This document shows positions 1-64,000 of a DNA stretch of 64,000 nt, in pieces. The notes under the pieces were generated by a model. The model was given only the letters and a program-made list of their open reading frames with translations, had not been told where the DNA came from and did not search any database. Every line of letters begins with the position of its first letter. Positions within the stretch are counted from its first letter, which is position 1. This DNA comes from a virus, in IMG/VR virus record IMGVR_UViG_3300032087_005453, positions 32,001-96,000 of that record; one strand, 5' to 3'. The position numbers and the translations under genes are program-made.

Positions 1-2154
1 GTATAGATTCTTTATTCCATGTTTAAAAGCATAAATCTGATCTTTAATCAAAACACTCAAAGGAATATTGCCATTGTCGTAATGACTGTAGTTATAGTAA
101 AGATTTAAGCTAATTGACATATCTACAAACTTCTGGATAACAGAAGCAATATCAATCATACCTTTATTGCTGGTCATTTCCCAAGCTTGAGTATAATATT
201 TTTTCTTGCTGGAAAAGTTTGGAACCAACTGCTTAAGGACTCCGTTTTTAGCTTTCTTGTATGACAAAAGACTTCTTACAGGCTCAATACCATTAGTACT
301 GTTTTGGATAACAGAACTACTTTCACATGGCATAATTGCTGATAAAGTGGAGTGTCTTAGGCCAAATTCCTTAATTCTTCCACGAAGACCTTCCCAATCC
401 ATTTTGTATTCAACCTTAACAAGATCGTCAACAGACTTATTGTACCAATCAATGGGGAGAAGTCCATCAGCATATTTAGTTTCATTGAATTTAGGGCATG
501 GTCCTTTTTCTTCAGCGAGCTTGCACGATTCACTAATAAGGTTATACTGGATCTCTTCCATGATCTCATGAACAAGAACGAGTGCCTGTGGATCATCGTA
601 TGTTAGTTTATTTTTAGCGAGAAATCCCGCAAGGTTGGTGACACCAATACCAAGAGATCTACGATTCTTTGTAAAGTTTTCTCCAGCTTTAACTGGATAA
701 TCTTGATAATCAATGATTGCCTCAAGAGAACGAACTGCTGCGGCACATGCTGTTTGAATTGCTCTACTACCCGTCATTTCAATTAAGTTAATTGCCGATA
801 GCATACAAATACCGATCTCTCCCTCTTCATCTTCAATCGAAGTGATTGGTTTTGTTGGGTGGAGGATTTCCTGACAAAGATTACTCATCCGTACAGGAAC
901 ATTCCAAGAACTGTGTTCATTGGCGTTGTCAATATTCATAGCATAGATTCTACCAGTTTCGAGTCGCTCACGACTGTAAATCTCAGCAAGCTTGACGGCA
1001 GGAATCTTCTTTCGGAATAGTAGACCTCTTGCGTTTTCGTACTTCTTGTACAGTTCTTCAAACTTTTCATTATCGCCAAATGCCTCATAAAGATCTGGCA
1101 CTTCATTTGGACTGAACAGAGAAATTGTTTCATTAGCGATCAGTCTCTCATAGAATAGCTTACAAAACTGCACAGAGTAATCAAGCTTACGAACTCTATT
1201 GTCGTCAGTTCCAGCATTGTTCTTTAGCTGAACAACATCTTGAATCTCATAATGCCAAAATGGAATGTGAACTGTCGCACTCCCGCCGCGAATACCGTTT
1301 TGAGATGTAGACTTAACAGCACTCTCAAAATTCTTCAGATATGGAATGAGTCCGGTGTGAATGACTTCGCCACCACGAATCGGAGAATTAATTGGGCGAA
1401 TACGACCAATATTCAGTCCGATACCAGCACGGCGAGCCGTGTAGCGACCAACAGCGTGTACTGAAGAGAAGATACTGTCAAGATCGTCGTCAACATCAAC
1501 CAAAACACAGCTTGCGAACTGACGAATGGAAGTTCTAACTCCAGCCATGATCGGAGTTGGAAGGTTGACTTTGAACGTTGAGTATGTATCATATGCTTTT
1601 TTGACAGACTTAACATCGTCAAACAGACACATAGCAATTAGCATATATGCAATCTGTGGTGTTTCGTAGATAACTCCGGTGGATCTGTTCTTGACAAGAT
1701 ACTTGTCAACCATCTGCTGAAGACCGGAATATGTAAACAGATCATCTCTATCATGTACAATGTGCGATCCAATCTTTTTGATATCGCCCTCGCTCCACTT
1801 CTCTAGAATCTGAGGATCATAGATTCCATTATCGACATTCAACTGAATTTGATGTAGAAGACTGGGAGGTGTTGTTGCGTGACCCCAAACATCTTTTCTG
1901 AGGTCCATATTCAGCAACTTGGCGGCAACGTATTGGTAGTTTGGATTATCTTCTGAGATTAGATCGCTAGAAGACTTGATCAAGATCTTATGAATATCCT
2001 TAGAGCTAATGCCATCAAATAAAGAGAGTCTTGCATTCATTGCAATTTCAGAAAACGACACTCCGTTTATTCCGTCAGTCGCCCATTCTAAAACCTTATG
2101 GATCTTGTCAACATCGTAATCTTCAAGTGATCCATTTCTCTTCTTTATTTGCAT
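1..2154 (-). CDS. nrdA: Ribonucleoside-diphosphate reductase class Ia alpha subunit with N-terminal ATP cone (3' end outside window)
   Basis: Hand translation from ATG at 2154: MQIKKRNGSLEDYDVDKIHKVL (ATP cone), PTPIMAGVRT..QFASCVL, catalytic SNLCQEI, RRSLGIG, AIMPCESSS..NSTNGIEP. Frame is open to position 1. Not in the ORF track. Confidence 0.97.
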   Translation of the reverse strand, partial: MQIKKRNGSLEDYDVDKIHKVLEWATDGINGVSFSEIAMNARLSLFDGISSKDIHKILIKSSSDLISEDNPNYQYVAAKLLNMDLRKDVWGHATTPPSLLHQIQLNVDNGIYDPQILEKWSEGDIKKIGSHIVHDRDDLFTYSGLQQMVDKYLVKNRSTGVIYETPQIAYMLIAMCLFDDVKSVKKAYDTYSTFKVNLPTPIMAGVRTSIRQFASCVLVDVDDDLDSIFSSVHAVGRYTARRAGIGLNIGRIRPINSPIRGGEVIHTGLIPYLKNFESAVKSTSQNGIRGGSATVHIPFWHYEIQDVVQLKNNAGTDDNRVRKLDYSVQFCKLFYERLIANETISLFSPNEVPDLYEAFGDNEKFEELYKKYENARGLLFRKKIPAVKLAEIYSRERLETGRIYAMNIDNANEHSSWNVPVRMSNLCQEILHPTKPITSIEDEEGEIGICMLSAINLIEMTGSRAIQTACAAAVRSLEAIIDYQDYPVKAGENFTKNRRSLGIGVTNLAGFLAKNKLTYDDPQALVLVHEIMEEIQYNLISESCKLAEEKGPCPKFNETKYADGLLPIDWYNKSVDDLVKVEYKMDWEGLRGRIKEFGLRHSTLSAIMPCESSSVIQNSTNGIEPVRSLLSYKKAKNGVLKQLVPNFSSKKKYYTQAWEMTSNKGMIDIASVIQKFVDMSISLNLYYNYSHYDNGNIPLSVLIKDQIYAFKHGIKNLY

Positions 2155-2179
2155 TGTACGACTTTCAAAATATAGGGAT

Positions 2180-2208
2180 AAAAAATACCAGCAGATTGCT
2201 CCGCTGGT
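2180..2208 (-). terminator. Intrinsic terminator
   Basis: Minus strand ACCAGCGGA-GCAA-TCTGCTGGT stem with GNRA tetraloop, followed by ATTTTTT. Confidence 0.8.
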
Positions 2209-2235
2209 TAAGTTGTACTAAGTTTTATTATGCTG

Positions 2236-2520
2236 TCAACTAATCTGTTCGTAAGTAAATGGAATATCTGGAAAGTTGTCTAATTCCAAAACCCCACCTT
2301 TGTCGGAAAAATGTACACCAGAAAGCTTGATAGAAAATGATATAATTTTCTTGATTGAAATAACAGGCTGGTTTTTTGGAAAAGAGACAACGACTGATGT
2401 ATCATTTTTTTTAATATTGATGTCAGTATCTTTATCACATTTTATCTTAAAACCTCTTACTGAAAATCCATCCTCAGAAAATATTTGATCAACTATTTTG
2501 AATATTTCATCAAATGTCAT
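2236..2520 (-). CDS. Hypothetical protein (94 aa)
   Basis: ATGA overlap with the upstream thioredoxin gene; last gene before the terminator. Confidence 0.7.
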   Translation of the reverse strand: MTFDEIFKIVDQIFSEDGFSVRGFKIKCDKDTDINIKKNDTSVVVSFPKNQPVISIKKIISFSIKLSGVHFSDKGGVLELDNFPDIPFTYEQIS

Positions 2521-3257
2521 TGCTGATACGCCTTGAGTTTATTCAATACAAATTCAGCAGTACATCCTCCAACCCAAAATTCTTTGAATTGCCCATTAAC
2601 CTCTATTACAAACTGTGGTATGCTAGTGCTCTTAGTTAGTTTTACATTTTCTGACCATCTTTTTTTATCTTTATCAATATCTACGACCTCATAATTAGAA
2701 AAACTTTTTCTGACTTTAGGAAGTTCGTTTTTCTTAAAAACCTGACAAGGCCCACACCAAGAAGCAGAAAATATAACCAACTTAACTTTTGCTTTTAGAA
2801 GTGCATCTAAATCTCTCATTAGATTAGATTCTATAGTGGCTACATCCTTTTCACATCCACAATTAACACAGTCACATCGGCCATCAGTGCAATTACATGT
2901 ACCATTATTATAGCACTTGCAGTCAGATGATTCACTGGTATTTTGGTCTGAAGATCCACTTTTGACGCAATTACATATACCATCACCTTCGTTAAAACAC
3001 TGACATGGCGTTTTATGTCCGTCGCCATGAATCATGACTTTACTTCCGTCGCAGTCACATTTAGTTACTGGATCTGGTGTAGGAGGATCTGGTGTGTCTG
3101 AAGATTCTGTTGATTGAACAATAAATGATATATAACCTTCATTTTTAACTTCGTCAAACTGAAACACATTTCTGTCGTCAGCATTTAATACAAACATATC
3201 AAATGGAATAAAAGAAATTAACAGTAGGACTAATATTGTTATAGATTTTCTATTCAT
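2517..3257 (-). CDS. Exported or membrane-anchored thioredoxin with Cys-rich, metallothionein-like middle region
   Basis: N-terminal hydrophobic stretch (MNRKSITILVLLLISF), PDPPTPDP linker, repeated CxC motifs, C-terminal FSASWCGPC and SIPQF (cis-Pro) thioredoxin motifs. Confidence 0.85.
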   Translation of the reverse strand: MNRKSITILVLLLISFIPFDMFVLNADDRNVFQFDEVKNEGYISFIVQSTESSDTPDPPTPDPVTKCDCDGSKVMIHGDGHKTPCQCFNEGDGICNCVKSGSSDQNTSESSDCKCYNNGTCNCTDGRCDCVNCGCEKDVATIESNLMRDLDALLKAKVKLVIFSASWCGPCQVFKKNELPKVRKSFSNYEVVDIDKDKKRWSENVKLTKSTSIPQFVIEVNGQFKEFWVGGCTAEFVLNKLKAYQQ

Positions 3258-4171
3258 TAGATTATCCTTGTGTTTAGCTTATTAACTCTTTTTTCGAATC
3301 CATCATAACCACTGTACGCCCAACAATCACCAGTTTTTAGAATTTTTCTTTCGATATCATCTGCATCAACCCAGAAAGATCCATCCGGTTGATTATTTCT
3401 TTTTGGACCTCCATTCCATTTTCCCCAACTATTTTGTACTAAAACGCCAGGTCTTTTGTAAGCATCGTCAACACCAAGAATACACATTTGATGATGCCAT
3501 GTACCTTGAGGTCTAGCGAATCCCTCTGAATCTCTTCTTGATGAAAATCCTTGGCTACTTGCTATAGTAACAGCATAGCCATTAGCAATTAAATCTCTAA
3601 CTTCATTATAGCTTCTTACTTGAGATACCGTAATAACCGGGTGGTCTTTGACAATTTCTACAAATTCTTGAGGTAACTTATATCCTTTTCTACCCCAAGT
3701 TCTGGCTTTACTTCCTGAATAATTTGTTAAATCAATATTTCCATATTGTGCTCTTGGCAAGGCACCATATTGATTTACATATTTTGCAGCCCAAATACCA
3801 AATGAGCCATCACTATTACCAAGTCTACCTTTGCCAATAACGTTTCTACTACCCCAATAAATATCTTCAGTTGATGTTCTAGCAACCCACTTTTCGTTTT
3901 CACCCTTTATAAAAATATCCACACATTTGATCGCATCAACAGCATATGCCGCACCATGAGCAACACAGTCGCCAATAGTTTGCTTTCTTATTGGAAAACT
4001 TCCGGAAACCTTTTCGATGATATCGTACAGTAACACCTTTTTGTTTTTGCCAGAATCCTTTTTTATTTGAGAATGAATATCCGAAAAAACAGGAAATGGG
4101 AGGCTTTCCATCGCCTGCTCCACTTCCTGCGGGTCATCAATCCATCCACATAAATCGGATAGGTCACTCAT
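3257..4171 (-). CDS. Papain-like (C1 family) cysteine peptidase
   Basis: QTIGDCVAH (oxyanion Q and catalytic C), WHHQMCILG (catalytic H), QNSWGKW (catalytic N). Confidence 0.88.
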   Translation of the reverse strand: MSDLSDLCGWIDDPQEVEQAMESLPFPVFSDIHSQIKKDSGKNKKVLLYDIIEKVSGSFPIRKQTIGDCVAHGAAYAVDAIKCVDIFIKGENEKWVARTSTEDIYWGSRNVIGKGRLGNSDGSFGIWAAKYVNQYGALPRAQYGNIDLTNYSGSKARTWGRKGYKLPQEFVEIVKDHPVITVSQVRSYNEVRDLIANGYAVTIASSQGFSSRRDSEGFARPQGTWHHQMCILGVDDAYKRPGVLVQNSWGKWNGGPKRNNQPDGSFWVDADDIERKILKTGDCWAYSGYDGFEKRVNKLNTRII

Positions 4172-4604
4172 ATTTTGTAGCCTCCGCTAAGTCTTTAAAT
4201 ATCTTAGCAAATTCTTTTCTTTCTTGGTCGGTTTTGAGATCTTTGGGTATATCATACTCTACGCTTACCAAATAATCAGAAACAGCATCCGTAAAATCGG
4301 AATACTTATCTCTTTCCCAACCATAACTTGATTGTACTCTGCCAAGTATCGGGTCGAATTGAGAAGTATTAACCATTGTCTCACATTTTAAGAGATATTC
4401 TGCACCACCAGAAAATAGTTTATGAATTAACTCTTTATCTTCTTTAGAATCTATTTTAGTAAATTCTTCTTGTACGAGTTTTAATTCATTACTAGCATCA
4501 TTCTGAATTAGCATTGCTTGATCTGACTTCATGAGCCAAACCGAGCCAGCTATTATCATGGCAGCAACTGAGATAACTAATGAAGTTGAATTATTTTTAT
4601 CCAT
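4164..4604 (-). CDS. Single-pass membrane or exported helical protein
   Basis: N-terminal TM segment (LVISVAAMIIAGSVWLM); overlaps both neighbours. Confidence 0.7.
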   Translation of the reverse strand: MDKNNSTSLVISVAAMIIAGSVWLMKSDQAMLIQNDASNELKLVQEEFTKIDSKEDKELIHKLFSGGAEYLLKCETMVNTSQFDPILGRVQSSYGWERDKYSDFTDAVSDYLVSVEYDIPKDLKTDQERKEFAKIFKDLAEATKYE

Positions 4605-5004
4605 CTACATTTACCTCTTTTTCATTTTTTGGCTCAACAGCAATGCTTTTTGCTTTAAAAAGGAAGTTGTTGAGGTCAATAACATTACTCAAAGCTTCTT
4701 TAGAAGCTAACTCATCCGCCCTCGTTCTTAAATAGGAGAGACACATGAAGTCAATAAGATCTTTGTTGTCGCTATTGAGTAGTTGCTCAATTGAAGTAAT
4801 TTTAGTCATTTTCACTTTGTCCTTTTTAATGCTAAATAAACTTTTAAAACTAGCAGATGTTAGCAATATATATATTCCACCGACTCCAGCAATACCCATC
4901 TGAACAAAATACTGAATATCAGCAACATCTTTGTCTACCAACTGCCAATATCCAGCCATTCCCCCAGATACTAGAATCAATGCAAGTCCTATCAAAGCAT
5001 TCAT
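4597..5004 (-). CDS. Membrane protein with two TM helices
   Basis: Two hydrophobic segments near the N-terminus and a charged C-terminal region. Confidence 0.7.
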   Translation of the reverse strand: MNALIGLALILVSGGMAGYWQLVDKDVADIQYFVQMGIAGVGGIYILLTSASFKSLFSIKKDKVKMTKITSIEQLLNSDNKDLIDFMCLSYLRTRADELASKEALSNVIDLNNFLFKAKSIAVEPKNEKEVNVDG

Positions 5005-5008
5005 TCAA

Positions 5009-5224
5009 TCAACCTTTCTTTGTGTTGTCCTTAATCCATTTAATTAGAGAATCAAGACCAACTGAAATAATTGGAACAACAAGCATACCTGTAGCACCAA
5101 GATCAAGATGTCCAAGATTATCAGCAACATATGTTAATGCTGCCGCACCTCCGACAAGTACTGCATTTTTTACTAAATTGGCTACATCCGCTTTGTTTAA
5201 ACTAAAACTTTTTGAATTTTCCAT
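5009..5224 (-). CDS. Small holin-like membrane protein
   Basis: 71 aa, two hydrophobic helices, basic C-terminus (KWIKDNTKKG), as in class II holins. Confidence 0.6.
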   Translation of the reverse strand: MENSKSFSLNKADVANLVKNAVLVGGAAALTYVADNLGHLDLGATGMLVVPIISVGLDSLIKWIKDNTKKG

Positions 5225-5234
5225 TTTAACCCCT

Positions 5235-5744
5235 TTACTGATCTAAACCTAAAACTAATATTTTGTAATTTACACCAGAACCTTGATCGTTCAACTCAAA
5301 AGCCTTATTGCTAGCAGTAACAACGGTTCCAGTGTACACATCATTGTAAGAAAAAGAAGAATATGGTTTTACAACAAGATTACCAGACCCACCATTGAAA
5401 ATATTTGTGAAAGCATTCGTGCCCGTGGCGGTAACTGTAAAATCATATCCTTCTGTGGTAGAATCATTATAAACTGAGAAGTGTTTCACTCCAGAAAAGT
5501 TTATATTTTGACTCGAACCAAAAGTAGTTTGACTTATTGCTTGTAAATCAAACTCGACCGTCCCGCCAGATGGCAGAACTCCAGTTATAGACACTCCGTT
5601 AGTTACTTGATTATCTCCACTGCCATAAGTATAGGACGAAGATAAATTCTTTGAATCCGTCAAAGAAGCAGATTCTCCAGCATTCGTCTCTGTTAGAGTG
5701 AAACTGGACTTATTATTATATGTTGCTGTTATAGATAGAGCCAT
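5235..5744 (-). CDS. Hypothetical beta-rich protein, possibly virion-associated
   Basis: 169 aa, rich in S/T/G/N, with several SG/TG dipeptides like the structural proteins. Confidence 0.6.
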   Translation of the reverse strand: MALSITATYNNKSSFTLTETNAGESASLTDSKNLSSSYTYGSGDNQVTNGVSITGVLPSGGTVEFDLQAISQTTFGSSQNINFSGVKHFSVYNDSTTEGYDFTVTATGTNAFTNIFNGGSGNLVVKPYSSFSYNDVYTGTVVTASNKAFELNDQGSGVNYKILVLGLDQ

Positions 5745-5745
5745 A

Positions 5746-6300
5746 TTATTGTTCTTTCAATTCTATGGTTCCAACTGAAATTCCATTGGGAATTCCAATG
5801 ACCGTTACGTTAACGTTAACTTCTTTACGTGACTTTGTCAAGACTGAACAAGAAATATATCTTTCAAATATTTGAGTATCAGTGGGGTCATTTATTTTTG
5901 AAATAAACTTTTGACGATGTGTATCTTTTAAAGCGTCTGGAATTAATGAATGCAATGATTTACCAACTATTTCTGATTTGGTATAACCTAACATTTCCAA
6001 CGCTCCATTTGACCATGCAAATATTTTACCTTCATAGTCTACCCCAATAAGAGTATTATTTGAAGTATTGATTACCTTTTTTAATAATTCTTGATCATGT
6101 CTATTATCTATTTTATCAATACATTTTTTAGTCAAAGATATTTCATGAGACAAATCTTCTTGCAATACTTGCGTTTTTTGCAATATAGTGGATACATTTT
6201 TTATAAGTACGATGTTTAACGCAGATAAAATACCAAACGCAAAAATTAGACTAAATACTAATATATTTACGACATAATTATTGTTGTGGCTTCGAGACAT
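5746..6300 (-). CDS. Membrane-anchored PAS-domain protein with no output domain
   Basis: TM helix, then coiled coil, then PAS signature IGVDYEGKIFAWSNGALEMLGYTKSEIVGKSLHSLIP. ATG at 6300 follows an AAGGA RBS. Confidence 0.8.
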   Translation of the reverse strand: MSRSHNNNYVVNILVFSLIFAFGILSALNIVLIKNVSTILQKTQVLQEDLSHEISLTKKCIDKIDNRHDQELLKKVINTSNNTLIGVDYEGKIFAWSNGALEMLGYTKSEIVGKSLHSLIPDALKDTHRQKFISKINDPTDTQIFERYISCSVLTKSRKEVNVNVTVIGIPNGISVGTIELKEQ

Positions 6301-6562
6301 TTTCAATCCTTATCTGCAATTTTTCTAATTGATTTTGAATCTCCATATTCTGCTCTAGATTTTTTCTATACATTTCATCAAAATCATCATCACGTCGTTG
6401 TATATACTGCAACCATTCCCCTCGCTCACTTTGATGCCTTTCTTCTATTGACGGTATGTGTTTTACCACCAAATACCAAACAAGAGCACCAAAACCACCA
6501 GCGGTTGCTAATTGCACGAGAGGTTCAATCCAAGATGTAAAATCACTAGGATTATCATTCAT
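6278..6562 (-). CDS. Single-TM plus coiled-coil protein (BhlA/UviB holin-like architecture)
   Basis: TM segment (LVQLATAGGFGALVWYLVV), then a charged coiled coil; GGAGG RBS. Confidence 0.55.
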   Translation of the reverse strand: MNDNPSDFTSWIEPLVQLATAGGFGALVWYLVVKHIPSIEERHQSERGEWLQYIQRRDDDFDEMYRKNLEQNMEIQNQLEKLQIRIENVSKPQQ

Positions 6563-6573
6563 AACTTGCCTCC

Positions 6574-6654
6574 AAAAAACAACCCTAGACTCCGGATGAA
6601 GCTGTGAATTTAGATCTAGTCTAAATAACTTTCTAAATCCGGATATCTAGGGTT
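6574..6654 (-). terminator. Long multi-stem hairpin plus U tract (terminator or attenuator)
   Basis: Nested inverted repeats AACCCTAGA/TCTAGGGTT, TCCGGAT/ATCCGGA and TTTAGA/TCTAAA, followed by GTTTTTT on the minus strand. Confidence 0.7.
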
Positions 6655-6668
6655 TCAATGATAATTAC

Positions 6669-7295
6669 TTACGCACCGGAACGGGCTTTGTAATCATCTT
6701 GTTTTGCATCAATCGCACCGTACATGTAAGCCAATTCACCAGGAATGGACTTGTATGTTACGAATTGACCTTGATCTACAGCATCAGATGCATTGTTTGT
6801 AGGCAGCTTGAATGTAATATCTCCAGTAGAAGGTGGAGTGCTCCAGTTTGTTCTCTGACCTGAGATTCCAACACCTCTCCAATATCCGGAGCGATGTGCA
6901 GTTGTGAGCAAAGCACCTTTAGCACTATCAGTAACATTATTCTTAGGACGATTTCTTGGAATACCATTGATTTGAAGAACAGTATTTGATTGATTGTTGA
7001 TCTTAGTTGTAACAGTTCTGATAATAAACTGATCTTGATCATAAGCAAATGTACCACCGGTATCTGCTTTTTGAGCACTATATGCGTGTGCCGCACCAGA
7101 TGCTTCAAGAACTAGAACCCTTCTTTCTCTACCATCAATAGCATTGTCTGTCAGATTGAAGGTTTGAGTGATAGGCCCAGCAGTTGTGTCAGTGGCAGAT
7201 GTAATACCAATGACTGTTCCACCATCAGCTTTTTCTGTTGGTGAAGAGTTATCACCAGTTGTTCCGTAAATAATTGTGTTTGGGAGTAAAGCCAT
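6669..7295 (-). CDS. Hypothetical protein, probably late/virion (208 aa)
   Basis: T/G/A-rich; preceded by the GGTGTATA motif and a GAAAGGT RBS. Confidence 0.65.
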   Translation of the reverse strand: MALLPNTIIYGTTGDNSSPTEKADGGTVIGITSATDTTAGPITQTFNLTDNAIDGRERRVLVLEASGAAHAYSAQKADTGGTFAYDQDQFIIRTVTTKINNQSNTVLQINGIPRNRPKNNVTDSAKGALLTTAHRSGYWRGVGISGQRTNWSTPPSTGDITFKLPTNNASDAVDQGQFVTYKSIPGELAYMYGAIDAKQDDYKARSGA

Positions 7296-7365
7296 TTTAA
7301 TACCTTTCAGCTTTAATTACCCTGTCCTGTTTTTCCTAAAAATAATGTTCCACATCCACTATATT

Positions 7366-7373
7366 TATACACC
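7366..7373 (-). promoter_or_regulatory. Putative late-promoter motif GGTGTATA
   Basis: Same motif recurs upstream of portal, protease, fibre, tail tube and other structural genes. Confidence 0.6.
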
Positions 7374-7374
7374 T

Positions 7375-8025
7375 CTAAACATTGTCACAGGTGATAATAT
7401 TTCCATTTTTTAGGTTTTTTAGTTTTTTTAATTTTAGCTGGTATTCAGCATCAGAACCAAATTGTTTTTCGTTGATAGACGTTACAGATCCGTCAGAACC
7501 TATAAATACAGCCCATTTTTCAGAGTCTTTTATAGACATGTGAATTTCGTTGATTTTTTCCATTAAATTAGTAAAGTGTAGCTCAACATTTTCATTTTCT
7601 ACGAACTCAACGGGATCTAAGTTAGAACACAGTTCTTTTTGAATTTGCCATCTAACAGAGGAAAAGCAAAACATTTTCTCAATACCAATTGCAAACCTGT
7701 ATTTAGACAGCACCTTTAGACATCCTACACCGTGAATATGATTATCCAAGATATGGAATTCATTATCAGTAATTGGAAAATTAGTGTGTCCAATCCAGCA
7801 ATCAAACATTCTAACAGCACAAAACTGGTCATCTGGATTCACAACACCAAATGGTGTGTTTATTTTATTGGTAAATAAGTCAATTGGGAGGATCTGGTCA
7901 AGCTGAGGTCGAACAAATTCCTGCTCATCTTCCTCATCAAATCCATTCTCAATATTATCTCTTATTTCTATTTCGTCATGTATTTCCTCAAGAATATATT
8001 TTTCCCAACCTATTTTTCTTTTCAT
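7375..8025 (-). CDS. Hypothetical protein (216 aa)
   Basis: Long ORF with an AAGGAG RBS. Confidence 0.75.
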   Translation of the reverse strand: MKRKIGWEKYILEEIHDEIEIRDNIENGFDEEDEQEFVRPQLDQILPIDLFTNKINTPFGVVNPDDQFCAVRMFDCWIGHTNFPITDNEFHILDNHIHGVGCLKVLSKYRFAIGIEKMFCFSSVRWQIQKELCSNLDPVEFVENENVELHFTNLMEKINEIHMSIKDSEKWAVFIGSDGSVTSINEKQFGSDAEYQLKLKKLKNLKNGNIITCDNV

Positions 8026-8036
8026 GGCAGCACTCC

Positions 8037-8318
8037 TTATCGGAATTGACTTGGTTTAACAACTGGATTGCTATTTTTTTGAAAAAGTCCTATAGATTGA
8101 TCCTTTTTTTCTTGTTCATCTATTAAAGAGAATAAAATGTTGATTATGTCTTTTTCTTCCTTAGAAAGGTCTTTGCTTTTGAGTATAATATCTCTTAGTA
8201 AGAATTGACCCTCTGCGGAAAACATCGTATAAAGTAGACTTTGAAAGTCTGAAAATTCTTTAAAATCCGACTCTAGATCCACCATGCCATTATTATGTGA
8301 AATAGTAATTTTTGTCAT
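8037..8318 (-). CDS. Hypothetical protein (93 aa)
   Basis: ATGA-coupled to the upstream ORF. Confidence 0.7.
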   Translation of the reverse strand: MTKITISHNNGMVDLESDFKEFSDFQSLLYTMFSAEGQFLLRDIILKSKDLSKEEKDIINILFSLIDEQEKKDQSIGLFQKNSNPVVKPSQFR

Positions 8319-8659
8319 TTTCTACCCTGCATATTTGAGAACCTATATAAATCCATGCTTTTTTTATTAAATTTCACAAAACTTCCGGTATCCTTACATC
8401 TGGTTGAATTCGTAAAAAGATTGAAGTATATTTCAGTTCTTTCTTTGGTGGTTTTAATAGTCGAGAAGCTTTTAAGTGCAAGCGTCTCATCTACGTTATA
8501 GATGTGCCTGTCTAATTCGCTACGTAAAAGTGCCTCAAAATTACAAGGATGTTCAACCTTTACTGATGGAAGGTCACTATCTTTTTGCATAAATATCAAA
8601 AACGCACCCTCATCCCAACCGTTGTGACTCAAGATTCTCAACACCAGATAAACATCCAT
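8315..8659 (-). CDS. Hypothetical protein (114 aa)
   Basis: Translationally coupled to the GT4 gene; AGGAGG RBS. Confidence 0.7.
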   Translation of the reverse strand: MDVYLVLRILSHNGWDEGAFLIFMQKDSDLPSVKVEHPCNFEALLRSELDRHIYNVDETLALKSFSTIKTTKERTEIYFNLFTNSTRCKDTGSFVKFNKKSMDLYRFSNMQGRK

Positions 8660-9747
8660 TATACCAACCCTCCTAAATACTGTATTTTATCATGAAGTAT
8701 CGATGTTGAATTTTCCCATGTAAATTTACTGGCGGATTCTACACCTGCGGAGTTGACCTCTAATTCACCTTCCTGCCTTCTCTTGTGTACAGAACGCATG
8801 TATTCAACCATCTGGTCTACTTCATCAGAACCAATCTTTCTCCAATCAAATTGACCATGAAACCATTTTCCATCGTTAGCTGGTTCGTATCCACTATTCA
8901 TTTCAACAAGCATAGAGTTTTCTGAATCACAGAACTCAGTATGGGCAGTTGCATTTGTAATAATTAAATGTCTGCCACATCCTAGTAGTTCTAATGCTTC
9001 TAAATTCCAACCTTCAGCTCTTGACGGAAAAATACCGCAATGTATTTGTGACATAATATTATACACCATATTTTGCGTTTTTTGTCGTCCAACAAAGACT
9101 ATTTTGTCTCCAAGTTTAGTACCTTTGAAGCGGTGAATCCATGCATCAGTTTCATCCTGATTCAAGAAAAAATTATGAGGCATCATAATAAGTGCAACAT
9201 CATCAGTTTTTTCAAATGCTTTATTGAATATGGCAGGTAGGATGTCGTGCCCCTTCCTAACCTCAAACTTACCAAAATTACCAAATACTGTAGTTCCACC
9301 TTGTGGTAAAGGACAAGGCTTGAATATTTCTGGATCATAACCAAGTGGAACTACATGGGTACGTCCAATTTTATCTGGAATATTGGATTCAATAACCCCT
9401 TTTGCCCATTCTGATGACACAAACAAATAATCTGGATTATTAAGGGAATGAAGTTCTACATCTCTAAACTTCTCAAGCTCAAAGATAGGCATTCCTATTC
9501 TGAGACCTCTTCCGTAAAAAGGATTGAGATCATGTTGGTGCCATATACGTAAGCATGGTGCGGTATAAGAAAAGTCCCAACGAGACATAGCCTTCTCTAG
9601 GTGTGGGGCTAAGTTCTCGTCGGGACTATTTTGTCCAATCGGAATGTGTCTAAGGTCATATCCTAATTTAGAAAGTTCCTTAATGAAGTAAGAAGACACA
9701 TACCCGTAAGATGTTACGTTGATTGGGCAATTTATGTTTAAGATCAT
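8659..9747 (-). CDS. GT-B (GT4-like) glycosyltransferase
   Basis: VVPLGYDPEIF, GKFEVRKGHDIL, and FPSRAEGWNLEALE (EX7E motif). Confidence 0.9.
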   Translation of the reverse strand: MILNINCPINVTSYGYVSSYFIKELSKLGYDLRHIPIGQNSPDENLAPHLEKAMSRWDFSYTAPCLRIWHQHDLNPFYGRGLRIGMPIFELEKFRDVELHSLNNPDYLFVSSEWAKGVIESNIPDKIGRTHVVPLGYDPEIFKPCPLPQGGTTVFGNFGKFEVRKGHDILPAIFNKAFEKTDDVALIMMPHNFFLNQDETDAWIHRFKGTKLGDKIVFVGRQKTQNMVYNIMSQIHCGIFPSRAEGWNLEALELLGCGRHLIITNATAHTEFCDSENSMLVEMNSGYEPANDGKWFHGQFDWRKIGSDEVDQMVEYMRSVHKRRQEGELEVNSAGVESASKFTWENSTSILHDKIQYLGGLV

Positions 9748-9923
9748 TCATCTTTTTTCTTTTTTATAGGTTCAATCTTAGGTTCCATTTGCCTTTGGAT
9801 TTCAGCTACTTCTCTTTCAAGTTTAGCTTGTTCTCTAATGAGTTTCCGCTTTTTGAGAAGTTTCTGTTTTACCCTAGCTTCTCTAGCTTTTTGCTTTTGA
9901 AACTTCTTTCTTTCTTTAGACAT
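9744..9923 (-). CDS. Small Lys/Glu/Arg-rich coiled-coil protein (59 aa, not in ORF track)
   Basis: MSKERKKFQKQKAREARVKQKLLKKRKLIREQAKLEREVAEIQRQMEPKIEPIKKKKDE; GGAG RBS; ATGA overlap with the GT4 gene; fills the gap exactly. Confidence 0.75.
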   Translation of the reverse strand: MSKERKKFQKQKAREARVKQKLLKKRKLIREQAKLEREVAEIQRQMEPKIEPIKKKKDE

Positions 9924-10152
9924 CTTCTCCCCCGGATTGTTCCTTTACATAAAGTACTTGATCAGCCTTTACCAATATTGTCTCTGAAAAACCGTATTCA
10001 CCACACGAACGAATTTCAATACAGTTATCAGTTAGACCACCAGAAAAGACCTCATAAAACTGGTCTAATAAATCCCTAGCTTCGTCTGGAGACAGATATA
10101 CCGATATTTCACGATTATCCTTTAGAGCGATAGAAATTTTATTATACTTCAT
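9916..10152 (-). CDS. Hypothetical protein (78 aa)
   Basis: Tightly packed downstream of ssb. Confidence 0.7.
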   Translation of the reverse strand: MKYNKISIALKDNREISVYLSPDEARDLLDQFYEVFSGGLTDNCIEIRSCGEYGFSETILVKADQVLYVKEQSGGEDV

Positions 10153-10153
10153 T

Positions 10154-10492
10154 TTAGAATCCAGCTTCAGCTTTTACTTTTCTTGCGAGCTTAAGCAAGC
10201 TATTTGCATACACAACAGATACACTTACTTGATTACCTTCTTTGTTGGTAAACTCTTCAGTAGCGAGTCGTCCAATAACCTGAACTCTGTCGCCCTTTCC
10301 AACTTCGTGGTACTCAAGATCGTTAAAGACATAGCCAAAAAGCTTGACATCAATGAAAAGAGTATCTTCAACTTCACCTCTTTTGGTGTTACAAGCAACA
10401 CGGATCTTACCAAATTTTCCACGTTCAGTTTCGATAATGTCTGGATCTCGCACCAAATTACCAATTAATCTTACTTCGTTTGTTAATGACAT
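10154..10492 (-). CDS. ssb: Single-stranded DNA-binding protein (short)
   Basis: NEVRLIGNLVRDPD..TLFIDVKLFG..KGDRVQVIGRL OB-fold signature. Lacks the long linker and ends EAGF. Confidence 0.9.
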   Translation of the reverse strand: MSLTNEVRLIGNLVRDPDIIETERGKFGKIRVACNTKRGEVEDTLFIDVKLFGYVFNDLEYHEVGKGDRVQVIGRLATEEFTNKEGNQVSVSVVYANSLLKLARKVKAEAGF

Positions 10493-10530
10493 TCTAATAC
10501 CTTTCTACTATTGTAAAATCCACCGAAATT

Positions 10531-10556
10531 AAAAATCCGTTTTTTACAGAAACGGA
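10531..10556 (-). terminator. Intrinsic terminator
   Basis: TCCGTTT-CTGTAAA-AAACGGA followed by TTTTT on the minus strand. Confidence 0.65.
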
Positions 10557-10747
10557 CAGGGGTGTTGCCACTCATTACCGGACTACCGGCCAGAAAAACT
10601 GTTTTAAAAAAAGTGCAATATGCCATCGGAATACGTCGTGTTTTTATCACTAATACCTCACCTTCACCTTAGTTGGTTCGTCAGCGTCTAGCGTTTATTT
10701 CACGATAACTACGGTATTTAGCCCCCGAATACATTAGCCTTCTTGTA

Positions 10748-11053
10748 TTAGTTGAATACTGTACTCAGCATCTTACCTCGAACAATCTGAGCATGACCGC
10801 GATTAGACTGAGAGTAAACAGCCATAGCAAGTTCTTGACTCATTCCAAGACGACGAGCAGCCTGCATTGTGCCACGCTTAGTGTTTGGGAATGTTCCAAG
10901 ACCAGATGTCAAAGCAACTGCTGTTACTGGATTGACGGTGACACCTCGAACTGCACCGCGACGACCAGTACCAACCAGACGGTTGTTTGTGTAAGTCCAA
11001 GAAAATCTAGAACTTACGGTTTCCAATGCTGTGAGAAATTCTGTTTGATTCAT
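10748..11053 (-). CDS. Hypothetical basic protein (101 aa), possibly early
   Basis: CAGGAG RBS; GGTATAAT (sigma70-like -10) at about 11092-11099. Confidence 0.75.
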   Translation of the reverse strand: MNQTEFLTALETVSSRFSWTYTNNRLVGTGRRGAVRGVTVNPVTAVALTSGLGTFPNTKRGTMQAARRLGMSQELAMAVYSQSNRGHAQIVRGKMLSTVFN

Positions 11054-11183
11054 GTTTTTACTCCTGAAAAATTTGAAAGTGTTTATGTTGTATTATACCG
11101 AGATTGAACCGAATTCTAACAACCTTTTTCGGAAAATATCCAACCGAAAGGTCAAAAAGATGGGTGATATTCTGATTGCTAGG

Positions 11184-11339
11184 CTATAATCTAATGTCAC
11201 TTGATGGTTTGTGGCTTACAGTCTCTGTTGACAATTCTAAACTATCAGTTCTGTTGGGCGTAGGCGAAATAAAATCAGCTAAAGAACCTCCAACGGTATG
11301 AATTTCCTTCTGGTTGTGTGCAGGCACGTAAATATTCAT
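11184..11339 (-). CDS. Possible small protein (51 aa, not in ORF track)
   Basis: MNIYVPAHNQKEIHTVGGSLADFISPTPNRTDSLELSTETVSHKPSSDIRL with a GAAAGGT RBS. Confidence 0.45.
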   Translation of the reverse strand: MNIYVPAHNQKEIHTVGGSLADFISPTPNRTDSLELSTETVSHKPSSDIRL

Positions 11340-11358
11340 ACTAACCTTTCAGAACTTA

Positions 11359-11390
11359 AGAGACAGGCGTAAAACGCTTGTCTTTTTTTT
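11359..11390 (+). terminator. Intrinsic terminator (plus strand)
   Basis: AGACAGGCGT-AAA-ACGCTTGTCT followed by a T run. Confidence 0.7.
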
Positions 11391-11612
11391 GAAATTTCAT
11401 TTTCGGCTCTCAGCGATTTAATTTAATATCAATAATAAAAACATTCTGTAGTTAACTTTTAAAGACTAAGGAATACTTACTTGTTGGTTAGTTTAAGATT
11501 TAAGATCAGTAAAGGGAAGGAAATCCCAAGGATAATATGATTATCACCTCCCTTTAATGAACATGGTCTATGTGGTTAGTTATTTCTAATAATATAAAAA
11601 GGACAAAAAAAC

Positions 11613-11963
11613 ATGATGACAGAAAAGGCAAAGGTCGTAGAAAAACGATGGGGTCGAGAAATCTGGTTTGCTAATAATGAGGAGAAAGATTATTGTGGTA
11701 AGATTCTCGAAATCAAACCAGACAGCCGGTTAAGTCTACACTTCCACATGATTAAAGAAGAACATCTTTTCAACTTGGAAGGAGATTGTCAGGTCACTTA
11801 TCTAACAAGAAGTGGAGACACAATAAAATTTGACCTTCAGGTTGGTTGTTCTTTTCACATTAGACCTGGACTTGTTCATCGATTTTCTACAAAGAATGGT
11901 TGTAGACTTTTAGAGGCTAGTACTTTTCATCGTGATAGTGATAGTTATAGAGTGCAACGATGA
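11613..11963 (+). CDS. Cupin-fold protein (mannose-6-phosphate isomerase-like sugar isomerase)
   Basis: KRWGREIW, LSLHFHMIKEE, HIRPGLVHRF, EASTFHRDSDSYRV. Confidence 0.85.
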   Translation: MMTEKAKVVEKRWGREIWFANNEEKDYCGKILEIKPDSRLSLHFHMIKEEHLFNLEGDCQVTYLTRSGDTIKFDLQVGCSFHIRPGLVHRFSTKNGCRLLEASTFHRDSDSYRVQR

Positions 11964-11975
11964 GCCTATCAATAG

Positions 11976-12056
11976 AAGATATTTCGTGTTGTGCAAGGAC
12001 CGATTGAAGATAGTACATTTCATCTTGACTCAGATAGTTATAGGGTATTTATATGA
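11976..12056 (+). pseudogene. Remnant second copy of the cupin C-terminus
   Basis: Startless frame ...IEDSTFHLDSDSYRVFI* matches cupin LEASTFHRDSDSYRVQR*. Confidence 0.7.
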
Positions 12057-12745
12057 CATGCTTTAGTATAGTTTTGGTTTCTAGATCCAGACCGTTAATG
12101 ATGTTAGACTTATACAAGTCAATAAAAAATACATCAAAACTTGATAACGAAATACTTATAGGTTTAGACAACGATGATGATCACTTAAATGATTATATAA
12201 AAATATTCTCAGAAATTGAAAATGTACAGTTGTTCATAGAGGAAAGAAACTCAAATCTGCACACTAGGATAAATCAATTATTACCTCATGTTAAAGGTAA
12301 ATATATATTTGTATTAAATGACGATTGTAAATTGATTGAAAATTCTTGGGATAAATACTCTATAGAATTGTTAGATTCTTTTGGTGATATAGTATATGGT
12401 AAAACATACGACAATAGTATTGATAGAGTTAGCAATACCTATGCCGCATTTCCTATTGTTTCAAAGACGGCTGCTAAAAAACTAGGCTTCATAATGGATG
12501 AAACTTTTGGCAATCATGGCTCGGACGTTATGACCTATAGAGTTTACGAGGGTGCAAATAAAATCGTTGATTTGCCCGGAGTTAGGATTGATCACGTTCT
12601 ACACAATTCAGTAGATGCTTTGCAAGATAGGAAAAGAGATAAAACAGCAGTCGATATGATTAATAGAACTTTTTCTGATGATAAATTTTCAGTTGATAGT
12701 CTTTTTAGTATTGATACCTCAAAAAAATCGGAGATGCTTAAATGA
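12053..12745 (+). CDS. GT-A (GT2-like) glycosyltransferase
   Basis: FSIVLVSRSRP, EILIGLDNDD, YIFVLNDD. Confidence 0.8.
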   Translation: MTCFSIVLVSRSRPLMMLDLYKSIKNTSKLDNEILIGLDNDDDHLNDYIKIFSEIENVQLFIEERNSNLHTRINQLLPHVKGKYIFVLNDDCKLIENSWDKYSIELLDSFGDIVYGKTYDNSIDRVSNTYAAFPIVSKTAAKKLGFIMDETFGNHGSDVMTYRVYEGANKIVDLPGVRIDHVLHNSVDALQDRKRDKTAVDMINRTFSDDKFSVDSLFSIDTSKKSEMLK

Positions 12746-13677
12746 AATTATTAACAGTATATAATACTTGTGGTATAAAAGGTGTTGAAAATGTATATTA
12801 TTATATTGCTGCATTGGAAAGTATTTTTAAACAAGAAGGTGTTGATCATGATATTGTGGTTTCTGCGTGTTTAAATAAAATTTCTACATTACAAAAAATA
12901 AAAAACAAATTTAAAGACATAAGAATAAATTTAATAAATGATGCAGTTCCTGTTAATGTGAGCTTTAATCATACTTGCGAAATGTTTAATGATTCACATG
13001 ATGCATTTTTGTATATTGATTCCGGCATAATTATGCCTGATAAATTCACTATAAAAAAAATGATTGACAGGCTTGAATCTGGACCATATTCTATGGTTTG
13101 TTCTAATGTTAATAATGATGTCGGCCAGGCTGTTGAAGATACACCCAATTACGATAAAGGTGATGGTATACTGACTGATGATGTTGGTTCGTTTGTGTCA
13201 GTAGGTTCGTCTTTAAACTTGCATTGTCAAATATTTTCAAAGCAGCTAAAAGAATTTTATAATAGAATTATTCCCGACATCTTTGCTGGACATTGTACTG
13301 AGTCAGTACTATCTTTCCTTTGTGCGGCATTAAAGACAAGATGGGCTTTTTGTGATGACGTTTTAGTTTTTCATGCGATAAATATGGATGGGCAAAGTTC
13401 CGGTTTCGACCCTTTAAAATGGATGTATGAAAAAAAGAGACAAACCTATGATCATCCATTTGTTATAGAGAGCTATTTGGATAGATTCACAAATCAATAT
13501 GCAAAAAGTATAGGGTTAGGATTTGAGGAGTGTCGTAATGTTGTTATGCACGACAAGGAACAATTTGACGACAATTCATTTTGCATAAATGATGATCTTA
13601 AATCTTATATAAAACAAAATCTATTCCTCAAGAATAGTGAATTTAATTATTCCAACATAAGGAGTACAGTGATATGA
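12742..13677 (+). CDS. Putative GT-A fold glycosyltransferase
   Basis: ALESIFKQ..DIVVSAC, VNVSFNHT, FLYIDSG; lies between two GT2-like genes. Confidence 0.65.
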   Translation: MKLLTVYNTCGIKGVENVYYYIAALESIFKQEGVDHDIVVSACLNKISTLQKIKNKFKDIRINLINDAVPVNVSFNHTCEMFNDSHDAFLYIDSGIIMPDKFTIKKMIDRLESGPYSMVCSNVNNDVGQAVEDTPNYDKGDGILTDDVGSFVSVGSSLNLHCQIFSKQLKEFYNRIIPDIFAGHCTESVLSFLCAALKTRWAFCDDVLVFHAINMDGQSSGFDPLKWMYEKKRQTYDHPFVIESYLDRFTNQYAKSIGLGFEECRNVVMHDKEQFDDNSFCINDDLKSYIKQNLFLKNSEFNYSNIRSTVI

Positions 13678-14513
13678 CGCAGACTTGGCTTCGAAACGAA
13701 CATGTACGCTATATGCGTATTACAGATAAAAATAAATGGTGTTGGGATTATAAGATTTCAATAGTTATACCAACGAGAGGAAGGGTTGAGCTTCTTAAAA
13801 ATTGCTTACTTTCTATTTTAGATAAATCTTTTAAATCTAATAGGTTATTTGAGATTATACTGGTTATAGATTATGATGATGATGAAACCTTAAAGTTTGT
13901 TAAACAATTTTCAGATATTTTTAAATTTAACTGCCCAAAGACAAAGATGCAGCTAAACAGTCTTTCGGTTATACTAACTGAGAGATCTGAATATATGCAG
14001 CGTGATTATAACAATGTTGGTGCCAATGCCGCAAAAGGCGATTTGATATTCATTTTAAATGATGATTGTGTTATAACAACAACTAATTGGGATAAAAAAC
14101 TTATAGATTATTATATTGAAAACAAACCTGATGATGATATTATGTTGATAGCATGTAGTGATAATACACATGACGGTGAAAGTTTAGATATCAAAGGTCA
14201 AGTAAGAGATAATGAGACTCATGGAGCATGTTTTCCAATTTTTACAAAGACTTTTTGCGATATATTTAACGGCGTGTTTCCTCCAGAATTCAAGATGTGG
14301 TGTGTTGATACGGCCATGAATTCATTATTTAAATCATTTGACAGAAAGTATTCTTTTAAAGAATTACATATAGACCATATTAGTTATCATACAAAAACTA
14401 GAGAGCCGGATTCTATCAACTATCATGTAGCAAATGTCAGTAACTCTGCGGTGCCACCAGCTAACATGCAGTATTATTTAAATACTGTGTCTAAATATAT
14501 AAAAAATGATTAA
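13674..14513 (+). CDS. GT-A (GT2-like) glycosyltransferase
   Basis: KISIVIPTRGR, FEIILVIDYDD, NVGANAAKGDLIFILNDD. Confidence 0.85.
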   Translation: MTQTWLRNEHVRYMRITDKNKWCWDYKISIVIPTRGRVELLKNCLLSILDKSFKSNRLFEIILVIDYDDDETLKFVKQFSDIFKFNCPKTKMQLNSLSVILTERSEYMQRDYNNVGANAAKGDLIFILNDDCVITTTNWDKKLIDYYIENKPDDDIMLIACSDNTHDGESLDIKGQVRDNETHGACFPIFTKTFCDIFNGVFPPEFKMWCVDTAMNSLFKSFDRKYSFKELHIDHISYHTKTREPDSINYHVANVSNSAVPPANMQYYLNTVSKYIKND

Positions 14514-14524
14514 GGATCTTTAAA

Positions 14525-15151
14525 ATGCATAAACAAGAAATAGTCAATTTTGAAAAAGAAATACAAAATCTATATGAGGATGGAGCTATTCGTGGACCTG
14601 TCCATCTTAGAGATGGAAACGAACAGCAGTTAATTGATATTTTCAAAGATGTTAAAAATGGTGACTATGTCTTTAGCACATGGGCTAATCATATTCATGC
14701 ATTATTGAAAGGCGTGCCTCCAGAAGCTATCAAGAATAGAATTCTAGAAAGTCAGTCTATGGCTATGAATTTTCCACAACATAGATTTTTCACATCAGCG
14801 ATTGTTGCTGGAATACCGCCGATTGCTATAGGTACTGCACTATCATTAAAGAGAAGTGGATCAGAAGATAAGGTGTGGTGTTTTGTTGGAGATATGGCTT
14901 TTAGGACTGGTATATGTCATGAATCAATTATGTATGCTATTTCTCACGACCTACCAATTACTTTTGTAGTAGAAGACAATGGAAAATCTGTCGGGACTCC
15001 TACACAAGATAGTTGGGGTGAAGTAAAATTGGACAAACTGCTTGAATTTTACAATAGCTTGATTGGTAAAGAGTCTAGTGCCGATATAATATACTACCAG
15101 TACCTTCTTTCCTATCCGCATTCTGGAACTGGAACTTTCGTGTCTTTTTGA
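14525..15151 (+). CDS. Shortened TPP-dependent dehydrogenase E1 alpha-like subunit
   Basis: IRGPVHL..GNE, SAIVAG, and TPP motif variant GDMA...LPITFVVEDN. Confidence 0.85.
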   Translation: MHKQEIVNFEKEIQNLYEDGAIRGPVHLRDGNEQQLIDIFKDVKNGDYVFSTWANHIHALLKGVPPEAIKNRILESQSMAMNFPQHRFFTSAIVAGIPPIAIGTALSLKRSGSEDKVWCFVGDMAFRTGICHESIMYAISHDLPITFVVEDNGKSVGTPTQDSWGEVKLDKLLEFYNSLIGKESSADIIYYQYLLSYPHSGTGTFVSF

Positions 15152-15159
15152 GGGTTGCG

Positions 15160-15672
15160 ATGAATTATTTAGAAGAAGTAGATAAAGGTATGAAACTGCT
15201 TGCCAAGAGTGAAACCACAATTATTGGCCAAGCCGTTAGCTATAAGGGACATGCAATCACAAGGCAGGCCGCATTTTGGCCTGAAGATAAACGTATTGAA
15301 CTACCTGTGGCAGAAGAGATGCAAACAGGTATGGCTTTAGGTATAGCTATTGCAGGTGATATTCCCGTGTCAATATATCCAAGAATGAACTTTCTAATTT
15401 GTGCCGCTAATCAATTACTGAACCATTTAGATAAATGGGAATTGATGGGTGGTGGAATTCCACATGTTATACTTAAGGCTGTTGTTGGTAGCGAATATCC
15501 ATTAGATCCTGGACATCAACATAAAGCCAATTGGTCTTCTGAGATTAGTAATATGTGTGATAAGGTCAAAGTTCACAATCTTATTTATGGACATCAAGTG
15601 TTTGATGCCTATAATGATGCAATCAACAAAAAAGGAGTGCATCTAATTATAGAGCATGGTGATTTGTATTAG
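15160..15672 (+). CDS. E1 beta / transketolase pyrimidine-binding domain protein (no C-terminal domain)
   Basis: RIELPVAEEMQTGMALG, YPRMNFL, PGHQH. ATG at 15160 preferred. Confidence 0.85.
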   Translation: MNYLEEVDKGMKLLAKSETTIIGQAVSYKGHAITRQAAFWPEDKRIELPVAEEMQTGMALGIAIAGDIPVSIYPRMNFLICAANQLLNHLDKWELMGGGIPHVILKAVVGSEYPLDPGHQHKANWSSEISNMCDKVKVHNLIYGHQVFDAYNDAINKKGVHLIIEHGDLY

Positions 15673-15682
15673 AGGTTGCTAG

Positions 15683-16183
15683 ATGACAATAAAAATAATA
15701 ACAGAAACCAAGCATATCGATAATAGAGGTTCTCTTTACACTACATTTACAGATTACGATTATGATATTCAGTTTGTTCAGGATAAAATCTCTCAATCTA
15801 GATATGGAGCAATTCGTGGATTTCATGGAGATAATAAAACCTACAAACTCGTCACCTGTATCTACGGAGTAATGCAGTTTGTGACTTTTGACATAGAAAC
15901 AGAAAAAACCACCCGTTATTTACTAGATGCTAATAATAAAGAAGTTGATTCTATTCTTGTTGAACCGGGACAGTTAAATGCTCATCAATGTCTGTCAGAT
16001 CAATGTATAATGAGCTATAAATGGAGTGAGTATTATACTTCTCCAGAAGATCAATGGACTGTAAAATACGATGACCCAACTATAGATGCTGACTGGTGTG
16101 ATACCAACTATGTGATTTTGTCTCATAGAGATTCTACGGCACAAGACTTTTTGTCACAAAAAGAAGAAGGTGTATTCTCATGA
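15683..16183 (+). CDS. dTDP-4-dehydrorhamnose 3,5-epimerase-like (RmlC family)
   Basis: DNRG, FVQDKISQS..GAIRGFHG, KLVTCIYG, YDDPTIDADW, ILSHRD. Confidence 0.88.
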   Translation: MTIKIITETKHIDNRGSLYTTFTDYDYDIQFVQDKISQSRYGAIRGFHGDNKTYKLVTCIYGVMQFVTFDIETEKTTRYLLDANNKEVDSILVEPGQLNAHQCLSDQCIMSYKWSEYYTSPEDQWTVKYDDPTIDADWCDTNYVILSHRDSTAQDFLSQKEEGVFS

Positions 16184-17661
16184 ATTTACTGGTTGTATGT
16201 CCAAGTTCAGCCGGATTATACCAAGATCTTCAAACTGACTTTTCAGCTAAAGAAACAAATATATGGGCGGGACTTTTAGCAAATGCTGTTAGAAAAGAAC
16301 ATGATGTAGTCATCTATGATATGGAGATCGAAAGACCTTCTGAGTCTAAATTCATTGATGACGTGAATCAAATAGATCCTGATCTTGTATTATTTGTTGT
16401 TACAGGTCAAAACCCTAATGCATCTACGGCAGCAATGGATGGTGCTACAAAAGCATCATCTGTGTTATCGGGTCAATTTAAGATAGCATTTGTTGGACCG
16501 CATGTTAATGCTTTGCCTGTTGAGACCCTCCAAAAGCATCCGGAAATAGATATTGTCTTTACTAACGAAGGTGTTTATGCTCTTAAGAATCTTTTAAAAA
16601 CAGATTTGAAAGACATCACTGGAGTTAATGGAATAGCCTATAGAGATAATGGAGAAATAAAGCTCAATTCACCAGAAAAAATTGTGCCTCAAAATCTATT
16701 AGAACAAGATCTTCCGGGCGTAGCATACGACCTCATGCCAAAGCTTGATAACTATAGAACATCGCATTGGCACGCCAACTATCAAGATGATAGATCTCCA
16801 TTTGCCAGCATCTATACTAGCCTCGGATGTAGTTTTAAATGTAACTTCTGTATGATCAATATTATCAACAGGACAGAAAATGGTAGTGATAAATATGCTG
16901 GAATGTTTAACAAGTTTAGGTATTGGTCTCCAGAATTCACCATAAAGCAACTGGACTACTTAGCGGATAAAGGTGTCAAGCACATAAAAATAGCTGATGA
17001 ATTATTCCTAAATAATCCAAACAAACATGCTATGCCATTGTGTGATTTAATTATTGATCGTGGTTACAAATTTAATATATGGGCTTATACTCGCGTCAAT
17101 ACAGTCCGTGAGCACCATCTTGATAAACTTAAAAAAGCTGGAGTTAATTGGCTTGCAATAGGTATCGAGAACGTCCGTCAAAATGTTAGACAGGAAATAG
17201 AAAAAGGTGTCTTTAAAGATGCAGATATTGGTAGTGTTGTAAAGATGATCGAATCTGCTGGTATACATGTAATTCAAAACTATATTGTAGGACTTCCCGG
17301 TGAATCTGCTGATGATGCTCGTGCCAATCTGGAATTTGCTTTAGATTTAAAATGTGCCGCATATAACGTCTATCCATCTATGGCATTACCGGGATCACAA
17401 TTGTACACAGATGCTTTTGCTAACAATCAAGAGTTACCAAAGGAGTATTCAGAGTTTGGATTTCTTAGCTATGATTGTTTTCCTCTTAGTAATGGAATAA
17501 TGACCCGCGAAGAAATGTTAAAAATTCGTGATGAAAATTGGATGCTGTATCATAAAAATGACCAATTCTTGCTTGCGACTCAAAATCGTTTTGGTAAAAT
17601 GGCTGTTGACAATATAAGAAATATGGCATCCGTAAATATTAAAAGAAAACTATTGGATTAA
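16180..17661 (+). CDS. Cobalamin-binding radical SAM enzyme (class B methyltransferase-like)
   Basis: N-terminal B12-binding-type domain (VGPHVNALP, NEGVY); TSLGCSFKCNFC (CxxxCxxC); IGIE; YIVGLPGE. Confidence 0.9.
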   Translation: MNLLVVCPSSAGLYQDLQTDFSAKETNIWAGLLANAVRKEHDVVIYDMEIERPSESKFIDDVNQIDPDLVLFVVTGQNPNASTAAMDGATKASSVLSGQFKIAFVGPHVNALPVETLQKHPEIDIVFTNEGVYALKNLLKTDLKDITGVNGIAYRDNGEIKLNSPEKIVPQNLLEQDLPGVAYDLMPKLDNYRTSHWHANYQDDRSPFASIYTSLGCSFKCNFCMINIINRTENGSDKYAGMFNKFRYWSPEFTIKQLDYLADKGVKHIKIADELFLNNPNKHAMPLCDLIIDRGYKFNIWAYTRVNTVREHHLDKLKKAGVNWLAIGIENVRQNVRQEIEKGVFKDADIGSVVKMIESAGIHVIQNYIVGLPGESADDARANLEFALDLKCAAYNVYPSMALPGSQLYTDAFANNQELPKEYSEFGFLSYDCFPLSNGIMTREEMLKIRDENWMLYHKNDQFLLATQNRFGKMAVDNIRNMASVNIKRKLLD

Positions 17662-17675
17662 ATAAGGACTATGTA

Positions 17676-18812
17676 ATGGACAGAATAGAATTTGGTGAAT
17701 TGAGAATCGGACAAAATGCTCGAAGAAATCTTCTTCATGTGTGTGATACTAATTGGGCTAGTGGTGGTCCAAAAGTAAAAGACCTTGAAGACAGATGGAG
17801 TAAACTATTTGGCTATAAAAGAAGTGTTGCCATGAGTTCTGGAACTGATGGTGTGACAAATGCCTGTTTGGCACTATATGACCTTAAGGGTGCAACTAGA
17901 GGTGTCAGCGAGGTTATTGTTCCAGCATGTTCATTTATAGCGACATCAAATGGTGTTCGTGCCGCTGGTCTTATTCCAAGATTTGTTGATGTAAAGAAAG
18001 AAACACTAAATATTGATGAATCTAAAATTGAAGAGGCAATTAATGACAACACAGTAGCAATCATGCCCGTTCACACTATGGGTCGCATGGCCGACATGCA
18101 CACTATTTGTAACCTTGGTAAGCGATATGACCTGACAATTATTGAAGATGCTTGTGAAGCTCATGGTGCCGTATTCAACAATGGAAATGTTTCGGAATAT
18201 GTTGGTAACTGGGGTGATATGTCCATCTATAGTTATTATATTGCACACTTGGTTTGCTGTGGTGAAGGAGGTATGGTATCTACTAATGACGACAATATTG
18301 CGGATGTTTTGTCCTCAACAAGATCTCACGGCAGACCTTTCAATTCGATTTACTTTGACCACCAACGAACTGGTTTAAATTCTAAAATGAATGACTTGGA
18401 GGCATCAATTGGCCTTGAAGCCGTTAGTGTCTTTTGGGATACTTTTTGGACAAGACACAAGTTTATGAAGACGATGCGTGCGGCAGCAGAAGGATTTGAG
18501 GATGTTGCTTGGTTTTCTGAAGAAGATGATGAGTGTATAAATTGCCCGCATGGATTCAGTATTACTTGTAAAGAAGAAGGTAAGATAGATAAGGTTAAAG
18601 AAACCTTTGACAAATATAATATTCACCACAAAAGGAACTTTGGATGTATTCCAACACAGCATCGTGCTTTTGAAGATATGGGGTATTATCTTGGTGATTT
18701 CCCAAATGCTGAGTGGATTGGAGATAATGGGGTGCATATTGGATGCCATCAGTATCTAACTGAAGAAAATCTTGATAGAATTTGCACCGCGATTAAGGAA
18801 GGATTGTCATGA
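17676..18812 (+). CDS. DegT-fold PLP/PMP enzyme with His in place of the catalytic Lys (ColD/RfbH-type 3-dehydratase-like)
   Basis: MSSGT, IIEDACEAHGA, and SYYIAHLVCCGEGG where aminotransferases have SFxxxK. Confidence 0.85.
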   Translation: MDRIEFGELRIGQNARRNLLHVCDTNWASGGPKVKDLEDRWSKLFGYKRSVAMSSGTDGVTNACLALYDLKGATRGVSEVIVPACSFIATSNGVRAAGLIPRFVDVKKETLNIDESKIEEAINDNTVAIMPVHTMGRMADMHTICNLGKRYDLTIIEDACEAHGAVFNNGNVSEYVGNWGDMSIYSYYIAHLVCCGEGGMVSTNDDNIADVLSSTRSHGRPFNSIYFDHQRTGLNSKMNDLEASIGLEAVSVFWDTFWTRHKFMKTMRAAAEGFEDVAWFSEEDDECINCPHGFSITCKEEGKIDKVKETFDKYNIHHKRNFGCIPTQHRAFEDMGYYLGDFPNAEWIGDNGVHIGCHQYLTEENLDRICTAIKEGLS

Positions 18813-19765
18813 ATATTTTAATAACTGGTGCGGGAGGGTATATTGGAGCTAAGCTAACACAGTTCCTTGCCTGGAAGCAACACAATGTCGTTTGTTTTGA
18901 CAACTTTTTCTTTAATCACAAAACCTTGGTTGAGGATGTATTTGATAGACCAAACTGTAAATTATATGAAGAGGATGTTACTGAATGGTCTGACAATCTA
19001 AAAAGAGAAATCAAAAATGCAGATGTAATATTTCCACTAGCTGCACTTGTTGGAGCACCTTTGTGTGACAAGTTTCCAGAAGAGACTTTGGATTTAAACC
19101 AAAATTGGTTCAACAAACTGCTTGACTATGTCGATAATCAAGTTATCATCTATCCAAACACTAATTCTGGATACGGAAGCACAGGAACTGACATCTGTAC
19201 AGAAGAAACACCATGCAACCCCCTTTCTTTATATGGAAAAACTAAAGGAGAGGCAGAGCGGATTCTTCTGGAAGATTATGACAATGCTGTTTGTTTTAGA
19301 CTGGCGACGGTTTATGGTCGTAGTCATAGACAACGGATGGACCTGCTCGTGAACAACCTAGTGTATTCTTCAATGATCAATAGAAGATTAGAAGTATTTG
19401 ATGGGCATTTTCGGAGGAACTATATTCATGTAGATGATATTGTTTCTGCTTTTACTCATGCTCTAGATAATTTTGAATCTATGCGTGGAGAAGTTTACAA
19501 TCTTGGTAATGATTCTGTTAACATGTCTAAGCTTGATCTTGTAAAAAAGATATGCCATGAAACACGGGCTGTATGGGTTGAGGTTCAAGATAAAACTGAT
19601 CCAGATAAAAGAGATTACATTGTTAGTAGTCAAAAACTATACGACACGGGTTTTAAACCAAAATACAATTTAGACTATGGAATTAAACAAATGATGATGG
19701 TTTGTTCTGAAAATTGGAAGAACTTTGCCGATGTCGATTACATGAGTATGTGTAAAAATTATTAA
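18809..19765 (+). CDS. NAD-dependent nucleotide-sugar epimerase/reductase (extended SDR)
   Basis: ITGAGGYIG, LAALVG, YGKTK (YxxxK), FRLATVYG, RNYIHVDD. Confidence 0.92.
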   Translation: MNILITGAGGYIGAKLTQFLAWKQHNVVCFDNFFFNHKTLVEDVFDRPNCKLYEEDVTEWSDNLKREIKNADVIFPLAALVGAPLCDKFPEETLDLNQNWFNKLLDYVDNQVIIYPNTNSGYGSTGTDICTEETPCNPLSLYGKTKGEAERILLEDYDNAVCFRLATVYGRSHRQRMDLLVNNLVYSSMINRRLEVFDGHFRRNYIHVDDIVSAFTHALDNFESMRGEVYNLGNDSVNMSKLDLVKKICHETRAVWVEVQDKTDPDKRDYIVSSQKLYDTGFKPKYNLDYGIKQMMMVCSENWKNFADVDYMSMCKNY

Positions 19766-19779
19766 TATTTGGAGAAGTT

Positions 19780-20013
19780 ATGGTATATTATAGACTTGTT
19801 ATTAAAAAAGATGAAAATGGAATATCAGCCTCGGAGATCGTAAAGCAGTTTGTGGATGAGCAGTCATACAATGACATGGTTTGGGATAAGCCGATTATAT
19901 CTCATGAGTTTGATGGAATGCTCCACTTTATAGCATTAGATCCTTCGTATCTTGAGGCATTCTTAGCAGGAATGCAAACATATGTAGAGTTAACCAATGA
20001 AGCGGTATCTTGA
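19780..20013 (+). CDS. Hypothetical protein (77 aa)
   Basis: GGAG RBS; packed in the operon. Confidence 0.65.
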   Translation: MVYYRLVIKKDENGISASEIVKQFVDEQSYNDMVWDKPIISHEFDGMLHFIALDPSYLEAFLAGMQTYVELTNEAVS

Positions 20014-20926
20014 GTGTGAATGTATTTTTAGTGACTTCTGCGAAAGACATGTTGAATCAAAAACCATTCACGAGTATAGGAGATGTAAATCTTCTGACTT
20101 TTACAGAAGACAAAAAGATATTATGATTTATGGGTTTACACTAGATAATCTCTCTACAGAAGAAGGCATATTTGTAAAAAATATTCAATCAAATCTAAAA
20201 AGATTATATGATCTTAAACAGAATTTAAGCAAAGAATATACAATATCTCAAGATGATTTATCAAATACAAAGTTGTACGTATTAGGTCATAGTCAAGCAA
20301 AATTAGATTCGCTACCTAAGCTTGAATATACTCAAAAAATTAATCTTGAAACACTAGATTATGGAAAGTATTCAAAATATGCTGTTCCAGAACTGTGTGA
20401 AAACAGATTCTACTTTTATGACTTTGAATGTCCAGAAACAGTTGGGACAGTAACTTCATCATGGAGAGAAAAGTACGTAATACCTAATGTGCAAATTGAG
20501 AACTTCTTCGACTGGGAAGAATCAAAGGTGTTGTTCAGCAATCCAGATGAGAATATTGTGCTGTGTGCTTTTTATGCACATTTACAAAAATACGAAAATC
20601 AGAATAAATACTTTGAGGATTTATTGTATGATTTAGGACTGCAAGATTTACGCAATGTAGGCGTATGGGCGAATCAAATCATCTGTAAAAGGGAGATATT
20701 CCAAGAGTTAAAAGAATTCATGATAGAGGCAATTATCAAGCTCTTGGATCTACACAAAAAGTGTGATCTATTTTCAGGCCCACAACACCCCAAATTTAAT
20801 CTAGTAAGATACAACAATAGAGGTTTGGGGTTGCTTGCTGAAGAGATATCGGCACGATGGTTTTGTAGCCGCGAGGATATTACTACCATAGAGGTCCAAA
20901 AAATTAACTCTAGTTGGTATCACTAG
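19997..20926 (+). CDS. N-terminal Cys domain fused to a putative glycosyltransferase-like (DUF4422-like) domain
   Basis: CECIFSDFCERH N-terminus; YVLGH, NQIICKREIF and NRGLGLLAEEISARWF resemble DUF4422-type motifs from memory. Confidence 0.5.
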   Translation: MKRYLECECIFSDFCERHVESKTIHEYRRCKSSDFYRRQKDIMIYGFTLDNLSTEEGIFVKNIQSNLKRLYDLKQNLSKEYTISQDDLSNTKLYVLGHSQAKLDSLPKLEYTQKINLETLDYGKYSKYAVPELCENRFYFYDFECPETVGTVTSSWREKYVIPNVQIENFFDWEESKVLFSNPDENIVLCAFYAHLQKYENQNKYFEDLLYDLGLQDLRNVGVWANQIICKREIFQELKEFMIEAIIKLLDLHKKCDLFSGPQHPKFNLVRYNNRGLGLLAEEISARWFCSREDITTIEVQKINSSWYH

Positions 20927-21365
20927 GCCACTTGCCAATTGGGCATGATGAACTCCTCCATTTAGCTTTTTTATCTAAAAAGCATCCGCATTTAGCACAT
21001 CTTCTATCAGTACGCATATACTCACAGCCTTCGCATATTTTGAGTCTTTCTAAGTACTGATCATCAGAGACAACATTTAACCCATCCTTTACATGTGCTG
21101 CTGTTGCCGAGGCAAGATTTTTAGCCTGCGTCATCATACTTGGAAGAGGTTTATCTTCTTTCTTTTCAGGTGTTTGTGGCTCTTCCTTCTTCTTTTTGCC
21201 TTTTATGCAATTTACAAAACTCTGTAGCGGCCCTTTACACTTCTCCCAAAGATTAAAGTATTTTATATTTGTTTGACATAATTTATGTAAATGTGCATTC
21301 TTATTAACTTCATGTCTATTACAATATCCGGCCAGAGGACATTCACATGGTGTTTTTTTGTCCAT
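20910..21365 (-). CDS. Two-domain Cys-rich protein (C-terminal DUF6171-like)
   Basis: CECPLAGYCNRH N-domain; RLKICEGC..RCAKCGCF..KAKW..SCPIGKW C-domain. ATG at 21365 follows a GGAG RBS. Confidence 0.75.
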   Translation of the reverse strand: MDKKTPCECPLAGYCNRHEVNKNAHLHKLCQTNIKYFNLWEKCKGPLQSFVNCIKGKKKKEEPQTPEKKEDKPLPSMMTQAKNLASATAAHVKDGLNVVSDDQYLERLKICEGCEYMRTDRRCAKCGCFLDKKAKWRSSSCPIGKWPSDTN

Positions 21366-21453
21366 CAATATCTCCAATCACTTTATAAAAGCTTTCCTGT
21401 TTCTATCTATATTATAGAACAAATCGTAATCTTATTTATACATAAAATTAATT

Positions 21454-24400
21454 TTAACTCTGTGTTAAGTTTATCAACAGATTACTATCACTACAAGTTT
21501 GGTATCTGATCGCAGCAGAACATCCGCATTCTGGATTTAAATGTACTGCACCATTAGCTTCAAGCTGATAGTTTTTATAGTCCGATGTGCCAACAGCCGC
21601 TGAGTGTCCAACACCACTCCAGGCATATCCACTACTTAAAATATTACATATAGTTGTTGTTCCTTGACAGCATCCACTATCGTCGAATTTATCATACCCA
21701 CAGCCTTTATTGGCAAAACAGCAGTCAGTTGCGGGATCTAGTTCCAAAAAGTTTGTTCCTAAATATGTGACACCATCACACTCCCATGCCCATCCAGTAG
21801 ATGCTAGTTCTGTGATATATAGTGTTCCGCCAACGTCAACAATATTATTAAACTCAGAAATTTCATCTGCCAAGGTTGTTGTTCCATCACAACAACTCCA
21901 CGGAACACACGTACCGAAAAAGCAGGGTTCGCAATTTGGAATATAATGATTAAAGTCGGGACTTACTTGTGCTGATCCACCAACTATAAACATATCATCA
22001 ACAAGTTCATCGATAACATAGGCACCAGTTGTGCCTGTCTGTACGTCACAGTTGCCTCCTGAGTCCACAGGGAATTCTCCAGTAGCAATAACTTGTGCTA
22101 CTGTTTTGTATACTTCAACACAGGTGAAAGAATCTGGTTGATCTTGTCTTGGACTAGCATATCCGCAAACTGTATCTTCACAGTCTTGACACACAACTGG
22201 CTTAGTCATCCCTCCGCAGAATTCAGAAGGAATATCTGTGAGAATATAGTCAAGATTAGTTGGATCATCGTTTGTGTTTTTTCTTCTAATGTTTGAGGTA
22301 CAGCAATCAACATCGACCATAATCTTAAACGGATTAAGTAAACACTCGTCTACACCACTAGCAACTGATCTTTGTAGATAATAAGTAAAGCTGGTTTCTT
22401 TGTTGTTAGCCCATGTTTTTGGTGCGTGTAGTCCAGCCGCTATACTTTGATCAGAATGCGTCCATACTGGAATACATCCAGTTGTTGGCACAATACAACT
22501 CTTCACATCGTTCAATTGCCTAAAATTATTTCTGTCAATACCCATTAAAGGAAGAACGTCCTGAACAATAAGTTCTGTATCATCAATACCAATACCGCCC
22601 ATCAACTGCTGTTGAATATCTGTATCGCAAGTATCAATGAATGGAGCTATATTTTCAGTTTCCAATTCAAGATCTGTTCCGCTTAAGTCTTGATACCCAT
22701 CATGCCAAGGAGAAAAAGTTCTCGTTGCATTTGCGGTACAAATTTGCATAGAACCAAATCTTGTAACGATAGTTCCAGAAGCGTGAGTTCTTCTTGGAAA
22801 GAACATTTTATTACAATAAAGTTCGGCACCACACGATGTTTGATCTTGTAAACAACTATGCCGAGCATTTACTGCTAATGTTCCAGATGTACCAACTGGG
22901 CTAAAAAATTCACCACTAGAAAAAATTCCAATATTTGTAGAACCGTCTTCAGTTGTTGGACATTGAGGTTGATATCCTCCAGCGGCATCACTTAACGCAA
23001 GATTGTAGATATATGTACCATTTCCGGTAGTGAATCCAGACTCATAAAACAAATTATAATAATTCCATAGTACATCACCACTTGGATCAACCGGTTGATT
23101 TGTGAATAGAAAATCTTGACCAGCATGTAAACCTGTAGGCTGACTAACTAGACATGGTAAACCTGAATTCCATGCTGGAGTTACGCTATCGGCAGGGTTA
23201 GCATAAGCAATAGATTCACAGCCACTTTGTGCTGGATCACCTTCGTAGTATTGATATCCGCCATACGCCTTAGTAAAACACTGTAATGGACCTCCTCCAT
23301 CAGGTGTTTTTAATTCCTGCCAAGTTCTATCATGGGTATGATATTCTCTGGATACATGTAACCTATATCCATCACCTAAATATCCACTAGATAAACACTC
23401 TACTTTACTGACCAACATTATCTCAGGATAGCAACTTCTTCTATTAACTTGTATCCCAGAAGCTTCTTTTTGTGATCCACTTGGGAAAGGTATTGGATAA
23501 CTACAAAGACCAGCACCAACATTAGCATTGTCAGCACAATCTTGTAGCTCACAATCATCAGGAGTTAAACCACAGCCTTCCGGTGCGTTTTTCTTTTCCG
23601 GCTTGTTGATATAGTGTAAAACTCCAGATTCAAATTGATTAATACCCTCGCTTTTCCATCTACAAGCTGATTCAGAAGTAGCCGAGTATGGACCATATCC
23701 AATAAAATCATAATCTTCAATTCCATAGATGATTGGACCAACAACCCCAAAATCTCCAGAAAAGGAAACAGATTTTATTAGAGGATTAACACATCCACTA
23801 CTAGTATTATCTGTTGATATGGTTCCACTGGCGGCACAAGCATCCCAATCGATAATTCTGGCTAGCTGTTCATTACAGTCGCATGTACACGCACCTAAAT
23901 AAGACCTGGGTATTTCACTGATATCGTAATCTCCACAATTACAGCATACATCTGGACATTCGCAAAAAGATCTACCGGCTGGTTGGCCGGAAGCACACTG
24001 AAAACCACCTGGACAGCCAACAAAACCACTCGCACCATATGCATCCGGACCTATACAGCCATATTCTATCACGGAAAAATTACATCCAAATGCGTTATTC
24101 GCTAAAAGCACATCATTAACATAATCAAATCTTATATAATCTTCTAGTTTTGCTTGAGTAACGCCATCTGTTCTTATTGCATGTTCTGGAGTTATTTCAA
24201 ACAGGTCAGCATACTGATCATGTACTAAAACAAAAGAAGTATCTAATTGTAAATCAGTATCTGCGGATGGATAGTGATGTTGACAACCTATTCCGTCAGC
24301 ATCAGGATTAAATATCTTATAAATAGGGTTGTTGTCTGTGCCTTGATCTATATAATTAGCGATATCAATATATCCACTTGGATAAGGTTTAAATAGAAAC

Positions 24401-27312
24401 TCTAGCATTTCTGGACAAGCTAATCTCATCGAAACATAAGTCGTATAAGGAAGTCCATCTCTAGTTCCAGCAGTGATATTACCATCAGTTTCTATAAAAT
24501 TATCTTCCCAATTCCAACCAGTAAGTTTTACAAAAGAGTTAGCGGTATTCCATGTGGAATAACCAAGTAATAAACTTTGAGTTCCAGTTCCATATGCAAA
24601 TATTGGTTCTAGAGTAACCGAATTACCAGTTGCTAACTGACAGGTATTACCCGTATATGGATTTTGTAAATTTTCTACATAATCATCAAAGTTGTCAAAA
24701 ATTCCACCACTGCCCTTGGCTTCGCATGGTCCTGGCCATCCACTCGCACAAGTGTAGTTTATAGGAGCTTCTCTTATGCCTTTGTATAAGCAATAATTAA
24801 AACCATGCTCTCCAGTAATTGTGTTGTAGCTATATTTGGTATCCAAACCTTGTAGTGTAGCAGTTATTGCTGTTTCCTCCATTTGAGGAGTAACACATTG
24901 AAGGCAAGAATCGTCGTGGTCAATTTCAATTAAAAAGGGAACATTGTCAGTGGGCCATCCACTTTGTGCGGTTCCACATCTATCAAATGACAGATAATTA
25001 AAACTTTGAGACCCTCCGCAGTCGGTGTAAGAACCACTGGTCAATGTATTCCTAAAATATGGTGCTACCAACCTTCCTGATTCGTCGGCCACACCCCAGA
25101 AAGGATAATTACCAGTTCCGATAAAAGGGGGATCTCCTCCATCAGCTTGACCGCTAAACATGACATCTGGATTTGAGAATTCCCAATATACTGGTTCGTT
25201 GTTTCCAGACCCCGGTGTTGTATTTCTAGCATCTCCTTGTTGAATGAGCTGACTAAATCCATTACTGATAACAGACATTCTGTCATCTTTTTGCTGGCCG
25301 CATAAACTTCTCATGTATCCATAAGTTGTGTATGGTTGCTTGATATTACAAACCCAGTCAAATGTATCAAATCCACAGCATGGAGGATCTGCTATACCGC
25401 ACTCATTAAATGCTTGGTCTTTTTGGAACTTAGGTTCTTGACACCCATACTCATCTGGATATAAATCCCATTTAGGAAAGCTTGGGAAGGTTATTGGTGA
25501 TGTAATATATTCCCACTGAGGAGAGTTTACACGTCCGTCAATGCTGTCGCAATCACAAGGAACTTCCGGTTTGATCATCGCACCCCTGGCATCGTCCAGA
25601 TTGATGAACATATTAATCTCAAGACCAGCAAGTCCACTTCTTAGTTGATCTATATTAGTTGGTAGTGAATTATTCCAATCAGCAAAAGGTAGACCACTTG
25701 AATCAAAGTTACATGTATCATAAAAATTAGCACCACGATAAACAAAAGACATTCTTGGAATTCGTTGGGTATTCCATTCTGTTCCGCCACCACATCCGTT
25801 AAAAGAGTAAGTTTGAGTGATACAGCCCGGAAACATATCCAGAGTATTACGCTTCGTAGCACATGTGAAATTTCTACCTATTTCAAAGTTTCTTTTTTGA
25901 TCACGTCGTGTATTTAGGTCGTATAAATCCACTTCAAAGAATGGACCGTTGTATGGCATTTTTCTTTCATATACCGGAACATCACCATCCAACAACACTG
26001 TTCCATCAGTATCAACTGAAGGATATGATTTATCTGTTCTTACTGTGCCACTTGCCACAGTCGGAGTAATAGAATCAAATGGTGCTATAAATCTATTTTC
26101 CGGAAACCTATTAGATTGCCTTAGATTCTTCGCGTTGTTGAACGCTCTACCAAAATCGTTGTGGTAGTTGGTATCAAGATTTGCTCTTTTATAGGTATTG
26201 TCTACCCCGTAAGCAAAATTACTACAGCATGTTGATGGGTCATAGCTGTTGCCCATAACCCATGTGCCGGATTCGTTGATTGGTGTGGTGAAGTTTTCCT
26301 GACCAAAAGTTCCGGCAAGAAAAACTCTTGTGCTACTGCCTTGATCAGAAACATCAACAATCTTAAAGTGGTTGCTATAAGTATCATCTAAACCATTAAG
26401 ATCAAGATGTATTGATCCTCCACGAAACAAAGCATCAGCAGAAGTGCCATTGTAAGAAACATCAGCATATGCTAAATTATTAACAGCGGTGTTTCTGACG
26501 ATTTCGTTAACTACACCTTTGTATCTATCTACAACACTGCCATCAGGTAAACATGAAGGATAATCACCTAACGCTCTATATCTGAACGGATCGTAGTTTG
26601 AAAGGAAATTTCTATGTCTAATTAATGATTGTTTTGCTCCAGTTGGTGCAACTCCTGTTGGTGGAGTGCCAGAAGTACAAACCGATGCCACGGTAATAAA
26701 CTCGCCAAAGTTTCCAGAGTTTGGAGTTTCTACGTCTACGAGCCTCCATGCACCAGTAGCATTTTTATAAATACCATCGGCAAATAAGATCTTGTTTCCA
26801 AGACCAAAGTTTTCTGGGTATTTCTTGAAGATCTGAGTGGGATCATTGTCGTCGCAGGACGCTCCATCGCTAGTTGGTCTGCCGCCATCTGCACTTTGAC
26901 CAGCCTGTTGGTCTACCAAATAAATCTCTGCTCCACCACGTTCTATGCCATCTTCATAACCATCAGAACCATAATGTATAACACCAGTGGGTGTATAAAC
27001 AGATCTATAAAATACATCTGGTCGTTGCTCATTAGCATATGGACCCTGAGTGACCATTCCGCATGTTTTTGTGGCAAAATGGTTTTCATCATATCCATCA
27101 AAGAAATCAAAGTGACCATCATTAAAAAATGCCCACCCAGAAATCAGCACGTTTGTTTCATTCGATCCAAAACCCCAAAAGGTTGGGTTGGCAATTAATT
27201 TCACGTTCAGATGTTTAGGAAGACCAACATTTGCAGTTTCCTCTAAACAGAACTGTGTTTGTATACAATCTGAGCCGCACGAATAGCAGCCTTCGTAAAT
27301 GTCTCCAGCCAT
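21454..27312 (-). CDS. Giant Cys- and Ser-Gly-rich putative tail-tip or fibre protein (1952 aa)
   Basis: Directly downstream of the tail-tip genes; many CC/CxC/CxxC clusters. Confidence 0.7.
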   Translation of the reverse strand: MAGDIYEGCYSCGSDCIQTQFCLEETANVGLPKHLNVKLIANPTFWGFGSNETNVLISGWAFFNDGHFDFFDGYDENHFATKTCGMVTQGPYANEQRPDVFYRSVYTPTGVIHYGSDGYEDGIERGGAEIYLVDQQAGQSADGGRPTSDGASCDDNDPTQIFKKYPENFGLGNKILFADGIYKNATGAWRLVDVETPNSGNFGEFITVASVCTSGTPPTGVAPTGAKQSLIRHRNFLSNYDPFRYRALGDYPSCLPDGSVVDRYKGVVNEIVRNTAVNNLAYADVSYNGTSADALFRGGSIHLDLNGLDDTYSNHFKIVDVSDQGSSTRVFLAGTFGQENFTTPINESGTWVMGNSYDPSTCCSNFAYGVDNTYKRANLDTNYHNDFGRAFNNAKNLRQSNRFPENRFIAPFDSITPTVASGTVRTDKSYPSVDTDGTVLLDGDVPVYERKMPYNGPFFEVDLYDLNTRRDQKRNFEIGRNFTCATKRNTLDMFPGCITQTYSFNGCGGGTEWNTQRIPRMSFVYRGANFYDTCNFDSSGLPFADWNNSLPTNIDQLRSGLAGLEINMFINLDDARGAMIKPEVPCDCDSIDGRVNSPQWEYITSPITFPSFPKWDLYPDEYGCQEPKFQKDQAFNECGIADPPCCGFDTFDWVCNIKQPYTTYGYMRSLCGQQKDDRMSVISNGFSQLIQQGDARNTTPGSGNNEPVYWEFSNPDVMFSGQADGGDPPFIGTGNYPFWGVADESGRLVAPYFRNTLTSGSYTDCGGSQSFNYLSFDRCGTAQSGWPTDNVPFLIEIDHDDSCLQCVTPQMEETAITATLQGLDTKYSYNTITGEHGFNYCLYKGIREAPINYTCASGWPGPCEAKGSGGIFDNFDDYVENLQNPYTGNTCQLATGNSVTLEPIFAYGTGTQSLLLGYSTWNTANSFVKLTGWNWEDNFIETDGNITAGTRDGLPYTTYVSMRLACPEMLEFLFKPYPSGYIDIANYIDQGTDNNPIYKIFNPDADGIGCQHHYPSADTDLQLDTSFVLVHDQYADLFEITPEHAIRTDGVTQAKLEDYIRFDYVNDVLLANNAFGCNFSVIEYGCIGPDAYGASGFVGCPGGFQCASGQPAGRSFCECPDVCCNCGDYDISEIPRSYLGACTCDCNEQLARIIDWDACAASGTISTDNTSSGCVNPLIKSVSFSGDFGVVGPIIYGIEDYDFIGYGPYSATSESACRWKSEGINQFESGVLHYINKPEKKNAPEGCGLTPDDCELQDCADNANVGAGLCSYPIPFPSGSQKEASGIQVNRRSCYPEIMLVSKVECLSSGYLGDGYRLHVSREYHTHDRTWQELKTPDGGGPLQCFTKAYGGYQYYEGDPAQSGCESIAYANPADSVTPAWNSGLPCLVSQPTGLHAGQDFLFTNQPVDPSGDVLWNYYNLFYESGFTTGNGTYIYNLALSDAAGGYQPQCPTTEDGSTNIGIFSSGEFFSPVGTSGTLAVNARHSCLQDQTSCGAELYCNKMFFPRRTHASGTIVTRFGSMQICTANATRTFSPWHDGYQDLSGTDLELETENIAPFIDTCDTDIQQQLMGGIGIDDTELIVQDVLPLMGIDRNNFRQLNDVKSCIVPTTGCIPVWTHSDQSIAAGLHAPKTWANNKETSFTYYLQRSVASGVDECLLNPFKIMVDVDCCTSNIRRKNTNDDPTNLDYILTDIPSEFCGGMTKPVVCQDCEDTVCGYASPRQDQPDSFTCVEVYKTVAQVIATGEFPVDSGGNCDVQTGTTGAYVIDELVDDMFIVGGSAQVSPDFNHYIPNCEPCFFGTCVPWSCCDGTTTLADEISEFNNIVDVGGTLYITELASTGWAWECDGVTYLGTNFLELDPATDCCFANKGCGYDKFDDSGCCQGTTTICNILSSGYAWSGVGHSAAVGTSDYKNYQLEANGAVHLNPECGCSAAIRYQTCSDSNLLINLTQS

Positions 27313-27330
27313 TATATCCTATTTCCTATT

Positions 27331-29103
27331 TTAGAATGAATTGATGAGAGTAGTATCTTCACCACACCATTCACAAGTTTTAAAACCTTGAGTTTGTATT
27401 TTCATACTACATGTTTGTAATAGTCCAGCATCACATTCCACATGTGTAACAAATTGTTGTGATTTAAATTCAGCTTGTAAAATCCAATGTATTGGTAAGG
27501 ATTCTGTTTGTACCGTAGCATCGTTAGGATATACATCTACTGAACATGATGCATTGTTTGGAAATCCAGCAGATGGGGTAAGTGTTCCACCAGTTATTTC
27601 ACCCCCAACAACTGTTAAGGCAATATCAGTACATATGTTACATCCACCAACTGGAACAGCAAAGGCACCAAAAGTATACCCAGTTCCACCATCTACAACG
27701 TTAATACTAGCATTGCCACTGGCGTCAGTAGTTAATGTAACAACGCCATCTTGTCCAGTACCTCCAGTAAAACTACCAGTATTGATCTTCTTCTTTCTTC
27801 CGGTATTGACTGTAAAGGCTAGATCTCCAACATCCAAATTTTGCCTTAATGGGTTTTCGATGAGAATCTTTTTGTTTTCTATAATTGTTCCGCTGCTCTC
27901 GTGTCTAGGAAAAGTTCCCGAAGGACATGGGTTAGAAACATGTCCACAGTCATGACAGTCTTCTGACCAACTATTATAATAGTCCCCGGCACCAACAGCA
28001 TCTCTAGTATCTCTAATCACAAATGCTTCGTAATAAGGAAACTCTAGTCCAGCAAAATCTAATTGTTCATATACGCCAGTATTGTCTGGATTTCCAGTAT
28101 AAGCAACATATTCCGCATCATAGATTGGATCATCAGCGACAAATGTTCTTTGTACACTTGGTGAATTTCTTGAGAATTGAGATCTGTTATAACTTCTATC
28201 TACTTCATATGAAAAGTTTGGAGGATTGTATGTATTTGTGACCTTGACGAGTGAAATAATTGTTGTATTACCACCAGTCCAAACACCTCTTGCTTCATCC
28301 CATCTTAAATCAACTGGGCCAGATTTCCATACGGCAGGGTTCCACATAGCTTCTGGATGAATGTTGGATATTCCATTGATAGTAGCATCACCAGTTGGAA
28401 CCGGATCTCCATCCGTATTGTATCCCCAACCAGTCATCACAAGCGGTGCTCTTAACCCAACACCTCTAATGCCAGAAATTTCTGCTGTGTGTCTAGCAAA
28501 GTGATCTCTTTCGAAAGAATATGAAACCGGAGCACCTTTACCAGATGGATAAATACCTGTAACTTCTGGATCGTAAGGATTGTGATTCAAAGCAAACGAT
28601 ATGCTGTGACCACCACTTGTCCAAGGATCATCTTCAACAAAATCCGAAGTACCTGACACATCTATATAGGTTGTCAGATTATCGAATGGGTTAAATGGAT
28701 TTAAAGTTTTGCTATTAGGATCAGAAGTGTTTGTAGGATTTGTCCAAGTTGGCAAGAATGGACCCGCTCGACCAGAATCAGAATGTGTAGAGTATGGTGC
28801 AAAGATACCATCCAGACCTATTGCACCCATACTGTTCCAGGGGTGAAAATCAGAATTATTGCCAGTAACATCTATAAAATCCCTTGAACTTTCCAAGAAG
28901 GAATCGTGATCAAGAATACCAATTGATACAGACGGAATAGCACTATACACTCCGGACATAATTGGAGAATCGACGCCGGTTCCAATAATTGTACCCGTAG
29001 CCTCAATATTTCCTTGTGCCCGAAGCGTAGTAGCGATTTCACCAACAATTAGAGAATTATTTCTTCTAATATTGTTATAATCAGGTTCTTTATTTGTAGG
29101 CAT
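27331..29103 (-). CDS. Putative tail-tip protein (590 aa)
   Basis: Synteny; GLRAPLVMTGWGY..WKSGPVDLRWDE..GVW segment; a GGTGYT beta motif. Confidence 0.65.
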   Translation of the reverse strand: MPTNKEPDYNNIRRNNSLIVGEIATTLRAQGNIEATGTIIGTGVDSPIMSGVYSAIPSVSIGILDHDSFLESSRDFIDVTGNNSDFHPWNSMGAIGLDGIFAPYSTHSDSGRAGPFLPTWTNPTNTSDPNSKTLNPFNPFDNLTTYIDVSGTSDFVEDDPWTSGGHSISFALNHNPYDPEVTGIYPSGKGAPVSYSFERDHFARHTAEISGIRGVGLRAPLVMTGWGYNTDGDPVPTGDATINGISNIHPEAMWNPAVWKSGPVDLRWDEARGVWTGGNTTIISLVKVTNTYNPPNFSYEVDRSYNRSQFSRNSPSVQRTFVADDPIYDAEYVAYTGNPDNTGVYEQLDFAGLEFPYYEAFVIRDTRDAVGAGDYYNSWSEDCHDCGHVSNPCPSGTFPRHESSGTIIENKKILIENPLRQNLDVGDLAFTVNTGRKKKINTGSFTGGTGQDGVVTLTTDASGNASINVVDGGTGYTFGAFAVPVGGCNICTDIALTVVGGEITGGTLTPSAGFPNNASCSVDVYPNDATVQTESLPIHWILQAEFKSQQFVTHVECDAGLLQTCSMKIQTQGFKTCEWCGEDTTLINSF

Positions 29104-29110
29104 AATGTCC

Positions 29111-32100
29111 TTACCTAAATTTAATTTTCTTGATCTTATTAGATATTTTAGACAAAGTTTTTTCTATATCTCTATTATTTTTATTAAATCTAGGAGAAAT
29201 AGTTTTAAAACTGTAAGACGTATCTATGTTTGAATTGCTAACATTGACACTGATATCAGTAACTTGAGGTAAACCATAAAGAGAGTCGCCAATCCTCTTT
29301 ATGGCAGGTGCTCCAGGTATTTTTATACTTCCTTCTTCTACAGCAAATAAAGTGAAGTCATCTATTGCGTTTGCTCTACCCTGTGCAGCTAGATTTAAAC
29401 CTTCTAGTCCACTTGTTTGTGATAGCGTGAAATCTCCAAATTGGCCAAAGTTTGTTGGAATTAGGAAGTTTTCTGGCACCAAAGAATCATCCTGCTCGTA
29501 TTCAATTTTGCCCCTAAATGCAACAGCATCTACGGCGGTAATCCAAGGTCCATAAACATGTCTATTGGATATTTGTGCATAACTTATAGATTTTGGAGTT
29601 ATTGCTATTGGGGTAGGATATAAATTTGTACTAATTTTATTTTCATTAATTCGAGGTTGCTGTGTAAGTCCTGAACCTGGACCACTTACCGGACCTTTTG
29701 ATGTAGTCATATGGGAGGAGCTAAGTATACCCTTTAAATCTTCCTTTCCTATAATTCCAGTATCCTTTACGGGCGGTAAAAATACTTTTCCTGTTGAGCA
29801 TTTAACATATGCAAATTGAAACCTACCATTGTCTTCATAATCGAGACTATATAGACCACTTATTGTAGTCTCTAAATGTCCAGTGGCTGTGTGTATTGGT
29901 AATAACAATGGGTTTTTGAGTCCTGGCTTTGGACTTCCAAAACCATCAAGAAATGATTCGCTATAATTATATACACCAATTCCTCTTGGTATGCCACTTG
30001 TTTCAACTTGGGTTGGTCTTTCTTCAAATCCAGGACTTATATTTTGTGTGGGTAATTTTGGCACTCCGCTAGCATCCCACTCAAAAATAGGAAATCCAGC
30101 AGTTCCGCTTTCCCAAGTGATTTGATTTTCATATTGACCAACGGTTATAGGGCCTAACTGCTCGCTTTTATAGGCTTGACCGGAATTGGCAGCATAATAT
30201 GTAGGAATCCCGCTTTCATAATAATAAAAAGGTAGTAAAGTTCTATCGTAATAATAATCATAAGCATACGGAAGAAAAGAATACTCATTTCCTATAGATT
30301 GAGGTGCTGCATGAATAATAGAAACACCAGAGTATTGCGTAGTACACAATTGATCTAAAGAATATTCTGAAAAGTTAAACACCTCTTTGGTCTTATTATC
30401 TATAAGGCTGTTTAATTGTTGGATATAAGCCTCATCATATGTTCCGCTATTTGCATTACCTGTATCAAAAACAAAATTAAAATCATAGTTAACAAATGGT
30501 GATACTGTGCCTCCATTTATAAACTGATTAGATTGCGGAATTTTTCTCGGATAATAACTCGAAGGTTCAACATAAGCAGAATCAACTAATTCCCAAGAAC
30601 GCTCAAAGTTTCCAACAAGATTATTCCCATCTAAATCTTCTTTGGTTTTAAAGTAAGGAACTGGAAGATACCAGCTTTTACCATAATGAGTATCTCCAAT
30701 CGCTTTTATTTTTTCGTGAATTTTAGGAAGCAAATCTCTAACCATATTGCTTTCTGCTACGCCACAACTTAAAAGAGTTTCTGAACCATCTTCACCTGGT
30801 TCTGATACTGGCGATCCATCAGCATTTTTGCTAGGTATTTGGTCATATGGTCCAATTTGCTGTTGTGAGTGCGTAAAATATCCCAACTGAGATATACATT
30901 CCCCAAATGCTGAACCACCAGCAGAATTATACTTACCAGCAGCTCGCTTTCTTTTATTTTGTAATTCACTTGTTTGTTCCACCTCCGCACCTGGTGATGT
31001 GTTTAATTTAGTATCAAATACTTCGTAACAGTCAGGATAATAGTATTCTCTTAATAAATCTAATTTAGCATATTTATAGGCTTTCATAAACTCCAGCCAT
31101 TTATCAAATGCATTTGCATTAGTTGACCCTATAGCTATTCTTATTTCATACATAGATGCGGCATATACACCTCTATGAAAAACCCCTTGCACGTTTATAT
31201 CCCCAACAATATCTTTCATATCTATAAAAATGAAATCATCCATGTCAGAGGGGTCTAATTGAGTTGTAACTACTGGAACTTTTCTTAAAGAAGTTTGTTG
31301 TATCCCAAGAGGATCAGTTTCAGTATCGATAGTTGTTGGGTCTATAGCATTCGGCAGTATGATATCCCCCCAGTAACACTTTAAGTGTTTTTTGGGGACT
31401 GTAACTAGCCTACTTTGTTTACCACCGGTAATAACCTTCATTATTGTAAGATCATTTAGTTTGATGGATATATCAGAACTAGCAATTTTTAAATCATCCA
31501 GTTTGTCGGAATCCCAATACTCTGTAGCTACTGGAAATTTTCCACCATTGGCGATGGATTGAGTTCCCACATCTGTAAATCCCTCATTGGCAAAATCCAA
31601 TCCTTTAGAATCTAATGGATCTGAATATATACCGCTGAGTTCGGGTGTTGCTAATCCATAATCGGAATTACTGATGGGGCGTTTACCTGGGTGAATACCA
31701 GTATCATCTACGCCAGTCCAATATACATCTTTTAAATCTGGAACTTCTAAACCTATTAAGCTATAGGCAATATTGCTAAAAGGTTTATATTGATTTATAA
31801 ATGAGTTCTTGTCAACAGTCTGAATTCTAATTGTTCCACCATATTTTCCACCGGTGGTGCTAAATTTATTAGTGTTTAATCCAGTCCAGTTACAAATGGC
31901 AGGTTGGGTCCAATTAGGGTCATCCTCTTGTAATGTTGGGTCTCCGATACTTGTATCAGTATATAAATCGATATAGCAATAGTATTCTAGATTAGCCTCG
32001 CCACATATATCTGCAATTATTTCATTCAAGCTCTTTGATGATCCACCAACTCTATATTGCGGACCCAACCTATCCTTTACTTGATTATAAAAACCAAGAG

Positions 32101-32887
32101 CGTCAAAGTGATAATAATAAGGTATAGCTTCATCATCTCTATTGATATTGTAATTATGTCTACCAAAAAGAAGATTACCACCCTGAGTTTGTTGTCTTTG
32201 ACTATCGCTAATAACTGGCAGGTGATTTATACCTACATGCAAAGCATACATTAATTTAATTAAAGGTATTCCATCTTCACTTCTGCCGGAAAAACCATAA
32301 TCCCCGTACAATACTGGATCACCAAAGATATTATATTGAAAAGGAACTCTATATAGAGGATCTTCATTTTCCAATAATCCAAAAGTATTGATAAGGTTTG
32401 AAACATTCCACCAACCACTTGCACTTGGTGTATTATCAGTAAGGATATTAGAATTTCTACTGCCAAATTCATAAATACCAGTTCCGCTAAAATCTGACAA
32501 TCCTTCAATGGAGCCTCCAAAACCTAAAAATCCATCTAATATAACTTGCGTTGCAGAAAGAATAGTCAAAGGACTTGTGAGCTGTACAGAATATGTTTTA
32601 GAGGTGCTTGATGACCTACTAAAGGAATCAACCAATCCAATGTACTGAAACAGAACATTATCGCTGGTATCCTTTAGTTCAAACAAATGGGGTGATCCAA
32701 GAACTGGTATAACCAGCCTGTCACCATCAGCTTCATCTTCTATGATTTTAAAACTGAGGCTACCAGCTTGTGATGACCAATCAGCAGATACACTAAAATC
32801 TATAACGGTACAACCAAAAGCCTTAATAACGGCCAAATCTGGTTGTGCTCCGTCTGTAGAAGTTCCAAAAGGTTGTATGTCAGACAT
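29111..32887 (-). CDS. Putative tail hub / central tail-tip protein (1258 aa)
   Basis: Second gene after the tape measure; size and position typical of hub proteins. Confidence 0.6.
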   Translation of the reverse strand: MSDIQPFGTSTDGAQPDLAVIKAFGCTVIDFSVSADWSSQAGSLSFKIIEDEADGDRLVIPVLGSPHLFELKDTSDNVLFQYIGLVDSFSRSSSTSKTYSVQLTSPLTILSATQVILDGFLGFGGSIEGLSDFSGTGIYEFGSRNSNILTDNTPSASGWWNVSNLINTFGLLENEDPLYRVPFQYNIFGDPVLYGDYGFSGRSEDGIPLIKLMYALHVGINHLPVISDSQRQQTQGGNLLFGRHNYNINRDDEAIPYYYHFDALGFYNQVKDRLGPQYRVGGSSKSLNEIIADICGEANLEYYCYIDLYTDTSIGDPTLQEDDPNWTQPAICNWTGLNTNKFSTTGGKYGGTIRIQTVDKNSFINQYKPFSNIAYSLIGLEVPDLKDVYWTGVDDTGIHPGKRPISNSDYGLATPELSGIYSDPLDSKGLDFANEGFTDVGTQSIANGGKFPVATEYWDSDKLDDLKIASSDISIKLNDLTIMKVITGGKQSRLVTVPKKHLKCYWGDIILPNAIDPTTIDTETDPLGIQQTSLRKVPVVTTQLDPSDMDDFIFIDMKDIVGDINVQGVFHRGVYAASMYEIRIAIGSTNANAFDKWLEFMKAYKYAKLDLLREYYYPDCYEVFDTKLNTSPGAEVEQTSELQNKRKRAAGKYNSAGGSAFGECISQLGYFTHSQQQIGPYDQIPSKNADGSPVSEPGEDGSETLLSCGVAESNMVRDLLPKIHEKIKAIGDTHYGKSWYLPVPYFKTKEDLDGNNLVGNFERSWELVDSAYVEPSSYYPRKIPQSNQFINGGTVSPFVNYDFNFVFDTGNANSGTYDEAYIQQLNSLIDNKTKEVFNFSEYSLDQLCTTQYSGVSIIHAAPQSIGNEYSFLPYAYDYYYDRTLLPFYYYESGIPTYYAANSGQAYKSEQLGPITVGQYENQITWESGTAGFPIFEWDASGVPKLPTQNISPGFEERPTQVETSGIPRGIGVYNYSESFLDGFGSPKPGLKNPLLLPIHTATGHLETTISGLYSLDYEDNGRFQFAYVKCSTGKVFLPPVKDTGIIGKEDLKGILSSSHMTTSKGPVSGPGSGLTQQPRINENKISTNLYPTPIAITPKSISYAQISNRHVYGPWITAVDAVAFRGKIEYEQDDSLVPENFLIPTNFGQFGDFTLSQTSGLEGLNLAAQGRANAIDDFTLFAVEEGSIKIPGAPAIKRIGDSLYGLPQVTDISVNVSNSNIDTSYSFKTISPRFNKNNRDIEKTLSKISNKIKKIKFR

Positions 32888-34572
32888 TAATCAGCCCTCT
32901 CATAGGTCCATTCAACATTGTAAGAATAAGATCTTGATCTTGCATCCCAATCCTCAGTTGGTGCTGAGTGGAAACATTTCCCATTTACTACACTAAAGTT
33001 AGGATCATTAACTGGATTTGCAGCTTGGTAAATCAAGTTGAATTCACCGCTATTTGTTATACTTGGTTTTTGAGTTATAAACAAACTTTGTATTGTAGAT
33101 TCTGCTAGTCCAGAACTTAACGTTCCGCTAGTATTAACATCGGTTCCAATAGTTGTATTCCACGTAGGAGTCTGAGTACCCATAGTCACATTGATAGAAA
33201 GGCTTCTTTTGTACTCACTTCGAGAATTTAAGTACTGAAGAATTGGTTGACTTCTACCAATAACTGGAGTAACAGAAAATATTTCACCCGGATATGTATC
33301 GTTTATTGTGATTGTTTCCGAAACACTACCCGGAATAATGTTTGGTGGACGATCATCAAAAGTAAAGCTGTAGTTGATAGATCCACCAGCAAAATCTCTT
33401 GCTACAGATTGAGATAATGGTTTTGGGTGTAACCATCCACCAGAAGCAAGAACTGCTTGGGCATAATAATATGCGTCTGGCGGAACCCCTGTTGAAATAG
33501 ATTCCCAATACGTCTCAGCATTATTAAAAGCATTTCCGCTAGAAGCAAAACCATCAATAGTGTTTAACCCATTGATAGTGCCATTGACTGTTATACTGTT
33601 GATTTCTGCTTCTGCTAAACTTTTATCAACATTTATTGTTTCGATAACTGGACTAACACCGCTATAAGCAATGTATACTTCTGTTAAACCATAAGAACCA
33701 GCTTCTGCATCAACATTTTCATTGTATACGGTATTTGCTATATTGTATCCATCACCAAGTAAATTAGAAAATGTAGTTCTGATGTCAGGTAATTGACCAG
33801 ACCCCAAACCAAGATATTCATAAATGTATCCGCTGGCTTGTTGCCAAGGAGCAAGGCCACTAACATAATCTCCGTTTTCATCATAAACTGGAGACCCAAC
33901 AGCATTGATGGATCTGTTGATGGTATAAACTTTATTGTTTTTGGTGAAGTTATAATTATTGTCAAAAGTTAATGTTTGCTGTCCTTCTTCAGAAACATCA
34001 AAGGTCTCAGACAAACTGGTTATATTGTATGTACTTTGAGTTTCATTTTGATAGGCACTAAACTCTCCAGAATTAGCACTTGACAAAAATGTAGCATTTC
34101 TTAAATTGACGGTATAACTATTAGGTGATGCCCAATTACCGTCAGCATCGAAAGAAACATCGTCAACAAAAGCCATAAAGGAAAGGCCAGATCCTTCAAG
34201 ACCAGTATCCCACCCTTGAATACTCACTTTTATTGGTTGTGCTACTCCGTTTACTACAGGGTTGGTAAACAAAGATCGAATCTTCTCTTGTTTCTTTATC
34301 GTAGCATCTAATCGGTCATTATTGCCAACTGCTGTAATTTCAGCAGATTCAACTTCTGGTGTTGTTGTCCAAGTTTCAGTGCTTAGATCTACAGTACCAC
34401 CACTATAATATGGATTACCGTGCGTTTGAATTAATGTTCCTTGCAACGAAGCGGTAAAATCGGCACCAAATCCGGGCCTACCAATATTATTATAGTTCTG
34501 CTTATTAAATGACACCAGCGGGGCCGGAACCAGATAATAATCTACTGAGTCTTTTGTTATTATAATTGGCAT
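32887..34572 (-). CDS. Putative distal tail protein (561 aa)
   Basis: First gene after the tape measure; beta-rich. Confidence 0.6.
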   Translation of the reverse strand: MPIIITKDSVDYYLVPAPLVSFNKQNYNNIGRPGFGADFTASLQGTLIQTHGNPYYSGGTVDLSTETWTTTPEVESAEITAVGNNDRLDATIKKQEKIRSLFTNPVVNGVAQPIKVSIQGWDTGLEGSGLSFMAFVDDVSFDADGNWASPNSYTVNLRNATFLSSANSGEFSAYQNETQSTYNITSLSETFDVSEEGQQTLTFDNNYNFTKNNKVYTINRSINAVGSPVYDENGDYVSGLAPWQQASGYIYEYLGLGSGQLPDIRTTFSNLLGDGYNIANTVYNENVDAEAGSYGLTEVYIAYSGVSPVIETINVDKSLAEAEINSITVNGTINGLNTIDGFASSGNAFNNAETYWESISTGVPPDAYYYAQAVLASGGWLHPKPLSQSVARDFAGGSINYSFTFDDRPPNIIPGSVSETITINDTYPGEIFSVTPVIGRSQPILQYLNSRSEYKRSLSINVTMGTQTPTWNTTIGTDVNTSGTLSSGLAESTIQSLFITQKPSITNSGEFNLIYQAANPVNDPNFSVVNGKCFHSAPTEDWDARSRSYSYNVEWTYERAD

Positions 34573-34581
34573 AATAAAACC

Positions 34582-37500
34582 TTATGGTGTTGGTTGAGGA
34601 GGAAGATTACCAGCCGCATTATCAAAAGCGTTGGCTTGATCGTCTGGTGTATTACTGTCTCTAAAGGCCCTAGCTAATTCTGTAAATCTTTGTGATATTG
34701 TTGTGTAAACTTGTGATACAACGGCGTTTAATACTGTTCCATTGAGGTTGACATTAACTTGTGTTGTTCCTGTGATTTCAACTTTCTGTGGAGGTCCAGG
34801 AACCGGAACTTGTACTCCTGCCGCTCCCGCTCCAGCAGCAGGTATACCAGTAGGTGCTCCACCTCGTACTGGTGCTGGCCCCGCCCCAGCGGGTACGCCA
34901 CCAGCGGGTACGCCACCAGCGGGTACGCCACCAGCGGGTACGCCACCAGCCGGTACGCCACCAGCCGGTACGCCACCAGCGGGTACACCACCGGGGAGTC
35001 CTGCTGCTGCTGGCTTTTGTAGGCCCGACTTTAGGGTTTCAACTTCACCCTCAAGTTTATTTCTAAGTTCAAGAAGTTTGCGAACCGCTTTTCCTTGTTT
35101 TTCAAGACGATCAGCTTCCTCGTTTTTACCCCTTTTCTTAAGATCTATAACCTGCAATTTTCTCACTGCCTCGTCACCACGAATCGTTGCCCGTTCGTCG
35201 CCGGGCCTTGCAAACACCCTCGTGTCTCTTATTTTATCTTGGACTCGATCCAACTCGGCCCTTTTTTGAGCCAACTGTATTTCTTGAGACTCACGTTTCT
35301 TTTTGTCTTCTTCTGATAAAGCAAAAGCATCAACGGCGGCGGCAAAAGTATTCGCAGCAGCTTGTTGTGTTTTAATAGCATTTAGAGTAGCCGCCTCCTG
35401 TCTATCGAAACTAGCTTCAGCCTTTTTGCGTTCTGCTTCAAATGCTTCACCGAGTCTTTGCTCTACGGGTTTGCCTTGTTGCTCAATAGCCTTGACAAAG
35501 GACTCTCTTTCATCAGCACCAATCAAACCTTTTCTAATTGCTTCGTCCGCAGCAAATTCTCCTTTTACTCTAGCCGCAGTTTTCCCGCCTAGTGTATCAA
35601 GAGCTAAATTTTGAGGTAATCTATCCAAGAACGACTTAACGGCACCTCTATCTTCAGAGGCAATATTTTGTATGCCGCCCTGTTGAATAGCCTGTGCTGT
35701 AAGTGCGGCAGATCTGCCAAGATCACGTCTTTGCTCATCGGTTCCAAATGCAAACTCTTCAACCAATCCACCTTTGAAATCTTCCAACGCGGCTATTGAT
35801 TCCATTCGTGCCTTGATTTCTTGTCTAGCTGCTTCTTCTTGAGCTTTTGTACTAGAAACAAGAATGTCTTGTGCTTGTGTTAGCTTTTTCGATCTATCTT
35901 GTGCTTCGGTAAGAGCTGCACTTAATCGTTTGATTTCTTCTTCATCACCACTAAATGCTGCTTGTTCAAGACCAGTCTTGATGCCTACAATAGCACTACT
36001 GGTTGCTAGTAACTCTTGATTAACCTGCTGAAGATTTGTAGGTGCTCCCTGTCCTGAACCAACCAAAGCCTGTACTCTCCTAGCATCTCTAGCCGACCGT
36101 CCAGCTTGCTGATCCGCAGTGCTGGTGCCCAAGAAAGATGCCCTTTGTTGAGCTATTTGTTCTTCAGTGTCGATAGCCTTAAGGGTGAGTTTTATTCTTT
36201 GTTCTTCAATCTTGAGTCGTTGCTGTTGTAGCTTCTGTGCCTGTTTAAGATCCTTCTCTAAGTCTTCACTTATAAATTCACCAAATATATCCAAGGCGTT
36301 AATAGCTTCACCCGCTGACAACCTAAGTAGTTGAAATTCAGAATTAGTAGCATCGAAATTTTTCTTTTGTACCCTCACGGTATTAGCCAGGCTTGATGTG
36401 TCGTTTCTAAGATCTTCCAAAGCCGCTTTAGCACCCCTAGATTTTAAAGTGGACTCAAGAGCTTTAAATGCTCTGTTTAGGTTTTTTGACGACCGTAACA
36501 CTTCCTCGCGACTACCCCCTCCTATAGATTTAGCTTGTGCTTCAAATTGACTTATAAAAGCACTGAAGTTACGAAGATTTTCTGTCTCTAAATCCTTTTT
36601 CTCAAAAGACGCTCTTGCTCGTCTGCCTGAAAACCTTGGATCAATGCCGCTTCTTTCTAATGCTGCTTTTTCTTTTCTTATTTCGAGATCGAGCTTGGCG
36701 GCTTCTTTTTCTGCTGAAGAAGCAACAATAGATTGCTGTTCCGACGTTGATGCTCCACGGCTTCTTGCTCTTTCAAGTTGTCGAGATGTAGATTTATTTA
36801 AGTTTCGTGTCCATACTTCAAGAGCTTTATTAGCTGCTTCAATTCTTGCCTTTCTGGCTTCTTCTTTGGAGTTGGTTATTCCAAGCAAATCGGTTAGGAA
36901 TTGAAACCCTTTAACAACGCCTGGTATAAAGGTAAGAAGTTTTCCAAATGCTGAACCGATGGCGGCTCCGACAGGTCCAAAAATTCCACCGATAGCAGTT
37001 CCCAAGCCGCTAAGAGCAGCCGCAGCTTGAACTTGACTTGCCGCCTGTGCTCTCTTACTAGCTGCCTCTTCAGCCTTGGCTGATGCCTCTTGTACATCTC
37101 CAGCCTGCACGGCTTTGTCTGCAAGCTTATCCGCTGCTTGAGCGGCAGCATTTAGACTAGCTGAAAAAGCAGCCACGGCAACACTTGCAAGAGCATCGGC
37201 ACCTTGTGCTATTTGTTGCCCACTAGCTTTTAGTTTACCAAGTTTGCCACGTTTTAGTTCTTCAGTTCGTTCTTTTTCAGCTTTAATTTGTTTTTTTAAA
37301 CTGTCATTATGTTCTTGTTCGGACTTTGTGGTTGCCTCTAAAAGATTAACGTATTTTCCTACGGCGGTCGCTTGAGCAACAACATCGCCTTTAAATTTAG
37401 CCTGTACCTTATTCAAGGCATCAAGTTCTTTTGAGCCTCTTCCGTATTTTTGTGTGGCAAAGCCAATTTCATTAGCTAGTTTAAGCTGTGCTTTTTTAAT

Positions 37501-40080
37501 CTGAGCTTCATCTTCAATTCCAGCCCCGAATCTATCAAACTTCTTTTGACCAAGTGATGTTGCTCTGGATGCAGCAGATTCAACGCCTTTTTCTCTGGTA
37601 GCTTTTATGCGTTCGTCTGATTTTTGGACTGATACAGATAAATCCTTAAGACTTTTAGCACTCTCTTTAATTTGCTGTGCGTTTTCTTTTCTTGCTTGAA
37701 TTGTCTGCTTTATACTACCAGCAGCCTCTTGTAATGTGCTGCTTACAGTTGTGGATGCAACTTGAAGAGTTAAAAAACTACTACCCAAAGATGCTGTAAA
37801 TCCACCAAGTTCAGAAGCAAAACCACCAAACCCGCCTCCACCAAGAAGTGCTCCAGCTATTCCACCACCAAGTCCACCAACAAGACCACCAGCTTGGAAT
37901 TTTTGTACAACCCCACCTTTAGCATATCTGTTGACCTCTTTGAGGTTTCCGTATCCAAATGCTTGGGCAGATTTTTTGTTGACAACAAATTCACCAGGAG
38001 TTAAAAGTGCAGGAACAGTATCAGTGCCTACACCAGGAATTGAGCCTCCAGCATTTCTTCTTTTTCGACCTGATGGTTTCCTACCCTTACCCCCTTGTCC
38101 CGTTGGGGTTAAACCAAGTTCCGCTAAAGACCATGTGGATGTTGTGTCTGGACCTTGCTCCATAATAGCAACACCAAAATCTTTCTTTCCAGGCCTCCGC
38201 TTTCGTCCATCCCCCGATAAAAATCTTGCAATTTTTGCTTTTATTTTGCTATCAATTGGTTTAGTTTTTTTGGCATCGGTTGTCATAGCACCTCTACCAA
38301 CTAAATTAAAATAGCTATTTTTAAGACCGGTAGGAAAATCAAATGGTTTTAATGGATCATCATTGTCGGTAAATTTACCACCAGAAGCTCTTGATAAAGC
38401 CGCTTCAAATAAGACCCCAACAACTGATTCATATTGAGGTATATTTTTAATAGTTCCTCTAACTTGTTTTGAATCCTTGTTCATAGACTTTGCTAAATCA
38501 TTTACTGCTTTAGCCATACCAGCGTTTAATGTATCTTCTGCAATACCGTCCCTCTGTGGTCTATCATATATAATTCTTCCGCCGTCGGCGTACTTGTTTA
38601 TAGCCTGTAAATTCTCAGCACCAAATGCCTGTGCCGCACTTTTACGGATTACAAATTCACCGGGAGTAAGCATTGCTGGAACTGTGTCGCTATTTCCGCT
38701 ACCCGGAACAAAACCGCCGGAGTTTAACCCAATTAAACCTTTCGCTCCACCCGCCAGTCTACCCAAACCTCCACCACCAATAAACGATCCCAATTTTATA
38801 CCAGCTAAAGTAGTAAATAATGGAATAAGAGGTGTTAATGCTTTACCAACTTCAACTAAAGCATTTGCTATACCAATAATAGCTTTTGATAAGGTTTGAA
38901 AGGCGGGAGAAGAAATAACATCGTCAATAAATGATGCAAAGTTTTTCTGAAGACTTCCAAGCTGGAAAGCTACGGTCTGTTGAGCTTTCGCCACGTCGGC
39001 AGCACTTTCTGCCGTGCCATTATTGGCAACACCAAGTGCTTCTGTAATTTTTGTGGTTTGCGTAAGAAGTGGAACCACCCTAGAAAGTTGTCTAATTCCA
39101 CCAATCTGCTCAACAACTTCAGCAAATTTAGTACTTCCAACGGAAATATTTAGTTTATCAAGACCTTGACTAATATTTTGAATAGCTTGTAGAGGACCAA
39201 CAAATTGACCCTCAGCGGTTTCAAGCTGAATACCAAGTTCTTTGAAGAACTCAATTGTTTTAGGACGTTGCAAACGACCAAAAATAGTACGGAAACCAGT
39301 AGCAATAGTTTCGGCACTTTCACGAGAAGTAGATCTTACTGCTGTGAATAATGCTATAAGTTCGTTGATATTACCACCGGCTGCGTTAAATGCACCACCA
39401 GTTCTTCTAATAGCCTCTACAATGTCTGAAGACTCTACAGCAAATCTTTTAGACACAGCGTTTATTGCCTCAAGAGATTGACCAGCTTGATCTACACTTA
39501 AACTAAACGAACTTAATGTAGCAATAAACCCTTCAGTTGTTGACTGTAAACTATCAAAGGTTGCTAAAAGACTGGTGCGTGCTAATACTTCAGCAGCCTT
39601 AGCGGCTTGTTGAAACGACAAACCAGTTTGAGCTAAAGTTCTGGTTAATTGAGCAACTTTAGAAGAAGCAATATTGTATTCAACAGAAACTTTTTTGAGT
39701 AAATTAGATTGATCTAATACCTCTTTATTGCTACTATTTGTAACTTGAGCAATTTTAGCCAATTCAGTCTGTAATTTTAAACTCTCTCTAGTAGCATTAC
39801 TAATCGCACCAGTTAGTTTAAGAACTGCTGTGCTAGCAAGTGTATATGCGGCAAAGTTAACGGCTTTCAAACTTACAGCATCACCAAATTGCTTGGCTAC
39901 GGATGTAGTCTTGCTTAAGGTTCCCTGTAATTTTTTTATTTCACCTTGTGCTTTAGCAATGTTTTTAGCGTCAAGATTCAGACTAACCTTATTCAAGGAT
40001 TTCTGAATATCTTTATTAACTTTGCTTAAGTTGGCGGGATTTGTTTGAATGTTTAATGCTGCGGTAAAGTCGAAAGCCAT
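34582..40080 (-). CDS. Tail tape measure protein (1832 aa) with an internal inserted domain
   Basis: TP901-type TMP core (LAQTG..AAEVLA, INAVSKRFAVESSDI, TSRESAETIATGFRTIFGRLQ); long A/K/Q-rich helical regions; two DTVPAxLTPGEFV motifs. Confidence 0.93.
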   Translation of the reverse strand: MAFDFTAALNIQTNPANLSKVNKDIQKSLNKVSLNLDAKNIAKAQGEIKKLQGTLSKTTSVAKQFGDAVSLKAVNFAAYTLASTAVLKLTGAISNATRESLKLQTELAKIAQVTNSSNKEVLDQSNLLKKVSVEYNIASSKVAQLTRTLAQTGLSFQQAAKAAEVLARTSLLATFDSLQSTTEGFIATLSSFSLSVDQAGQSLEAINAVSKRFAVESSDIVEAIRRTGGAFNAAGGNINELIALFTAVRSTSRESAETIATGFRTIFGRLQRPKTIEFFKELGIQLETAEGQFVGPLQAIQNISQGLDKLNISVGSTKFAEVVEQIGGIRQLSRVVPLLTQTTKITEALGVANNGTAESAADVAKAQQTVAFQLGSLQKNFASFIDDVISSPAFQTLSKAIIGIANALVEVGKALTPLIPLFTTLAGIKLGSFIGGGGLGRLAGGAKGLIGLNSGGFVPGSGNSDTVPAMLTPGEFVIRKSAAQAFGAENLQAINKYADGGRIIYDRPQRDGIAEDTLNAGMAKAVNDLAKSMNKDSKQVRGTIKNIPQYESVVGVLFEAALSRASGGKFTDNDDPLKPFDFPTGLKNSYFNLVGRGAMTTDAKKTKPIDSKIKAKIARFLSGDGRKRRPGKKDFGVAIMEQGPDTTSTWSLAELGLTPTGQGGKGRKPSGRKRRNAGGSIPGVGTDTVPALLTPGEFVVNKKSAQAFGYGNLKEVNRYAKGGVVQKFQAGGLVGGLGGGIAGALLGGGGFGGFASELGGFTASLGSSFLTLQVASTTVSSTLQEAAGSIKQTIQARKENAQQIKESAKSLKDLSVSVQKSDERIKATREKGVESAASRATSLGQKKFDRFGAGIEDEAQIKKAQLKLANEIGFATQKYGRGSKELDALNKVQAKFKGDVVAQATAVGKYVNLLEATTKSEQEHNDSLKKQIKAEKERTEELKRGKLGKLKASGQQIAQGADALASVAVAAFSASLNAAAQAADKLADKAVQAGDVQEASAKAEEAASKRAQAASQVQAAAALSGLGTAIGGIFGPVGAAIGSAFGKLLTFIPGVVKGFQFLTDLLGITNSKEEARKARIEAANKALEVWTRNLNKSTSRQLERARSRGASTSEQQSIVASSAEKEAAKLDLEIRKEKAALERSGIDPRFSGRRARASFEKKDLETENLRNFSAFISQFEAQAKSIGGGSREEVLRSSKNLNRAFKALESTLKSRGAKAALEDLRNDTSSLANTVRVQKKNFDATNSEFQLLRLSAGEAINALDIFGEFISEDLEKDLKQAQKLQQQRLKIEEQRIKLTLKAIDTEEQIAQQRASFLGTSTADQQAGRSARDARRVQALVGSGQGAPTNLQQVNQELLATSSAIVGIKTGLEQAAFSGDEEEIKRLSAALTEAQDRSKKLTQAQDILVSSTKAQEEAARQEIKARMESIAALEDFKGGLVEEFAFGTDEQRRDLGRSAALTAQAIQQGGIQNIASEDRGAVKSFLDRLPQNLALDTLGGKTAARVKGEFAADEAIRKGLIGADERESFVKAIEQQGKPVEQRLGEAFEAERKKAEASFDRQEAATLNAIKTQQAAANTFAAAVDAFALSEEDKKKRESQEIQLAQKRAELDRVQDKIRDTRVFARPGDERATIRGDEAVRKLQVIDLKKRGKNEEADRLEKQGKAVRKLLELRNKLEGEVETLKSGLQKPAAAGLPGGVPAGGVPAGGVPAGGVPAGGVPAGGVPAGGVPAGAGPAPVRGGAPTGIPAAGAGAAGVQVPVPGPPQKVEITGTTQVNVNLNGTVLNAVVSQVYTTISQRFTELARAFRDSNTPDDQANAFDNAAGNLPPQPTP
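34886..34990. repeat. 7 x 15-bp tandem repeat encoding (GVPAG)n
   Basis: CCAGCSGGTACRCCA x7. Confidence 0.95.
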
Positions 40081-40094
40081 TTAATCACCTATCA

Positions 40095-40943
40095 TTATGT
40101 GGCTTCAGCTACTTTCTTTTTTGCTGATGCACGGGTTTTTCTCTTAGGTTTTTCTTCCTTTTCGGTATCCTCAGCTAGATCGTCTTCAAAATCAAGTTCG
40201 TCAACTACACTATCATCCAATAATGGATTGTTGTTGATATCTATTCTATTGCCATCAGCATCAATTCTTGAACCTTCATCGTCAAGAAGATTGCCATTGA
40301 TGTCTACTCGCTGACCCTTTCTATTGATAAGCTGACCTTTATCATTTAATAGATTAAGTCTCTTCAGAAGTTTATTTTCAACAAAAGCATCTTGGTAGTT
40401 TTCATCTAAGCCATAAGCAACATTGGCATATTCGCTAGCACATTTAACGGCTAATTCAGAATCTGCCTGATCTTTGTAATCTTGTAAAGAGGAGAAAACT
40501 GGCTTTTGTGTTAGATAGTCATAAACACACACAGACACAAGATAGAAAAATCTTTCATTATCGGCAAGACCTTCTGCGGTAACAGAATCCATAGAGTTTC
40601 GAACAGAAAGCAATGCCGTCAGTTCGTTTCTAATTTTCTTAAGTTCAAATGCCTTGTCTCTTAATTCTGATGCCTTTTTATAAGCTCCACTTTTAATCTT
40701 GTATTCTAGATCAGCACTTTGTTTAACAAGGTCTGTATACTTTTCCGCCATTTCATCATCCCACAAACCTTGATCACGCATGTGTTCTTCCAAGCTTTGT
40801 TTTAGGATAGCACCGTTTTCAACGGCTTTTTTAAATTCTTTTGTATAAACACGTTGAGCTTCAATTGTTTGATCGGCAGTCAATTCCTTGATAAGGTATT
40901 GCTTGTCTTCGTATTCGAATTTCTTTTCTTCTTTCTTGCTCAT
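40095..40943 (-). CDS. Putative tail assembly chaperone (282 aa)
   Basis: Immediately upstream of the TMP; charged and helical; similar to the 340-aa protein. Confidence 0.6.
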   Translation of the reverse strand: MSKKEEKKFEYEDKQYLIKELTADQTIEAQRVYTKEFKKAVENGAILKQSLEEHMRDQGLWDDEMAEKYTDLVKQSADLEYKIKSGAYKKASELRDKAFELKKIRNELTALLSVRNSMDSVTAEGLADNERFFYLVSVCVYDYLTQKPVFSSLQDYKDQADSELAVKCASEYANVAYGLDENYQDAFVENKLLKRLNLLNDKGQLINRKGQRVDINGNLLDDEGSRIDADGNRIDINNNPLLDDSVVDELDFEDDLAEDTEKEEKPKRKTRASAKKKVAEAT

Positions 40944-40960
40944 TTTCTTCTCCTAGTTCC

Positions 40961-41275
40961 TTATCCGTTGAATGGTTTTAGTGGTAGACTGTAGTGATAT
41001 TTGTTCCACACAATATCGTAAGTCTCGATTTCTGAATCTATGTTTCGAATTTGGTTGTTTCCCTTGTCAAGAATCTCAGTTCTTAATTCTTCAAAAACTT
41101 CCTTCATTACTGCTTGTTCTGGTGTGGGATTGTCAGTATCGTCCCCCCACAAAGAACCAAGGTGTTTTTCTATACTGGAAAGTGCTCCGATCATTGTTGT
41201 CTGAATTCTTTTTTTAACTTCTTTCTTTAGTCTGGTTTTAGACCTTTCCTTTAATAGTTCCTCTTTGCCGTCCAT
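40961..41275 (-). CDS. Hypothetical protein (104 aa) in the chaperone region
   Basis: Coupled to the 340-aa gene; AGGAG RBS. Confidence 0.7.
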   Translation of the reverse strand: MDGKEELLKERSKTRLKKEVKKRIQTTMIGALSSIEKHLGSLWGDDTDNPTPEQAVMKEVFEELRTEILDKGNNQIRNIDSEIETYDIVWNKYHYSLPLKPFNG

Positions 41276-42297
41276 TATCTTCTCCTGTTTTGTGAAGCCA
41301 TTTGATTTGATTTCATTTGTAATTCTCTTCTTGTGCTTGACAAATCCGACTCATTAACTGAACCATGTTTTTTCAAGTCACTTTTCAAAGATTTTATTTT
41401 CGCTTTTGCTTGAGCGTTGTTTAGATTATATATATCCTCTACTTCTTTTTTATTTCTAGCGGGAATAAATACTTCACCAGCATCTCCAATATTGTCTGGC
41501 AGCATGTCTTCAGCCTGCTTTTTCTTTTCTTCCTCTTGTCTTTTCCTTTTTTGTTTTTCACTCCAACCATCTAGAGCTATATCGTCTTGAATAATTTCTT
41601 CGCTTGGTCTATCCAAAGACTCATTGATATTGTCATAATAATAAGACCAAGATATTATATTGTGTTGTAAATCAGTAAAAGCAGAAGGACTGTTTTCGAA
41701 TAACTTTTCTTTAACCCCAAACCACATATTTCTCCATTCTGAAGATTTTGCTACCTCTCTAAGTCTTGCGTTTATATCCCAATATCTTGAGTAGAATTTA
41801 TTGATTATATTGTTAAAGGAAAATAGATCAGTCGCCAATCTACCATCTTTTAGAAATACATTGTTCTCTAAATATTTAGCTTTACGAGCATAGTCCGCCA
41901 CATATTCACAAGTCTTATCAGAAAACAATGACTTCTTTTTGTATAATTCCGATACTCTCTTTTCTTGTTTTTCAAGATTCTTTTGGATATATTCTTTAGT
42001 TGTTGAATTGTAAAAACTGTTAAAATAGTCAAGTCTCATTTGCTGCATGTTTTTTTGTATTTGTTCCATCAGCTCAGATTCTTCTTTTGACCAAAAACCA
42101 TTTTCAATCAAAAACTCTTCAACCTCTTCTTCTTTGAGCATTCCTTCTAGTAAACAATCTTCATAAACTTCATATGAAAAAAAATCCGCAAAAGTTTTAT
42201 CTTCTGCGGACGGAGGATTAACAAATATATATTCCCGTCCTATTTTTAATATAATGACCCCAGAAATAAGGGTATTTATTAAGTCCTGTTTCTTCAT
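41275..42297 (-). CDS. Putative tail assembly chaperone (340 aa)
   Basis: Lies between the tail tube gene and the TMP; paralogous to the 282-aa protein, with a C-terminal extension. Confidence 0.55.
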   Translation of the reverse strand: MKKQDLINTLISGVIILKIGREYIFVNPPSAEDKTFADFFSYEVYEDCLLEGMLKEEEVEEFLIENGFWSKEESELMEQIQKNMQQMRLDYFNSFYNSTTKEYIQKNLEKQEKRVSELYKKKSLFSDKTCEYVADYARKAKYLENNVFLKDGRLATDLFSFNNIINKFYSRYWDINARLREVAKSSEWRNMWFGVKEKLFENSPSAFTDLQHNIISWSYYYDNINESLDRPSEEIIQDDIALDGWSEKQKRKRQEEEKKKQAEDMLPDNIGDAGEVFIPARNKKEVEDIYNLNNAQAKAKIKSLKSDLKKHGSVNESDLSSTRRELQMKSNQMASQNRRR

Positions 42298-42310
42298 ATC
42301 AAGTCCGAGT

Positions 42311-42339
42311 GCCGGGGAGACACCTATTGTCTCCCCAGC
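42311..42339 (-). terminator. Strong GC hairpin after the tail tube gene (no U tract)
   Basis: GGGGAGAC...GTCTCCCC inverted repeat. Confidence 0.55.
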
Positions 42340-42358
42340 GAAAATCCAAAGTTATCTA

Positions 42359-43582
42359 TCAAGCAAACCAGTCTTTGAAGTATTCTGCAGACGCCAAGTC
42401 ATTCATTGGGTCGCCAGAATGCATAACAGAAAGGTCGTTGGAGTTTGTCATACTGTAGGTAATAGTTGCGTTACCACCACCAGCATCTCCTCCACCATAA
42501 CTAACACTTGTTACCTTATTTTTATTACCAAGCTGAATTACAGTACTGTCATCCAGAACAAACTGAATAGAGTGATTAGAAAGGTTATTTGCTTCTTCAG
42601 CGGCATCAATATTGTCACCACCAACAGCAGTTACTTCGATATCGCAAGTTACATCTACTGGGAAACTAACATAACGGAAGTAAGGAGCCTTTTTACCAAG
42701 CTGCTGAATGTTTTCACGACCCAAGTCTACACTGATACTAACAGAGTTTAGGTAAGGACCAGCATCTGTAGAAATATAAGAAGCATTAGTACTTAGGCCG
42801 GTTCCACCATATCCAGCGACACCAGTTCCAACGGTATCAGCACCTTCGATAAAGTTAGGTATTACGGTTCGGAAGGTTGTACCACTTGCACCCAAGTCTT
42901 TACCAGTAGATCCAATAACCACATTTTGACGACGCAAAACACTGTTGTCATCAGAAACAGGAGCATCGTTACCAAATACTGTACTTGCAAATGCTGCATC
43001 AATCTCCCCATTCGCATCTGCTAAAAGACCTCCAGTATCACTACCTGTCAGCCATTGTTTGTCGTTACCAACAAATGTGGTGGATTCTGTGAAAGTTCCA
43101 TCCGTAGATAGATTGTAGGCTACAGAACTAATATACATTCCAGAACAATACAGTTCCGCAACACCAGAGTTTGCTCCACCCTCCTGAATGCTCGTTTCTG
43201 TATCATAACCAACTACCATTCTAACGTCTGCACGAGCATTTGCTCGTCCAGTAAGTGTTGGATTGGTGGCATCTACAGTTCCAAGATGGTAAACTAGGGA
43301 ATAACCGTCAAGAAGCTTTTCGAAGGTAACTTCAATATCTGGTACTTCTTCTAGGTTTTCATACAAGGAAAGTTGTCCAAGTTCGAAAATCTGCTCAAGG
43401 TTAAAGTTTGTGGTGATACCAATAGACTGTAAACCGTGAGCGATCATGACGTTGCCGTCGCCATTGATAGGAACTCCATCGCCAACATAGCTATCAATAA
43501 CGCCAGTAGCACCTATATCTCCAACTGCTACCCCCTGAGTAGCATAAAATACTCTATTATTAGGATTATTGGGATATGCCAT
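42359..43582 (-). CDS. Major tail (tube) protein
   Basis: Position before chaperones and TMP; HGLQSIGITTNFNLEQIFELGQL; late motif and GGAG RBS before ATG 43582; hairpin downstream. Confidence 0.75.
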   Translation of the reverse strand: MAYPNNPNNRVFYATQGVAVGDIGATGVIDSYVGDGVPINGDGNVMIAHGLQSIGITTNFNLEQIFELGQLSLYENLEEVPDIEVTFEKLLDGYSLVYHLGTVDATNPTLTGRANARADVRMVVGYDTETSIQEGGANSGVAELYCSGMYISSVAYNLSTDGTFTESTTFVGNDKQWLTGSDTGGLLADANGEIDAAFASTVFGNDAPVSDDNSVLRRQNVVIGSTGKDLGASGTTFRTVIPNFIEGADTVGTGVAGYGGTGLSTNASYISTDAGPYLNSVSISVDLGRENIQQLGKKAPYFRYVSFPVDVTCDIEVTAVGGDNIDAAEEANNLSNHSIQFVLDDSTVIQLGNKNKVTSVSYGGGDAGGGNATITYSMTNSNDLSVMHSGDPMNDLASAEYFKDWFA

Positions 43583-43622
43583 ATCTAACTCCAATTAAAA
43601 GAAAACATGTTTATCTAATTTT

Positions 43623-44576
43623 TTATACACCAAATAGGATTAATTCAGTAGTAAATTTGACGGTTCCGACGTGAATATTCGGATTTAAAGAGTATACTGA
43701 ATCTAAACTGGTATTAACCAGTCTAATTTTTACACCAGGATATTGTGAGATCAATTCTGAATACAAAAGTGCCCCAGAAGCTGGAACACCTCTATAATCC
43801 AGAGGGAAAGCACCACTGGAAGAAATAGTATCTAAATCATAACTTTTGAAGATTTTTTGGTTTTGTAGTGTAACTATGTCCATTAAATGATCTCTAGTGT
43901 ACACATCTTCAGCAACACAATGAAACAGAAAATCAGTAAATAAGTTTTGCCCGCCGCCGAGTGCAAAAGGAGTCATTTTACGAGAGTTTACAGGCTCAAT
44001 ACCAATTGCTGGTAGTTGATACCTATTGTCTCCCAAAATTCCCCATTCTCCACTATTGCCAACAAAATTGGAATTTTCTGATCTTTCTGATCTTTTTTGA
44101 ACTTGCTGAAACCAATTTAATCCATCCACTTTTGATACATTCACATATTTGTAACTGTATTCACAAGTTACAGTTGATGAAGTATCAATAGCGGAATCAA
44201 AAACTACTCTTCCTAATGGGTGATTAATATGATGGGCATATACGCCTGTAGCAGATGTTGAATAAAAGTCGCCATCAACATAAACTCCAGAAACCCCAGG
44301 GTTTGCATCGTCAGTACTTGTTAAGGCACCAAGTCCGCTTTCCCACACCCAATTTTGTCTAAATCCTTCCCAAACTTGACCATATGTATATCTCGGATCG
44401 TCTACGACTCTCAATTGATGTTCAATACCGCCATAATAACCCGTAGAAGGAATCTCAACATTTATAAAGGCTGATTTTTCAAGCAGCCCGTAATCAAAGA
44501 ACGAAATTAAGTTTTCTGTAATGTCGTTCGTAACAGTTGAATCACCAAAAGTATCAAAACCTTTTAAGTTTGTCAT
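43623..44576 (-). CDS. Putative tail terminator / completion protein (317 aa)
   Basis: Directly upstream of the tail tube gene; QLPAIGIE motif. Confidence 0.55.
   Translation of the reverse strand: MTNLKGFDTFGDSTVTNDITENLISFFDYGLLEKSAFINVEIPSTGYYGGIEHQLRVVDDPRYTYGQVWEGFRQNWVWESGLGALTSTDDANPGVSGVYVDGDFYSTSATGVYAHHINHPLGRVVFDSAIDTSSTVTCEYSYKYVNVSKVDGLNWFQQVQKRSERSENSNFVGNSGEWGILGDNRYQLPAIGIEPVNSRKMTPFALGGGQNLFTDFLFHCVAEDVYTRDHLMDIVTLQNQKIFKSYDLDTISSSGAFPLDYRGVPASGALLYSELISQYPGVKIRLVNTSLDSVYSLNPNIHVGTVKFTTELILFGV
43624..43631 (-). promoter_or_regulatory. Putative late-promoter motif GGTGTATA
   Basis: About 40 nt upstream of the tail tube ATG, overlapping the end of the preceding gene. Confidence 0.55.
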
Positions 44577-45223
44577 TTGATACTCCTCTGCATTTCATTT
44601 ATAATTAATTTGCCTATTTCATCTTTAGCAGGATCTAATGCCCGACTAATAAAGTTATCCGCTATAGTTCCAGCATGTTCTGGATCTACTCTAAAAGCTG
44701 GTTTGTTAACTTGTGGAATCATGACCTTTGATCCACCAGATCTTGTTTTACCTTTAGCCCCATCAAATAAAGCGTAATCAGCAATTACCACTTGTGTGCC
44801 TCTTGTCAACAACCATTCCAGCCAGTTTACTTCTCCATTCGTGCTTTGATAAGACCCGCCCGGAACAGACAAAATATCATCAAATCCTCCTGGCAGAAAA
44901 TTGAGGTTAATTTGTATTCCGTTTCTTATTCCTAGTGCTTGAGCGGTGACATTCTTGGATAAAAATGCTATGATATTAGTTATTGCTGCACCAGCTTCTC
45001 CGGGTCTCAAACCAAAGTCATCTTTTAAAGTTCCTCCCAATAATGAACGGACTGTTGGAGAGGCATTAAGTGTGCTACCAACTATAACAGCCATTTGTGT
45101 GGACAGATTAGTATTGATTTGATTCGACTTTTTGTTAAACTGTACCAAGAATTCATCAACCATAGCTTTACCAATATCTGATGATTTCGATAATAGTTGT
45201 ATATTGGAAGTTACTATCGTCAT
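44573..45223 (-). CDS. Putative neck / tail completion protein
   Basis: Synteny; WLEWLL and C-terminal NFISRAL resemble HK97 gp10-like endings. ATGA-coupled start at 45223. Confidence 0.5.
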   Translation of the reverse strand: MTIVTSNIQLLSKSSDIGKAMVDEFLVQFNKKSNQINTNLSTQMAVIVGSTLNASPTVRSLLGGTLKDDFGLRPGEAGAAITNIIAFLSKNVTAQALGIRNGIQINLNFLPGGFDDILSVPGGSYQSTNGEVNWLEWLLTRGTQVVIADYALFDGAKGKTRSGGSKVMIPQVNKPAFRVDPEHAGTIADNFISRALDPAKDEIGKLIINEMQRSIK

Positions 45224-45696
45224 GCTCTTTCCCAAACACACATAAAATACTTGTTATTTAAACCATGCATTGTTGGTTCAGAAGTTCTAGTGAATCTCCA
45301 TTCAACATGACCAGATTTATCTGTATTTATCAATAAAGCTTTTGCTCTACTAACTTTTGGCAAGTCAGAATAAGCACCTATAGTCATTACGGAGCCATCA
45401 GCAACTTCAACATTTCCGAATTTCTTGAAATCTTTCTTGTCCCAATAAACTCGTAGCACAATATCTTCAGTGGTTTCTACAGTCTTAAATTCCTTATTAG
45501 CACGAGAAAATCCAGAACTTGGGGAAATACCCTGTAAGTTCATGACTTTTTTCTGCTTGATGTTTGGAACTGGGTCTGTTATGACCTGTATTTTGTCTGT
45601 ATAAACTAATTGACATTGTGTGCCGAACCCGCTTAGTGATAACATAGTATCAGCGACTTCAGCATACTTTGTGAATACACCCGATGGAATAGCCAT
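45220..45696 (-). CDS. Putative head-closure protein (158 aa)
   Basis: Size and position in the neck module. Confidence 0.5.
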   Translation of the reverse strand: MAIPSGVFTKYAEVADTMLSLSGFGTQCQLVYTDKIQVITDPVPNIKQKKVMNLQGISPSSGFSRANKEFKTVETTEDIVLRVYWDKKDFKKFGNVEVADGSVMTIGAYSDLPKVSRAKALLINTDKSGHVEWRFTRTSEPTMHGLNNKYFMCVWERA

Positions 45697-45709
45697 ATAT
45701 CACCTTATT

Positions 45710-45916
45710 TTAAGCAGTTCCACTACCACCAAGATAGTAACCAATATCATCAAATCTACTGTCGAGTATACCGCTTTGGTCAATTACTGTACCAGTTTTA
45801 TTGATTTTTGGGTCTATAACATGATTGGTAATGGTTCCAAATTTATTTGTGGAAACCAATAAGCTGCCATTTTTCAGGTCATTTGATGTAATAACCTTTT
45901 TAAGAACATCTGCCAT
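45710..45916 (-). CDS. 68-aa standalone paralog of the propeller protein's N-terminal domain
   Basis: NDLKNGSL.VS.NKFGTIT.H.I.PKIN...QSG.LD.RFDD shared with 45961..47355. Confidence 0.8.
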   Translation of the reverse strand: MADVLKKVITSNDLKNGSLLVSTNKFGTITNHVIDPKINKTGTVIDQSGILDSRFDDIGYYLGGSGTA

Positions 45917-45960
45917 AATAAAACCTTTTATGTAAAATAAGCTGTGTTAATTAAGTTTGT

Positions 45961-54300: not shown

Positions 54301-56213
54301 ACATTAACAACAAGATTGTCGCTAGCATCTACTTGAACAGCATATGTTCTACTTGCTGTTGACGTTACACTTTCGGGAGCAGTTGTTTGAGTTGTAGCAT
54401 TGACATTGGCATCAAATGTTGTACCGTTTAAAGTTATACCAGTTCCAGCAGTATATGTAGTATCCGTAACTGTCTCCGTTGCCGTAGCAATACCAGTGAC
54501 GTGACCATTAGAGTCCAAGATGATGTCCTGGATGTATGTTCTACCACTATTGTCTGAAGACGAGGCGGCGGAAATAACCGGGTGTGCTGTTAGATAGCCA
54601 GCATCATTCGATAAAAAGGAGACATTATCACCAGACTGAATAACAGTCTCGTCAATATTAAATTCAGTACCAGCGAGAGACAGTCCCGTCCCTGCGGTAT
54701 ATGTCGTATCTGTATTTACCACAGTTTCCGTGGCAACCGCTATTCCGGTAACGTGCCCGTTGCTGTCCAGAATAATGTCCTGGATATAAGTACGACCAGA
54801 ATTATCACTACTGCTAGCGGCAGAAATGACGGGGTGTACCGTTAAATACCCGGCATCATTGGCAAAATTACTTACATTATCACCAGAAACCTGAACTTCA
54901 CTACCATTTATCAGCAGTGTTTGATTTCCACTATCATACACAAAATTGCTAGTGGTTTGCATACCGCCAGCACTTGTGTCGGCAACGCTAGTAACAAAAG
55001 GAACCCCACTTACCGTAACAGCGGCTTCGGATTTCAGATCGCCGCCACCTAATTTTGTATTACCAACTTGTACTAAAACCATTCCATTATTTGGATGACT
55101 AATAATAACATGTCCAACTGTTACTTTGTAATTAGGTATTGTTGGAGCTGTTTCAGTAAAGGCACCGGATGTAGAAGCGTCAAGAAATATTTCAGCCCCT
55201 TCTGTTATGCCCGAAGTAGCTATACCTCTAACCAAACCATAGGTTGTAACATATCCAAAGGAATTATCTTCAATATCATGTGTAGCTAAACCAATTATTT
55301 GAGCATTTGCATTTGAATCAGCAATGGCTAAGCAGACAGTTGGTGCTTGACCTTGTGATCCATTGATTTTTACAACTTGACCGTTTGTAATGGTGCTACC
55401 AGTATTATTTCTTACTCTTAAAAATTCCTCTTGACCAAGTTGTAATGTTACGTCAGCTTCATCGTTGTATAAACTTAAAGTATGATTGTCTGAGTCATAA
55501 AACACAAGCCCTTCTGAATGTGCGGGCTGATCTCCATTGGCAATTAAAGTAAAATCTAATATATCAAAAATGCCAGTAGTAGCAGTAATATTTCCGCTAG
55601 TGGTGATAGAATTTGTTGTGTTAGATCCGCGATCTGTTACTGTTTGTAAAGTATCACTTTCTGATGTAAGATATCCGGCGTCATTATTTAATAAGCTTAT
55701 ATTATCGCCAGACTGTACAACTGGGTCCGTGACATTAAATTCAGCTCCATCTAGAACGAGACCTGTTCCAGCGGTATATGTTAAACCTCCAATAGCAGAC
55801 CCATTAAAGTAGAGAGATCCTCCTATGTTATACAAAGTATTAGAAGTTGAAGAAGGACTTCCAGTTGCCAGTATAACCCCAGAAGATCCAGCAACTACTT
55901 GATCATTTTCATCTTTATAGACAGACTTTTCTGATGGATATGCTATAAAGACATTGGAATTTCCAGATAAGCTGATCTTTGATCCGCCACTGCTACTGGA
56001 TAAAACTGTATCTCTTGATAGACTATCAGAGCCATATGTTCCAATACCAACTTCCCATCTTGGAGAGTTTTCTATTGTGTAAAATGTTTTTTGCCCGCTA
56101 GAAAGAACATTAGAAAATGCCTGAAAACCAGTTGCTGCACCGGCTAGCGTAACTGTTCCACTACCACTGGTTATACTGGTTTCTTTTACTCTGTTGTGTA
56201 AGAAAATCGTCAT
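51360..56213 (-). CDS. Long repeat-containing fibre protein (1617 aa)
   Basis: NRVKETS.T.G.GTVTLAGA..WEVGIGTY N-terminal anchor; YTAGTGL repeats; C-terminal LTQDGTGSRTVTW..IKWAGG.PTLT domain common in phage fibres. Confidence 0.85.
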   Translation of the reverse strand: MTIFLHNRVKETSITSGSGTVTLAGAATGFQAFSNVLSSGQKTFYTIENSPRWEVGIGTYGSDSLSRDTVLSSSSGGSKISLSGNSNVFIAYPSEKSVYKDENDQVVAGSSGVILATGSPSSTSNTLYNIGGSLYFNGSAIGGLTYTAGTGLVLDGAEFNVTDPVVQSGDNISLLNNDAGYLTSESDTLQTVTDRGSNTTNSITTSGNITATTGIFDILDFTLIANGDQPAHSEGLVFYDSDNHTLSLYNDEADVTLQLGQEEFLRVRNNTGSTITNGQVVKINGSQGQAPTVCLAIADSNANAQIIGLATHDIEDNSFGYVTTYGLVRGIATSGITEGAEIFLDASTSGAFTETAPTIPNYKVTVGHVIISHPNNGMVLVQVGNTKLGGGDLKSEAAVTVSGVPFVTSVADTSAGGMQTTSNFVYDSGNQTLLINGSEVQVSGDNVSNFANDAGYLTVHPVISAASSSDNSGRTYIQDIILDSNGHVTGIAVATETVVNTDTTYTAGTGLSLAGTEFNIDETVIQSGDNVSFLSNDAGYLTAHPVISAASSSDNSGRTYIQDIILDSNGHVTGIATATETVTDTTYTAGTGITLNGTTFDANVNATTQTTAPESVTSTASRTYAVQVDASDNLVVNVPWSGGGGGGGGDITAVNAGSGLSGGGVTGDVTLNALTATTAASGITILTNTINSDQDKALTPKAVNDAGYLTAHPVISAAGSSDNSGRTYIQDIILDSNGHVTGIATATETVTDTTYTAGTGLSLDGTEFNVDETVIQSGDNVSLLSNDSGYLTAHPTISAASSSDNSGRTYIQDIILDSNGHVTGIATATETVTDTTYTAGTGLLLDGTEFNVDNTVVQSGDNVSILTNDAGYLTAHPAISAASSSDNSGRTYIQDIILDSNGHVTGIATATETVVNTDTTYTAGTGLSLDGTEFNIDATVIQSGDNISLLNNDSGYLTAESDTLETVIGRGSVATSNFTTSGDIIVAGGFATESTSYGIISNINEGASTTYLYVTHANSSTGSNIGVSNTTGSQTVNLYLSNGAPEGGLQILGENVISKRDTGALKFNPSYQDMDFVFYPDAGSTNPIFFMDSVEEKSIFGGGNADLDGQLGVKILTATDAGITIKGAAAQSANLQEWQDATGSGLAHVDSEGNIYSSGYVQADRFYFGSSNDLSISDLPYLENTATNSNGVFEFNRCALMHMTHDSRYLDIYPKTGLIAAMQDGKIGFKSTSTKGAALNTYIYRAAADTLGVHDHLAVDGTITATGVTVNGDVSVSGSITVVSGVTIPSLTPASTTNTLYNVGGVLYFNGSGVNGGGGGGEANEFSFKTISVAGQSDVVADTTTDTLTFAAGSNVTITTNASTDTITIAATDTNTQLTEEQVEDFVGGMVTGNTETGISVTYQDGDGTLDFVVSDTTVAGDSGSTGITPGDTLTIAGGTNATTAMAGDTLTVNVDDAFLVNNADDTTTGTVTMANLIVGDAGNIGSASDTDAIAIASDGEVTMSQRSTFSKAIKTPIQSNTDGATVTFDLDEANTHTVVLGGNRTLALSNSDAGQKFIIRLTQDGTGSRTVTWFNTIKWAGGVTPTLTTTPNKTDVFGFICTSANNYDGFVVGYNL
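53330..54900 (-). repeat. Five copies of an ~80-aa fibre repeat
   Basis: SSDNSGRTYIQDIILDSNGHVTGIA occurs five times. Confidence 0.9.
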
Positions 56214-56257
56214 ATTTCATCCCGCATATTGTTTTTTGGGTTTTTTGGTCTTTAGTA

Positions 56258-56265
56258 TATACTCC
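56258..56265 (-). promoter_or_regulatory. Putative late-promoter motif GGAGTATA
   Basis: Between the capsid terminator and the fibre gene. Confidence 0.55.
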
Positions 56266-56283
56266 TTATGGAGACTTTCTTGT

Positions 56284-56323
56284 AAAAAAATAAAAAAGGG
56301 GAGTGGAAAATCCACCCCCCTCT
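56284..56323 (-). terminator. Intrinsic terminator after the major capsid gene
   Basis: GGGGGGTGG-ATTTT-CCACTCCCC followed by TTTTTTATTTTTTT. Confidence 0.85.
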
Positions 56324-56346
56324 CTACACTAGCTCTAATATAGTTC

Positions 56347-57357
56347 TTAGAAGCTACCCAGCAGAACACGACGATTATCCAGAACGCCAAATCCAACTTC
56401 AGCGAAACCGTACAGACCGGATCGTTGCTGACGATGAAGACCTGGATCTTCGAAAATAGTAACTTCTTGCTTGACTGGCATAACGAAGCTGTCGTTAGCA
56501 GACAGGTCAAGACCAACAACAAGTTCAACATCAGAACTTGGACCAAAAGTACCACTCAGGCTATCTGTGTAGTAAGTTTGGTATTCTTGACCTTCGCCCA
56601 GTTCATCAAGAGCATGGATATTAACACCAAATACTCTTGAAACAGCACCAGCACCATCACCAGCAACATAGATTTCTCTACGACTGGTTTCGTCAAGCTG
56701 ATCAATGCCCCAGTTTCTCATGTCTTCAACACCTTCTGGAGACATGTAAAGATCTGTAAGAGCACCACGCTTAACTGACGCACTGTTACCACCAGCATTA
56801 CGACGCATTACAACCTTCAGCAGGCTAACAAGACGCTTGGTGAATTGACCAGCAGCAGCATCGGCATCGTAAACAAGAATGTTACGGTCAACACCCGCAG
56901 CAAGCAGTGTGTGCCACCCATCATCATTCATCTTCTTAACGAAACCGGCTTCAAGAACCTGAGTCGCACGGGCTACAACATCCCAGCGAGCTTCACGAGC
57001 ATAACGAAGCAGCCAATCAATTGCGTTAGCAACTGTGTAGGTTGGAACCATCACATAGTCGCCCTCAACGGTACGCTCAGGAATACGACCGTGAGCAGGA
57101 GCAACATATGCGACGTGATCATTTTCCTCACCAGGAGAAAGAAGATCAAGTGGGAACTCAGTAGAGCTACCGGCTGGCATGGCAATTCTTTCATAAATGC
57201 TACCAGCAATATCTCCGACAAGAATACCTTCGCGGAGTGGAAGTTCGATGGCTTTGGCTAGTTCAGCCATAGCAGCACCTCTAATATTGCTATCATCAGA
57301 AGAAGTTCTGTGAAGCAATTCGATAAAATCTTCATCAGGTTTTGTTAAATATGACAT
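56347..57357 (-). CDS. Major capsid protein (HK97 fold likely)
   Basis: 336 aa, after the scaffold and decoration genes; strong AGGAG RBS; terminator downstream; C-terminal GLYGFAEVGFGVLDNRRV. Confidence 0.85.
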   Translation of the reverse strand: MSYLTKPDEDFIELLHRTSSDDSNIRGAAMAELAKAIELPLREGILVGDIAGSIYERIAMPAGSSTEFPLDLLSPGEENDHVAYVAPAHGRIPERTVEGDYVMVPTYTVANAIDWLLRYAREARWDVVARATQVLEAGFVKKMNDDGWHTLLAAGVDRNILVYDADAAAGQFTKRLVSLLKVVMRRNAGGNSASVKRGALTDLYMSPEGVEDMRNWGIDQLDETSRREIYVAGDGAGAVSRVFGVNIHALDELGEGQEYQTYYTDSLSGTFGPSSDVELVVGLDLSANDSFVMPVKQEVTIFEDPGLHRQQRSGLYGFAEVGFGVLDNRRVLLGSF

Positions 57358-57387
57358 ATTATAGTTCTCCTATTTTTCTAGTCTTGA

Positions 57388-57840
57388 TTAAGGAAGGTTA
57401 ATAGAAACTTTGGCGTAACCATCAGCATCCTTTGTAGAAAGGAAGCGACCAACGGCTGGAGCAGTACCATCTTGAGATCCAGAAATCTTACCAGAGTCTG
57501 CAAGATATGCAGTATCACCAGCAGATGGACTACCACTAATTTGGTCAGTTACAACAAAACCTTTAGATAGAATAGTAACTTTACTACCCTGCTGAACTTC
57601 ATCTTTGTGCCAGTTCAAGTGTTGACGAGTCTGATCGATATTAACAACATCGTTCAGAAGAACACCAAGAGCGACAGCACCAGAAGCTTCAGCGGCAACA
57701 GTGGCAACAGCAGAAGAGTTGTCCATCGCAGCACCAGAACCCTGAGTACTAACAGATACGACAACACCACGACTGGCTGTCTCATTCATAAAATAAGAAA
57801 TGTCAGTGTCTAATTCGTGACGATCACCTTTAAGAGCCAT
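57388..57840 (-). CDS. Capsid decoration / cement protein
   Basis: 150 aa directly upstream of the capsid gene; GVLLNDVV and VGRFLS..DADGYAKVSINLP. Confidence 0.7.
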   Translation of the reverse strand: MALKGDRHELDTDISYFMNETASRGVVVSVSTQGSGAAMDNSSAVATVAAEASGAVALGVLLNDVVNIDQTRQHLNWHKDEVQQGSKVTILSKGFVVTDQISGSPSAGDTAYLADSGKISGSQDGTAPAVGRFLSTKDADGYAKVSINLP

Positions 57841-57853
57841 TTTTCACCTCTAC

Positions 57854-59323
57854 TTATTTAAGATTTTTAGTTGACTTTAAAACAGACTTACGAAGCCATT
57901 GAGCCGCAGACGCAATAGCTGTATTCTCTACTTCTTCTTCAGGATTAGCCAAAGTAGCTTCGGAAACTTCCTCTACTTCATCTAGCTCAGAGGCATCAGC
58001 TTCTTCTTCTTCTTCTTCAACAACCTCTTCTTCTTTTTCTTGTGCTTTTGGGGCAGGAGCAGGAGCGGGAGCAGGAGCAGGCTTGTCTTTGTCTGCCATC
58101 AAAGCAACAACAGATTCGAACATTTCGTCAGAAGCTTCGGCGAAGTCAACAAGAATAGAATCGATTTCTTCAGCAGCTTTGCCTTTTTCTTTCAGCATAG
58201 CGGCACGTTTCATAGCTTTCATTTCTTTCATCATGGCAGAGTACTTTTCTTTCATGCCTTTTAGTTCTTCCTCTTTTTTCTCCATGTCGTGCTTAAAAGC
58301 TTCAGCTTCTTTTTGCATCTTTTCCTTGTCACCATGCATAGTCGCAGCAGAATCTTCCAATTCTTTGACTTTGACTTCAAGATCAGCTTTTTCGCTAAGA
58401 AGAGACTCATTAGCTGAAGTAAGTTCAGCAATCTGAGACTCGAAATTTTCTGTGATTTCAGATTTAGCCGCCTCAAACTCAGCAGTTAAATCTTCAATCT
58501 GCTTGGTATTATCACTCATTTCATGATTCTCCGTAGCAGTTAAAAAATTAACAAATTGTACAGATGCACTCGCATCAAAAGGATTGGTATCCTTGCTAAG
58601 AATAATACTTCTTGGATTAGCTGGCTTGGCGACTAAACCTTTTCCGGAGAAGTAAAAACCCTTAAGAAGTCTTCCAATTTTATAACCTTGGTATTTGCCT
58701 TCACCACCATACGCACGTAGATGTTTTGTCAAGAAAGATGATTCTTCCGTTCGGGCCAATACTCTATTTTCATCATCTGGTCCAAGAATCGCATAATCAA
58801 AATCGCTAAAAATGCATTCCATAGATACGGACCATTCGCCAGCATCTATTCCATCACAGAGTTCTTGAACTCTTTCTCGCATTTGCGGATCAGACCAGGT
58901 TTTGTATATAACAGCACTTGTGACGATATCAATTTTTTCTGGCAGTGTGTCTTTTTCTTTGATCACATTACCTTCTTGATCCATGACCATAGAGGCGGTC
59001 ATGTGGCCAATAATATCAGTATCATCATGCATATAATTGAACTGTTTGTTTACAGGAGTGTTTCGAGCATCCCATAATTGATCAACAGCAAAAACGTCAT
59101 CATTCTTATTCCATCCAGCAGATACTAACACAGAATTCAGATAAAAGAGATCTTTCTGCTTTTCTGCATCTACGCCAACAAATGCTAAAGACTTTTTGAT
59201 ATTTTCTTCGTCTATATTCAACGCAGGATCTAAATCGATAATCTCACAATCAAAAGCGATAGAATTATCGTTTTCGATTTTTTCTTTTAAATTGTCATTG
59301 ATTTCATATTCGTATATATGCAT
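57854..59323 (-). CDS. Prohead protease fused to an acidic coiled-coil scaffold
   Basis: WNKNDDVF, FNYMH...IIGH, VSMEC, GLVAKPANPRS; E/K-rich C-terminal half with a (PA)n linker. Confidence 0.8.
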   Translation of the reverse strand: MHIYEYEINDNLKEKIENDNSIAFDCEIIDLDPALNIDEENIKKSLAFVGVDAEKQKDLFYLNSVLVSAGWNKNDDVFAVDQLWDARNTPVNKQFNYMHDDTDIIGHMTASMVMDQEGNVIKEKDTLPEKIDIVTSAVIYKTWSDPQMRERVQELCDGIDAGEWSVSMECIFSDFDYAILGPDDENRVLARTEESSFLTKHLRAYGGEGKYQGYKIGRLLKGFYFSGKGLVAKPANPRSIILSKDTNPFDASASVQFVNFLTATENHEMSDNTKQIEDLTAEFEAAKSEITENFESQIAELTSANESLLSEKADLEVKVKELEDSAATMHGDKEKMQKEAEAFKHDMEKKEEELKGMKEKYSAMMKEMKAMKRAAMLKEKGKAAEEIDSILVDFAEASDEMFESVVALMADKDKPAPAPAPAPAPKAQEKEEEVVEEEEEEADASELDEVEEVSEATLANPEEEVENTAIASAAQWLRKSVLKSTKNLK

Positions 59324-59345
59324 TTTTCTACCTTTCTAACAGGTA

Positions 59346-59352
59346 CTACACC
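59346..59352 (-). promoter_or_regulatory. Late-motif variant TTATGGTGTAG
   Basis: Upstream of the protease gene; shares TTATGGTGTA with the portal site. Confidence 0.45.
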
Positions 59353-59370
59353 ATAAACTAATTATTTATG

Positions 59371-61443
59371 TTATTTTTCGTTCAAAAAATTTAAAGAATA
59401 TGATAGATTATTGATATGACGAAGTTCATCTATGTTTGGTTCACGACCAGACTGATCCATAAAGTCAGTAAAAATGCTGGCTTTTGTGGTCTTTTGGACT
59501 TCATTCGCCGTTGGATTTTCTTCCAAAACTTTTAGTATTTTTTCTTCGTTTATTTTTTCGTGTGGAGACAAATTACACAGAACTCTAAACTTAATATCCT
59601 CTAGTTCTCTTAACTGAGCCTTGCTTAACTCTCTTAAATTTTTCTTGCCGTAATGAGCAAGTAGACCCGGATTGAGTATGTTAGAGATCTTCTTCTGTGC
59701 TTCTTGTGACCAAATCATAACTGAAGCTTTAGGTGTGGTCTTCGGCAAAACCCGCCGTTGCTTTCTTGGCTCGCTATCTTTTGTGAAAAGAGGACGACCA
59801 CCTTGCGGATCTGGAGTTTGTTTAGTTTCTTCTTGCCGTTGAGGTTTTGGGGTTGTTTCCGGTTGGCTTACAACCTTTGTCTCAAGGTCAGTTACATCAT
59901 CAATTCCAATATCACCTTTTTGTAAAGCAATCTTCTTGTATTCAGTATCAACATTGCCATTATGAAATGGATCAGCCTTGTATTGAGGCATTTGACCTCT
60001 TTCTCTTTTACGAGCTTCTGTTTTAACTCTTGACTCTTCGATTTCGTTGAGTTCACCAAATCTATCTCTTAGTGTTTCAACAGAGATGATGTCTCTATCG
60101 GCAAGTTGAATAAGTAAGTTTTTCTCAGAAGCTTCATCAGACAGAATCATATTCTCAAAGTGCAAAGTAGCTGGAGAAGAAAACCCCATAGACTTTTGAA
60201 TATACTCGATTTCTTTCTTCCAGAACTGCTCAAGCAATGCACGCCCGTATTCCAGACGTTCAATCAAAGTCTTTAAAGAGATGAAGTTATTTGTAAATCC
60301 ACCACTTTGTCCAGCTAATCCAGTTAGAGTCGGAGGAATACCAAGTCCAGCATAAATACTATTTAGAACAGGCTGGTATTTTTCTGTACCCAAGAATTTG
60401 TAGATCTGAGTATTGCTTTCTTTAAAATCGATTTCCGGACCCCATACAAGATCCATCGTTCCACCACCAACATTACTAGCGAGAATATTTCTCAGCTTGT
60501 CAATCGCACCTTTGTTTGGTAGAATCTTATGTTCAAGATTACCTAATCTCCATAATCTAATATTGGAGATAGCACCATCAAGAGCTGACATATCGGCCAA
60601 TTTCATCTTTTCAAGCATAGTCACATCATCAATAATGGCATTGATCATCGGACTTGCCCAAATATTCCAGTCGTCTTTCTTGTAGTAGAAGATTTCCAGA
60701 GAGTCAGAATCCAGAACAACCTTATTATCTCCAGTCTTTAATGCTTGCTTAACAGAGGTGGGAAGATTCTTTGAAAACTTAGGGTTCTTCTTGAACGAAT
60801 CGCACAGGGTTTTAGCAAGACGCATTTTGTAGATCTTTTCTCCACTAAATGCACCAGCGTATCCACCTTCTACTTCAATAGATAAAGGATTGAGAAAATC
60901 ATACCTAAAAGGCAGAGTCTTCTTTGTAACAGGCATTTTCTTGATGTCCATCATATCCTGGGCTTTGGACATTTCCTGTTTTTGCTTCTTAGTGATCTTG
61001 CCGTATCTTTTGTATACGACTACGTTTCCGCAACGATAGAGCATATTGAGGAATCGCTCAGATCGCTCAACGCCGTTGATTTTCGCCCACCATCTACGAT
61101 AGAATCTTTGAATGCTTTTATTTTTGTGGTTGAGGCTAATACCTTGAGAAGCAAAGTCGCCCATCAAATCGATAATGTTCTTGATTATGCCAACTTTATC
61201 ATATGCCTTCATACACATAGAAATAGACTGCTTGAAGCTACTTGCTGGCTCCTCGTGCGGTCTAAATCTATAATAATCATCCTTGACAAAATCAGTTCTT
61301 ACTGATATATTAGGCTCAATATCTATGTACGAGCGACGACTAGCTGTGGCACTCATAATACCATCATAGCTGTCGATATTTTTAGCGGCTTTGTCTAAAT
61401 CTTCCGCAGTAGACCAATGAATGAAAGGAGATTTTTCTGACAT
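59371..61443 (-). CDS. Portal protein
   Basis: 690 aa between TerL and the protease; GIIKNIIDLMGDF, IYAGLGIPPTL. Confidence 0.8.
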   Translation of the reverse strand: MSEKSPFIHWSTAEDLDKAAKNIDSYDGIMSATASRRSYIDIEPNISVRTDFVKDDYYRFRPHEEPASSFKQSISMCMKAYDKVGIIKNIIDLMGDFASQGISLNHKNKSIQRFYRRWWAKINGVERSERFLNMLYRCGNVVVYKRYGKITKKQKQEMSKAQDMMDIKKMPVTKKTLPFRYDFLNPLSIEVEGGYAGAFSGEKIYKMRLAKTLCDSFKKNPKFSKNLPTSVKQALKTGDNKVVLDSDSLEIFYYKKDDWNIWASPMINAIIDDVTMLEKMKLADMSALDGAISNIRLWRLGNLEHKILPNKGAIDKLRNILASNVGGGTMDLVWGPEIDFKESNTQIYKFLGTEKYQPVLNSIYAGLGIPPTLTGLAGQSGGFTNNFISLKTLIERLEYGRALLEQFWKKEIEYIQKSMGFSSPATLHFENMILSDEASEKNLLIQLADRDIISVETLRDRFGELNEIEESRVKTEARKRERGQMPQYKADPFHNGNVDTEYKKIALQKGDIGIDDVTDLETKVVSQPETTPKPQRQEETKQTPDPQGGRPLFTKDSEPRKQRRVLPKTTPKASVMIWSQEAQKKISNILNPGLLAHYGKKNLRELSKAQLRELEDIKFRVLCNLSPHEKINEEKILKVLEENPTANEVQKTTKASIFTDFMDQSGREPNIDELRHINNLSYSLNFLNEK

Positions 61444-61496
61444 GGTTTTTCCTCAATTGGAATGTAATTGAATTGACAATCTAACTGTTACCAATC

Positions 61497-61504
61497 TATA
61501 CACC
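61497..61504 (-). promoter_or_regulatory. Putative late-promoter motif GGTGTATA
   Basis: Upstream of the portal gene. Confidence 0.55.
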
Positions 61505-61530
61505 ATAACAAGAGAAAAATAGTTTTTTAT

Positions 61531-63537
61531 TTAGTATAATCCATTCATAGCTTGAGTAAACCAGTTAGGACCACTAAATGTAGCGTCTTCTTTGTTTTTA
61601 CCACTTCCATATTGTGCTGCGAACCCACCATAAGAATTATAACCAGGAGTTTCTTCCGTCTTGAGATTTCTGGCCGCCATATTTGCCATTAAAAGGGATG
61701 AATAGCGGTCCTTTCTCATTCGAGATTTTTTACCAACCCCAATTTTAACTTCAGGAGTATCCCATCTTAATCTACCATTAGCACTTTCAGTAACTTCGAT
61801 TAGAGATAGTTCGTTTTTTAACTCTTCTATTTCCATAACACAATCTTCAAGTGTGTCATATAATCTATCGTTTGCTTTATCTTGCTCAATAGAAAGTCCG
61901 ATAGTAATGGGGTCAAACCTTGGGAATAAAAGGATCTTATCTTCAAAGTCTTTTCTCAAACCATGATTAGCGTCGGAGTACCAATCATATCTAGCGAATT
62001 GACACATCTCTAAAATGTGAAGACCTTGTTCGTCATCTGTTGGTTGTGATTTTTCTGGATTGATTATAGGCCAAATAGCGACTTCACCAGCTTGAATTTG
62101 GTTAGAATCATGTAGTGCTTCAGCAACAGCATATCCACCACCCTGAGCGTCCATAGCGATGTGTACTATATTAAACAATCCCATTAACTCCCGGATCTTA
62201 CGAGCACAATAGCTATAGAAGTTATTCTCCTTGGTCAAACCTTTCTTTACTCGCTCGGTATGGTCTTTTCTTGTTGTTGTCCAGCAATGAACAATCCTTC
62301 TGTGATCAGCATGAAGCTCAAGTACCACAATACTAAAATTATCCACCTCAGAAGCAGGGTCAATAGCCATGAGATACTTTTCATTCTTATTTCCCTTTAA
62401 AATAGGATCAAAATATACCTCCCCACTTGCTATCTTAACTGGTTTTAAATCAGTACCCACACAAGCTTCGATCAAGCTTCTTTTAAAAAACCCCTGACTA
62501 TCTTTAGTGAATACAGCCCCAAATTCCATTAGATAAATACCATTATGAACAGTTGCTTTGGATCTTGCAATTTGTCCTTCATCCATGAACCCTTTAGGAA
62601 CCATGTCCACCGGAATTCTAATTATGGAGTAATCATCCCATTTAAAAGATGGAGGTACATCCTCACCGTTGAAGACATTGTTCGATATAGCCTTTTTATC
62701 ACCTTTGGTCTCTATCGTCGTCTTCCATTTTTTCCAATATTCCGCGAAATGGTTAAAGTCATAATAGGCAGTACCCGATAGAATAATCTGGTTGGACCTG
62801 CCTTGCTCCATTGCATCTGTTTTGAATAGTTCAGACACATCCACACCTAATTCTTCCGCTTTTTTCTCGGCGGCTAGTCTACGAACATTATCAATAGGAG
62901 AAGATGAAACTGCTGCGAAACCTGCAATGACATTTTCAAAGATTTCTCTGGACATACTCGCAAATTCGTCTGCGATAATATCATTTGCTCGCTGTCCACG
63001 AATCTTTTGACCATCACCGATGGGGAGTGCAGAAATGGTACTTCCATTCAAGGTTAGTCTACACATATCCACATCGCGTCTAGGACCGCTACTGCTGTCG
63101 CACATGTCTCTTAAAATCGGAGCATTCTTCCAAATATTCTCCATATAATCATACAGATACTTCGACTGTCGGAATGCGGCACCAACGACGACTATCTTTC
63201 GATTAGGCATCAATATGGCTCGTAACATACAGTACAATGAAAGGATAAATGTTTTTCCTAAACCGCGAGATCCAACAAGCATCGGAAACTTCTTGTTCCA
63301 CATTTCTTTGAGAATAAGTGCCTGCATGGGCAACAAATCGACATTGAGAACGTGCTTACAAATAAACGAAAAATAATCCGGGTTGATAAACAAGCAAGTT
63401 AGTCGTTTATAAAACTCATCTGGGTCATCGGTCACAAGCCGCTCAAATGGATTGATAACATATCTATCGTCAACACTAATATTGAGCCAAGCATTATTTA
63501 GCTCTTGTATTAACTCTTTACTTAATTTGCCGCTCAT
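61531..63537 (-). CDS. terL: Terminase large subunit
   Basis: LLPMQ, Walker A GSRGLGKT, IRGQRA, Walker B IIADEF, nuclease AIDPAS and KDRYSS. Confidence 0.93.
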   Translation of the reverse strand: MSGKLSKELIQELNNAWLNISVDDRYVINPFERLVTDDPDEFYKRLTCLFINPDYFSFICKHVLNVDLLPMQALILKEMWNKKFPMLVGSRGLGKTFILSLYCMLRAILMPNRKIVVVGAAFRQSKYLYDYMENIWKNAPILRDMCDSSSGPRRDVDMCRLTLNGSTISALPIGDGQKIRGQRANDIIADEFASMSREIFENVIAGFAAVSSSPIDNVRRLAAEKKAEELGVDVSELFKTDAMEQGRSNQIILSGTAYYDFNHFAEYWKKWKTTIETKGDKKAISNNVFNGEDVPPSFKWDDYSIIRIPVDMVPKGFMDEGQIARSKATVHNGIYLMEFGAVFTKDSQGFFKRSLIEACVGTDLKPVKIASGEVYFDPILKGNKNEKYLMAIDPASEVDNFSIVVLELHADHRRIVHCWTTTRKDHTERVKKGLTKENNFYSYCARKIRELMGLFNIVHIAMDAQGGGYAVAEALHDSNQIQAGEVAIWPIINPEKSQPTDDEQGLHILEMCQFARYDWYSDANHGLRKDFEDKILLFPRFDPITIGLSIEQDKANDRLYDTLEDCVMEIEELKNELSLIEVTESANGRLRWDTPEVKIGVGKKSRMRKDRYSSLLMANMAARNLKTEETPGYNSYGGFAAQYGSGKNKEDATFSGPNWFTQAMNGLY

Positions 63538-64000
63538 GCTACTTCATCCATAAAACCATAATAAACAGCTTCGTAAGCATCCATCCACCAATCAACTTTT
63601 TGCTTCATTTTATCTTCAATAAAATTCCGAATACCTTGCCAATCTAATCCTTTCTCTTTACAGAAATTAGATCCATTACAGCGGTTGGCATAAATATCAA
63701 GCATTACATCAGCAGATCTCTTTCCATACTCCATCGCACTTATTACTGCGGTATATTCACCAGCATCTGAATAGTTTCCGTTATGAATCATAAAGTCTGC
63801 GTGTTTGTAGATGATTCTTTTGTCGGCAGATTGTGGAACAATAGATGACATAGATCTAGCATGACCCATAGAATGAAACTCAATATATTGTGGACAATCT
63901 ACGATAGCATCGTACATAGCCATTCCATAGTTCCAATCTCCACCGCACGATATCATGTACACCTTGATAACTTCATCGGCAGGAATACGGCTTGACAAAT
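63534..64000 (-). CDS. clpP: ClpP-like serine protease (5' part outside window)
   Basis: ISCGGDWNYGMAMYDAI, ARSMSS (catalytic S), FMIH (catalytic H), WMDAYEAVYYGFMDEV. Confidence 0.85.
   Translation of the reverse strand, partial: LSSRIPADEVIKVYMISCGGDWNYGMAMYDAIVDCPQYIEFHSMGHARSMSSIVPQSADKRIIYKHADFMIHNGNYSDAGEYTAVISAMEYGKRSADVMLDIYANRCNGSNFCKEKGLDWQGIRNFIEDKMKQKVDWWMDAYEAVYYGFMDEVA

Follow-up and report, generated by a model that had tools for sequence, protein, structure and literature searches.

A phage gene block with a papain-type cysteine peptidase and no recognisable endolysin as a candidate lysis cassette

How an uncultured marine phage may open its host when no enzyme that cuts the cell wall can be recognised is the question raised by a block of nine genes at positions 2236-6562 of the window, i.e. 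the whole 64,000-nucleotide stretch of viral DNA analysed here. No such enzyme was recognisable in this phage or in its near-complete relatives, and therefore the block is probably an undescribed way to open the host cell; no literature on such a cassette was found. The reading we prefer, to which we give about an even chance, is that these genes form a phage lysis cassette whose new type of effector, the C1A peptidase g47, stands in for the conventional endolysin.

All nine ORFs are co-oriented on the minus strand with intergenic gaps of -29 to +10 nt, and they lie, as an earlier note on this DNA had described, tightly packed between two terminator-like hairpins (Table 1). The hairpin that closes the block has a stem of 9 bp with 5 GC pairs and a loop of 4, followed by ATTTTTTAT (a T-run). 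The three-tier hairpin of about 75 nt has a centroid energy of -32.6 kcal/mol (z = -3.85), none of 200 shuffled controls folded as well, and on its 3′ side U6-GGAGG-N6-ATG forms the RBS and start of g53, the first gene. The nine genes do not behave as a single unit: in the relatives, g52 and g53 are without sequence homologues (a weak TM-PAS analogue aside), and g54, which lies outside the upstream hairpin, belongs to the syntenic core. The cassette is placed between glycosyltransferase and nucleotide-metabolism genes, on the same strand as the replication genes and upstream of RNR, and the late structural block of this genome is not adjacent to it but far away. The whole contig is 68% complete (CheckV), the genome GC is 35-40%, and a DUF1501 gene is present.

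Table 1. Genes and hairpins of the block and its upstream neighbour
Feature	Positions	Strand	Description
Terminator-like hairpin	2187..2208	-	closes the block; RNR large-subunit gene lies just downstream
g45	2236..2520	-	94 aa, soluble, beta-rich; always the final cassette gene
g46	2517..3257	-	signal-anchored; Cys-rich knuckle (CxCxG...HGDGHKTPCxC), then WCGPC thioredoxin domain
g47	3257..4171	-	C1A papain-fold cysteine peptidase, 304 aa
g48	4164..4604	-	exported (N-terminal anchor or signal peptide); conserved 105-aa four-helix domain
g49	4597..5004	-	135-aa membrane protein; two weakly hydrophobic N-terminal helices, soluble C-terminal part
g50	5009..5224	-	71 aa, two TM segments, charged Lys-rich C-terminus
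g51	5235..5744	-	169-aa soluble Ser/Thr/Gly-rich beta protein; travels with the peptidase
g52	5746..6306	-	membrane-anchored PAS protein: TM segment, linker, PAS domain; no output domain
g53	6278..6562	-	94 aa, one TM segment, charged helical tail; first gene after the hairpin; lineage-specific
Long three-tier hairpin	6581..6654	-	precedes g53
g54	6669..7295	-	208 aa, soluble, Thr/Ser/Gly-rich; lies on the upstream side of the three-tier hairpin

Three gene assignments of the earlier note, namely a C1 cysteine peptidase with an intact Q/C/H/N set (g47), a signal-peptide WCGPC thioredoxin (g46) and a TM-PAS protein (g52), stood up to the searches. Judged by its AF2 model (pLDDT 87.4), g47 is a true C1A papain fold with an intact catalytic set; Gln64, Cys69, His227 and Asn247-Ser-Trp-Gly are invariant in an alignment of 34 homologues, and the Pfam Peptidase_C1 match on its own is below cut-off (E = 0.048). 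Structural matches were to xylellain (Foldseek 9e-11; against 3ois, VIA Z 21.9 and rmsd 3.3 Å with 239 residues aligned), cathepsin B and papain. The protein has no signal peptide, its C-terminal tail KLNTRII is conserved, and its residues 1-40 resemble a short pro-region: against zymogens (VIA Z 19-20) the model aligns from residue 1 onward to the end of the propeptides, whereas against mature enzymes the alignment starts only at residue 37-42. With 1,658 50%-identity clusters and more than 1,100 90%-clusters of homologues, many of which carry inteins, both at the position of the catalytic Cys and close to the catalytic His, the family is under strong constraint. Twin-arginine (Tat) signals of RRxFLK-like type are N-terminal in five homologues (P0175, P0185, P0189, P0192 and P0235), and another five (P0205, P0216, P0230, P0256 and P0265) have a TM anchor and a Pro-rich linker before the conserved GW(V/I)xDP start; these signals and anchors in distant homologues make an extracytoplasmic role of the family probable.

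The stop of g48 overlaps the g47 start by 8 nt. A TM segment at 7-25 was found by hydropathy in g48, a lipobox is present in 6 of its 26 homologues (the remainder having a signal peptide or anchor), and its AF2 model is a helical bundle (pLDDT 85.7). Co-folding of g47 with g48 residues 38-146, using alignments built in this analysis, gave an ipSAE of 0.82 against 0.11 for the best control; when the tool was calibrated, 58 of 80 solved complexes attained that mark, as did 2 of 110 mismatched pairs. Contact agreement between runs was at least 82%, partner pLDDT was at least 86, and the predicted interface is g47 residues 297-304, i.e. the KLNTRII tail. The modelling thus predicts that the four-helix domain of g48 binds this conserved tail. 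A tail of this type was found at 34 of the 39 loci with a g48 homologue and clades without such a homologue also have no tail, a co-occurrence confounded by phylogeny because it applies inside a single clade.

The thioredoxin domain of g46 is above the Pfam cut-off (6.3e-8, 33 bits against 23.5), PDB profile matches were to thioredoxin and PDI a-domains, and the N-terminal hydrophobic segment covers residues 6-24. Cys67, Cys69, Gly71, Gly80, Thr83 and Cys85 are invariant among 21 homologues, some of which have no thioredoxin domain; 11 of the 43 close loci lack it, as do most distant lineages, and only the Cys-rich N-domain is retained there. In a second clade (46-49% identity), a short signal-peptide thioredoxin with WCPPC or WCGPC lies directly 3′ of the peptidase. 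Homologues of g45 were found at 42 loci, each time downstream of g46, with the FPD..Y motif invariant in alignment A9; no match was obtained in Pfam, PHROGs, NCBIfam or PDB sequences, and we suggest g45 as a candidate cytoplasmic inhibitor or chaperone of the peptidase.

The earlier note had also named two holin-like proteins. For g50, g49 and g53 the label comes from size, topology and hydropathy; g50 and g53 matched no holin family in Pfam, PHROGs or NCBIfam. By hydropathy, the topology of g50 resembles that of a class II holin, and its core KNAxLVGxAAxLTY...DLG...LVVP is conserved in 27 distinct homologues of 68-90 aa. The g49 gene is syntenic at 32 loci, and its homologue in the relative G001 (h141) has TM segments at 1-19 and 33-51. 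For g53 (TM at 15-33 by hydropathy) no homologue was found across 78 loci; in L054, L060 and L091 the peptidase is followed by proteins of similar build (TM plus helical tail). The TM segment of g52 also lies at 15-33 and its PAS domain is matched by PAS_9 (1.5e-8) and TIGR00229 (1.7e-11, 44.3 bits against a cut-off of 22.9), while its sole counterpart is a TM-PAS protein of G001 that corresponds by position and is weakly similar (22% identity, E = 7e-4).

Gene order is conserved in relatives for the core and not for g52 and g53: g50-g49-g48-g47-g46-g45 keeps its order in 43 related viral contigs, and the order g54-(g51)-g50-g49-g48-g47-g46-g45 recurs at 43 loci with peptidases 57-75% identical, the peptidase being the most conserved gene of the neighbourhood. 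In four other lineages (L047, L048, L049 and L066) the peptidase gene is found where lysis cassettes classically lie, at 1-2 kb upstream of TerL (phrog_675, about 1e-80), and portal follows TerL where checked (L047 and L049). This location speaks against a non-lytic role in which the genes, expressed early or in the middle of infection, remodel the envelope or periplasm for superinfection exclusion, receptor removal or host takeover, with g47 trimming host proteins. The setting of the present cassette, upstream of RNR and replication genes on their strand and far from the structural block, does fit such a role, and a TM-PAS sensor suggests signal-dependent control. Further, one cellular homologue, from Gemmataceae, is a membrane-anchored peptidase encoded alone amid housekeeping genes, without cassette partners, so that the g47 family is not intrinsically lytic and a non-lytic physiological role is implied for that branch. 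However, g47 without an export signal could not reach the exported g48 and g46 unless the membrane is lesioned, and the searches gave no other lysin above its family cut-off; we consider a non-lytic role unlikely.

For the lysin search, 16 peptidoglycan-hydrolase or -binding Pfam families were sought, those searched in six frames including PF00959, PF01510, PF01464, PF13539, PF01551, PF05838, PF00877, PF00182, PF07486, PF01471, PF02557, PF01183 and PF05257. In the present contig (G000, 68% complete) and in G001 (98%), G008 (100%) and G010 (93%), nothing was above cut-off for whichever of the listed families each genome was searched. Zero matches were obtained for 15 of the 16 families, and M23 alone gave a sub-cut-off match, in G003 (E = 0.011); among the matches listed for another 91 ORFs of G001 in Pfam and PHROG scans there was no lysin. 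One of the three carrier genomes that are at least 93% complete is only 39 kb. The earlier observation of no muramidase, amidase or M15/M23 motif in the window thus extends, at the level of family cut-offs, to the whole contig and the relatives searched. A divergent or novel muralytic enzyme could still escape detection because only 16 families were searched in six frames and the Pfam and PHROG matches for G001 cover at most 25 families per scan. Such an enzyme, encoded elsewhere, would degrade the peptidoglycan if g47 on g48 were a spanin-like accessory that cuts the tethers between outer membrane or outer layer and wall. The lipoprotein g48 homologues and the predicted hold of g48 on the g47 tail fit this; no spanin pair is evident besides the cassette, many ORFs of G000 and G001 match no family, and C1A enzymes are classically proteases of L-polypeptides, with a preference for protein substrates. 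Yet each of the three carriers at least 93% complete has none of the lysin families searched and would need its own novel muralytic enzyme, and the local conservation of g47 points to a primary effector more than to an accessory, which makes the accessory role improbable.

A lysis cassette with g47 as the effector is supported by the small membrane and exported proteins packed around g47, the synteny, the Tat-signal or anchored homologues, the position upstream of terminase in other lineages, the lack of a muralytic domain above its cut-off in the genomes searched, the predicted docking and the separate prohead protease. The distance from the late structural block in this genome, the missing holin family matches and the lack of an evident spanin pair count against it. 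In such a cassette, g47 would be synthesised as a cytoplasmic protein with no signal peptide and kept latent by its short pro-region-like N-terminal segment. Late in infection the small membrane proteins, i.e. the two-TM g50 aided or regulated by g49 and g53, would permeabilise the inner membrane and release g47, with the TM-PAS protein g52 as a possible timing input. In the periplasm, the KLNTRII tail would dock in the four-helix domain of g48, an exported protein with a membrane or lipid anchor, and the exported g46 would keep or make Cys69 of g47 reduced in an oxidising compartment. The peptidase may then cleave peptide bonds on which the cohesion of the envelope depends, most likely those of stem or cross-link peptides in peptidoglycan, or of proteins linking the wall and the outer layers. 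No C1A enzyme is known to cut peptidoglycan stems, which contain D-amino acids.

On the reading of the earlier note the exported thioredoxin would instead reduce a disulfide-cross-linked protein envelope layer, of the kind reported for some PVC bacteria, which g47 would then digest; lysis on this reading would need no attack on peptidoglycan. What stands of this is an envelope-directed lysis-type cassette without a canonical endolysin; the part with thiol reduction and proteolysis of a PVC protein envelope is weakened and now looks doubtful. In its favour, exported reductase-type thioredoxins (WCGPC/WCPPC) adjoin the peptidase in two separate clades, the g47 fold is nearest to true proteases, among them the C1A enzyme Cwp84 (Z 17.4), by which a bacterial S-layer protein is processed, and no muralytic domain is above family cut-off. 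Cellular homologues occur in planctomycete Thermogemmata and Gemmataceae MAGs, and the DUF1501 family, of which the phage has a gene, is abundant in Planctomycetes. But the named MAG matches disagree (Crocinitomicaceae, Aureispira, SAR202 and Rubrivivax), which suggests mis-binned phage contigs; the only taxonomically solid PVC link is the Gemmataceae homologue, which has no cassette partners. Most cultured marine planctomycetes have a much higher GC than this genome, and the thioredoxin domain is lost at loci that keep both the peptidase and the Cys-rich domain. Peptidoglycan is now known from Planctomycetes, so that a wall-cutting step would still be needed. Serving the catalytic thiol of g47 itself would be a simpler role for g46 than envelope reduction.

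That g47 matures phage proteins (virion or Cys-rich giant tail proteins) beside unrelated membrane-protein neighbours is very improbable, and for virion proteins the earlier note had named such maturation as a refutation of its own reading: maturation proteases are common in phages, but a canonical ClpP/S49-type prohead protease, g105 (phrog_94, 1.4e-23), adjoins TerL and argues against it, as do the place of the cassette outside the structural block, the Tat signals or membrane anchors of g47 homologues, and the conserved, translationally coupled neighbours of g47, which are exported or membrane proteins.

Among the remaining soluble proteins, g54 gave no family match in Pfam, PHROGs or NCBIfam, and its homologues, present at 34 loci, are placed at about -2.1 to -2.6 kb relative to the peptidase. 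For g51, PDB sequences gave no match and PHROGs gave phrog_22694 (1.2e-4; function unknown in PHROGs); in relatives its homologues belong to the cassette, placed either before or after the peptidase, and in the most distant lineages (L072-L076) two tandem copies are present upstream of it.

The small genes of the block lie close together between two hairpins, as the earlier note had described, and we recovered the ORFs, the gaps and both hairpins (see the table). Judged by sequence, both hairpins would qualify as intrinsic terminators, with a GC-containing stem and then a U-tract, and the three-tier hairpin at the upstream end leads directly to the U6-GGAGG-N6-ATG of the first gene. A dispersed hairpin was considered and dropped, since blastn matched it in other parts of the genome over no more than 20 nt, at 90%. 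Our best reading of the block is a lysis cassette having a papain-type (C1A) peptidase, g47, as its effector, and we give this reading about an even chance.

Coordinates of the features in the window, in the whole contig (G000) and in one related locus (L068)
Feature	Location	Strand	Details
Nine ORFs of the cassette, g45-g53	window 2236-6562	(-)	intergenic gaps -29 to +10 nt
Terminator-like hairpin, downstream end	window 2208-2187	(-)	9-bp stem and T-run
Three-tier hairpin, ~75 nt, upstream end	window 6654-6581	(-)	centroid -32.6 kcal/mol, z = -3.85; U6 after the stem-loop
Cys-rich knuckle of g46, CxCxG-x(4-5)-HGDGHKTPCxC	window 2517-3257, residues ~66-96	(-)	invariant across homologues
KLNTRII tail of g47	window 3257-3283	(-)	almost invariant in the clade
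g51, soluble protein	window 5235-5744	(-)	
g54, soluble protein beyond the upstream hairpin	window 6669-7295	(-)	
TerL and ClpP/S49-type head maturation protease, adjoining	window 61531-63537 and G000 95534-96145	(-)	phrog_2 7e-23; phrog_94 1.4e-23
tRNA-Gln(TTG) and tRNA-Leu(TAG), left contig end (L077)	G000 113-273	(+)	
DUF1501 protein (L077)	G000 2109-3386, outside the window	(+)	Pfam 2.8e-56
Lipoprotein gene after the peptidase in L068	L068 10882-11202	(+)	two DnaJ-type CxxCxGxG motifs

The catalytic set of g47 (Gln64, Cys69, His227 and Asn247-Ser-Trp-Gly) stands in the canonical order and is invariant in 34 aligned homologues, and the AF2 model (pLDDT 87.4) has the two-lobe papain fold. 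Foldseek matched the model to xylellain (PDB 3OIS) at E = 9e-11, and VIA superposed the two with Z 21.9 and rmsd 3.3 Å over 239 aligned residues; the zymogens of cathepsin B, papain, cathepsins L and K and Der p 1 gave Z values of 19-20. The Pfam profile PF00112 reached 14.2 bits on g47 (E = 0.048), below its cut-off of 20.7, and is found in 44-98% of the members of the ESM Atlas clusters near g47, which are otherwise viral hypothetical proteins. By its catalytic set and modelled fold, g47 is a member of peptidase family C1, subfamily C1A. The zymogens align with the model from its residue 1, onto the end of the propeptide, and the mature enzymes only from residue 37-42, so that the first ~40 residues of g47 resemble a short pro-region, as in xylellain. 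Xylellain and the cathepsin B zymogens (Z ~20), the best structural matches, share with g47 the Gln/Cys/His/Asn set and, at the N-terminus, a short stretch that can be aligned with the active-site-covering part of the propeptide; they differ in that identity to them is only 13-19%, g47 has neither a signal peptide nor conserved disulfides, and it bears a conserved C-terminal tail, predicted to dock, in a phage-cassette setting.

Many homologues are split by Hint/LAGLIDADG inteins, one to three each, giving ORFs of 660-1,207 aa (loci L001, L002, L031-L034, L040 and L052; proteins P0121, P0126, P0140, P0157 and P0164). The inteins sit before the catalytic Cys (about residue 65-69) and beside the catalytic His (about residue 229), which argues for strong constraint on these sites. 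Distant homologues begin with twin-arginine signals (MYRRDFLK..., MDRRNFLK...) or with a TM anchor and Pro-rich linker, the signal or anchor preceding the conserved GW(V/I)xDP start of the domain, and this points to a site of action outside the cytoplasm for the peptidase family. Among the 34 homologues Cys69 is the only invariant Cys, and the idea of a caging disulfide of the P1 Lyz kind was dropped on that ground. SAR endolysins, including P1 Lyz, are nonetheless like the present system in the N-terminal anchor found on some g47 homologues, and in both thiol chemistry could plausibly help activate a periplasmic catalytic Cys; unlike g47, they are lysozymes, and g47 is without a second conserved Cys for caging and would have its redox partner in an exported protein encoded apart from it. 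Phages use clan CA Cys-His cores to cut wall peptides, and the endolysin domains of that clan (CHAP, NlpC/P60, the N-terminal Cys peptidase of mycobacteriophage LysA) have a papain-like Cys-His core in common with g47. LysA proteins and phage proteins named peptidoglycan-binding were weak structural matches to g47, LysA being marginal (E ~2e-3). The differences are that g47 has the full two-lobe C1A fold and no fused wall-binding domain; set against the endolysins as a class, g47 is C1A, with no recognised peptidoglycan-hydrolase catalytic domain.

The exported partner g48 has a 105-aa helical domain that is conserved in all its homologues and modelled as a four-helix bundle, behind variable N-termini that carry a lipobox in 6 of 26 homologues and a signal peptide or anchor in the others. 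Foldseek gave no fold match for g48 below E = 0.77, and the best VIA match (Z 5.4) is helical-bundle noise; FliS-type tail-binding chaperones (VIA Z 4.6-5.3) are a curiosity only. When g47 was co-folded with residues 38-146 of g48, ipSAE was 0.82 against 0.11 for the best control; in the calibration of the method, 58 of the 80 solved complexes attained this mark, as did 2 of the 110 mismatched pairs. Contacts agreed by at least 82% between runs, and the partner pLDDT was at least 86. The predicted interface is formed by the eight C-terminal residues of g47, a stretch that the monomer model leaves disordered. A KLNTRII-type tail occurs in 34 of the 39 loci with a g48 homologue, and the clades without one have other tails, a co-occurrence that is confounded by descent. 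As a prediction, the co-fold supports binding of the g47 tail by g48. Different tails are conserved in other clades, such as GFPARRINW[SL]I, suggesting that the docking partners differ from lineage to lineage.

The claim of a thioredoxin was borne out for g46, and its hydropathy suggests export. Its thioredoxin domain, with the motif WCGPC, scores 33 bits on PF00085 (cut-off 23.5) and gives PDB profile matches to thioredoxins at 1e-10 to 1e-18; the single N-terminal hydrophobic segment at residues 6-24 is conserved in homologues. The Cys-rich knuckle is kept even where the thioredoxin domain is missing, as it is in 11 close loci, and is possibly a metal-binding or DnaJ-zinc-finger-like module. 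Of the most distant lineages, L072, L074 and L075 carry the Cys-rich domain downstream of the peptidase too. In the distant lineage L068 the peptidase gene is followed by one for a lipoprotein, an exported Cys-rich partner of a different design. The TM-PAS protein of the earlier note is equally sound, g52 matching PAS_9 (1.5e-8; 35.3 bits, cut-off 27) and TIGR00229 (1.7e-11; 44.3 bits, cut-off 22.9). Its holin-like proteins survive in part: small membrane proteins are present by hydropathy, and a holin family match is not, since Pfam, PHROGs and NCBIfam returned no holin or lysis family for g45, g48, g49, g50, g51, g53 or g54. The nearest to a holin is g50, a 71-aa protein with hydrophobic segments at about 19-36 and 43-61 and a Lys-rich C-terminus (KWIKDNTKKG), encoded three genes upstream of g47; its size, TM segments, charged end and adjacency are those expected of a holin. 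Hydropathy also indicates two weak TM segments in g49, an N-terminal anchor in g48 and one TM segment in g53. PDB profile searches with g51 and with g45 gave chance-level matches only, and in the ESM Atlas g51 matched no clusters other than viral hypothetical and C1 ones. An inhibitor motif of the chagasin type was considered for g51 and rejected by eye, its spacing not fitting. Also, g51 and g54 are both soluble Ser/Thr/Gly-rich beta proteins that begin MAL and accompany the cassette.

We compared 76 IMG/VR loci by tblastn and jackhmmer. The gene order, for which the earlier note had asked conservation in relatives, is kept as g54-(g51)-g50-g49-g48-g47-g46-g45 in 43 loci, with peptidase identities of 57-75%. 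No sequence homologues of g52 or g53 were found in the loci of the relatives; the relative G001 has a TM-PAS protein at the same position as g52 (22% identity, E = 7e-4). In one clade, at 46-49% identity, the peptidase gene is followed directly by that of a short thioredoxin with a signal peptide (WCPPC or WCGPC), and the most distant lineages (31-33%) have two tandem g51-like proteins upstream of the peptidase. The position just upstream of the terminase is the classical location of lysis genes, and it is the one seen in L047, L048, L049 and L066, where TerL follows the peptidase at 1-2 kb and has the portal after it where checked (L047, L049). Like cassettes of the lambda S-R-Rz/Rz1 type, the block is compact and translationally coupled, and it combines a hydrolase lacking a signal with a small 2-TM protein whose C-terminus is charged and with other membrane or exported proteins; in other lineages it also has its place upstream of the terminase. 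It departs from them in its hydrolase, which has a C1A papain fold and is none of the glycosidases, amidases or M15/M23/CHAP/NlpC-P60 enzymes, in showing no recognised holin or spanin family, and in its extra conserved partners g48, g46, the small beta proteins g45 and g51, and g52. Staphopain-staphostatin operons likewise co-encode a papain-like protease with small dedicated partners; staphostatins have no sequence or demonstrated fold relation to g45, g51 or g48, and that g45 and g51 might be peptidase inhibitors is only an idea, by analogy.

The source of the window is a single viral contig of 107,436 bp, linear according to IMG/VR and 68% complete by CheckV, which encodes RNR, a DnaE-type polymerase, DnaB, RecA, PhoH, sigma factors, sugar-nucleotide enzymes, giant structural proteins, TerL and a ClpP/S49-type head maturation protease. 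Its TerL is only ~27% identical to terminases of Bacillus siphophages (Basilisk-type). In the GenBank phage records (n=50,697; INPHARED) there was no match to the region by blastn, nor by tblastn with three diverse members of the peptidase family. The same cassette is present in G001 (162,690 bp, 98% complete). Six-frame HMM searches were run on the contig, on four close relatives including G001 and on distant carriers including G008 (100%) and G010 (93%), with a set, varied by genome, of Phage_lysozyme, Amidase_2, SLT, Peptidase_M15_4, Peptidase_M23, GH108, NlpC/P60, GH19, Hydrolase_2, PG_binding_1, VanY, GH25 and CHAP. These muralytic families gave nothing save a sub-threshold M23 (E = 0.011) in the related genome G003, and the CHAP and NlpC/P60 profiles were silent in the genomes searched; nor was there a lysin among the families, at most 25 per scan, that Pfam and PHROG listed for 91 further G001 ORFs. 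The lack of a recognisable endolysin noted earlier thus extends to any canonical pair elsewhere in the genomes, for the families searched; a divergent enzyme could escape detection. If one did, the block could have a spanin-like accessory role beside an unrecognised muralytic enzyme. Tested as spanins, g48 has no lipobox in the window (6 of 26 relatives have one) and is a 105-aa four-helix bundle, and g49 has two TM segments, with no embedded or overlapping small lipoprotein gene at the cassette. We consider the accessory role unlikely.

In the lysis cassette that we favour, the peptidase would be made latent and without a signal, and lesions formed by the small membrane proteins would release it. 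It would then dock on the exported g48, be serviced by the exported Cys-rich/thioredoxin protein and cut peptide links of the envelope. The earlier note had gone further, proposing that a disulfide-linked protein envelope of a PVC-type host is both reduced and proteolysed. A thioredoxin, apparently exported, does accompany the peptidase here; it is dispensable in many relatives, so keeping the periplasmic Cys69 reduced is a simpler role for it than reducing the host envelope. Against a protein envelope as the target, the MAG labels that might name a host are inconsistent: a genome-contig scan linked only three MAG contigs, of unrelated phyla, and cluster look-ups of the peptidase family gave names limited to Thermogemmata/Gemmataceae and one Xanthomonadales MAG. 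Also, the one solid link to planctomycetes is through a cellular paralogue. One anchored branch of the peptidase has annotated members in Thermogemmata fonticola, a planctomycete in culture, and in MAGs of Gemmataceae. On the metagenome contigs L093 and L094 (GC 0.60; cluster of P0216, which includes WP_194537195.1) the peptidase gene stands between those of glycerol kinase and amylomaltase, and no cassette partners surround it on the contigs of this branch. The Thermogemmata/Gemmataceae-type gene is cellular and chromosomal, not prophage. We therefore regard the reduction of a protein envelope as improbable. There is as small a chance that the block is a non-lytic module which remodels the envelope. 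Cwp84 of Clostridioides difficile is a C1A fold on a bacterial cell surface (Z 17.4 to g47) with no lytic role; it differs from g47 in being cellular, secreted and wall-anchored, in maturing the S-layer precursor and in domain architecture. Baculovirus V-CATH, a fragment of which is among the fold matches, is a viral cathepsin zymogen that dissolves the host at the end of infection, though it acts on insect tissue. Maturation of virion proteins by the peptidase is very unlikely because a canonical prohead protease (ClpP/S49-type, phrog_94) already adjoins TerL, and g47 was rejected in that role.

To our knowledge, every tailed phage studied leaves its walled host by means of a peptidoglycan hydrolase, and a full-text literature search gave no account of papain-type phage lysis cassettes or of planctomycete phages. 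At 90% identity the peptidase family falls into more than 1,100 clusters, and at 50% into 1,658. We tentatively propose, at somewhat under an even chance, that C1A papain-type peptidases are a new class of phage lysis effectors, widespread (at least 1,600 clusters at 50% identity) in uncultured phages of marine, freshwater and hot-spring samples. Such effectors would either stay latent in the cytoplasm or be exported through a Tat signal or anchor, dock by their tails on a dedicated exported protein and be serviced by exported Cys-rich/thioredoxin proteins. If true, this would mean a new enzyme class for phage lysis, possibly with a new envelope target, a way into the envelope biology of hosts without cultured phages, a marker gene for the host-virus group and a new scaffold on which lytic enzymes could be built. 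A few recombinant proteins would suffice to test the idea, given the predicted docking of tail to bundle and the pro-region. Outside the cassette, ARAGORN called no two-piece tmRNA beside the two tRNA genes at the left contig end. The DUF1501 protein has more than 4,000 close metagenome relatives, the best 120 of which are all phage-like, and two paralogues in G001.
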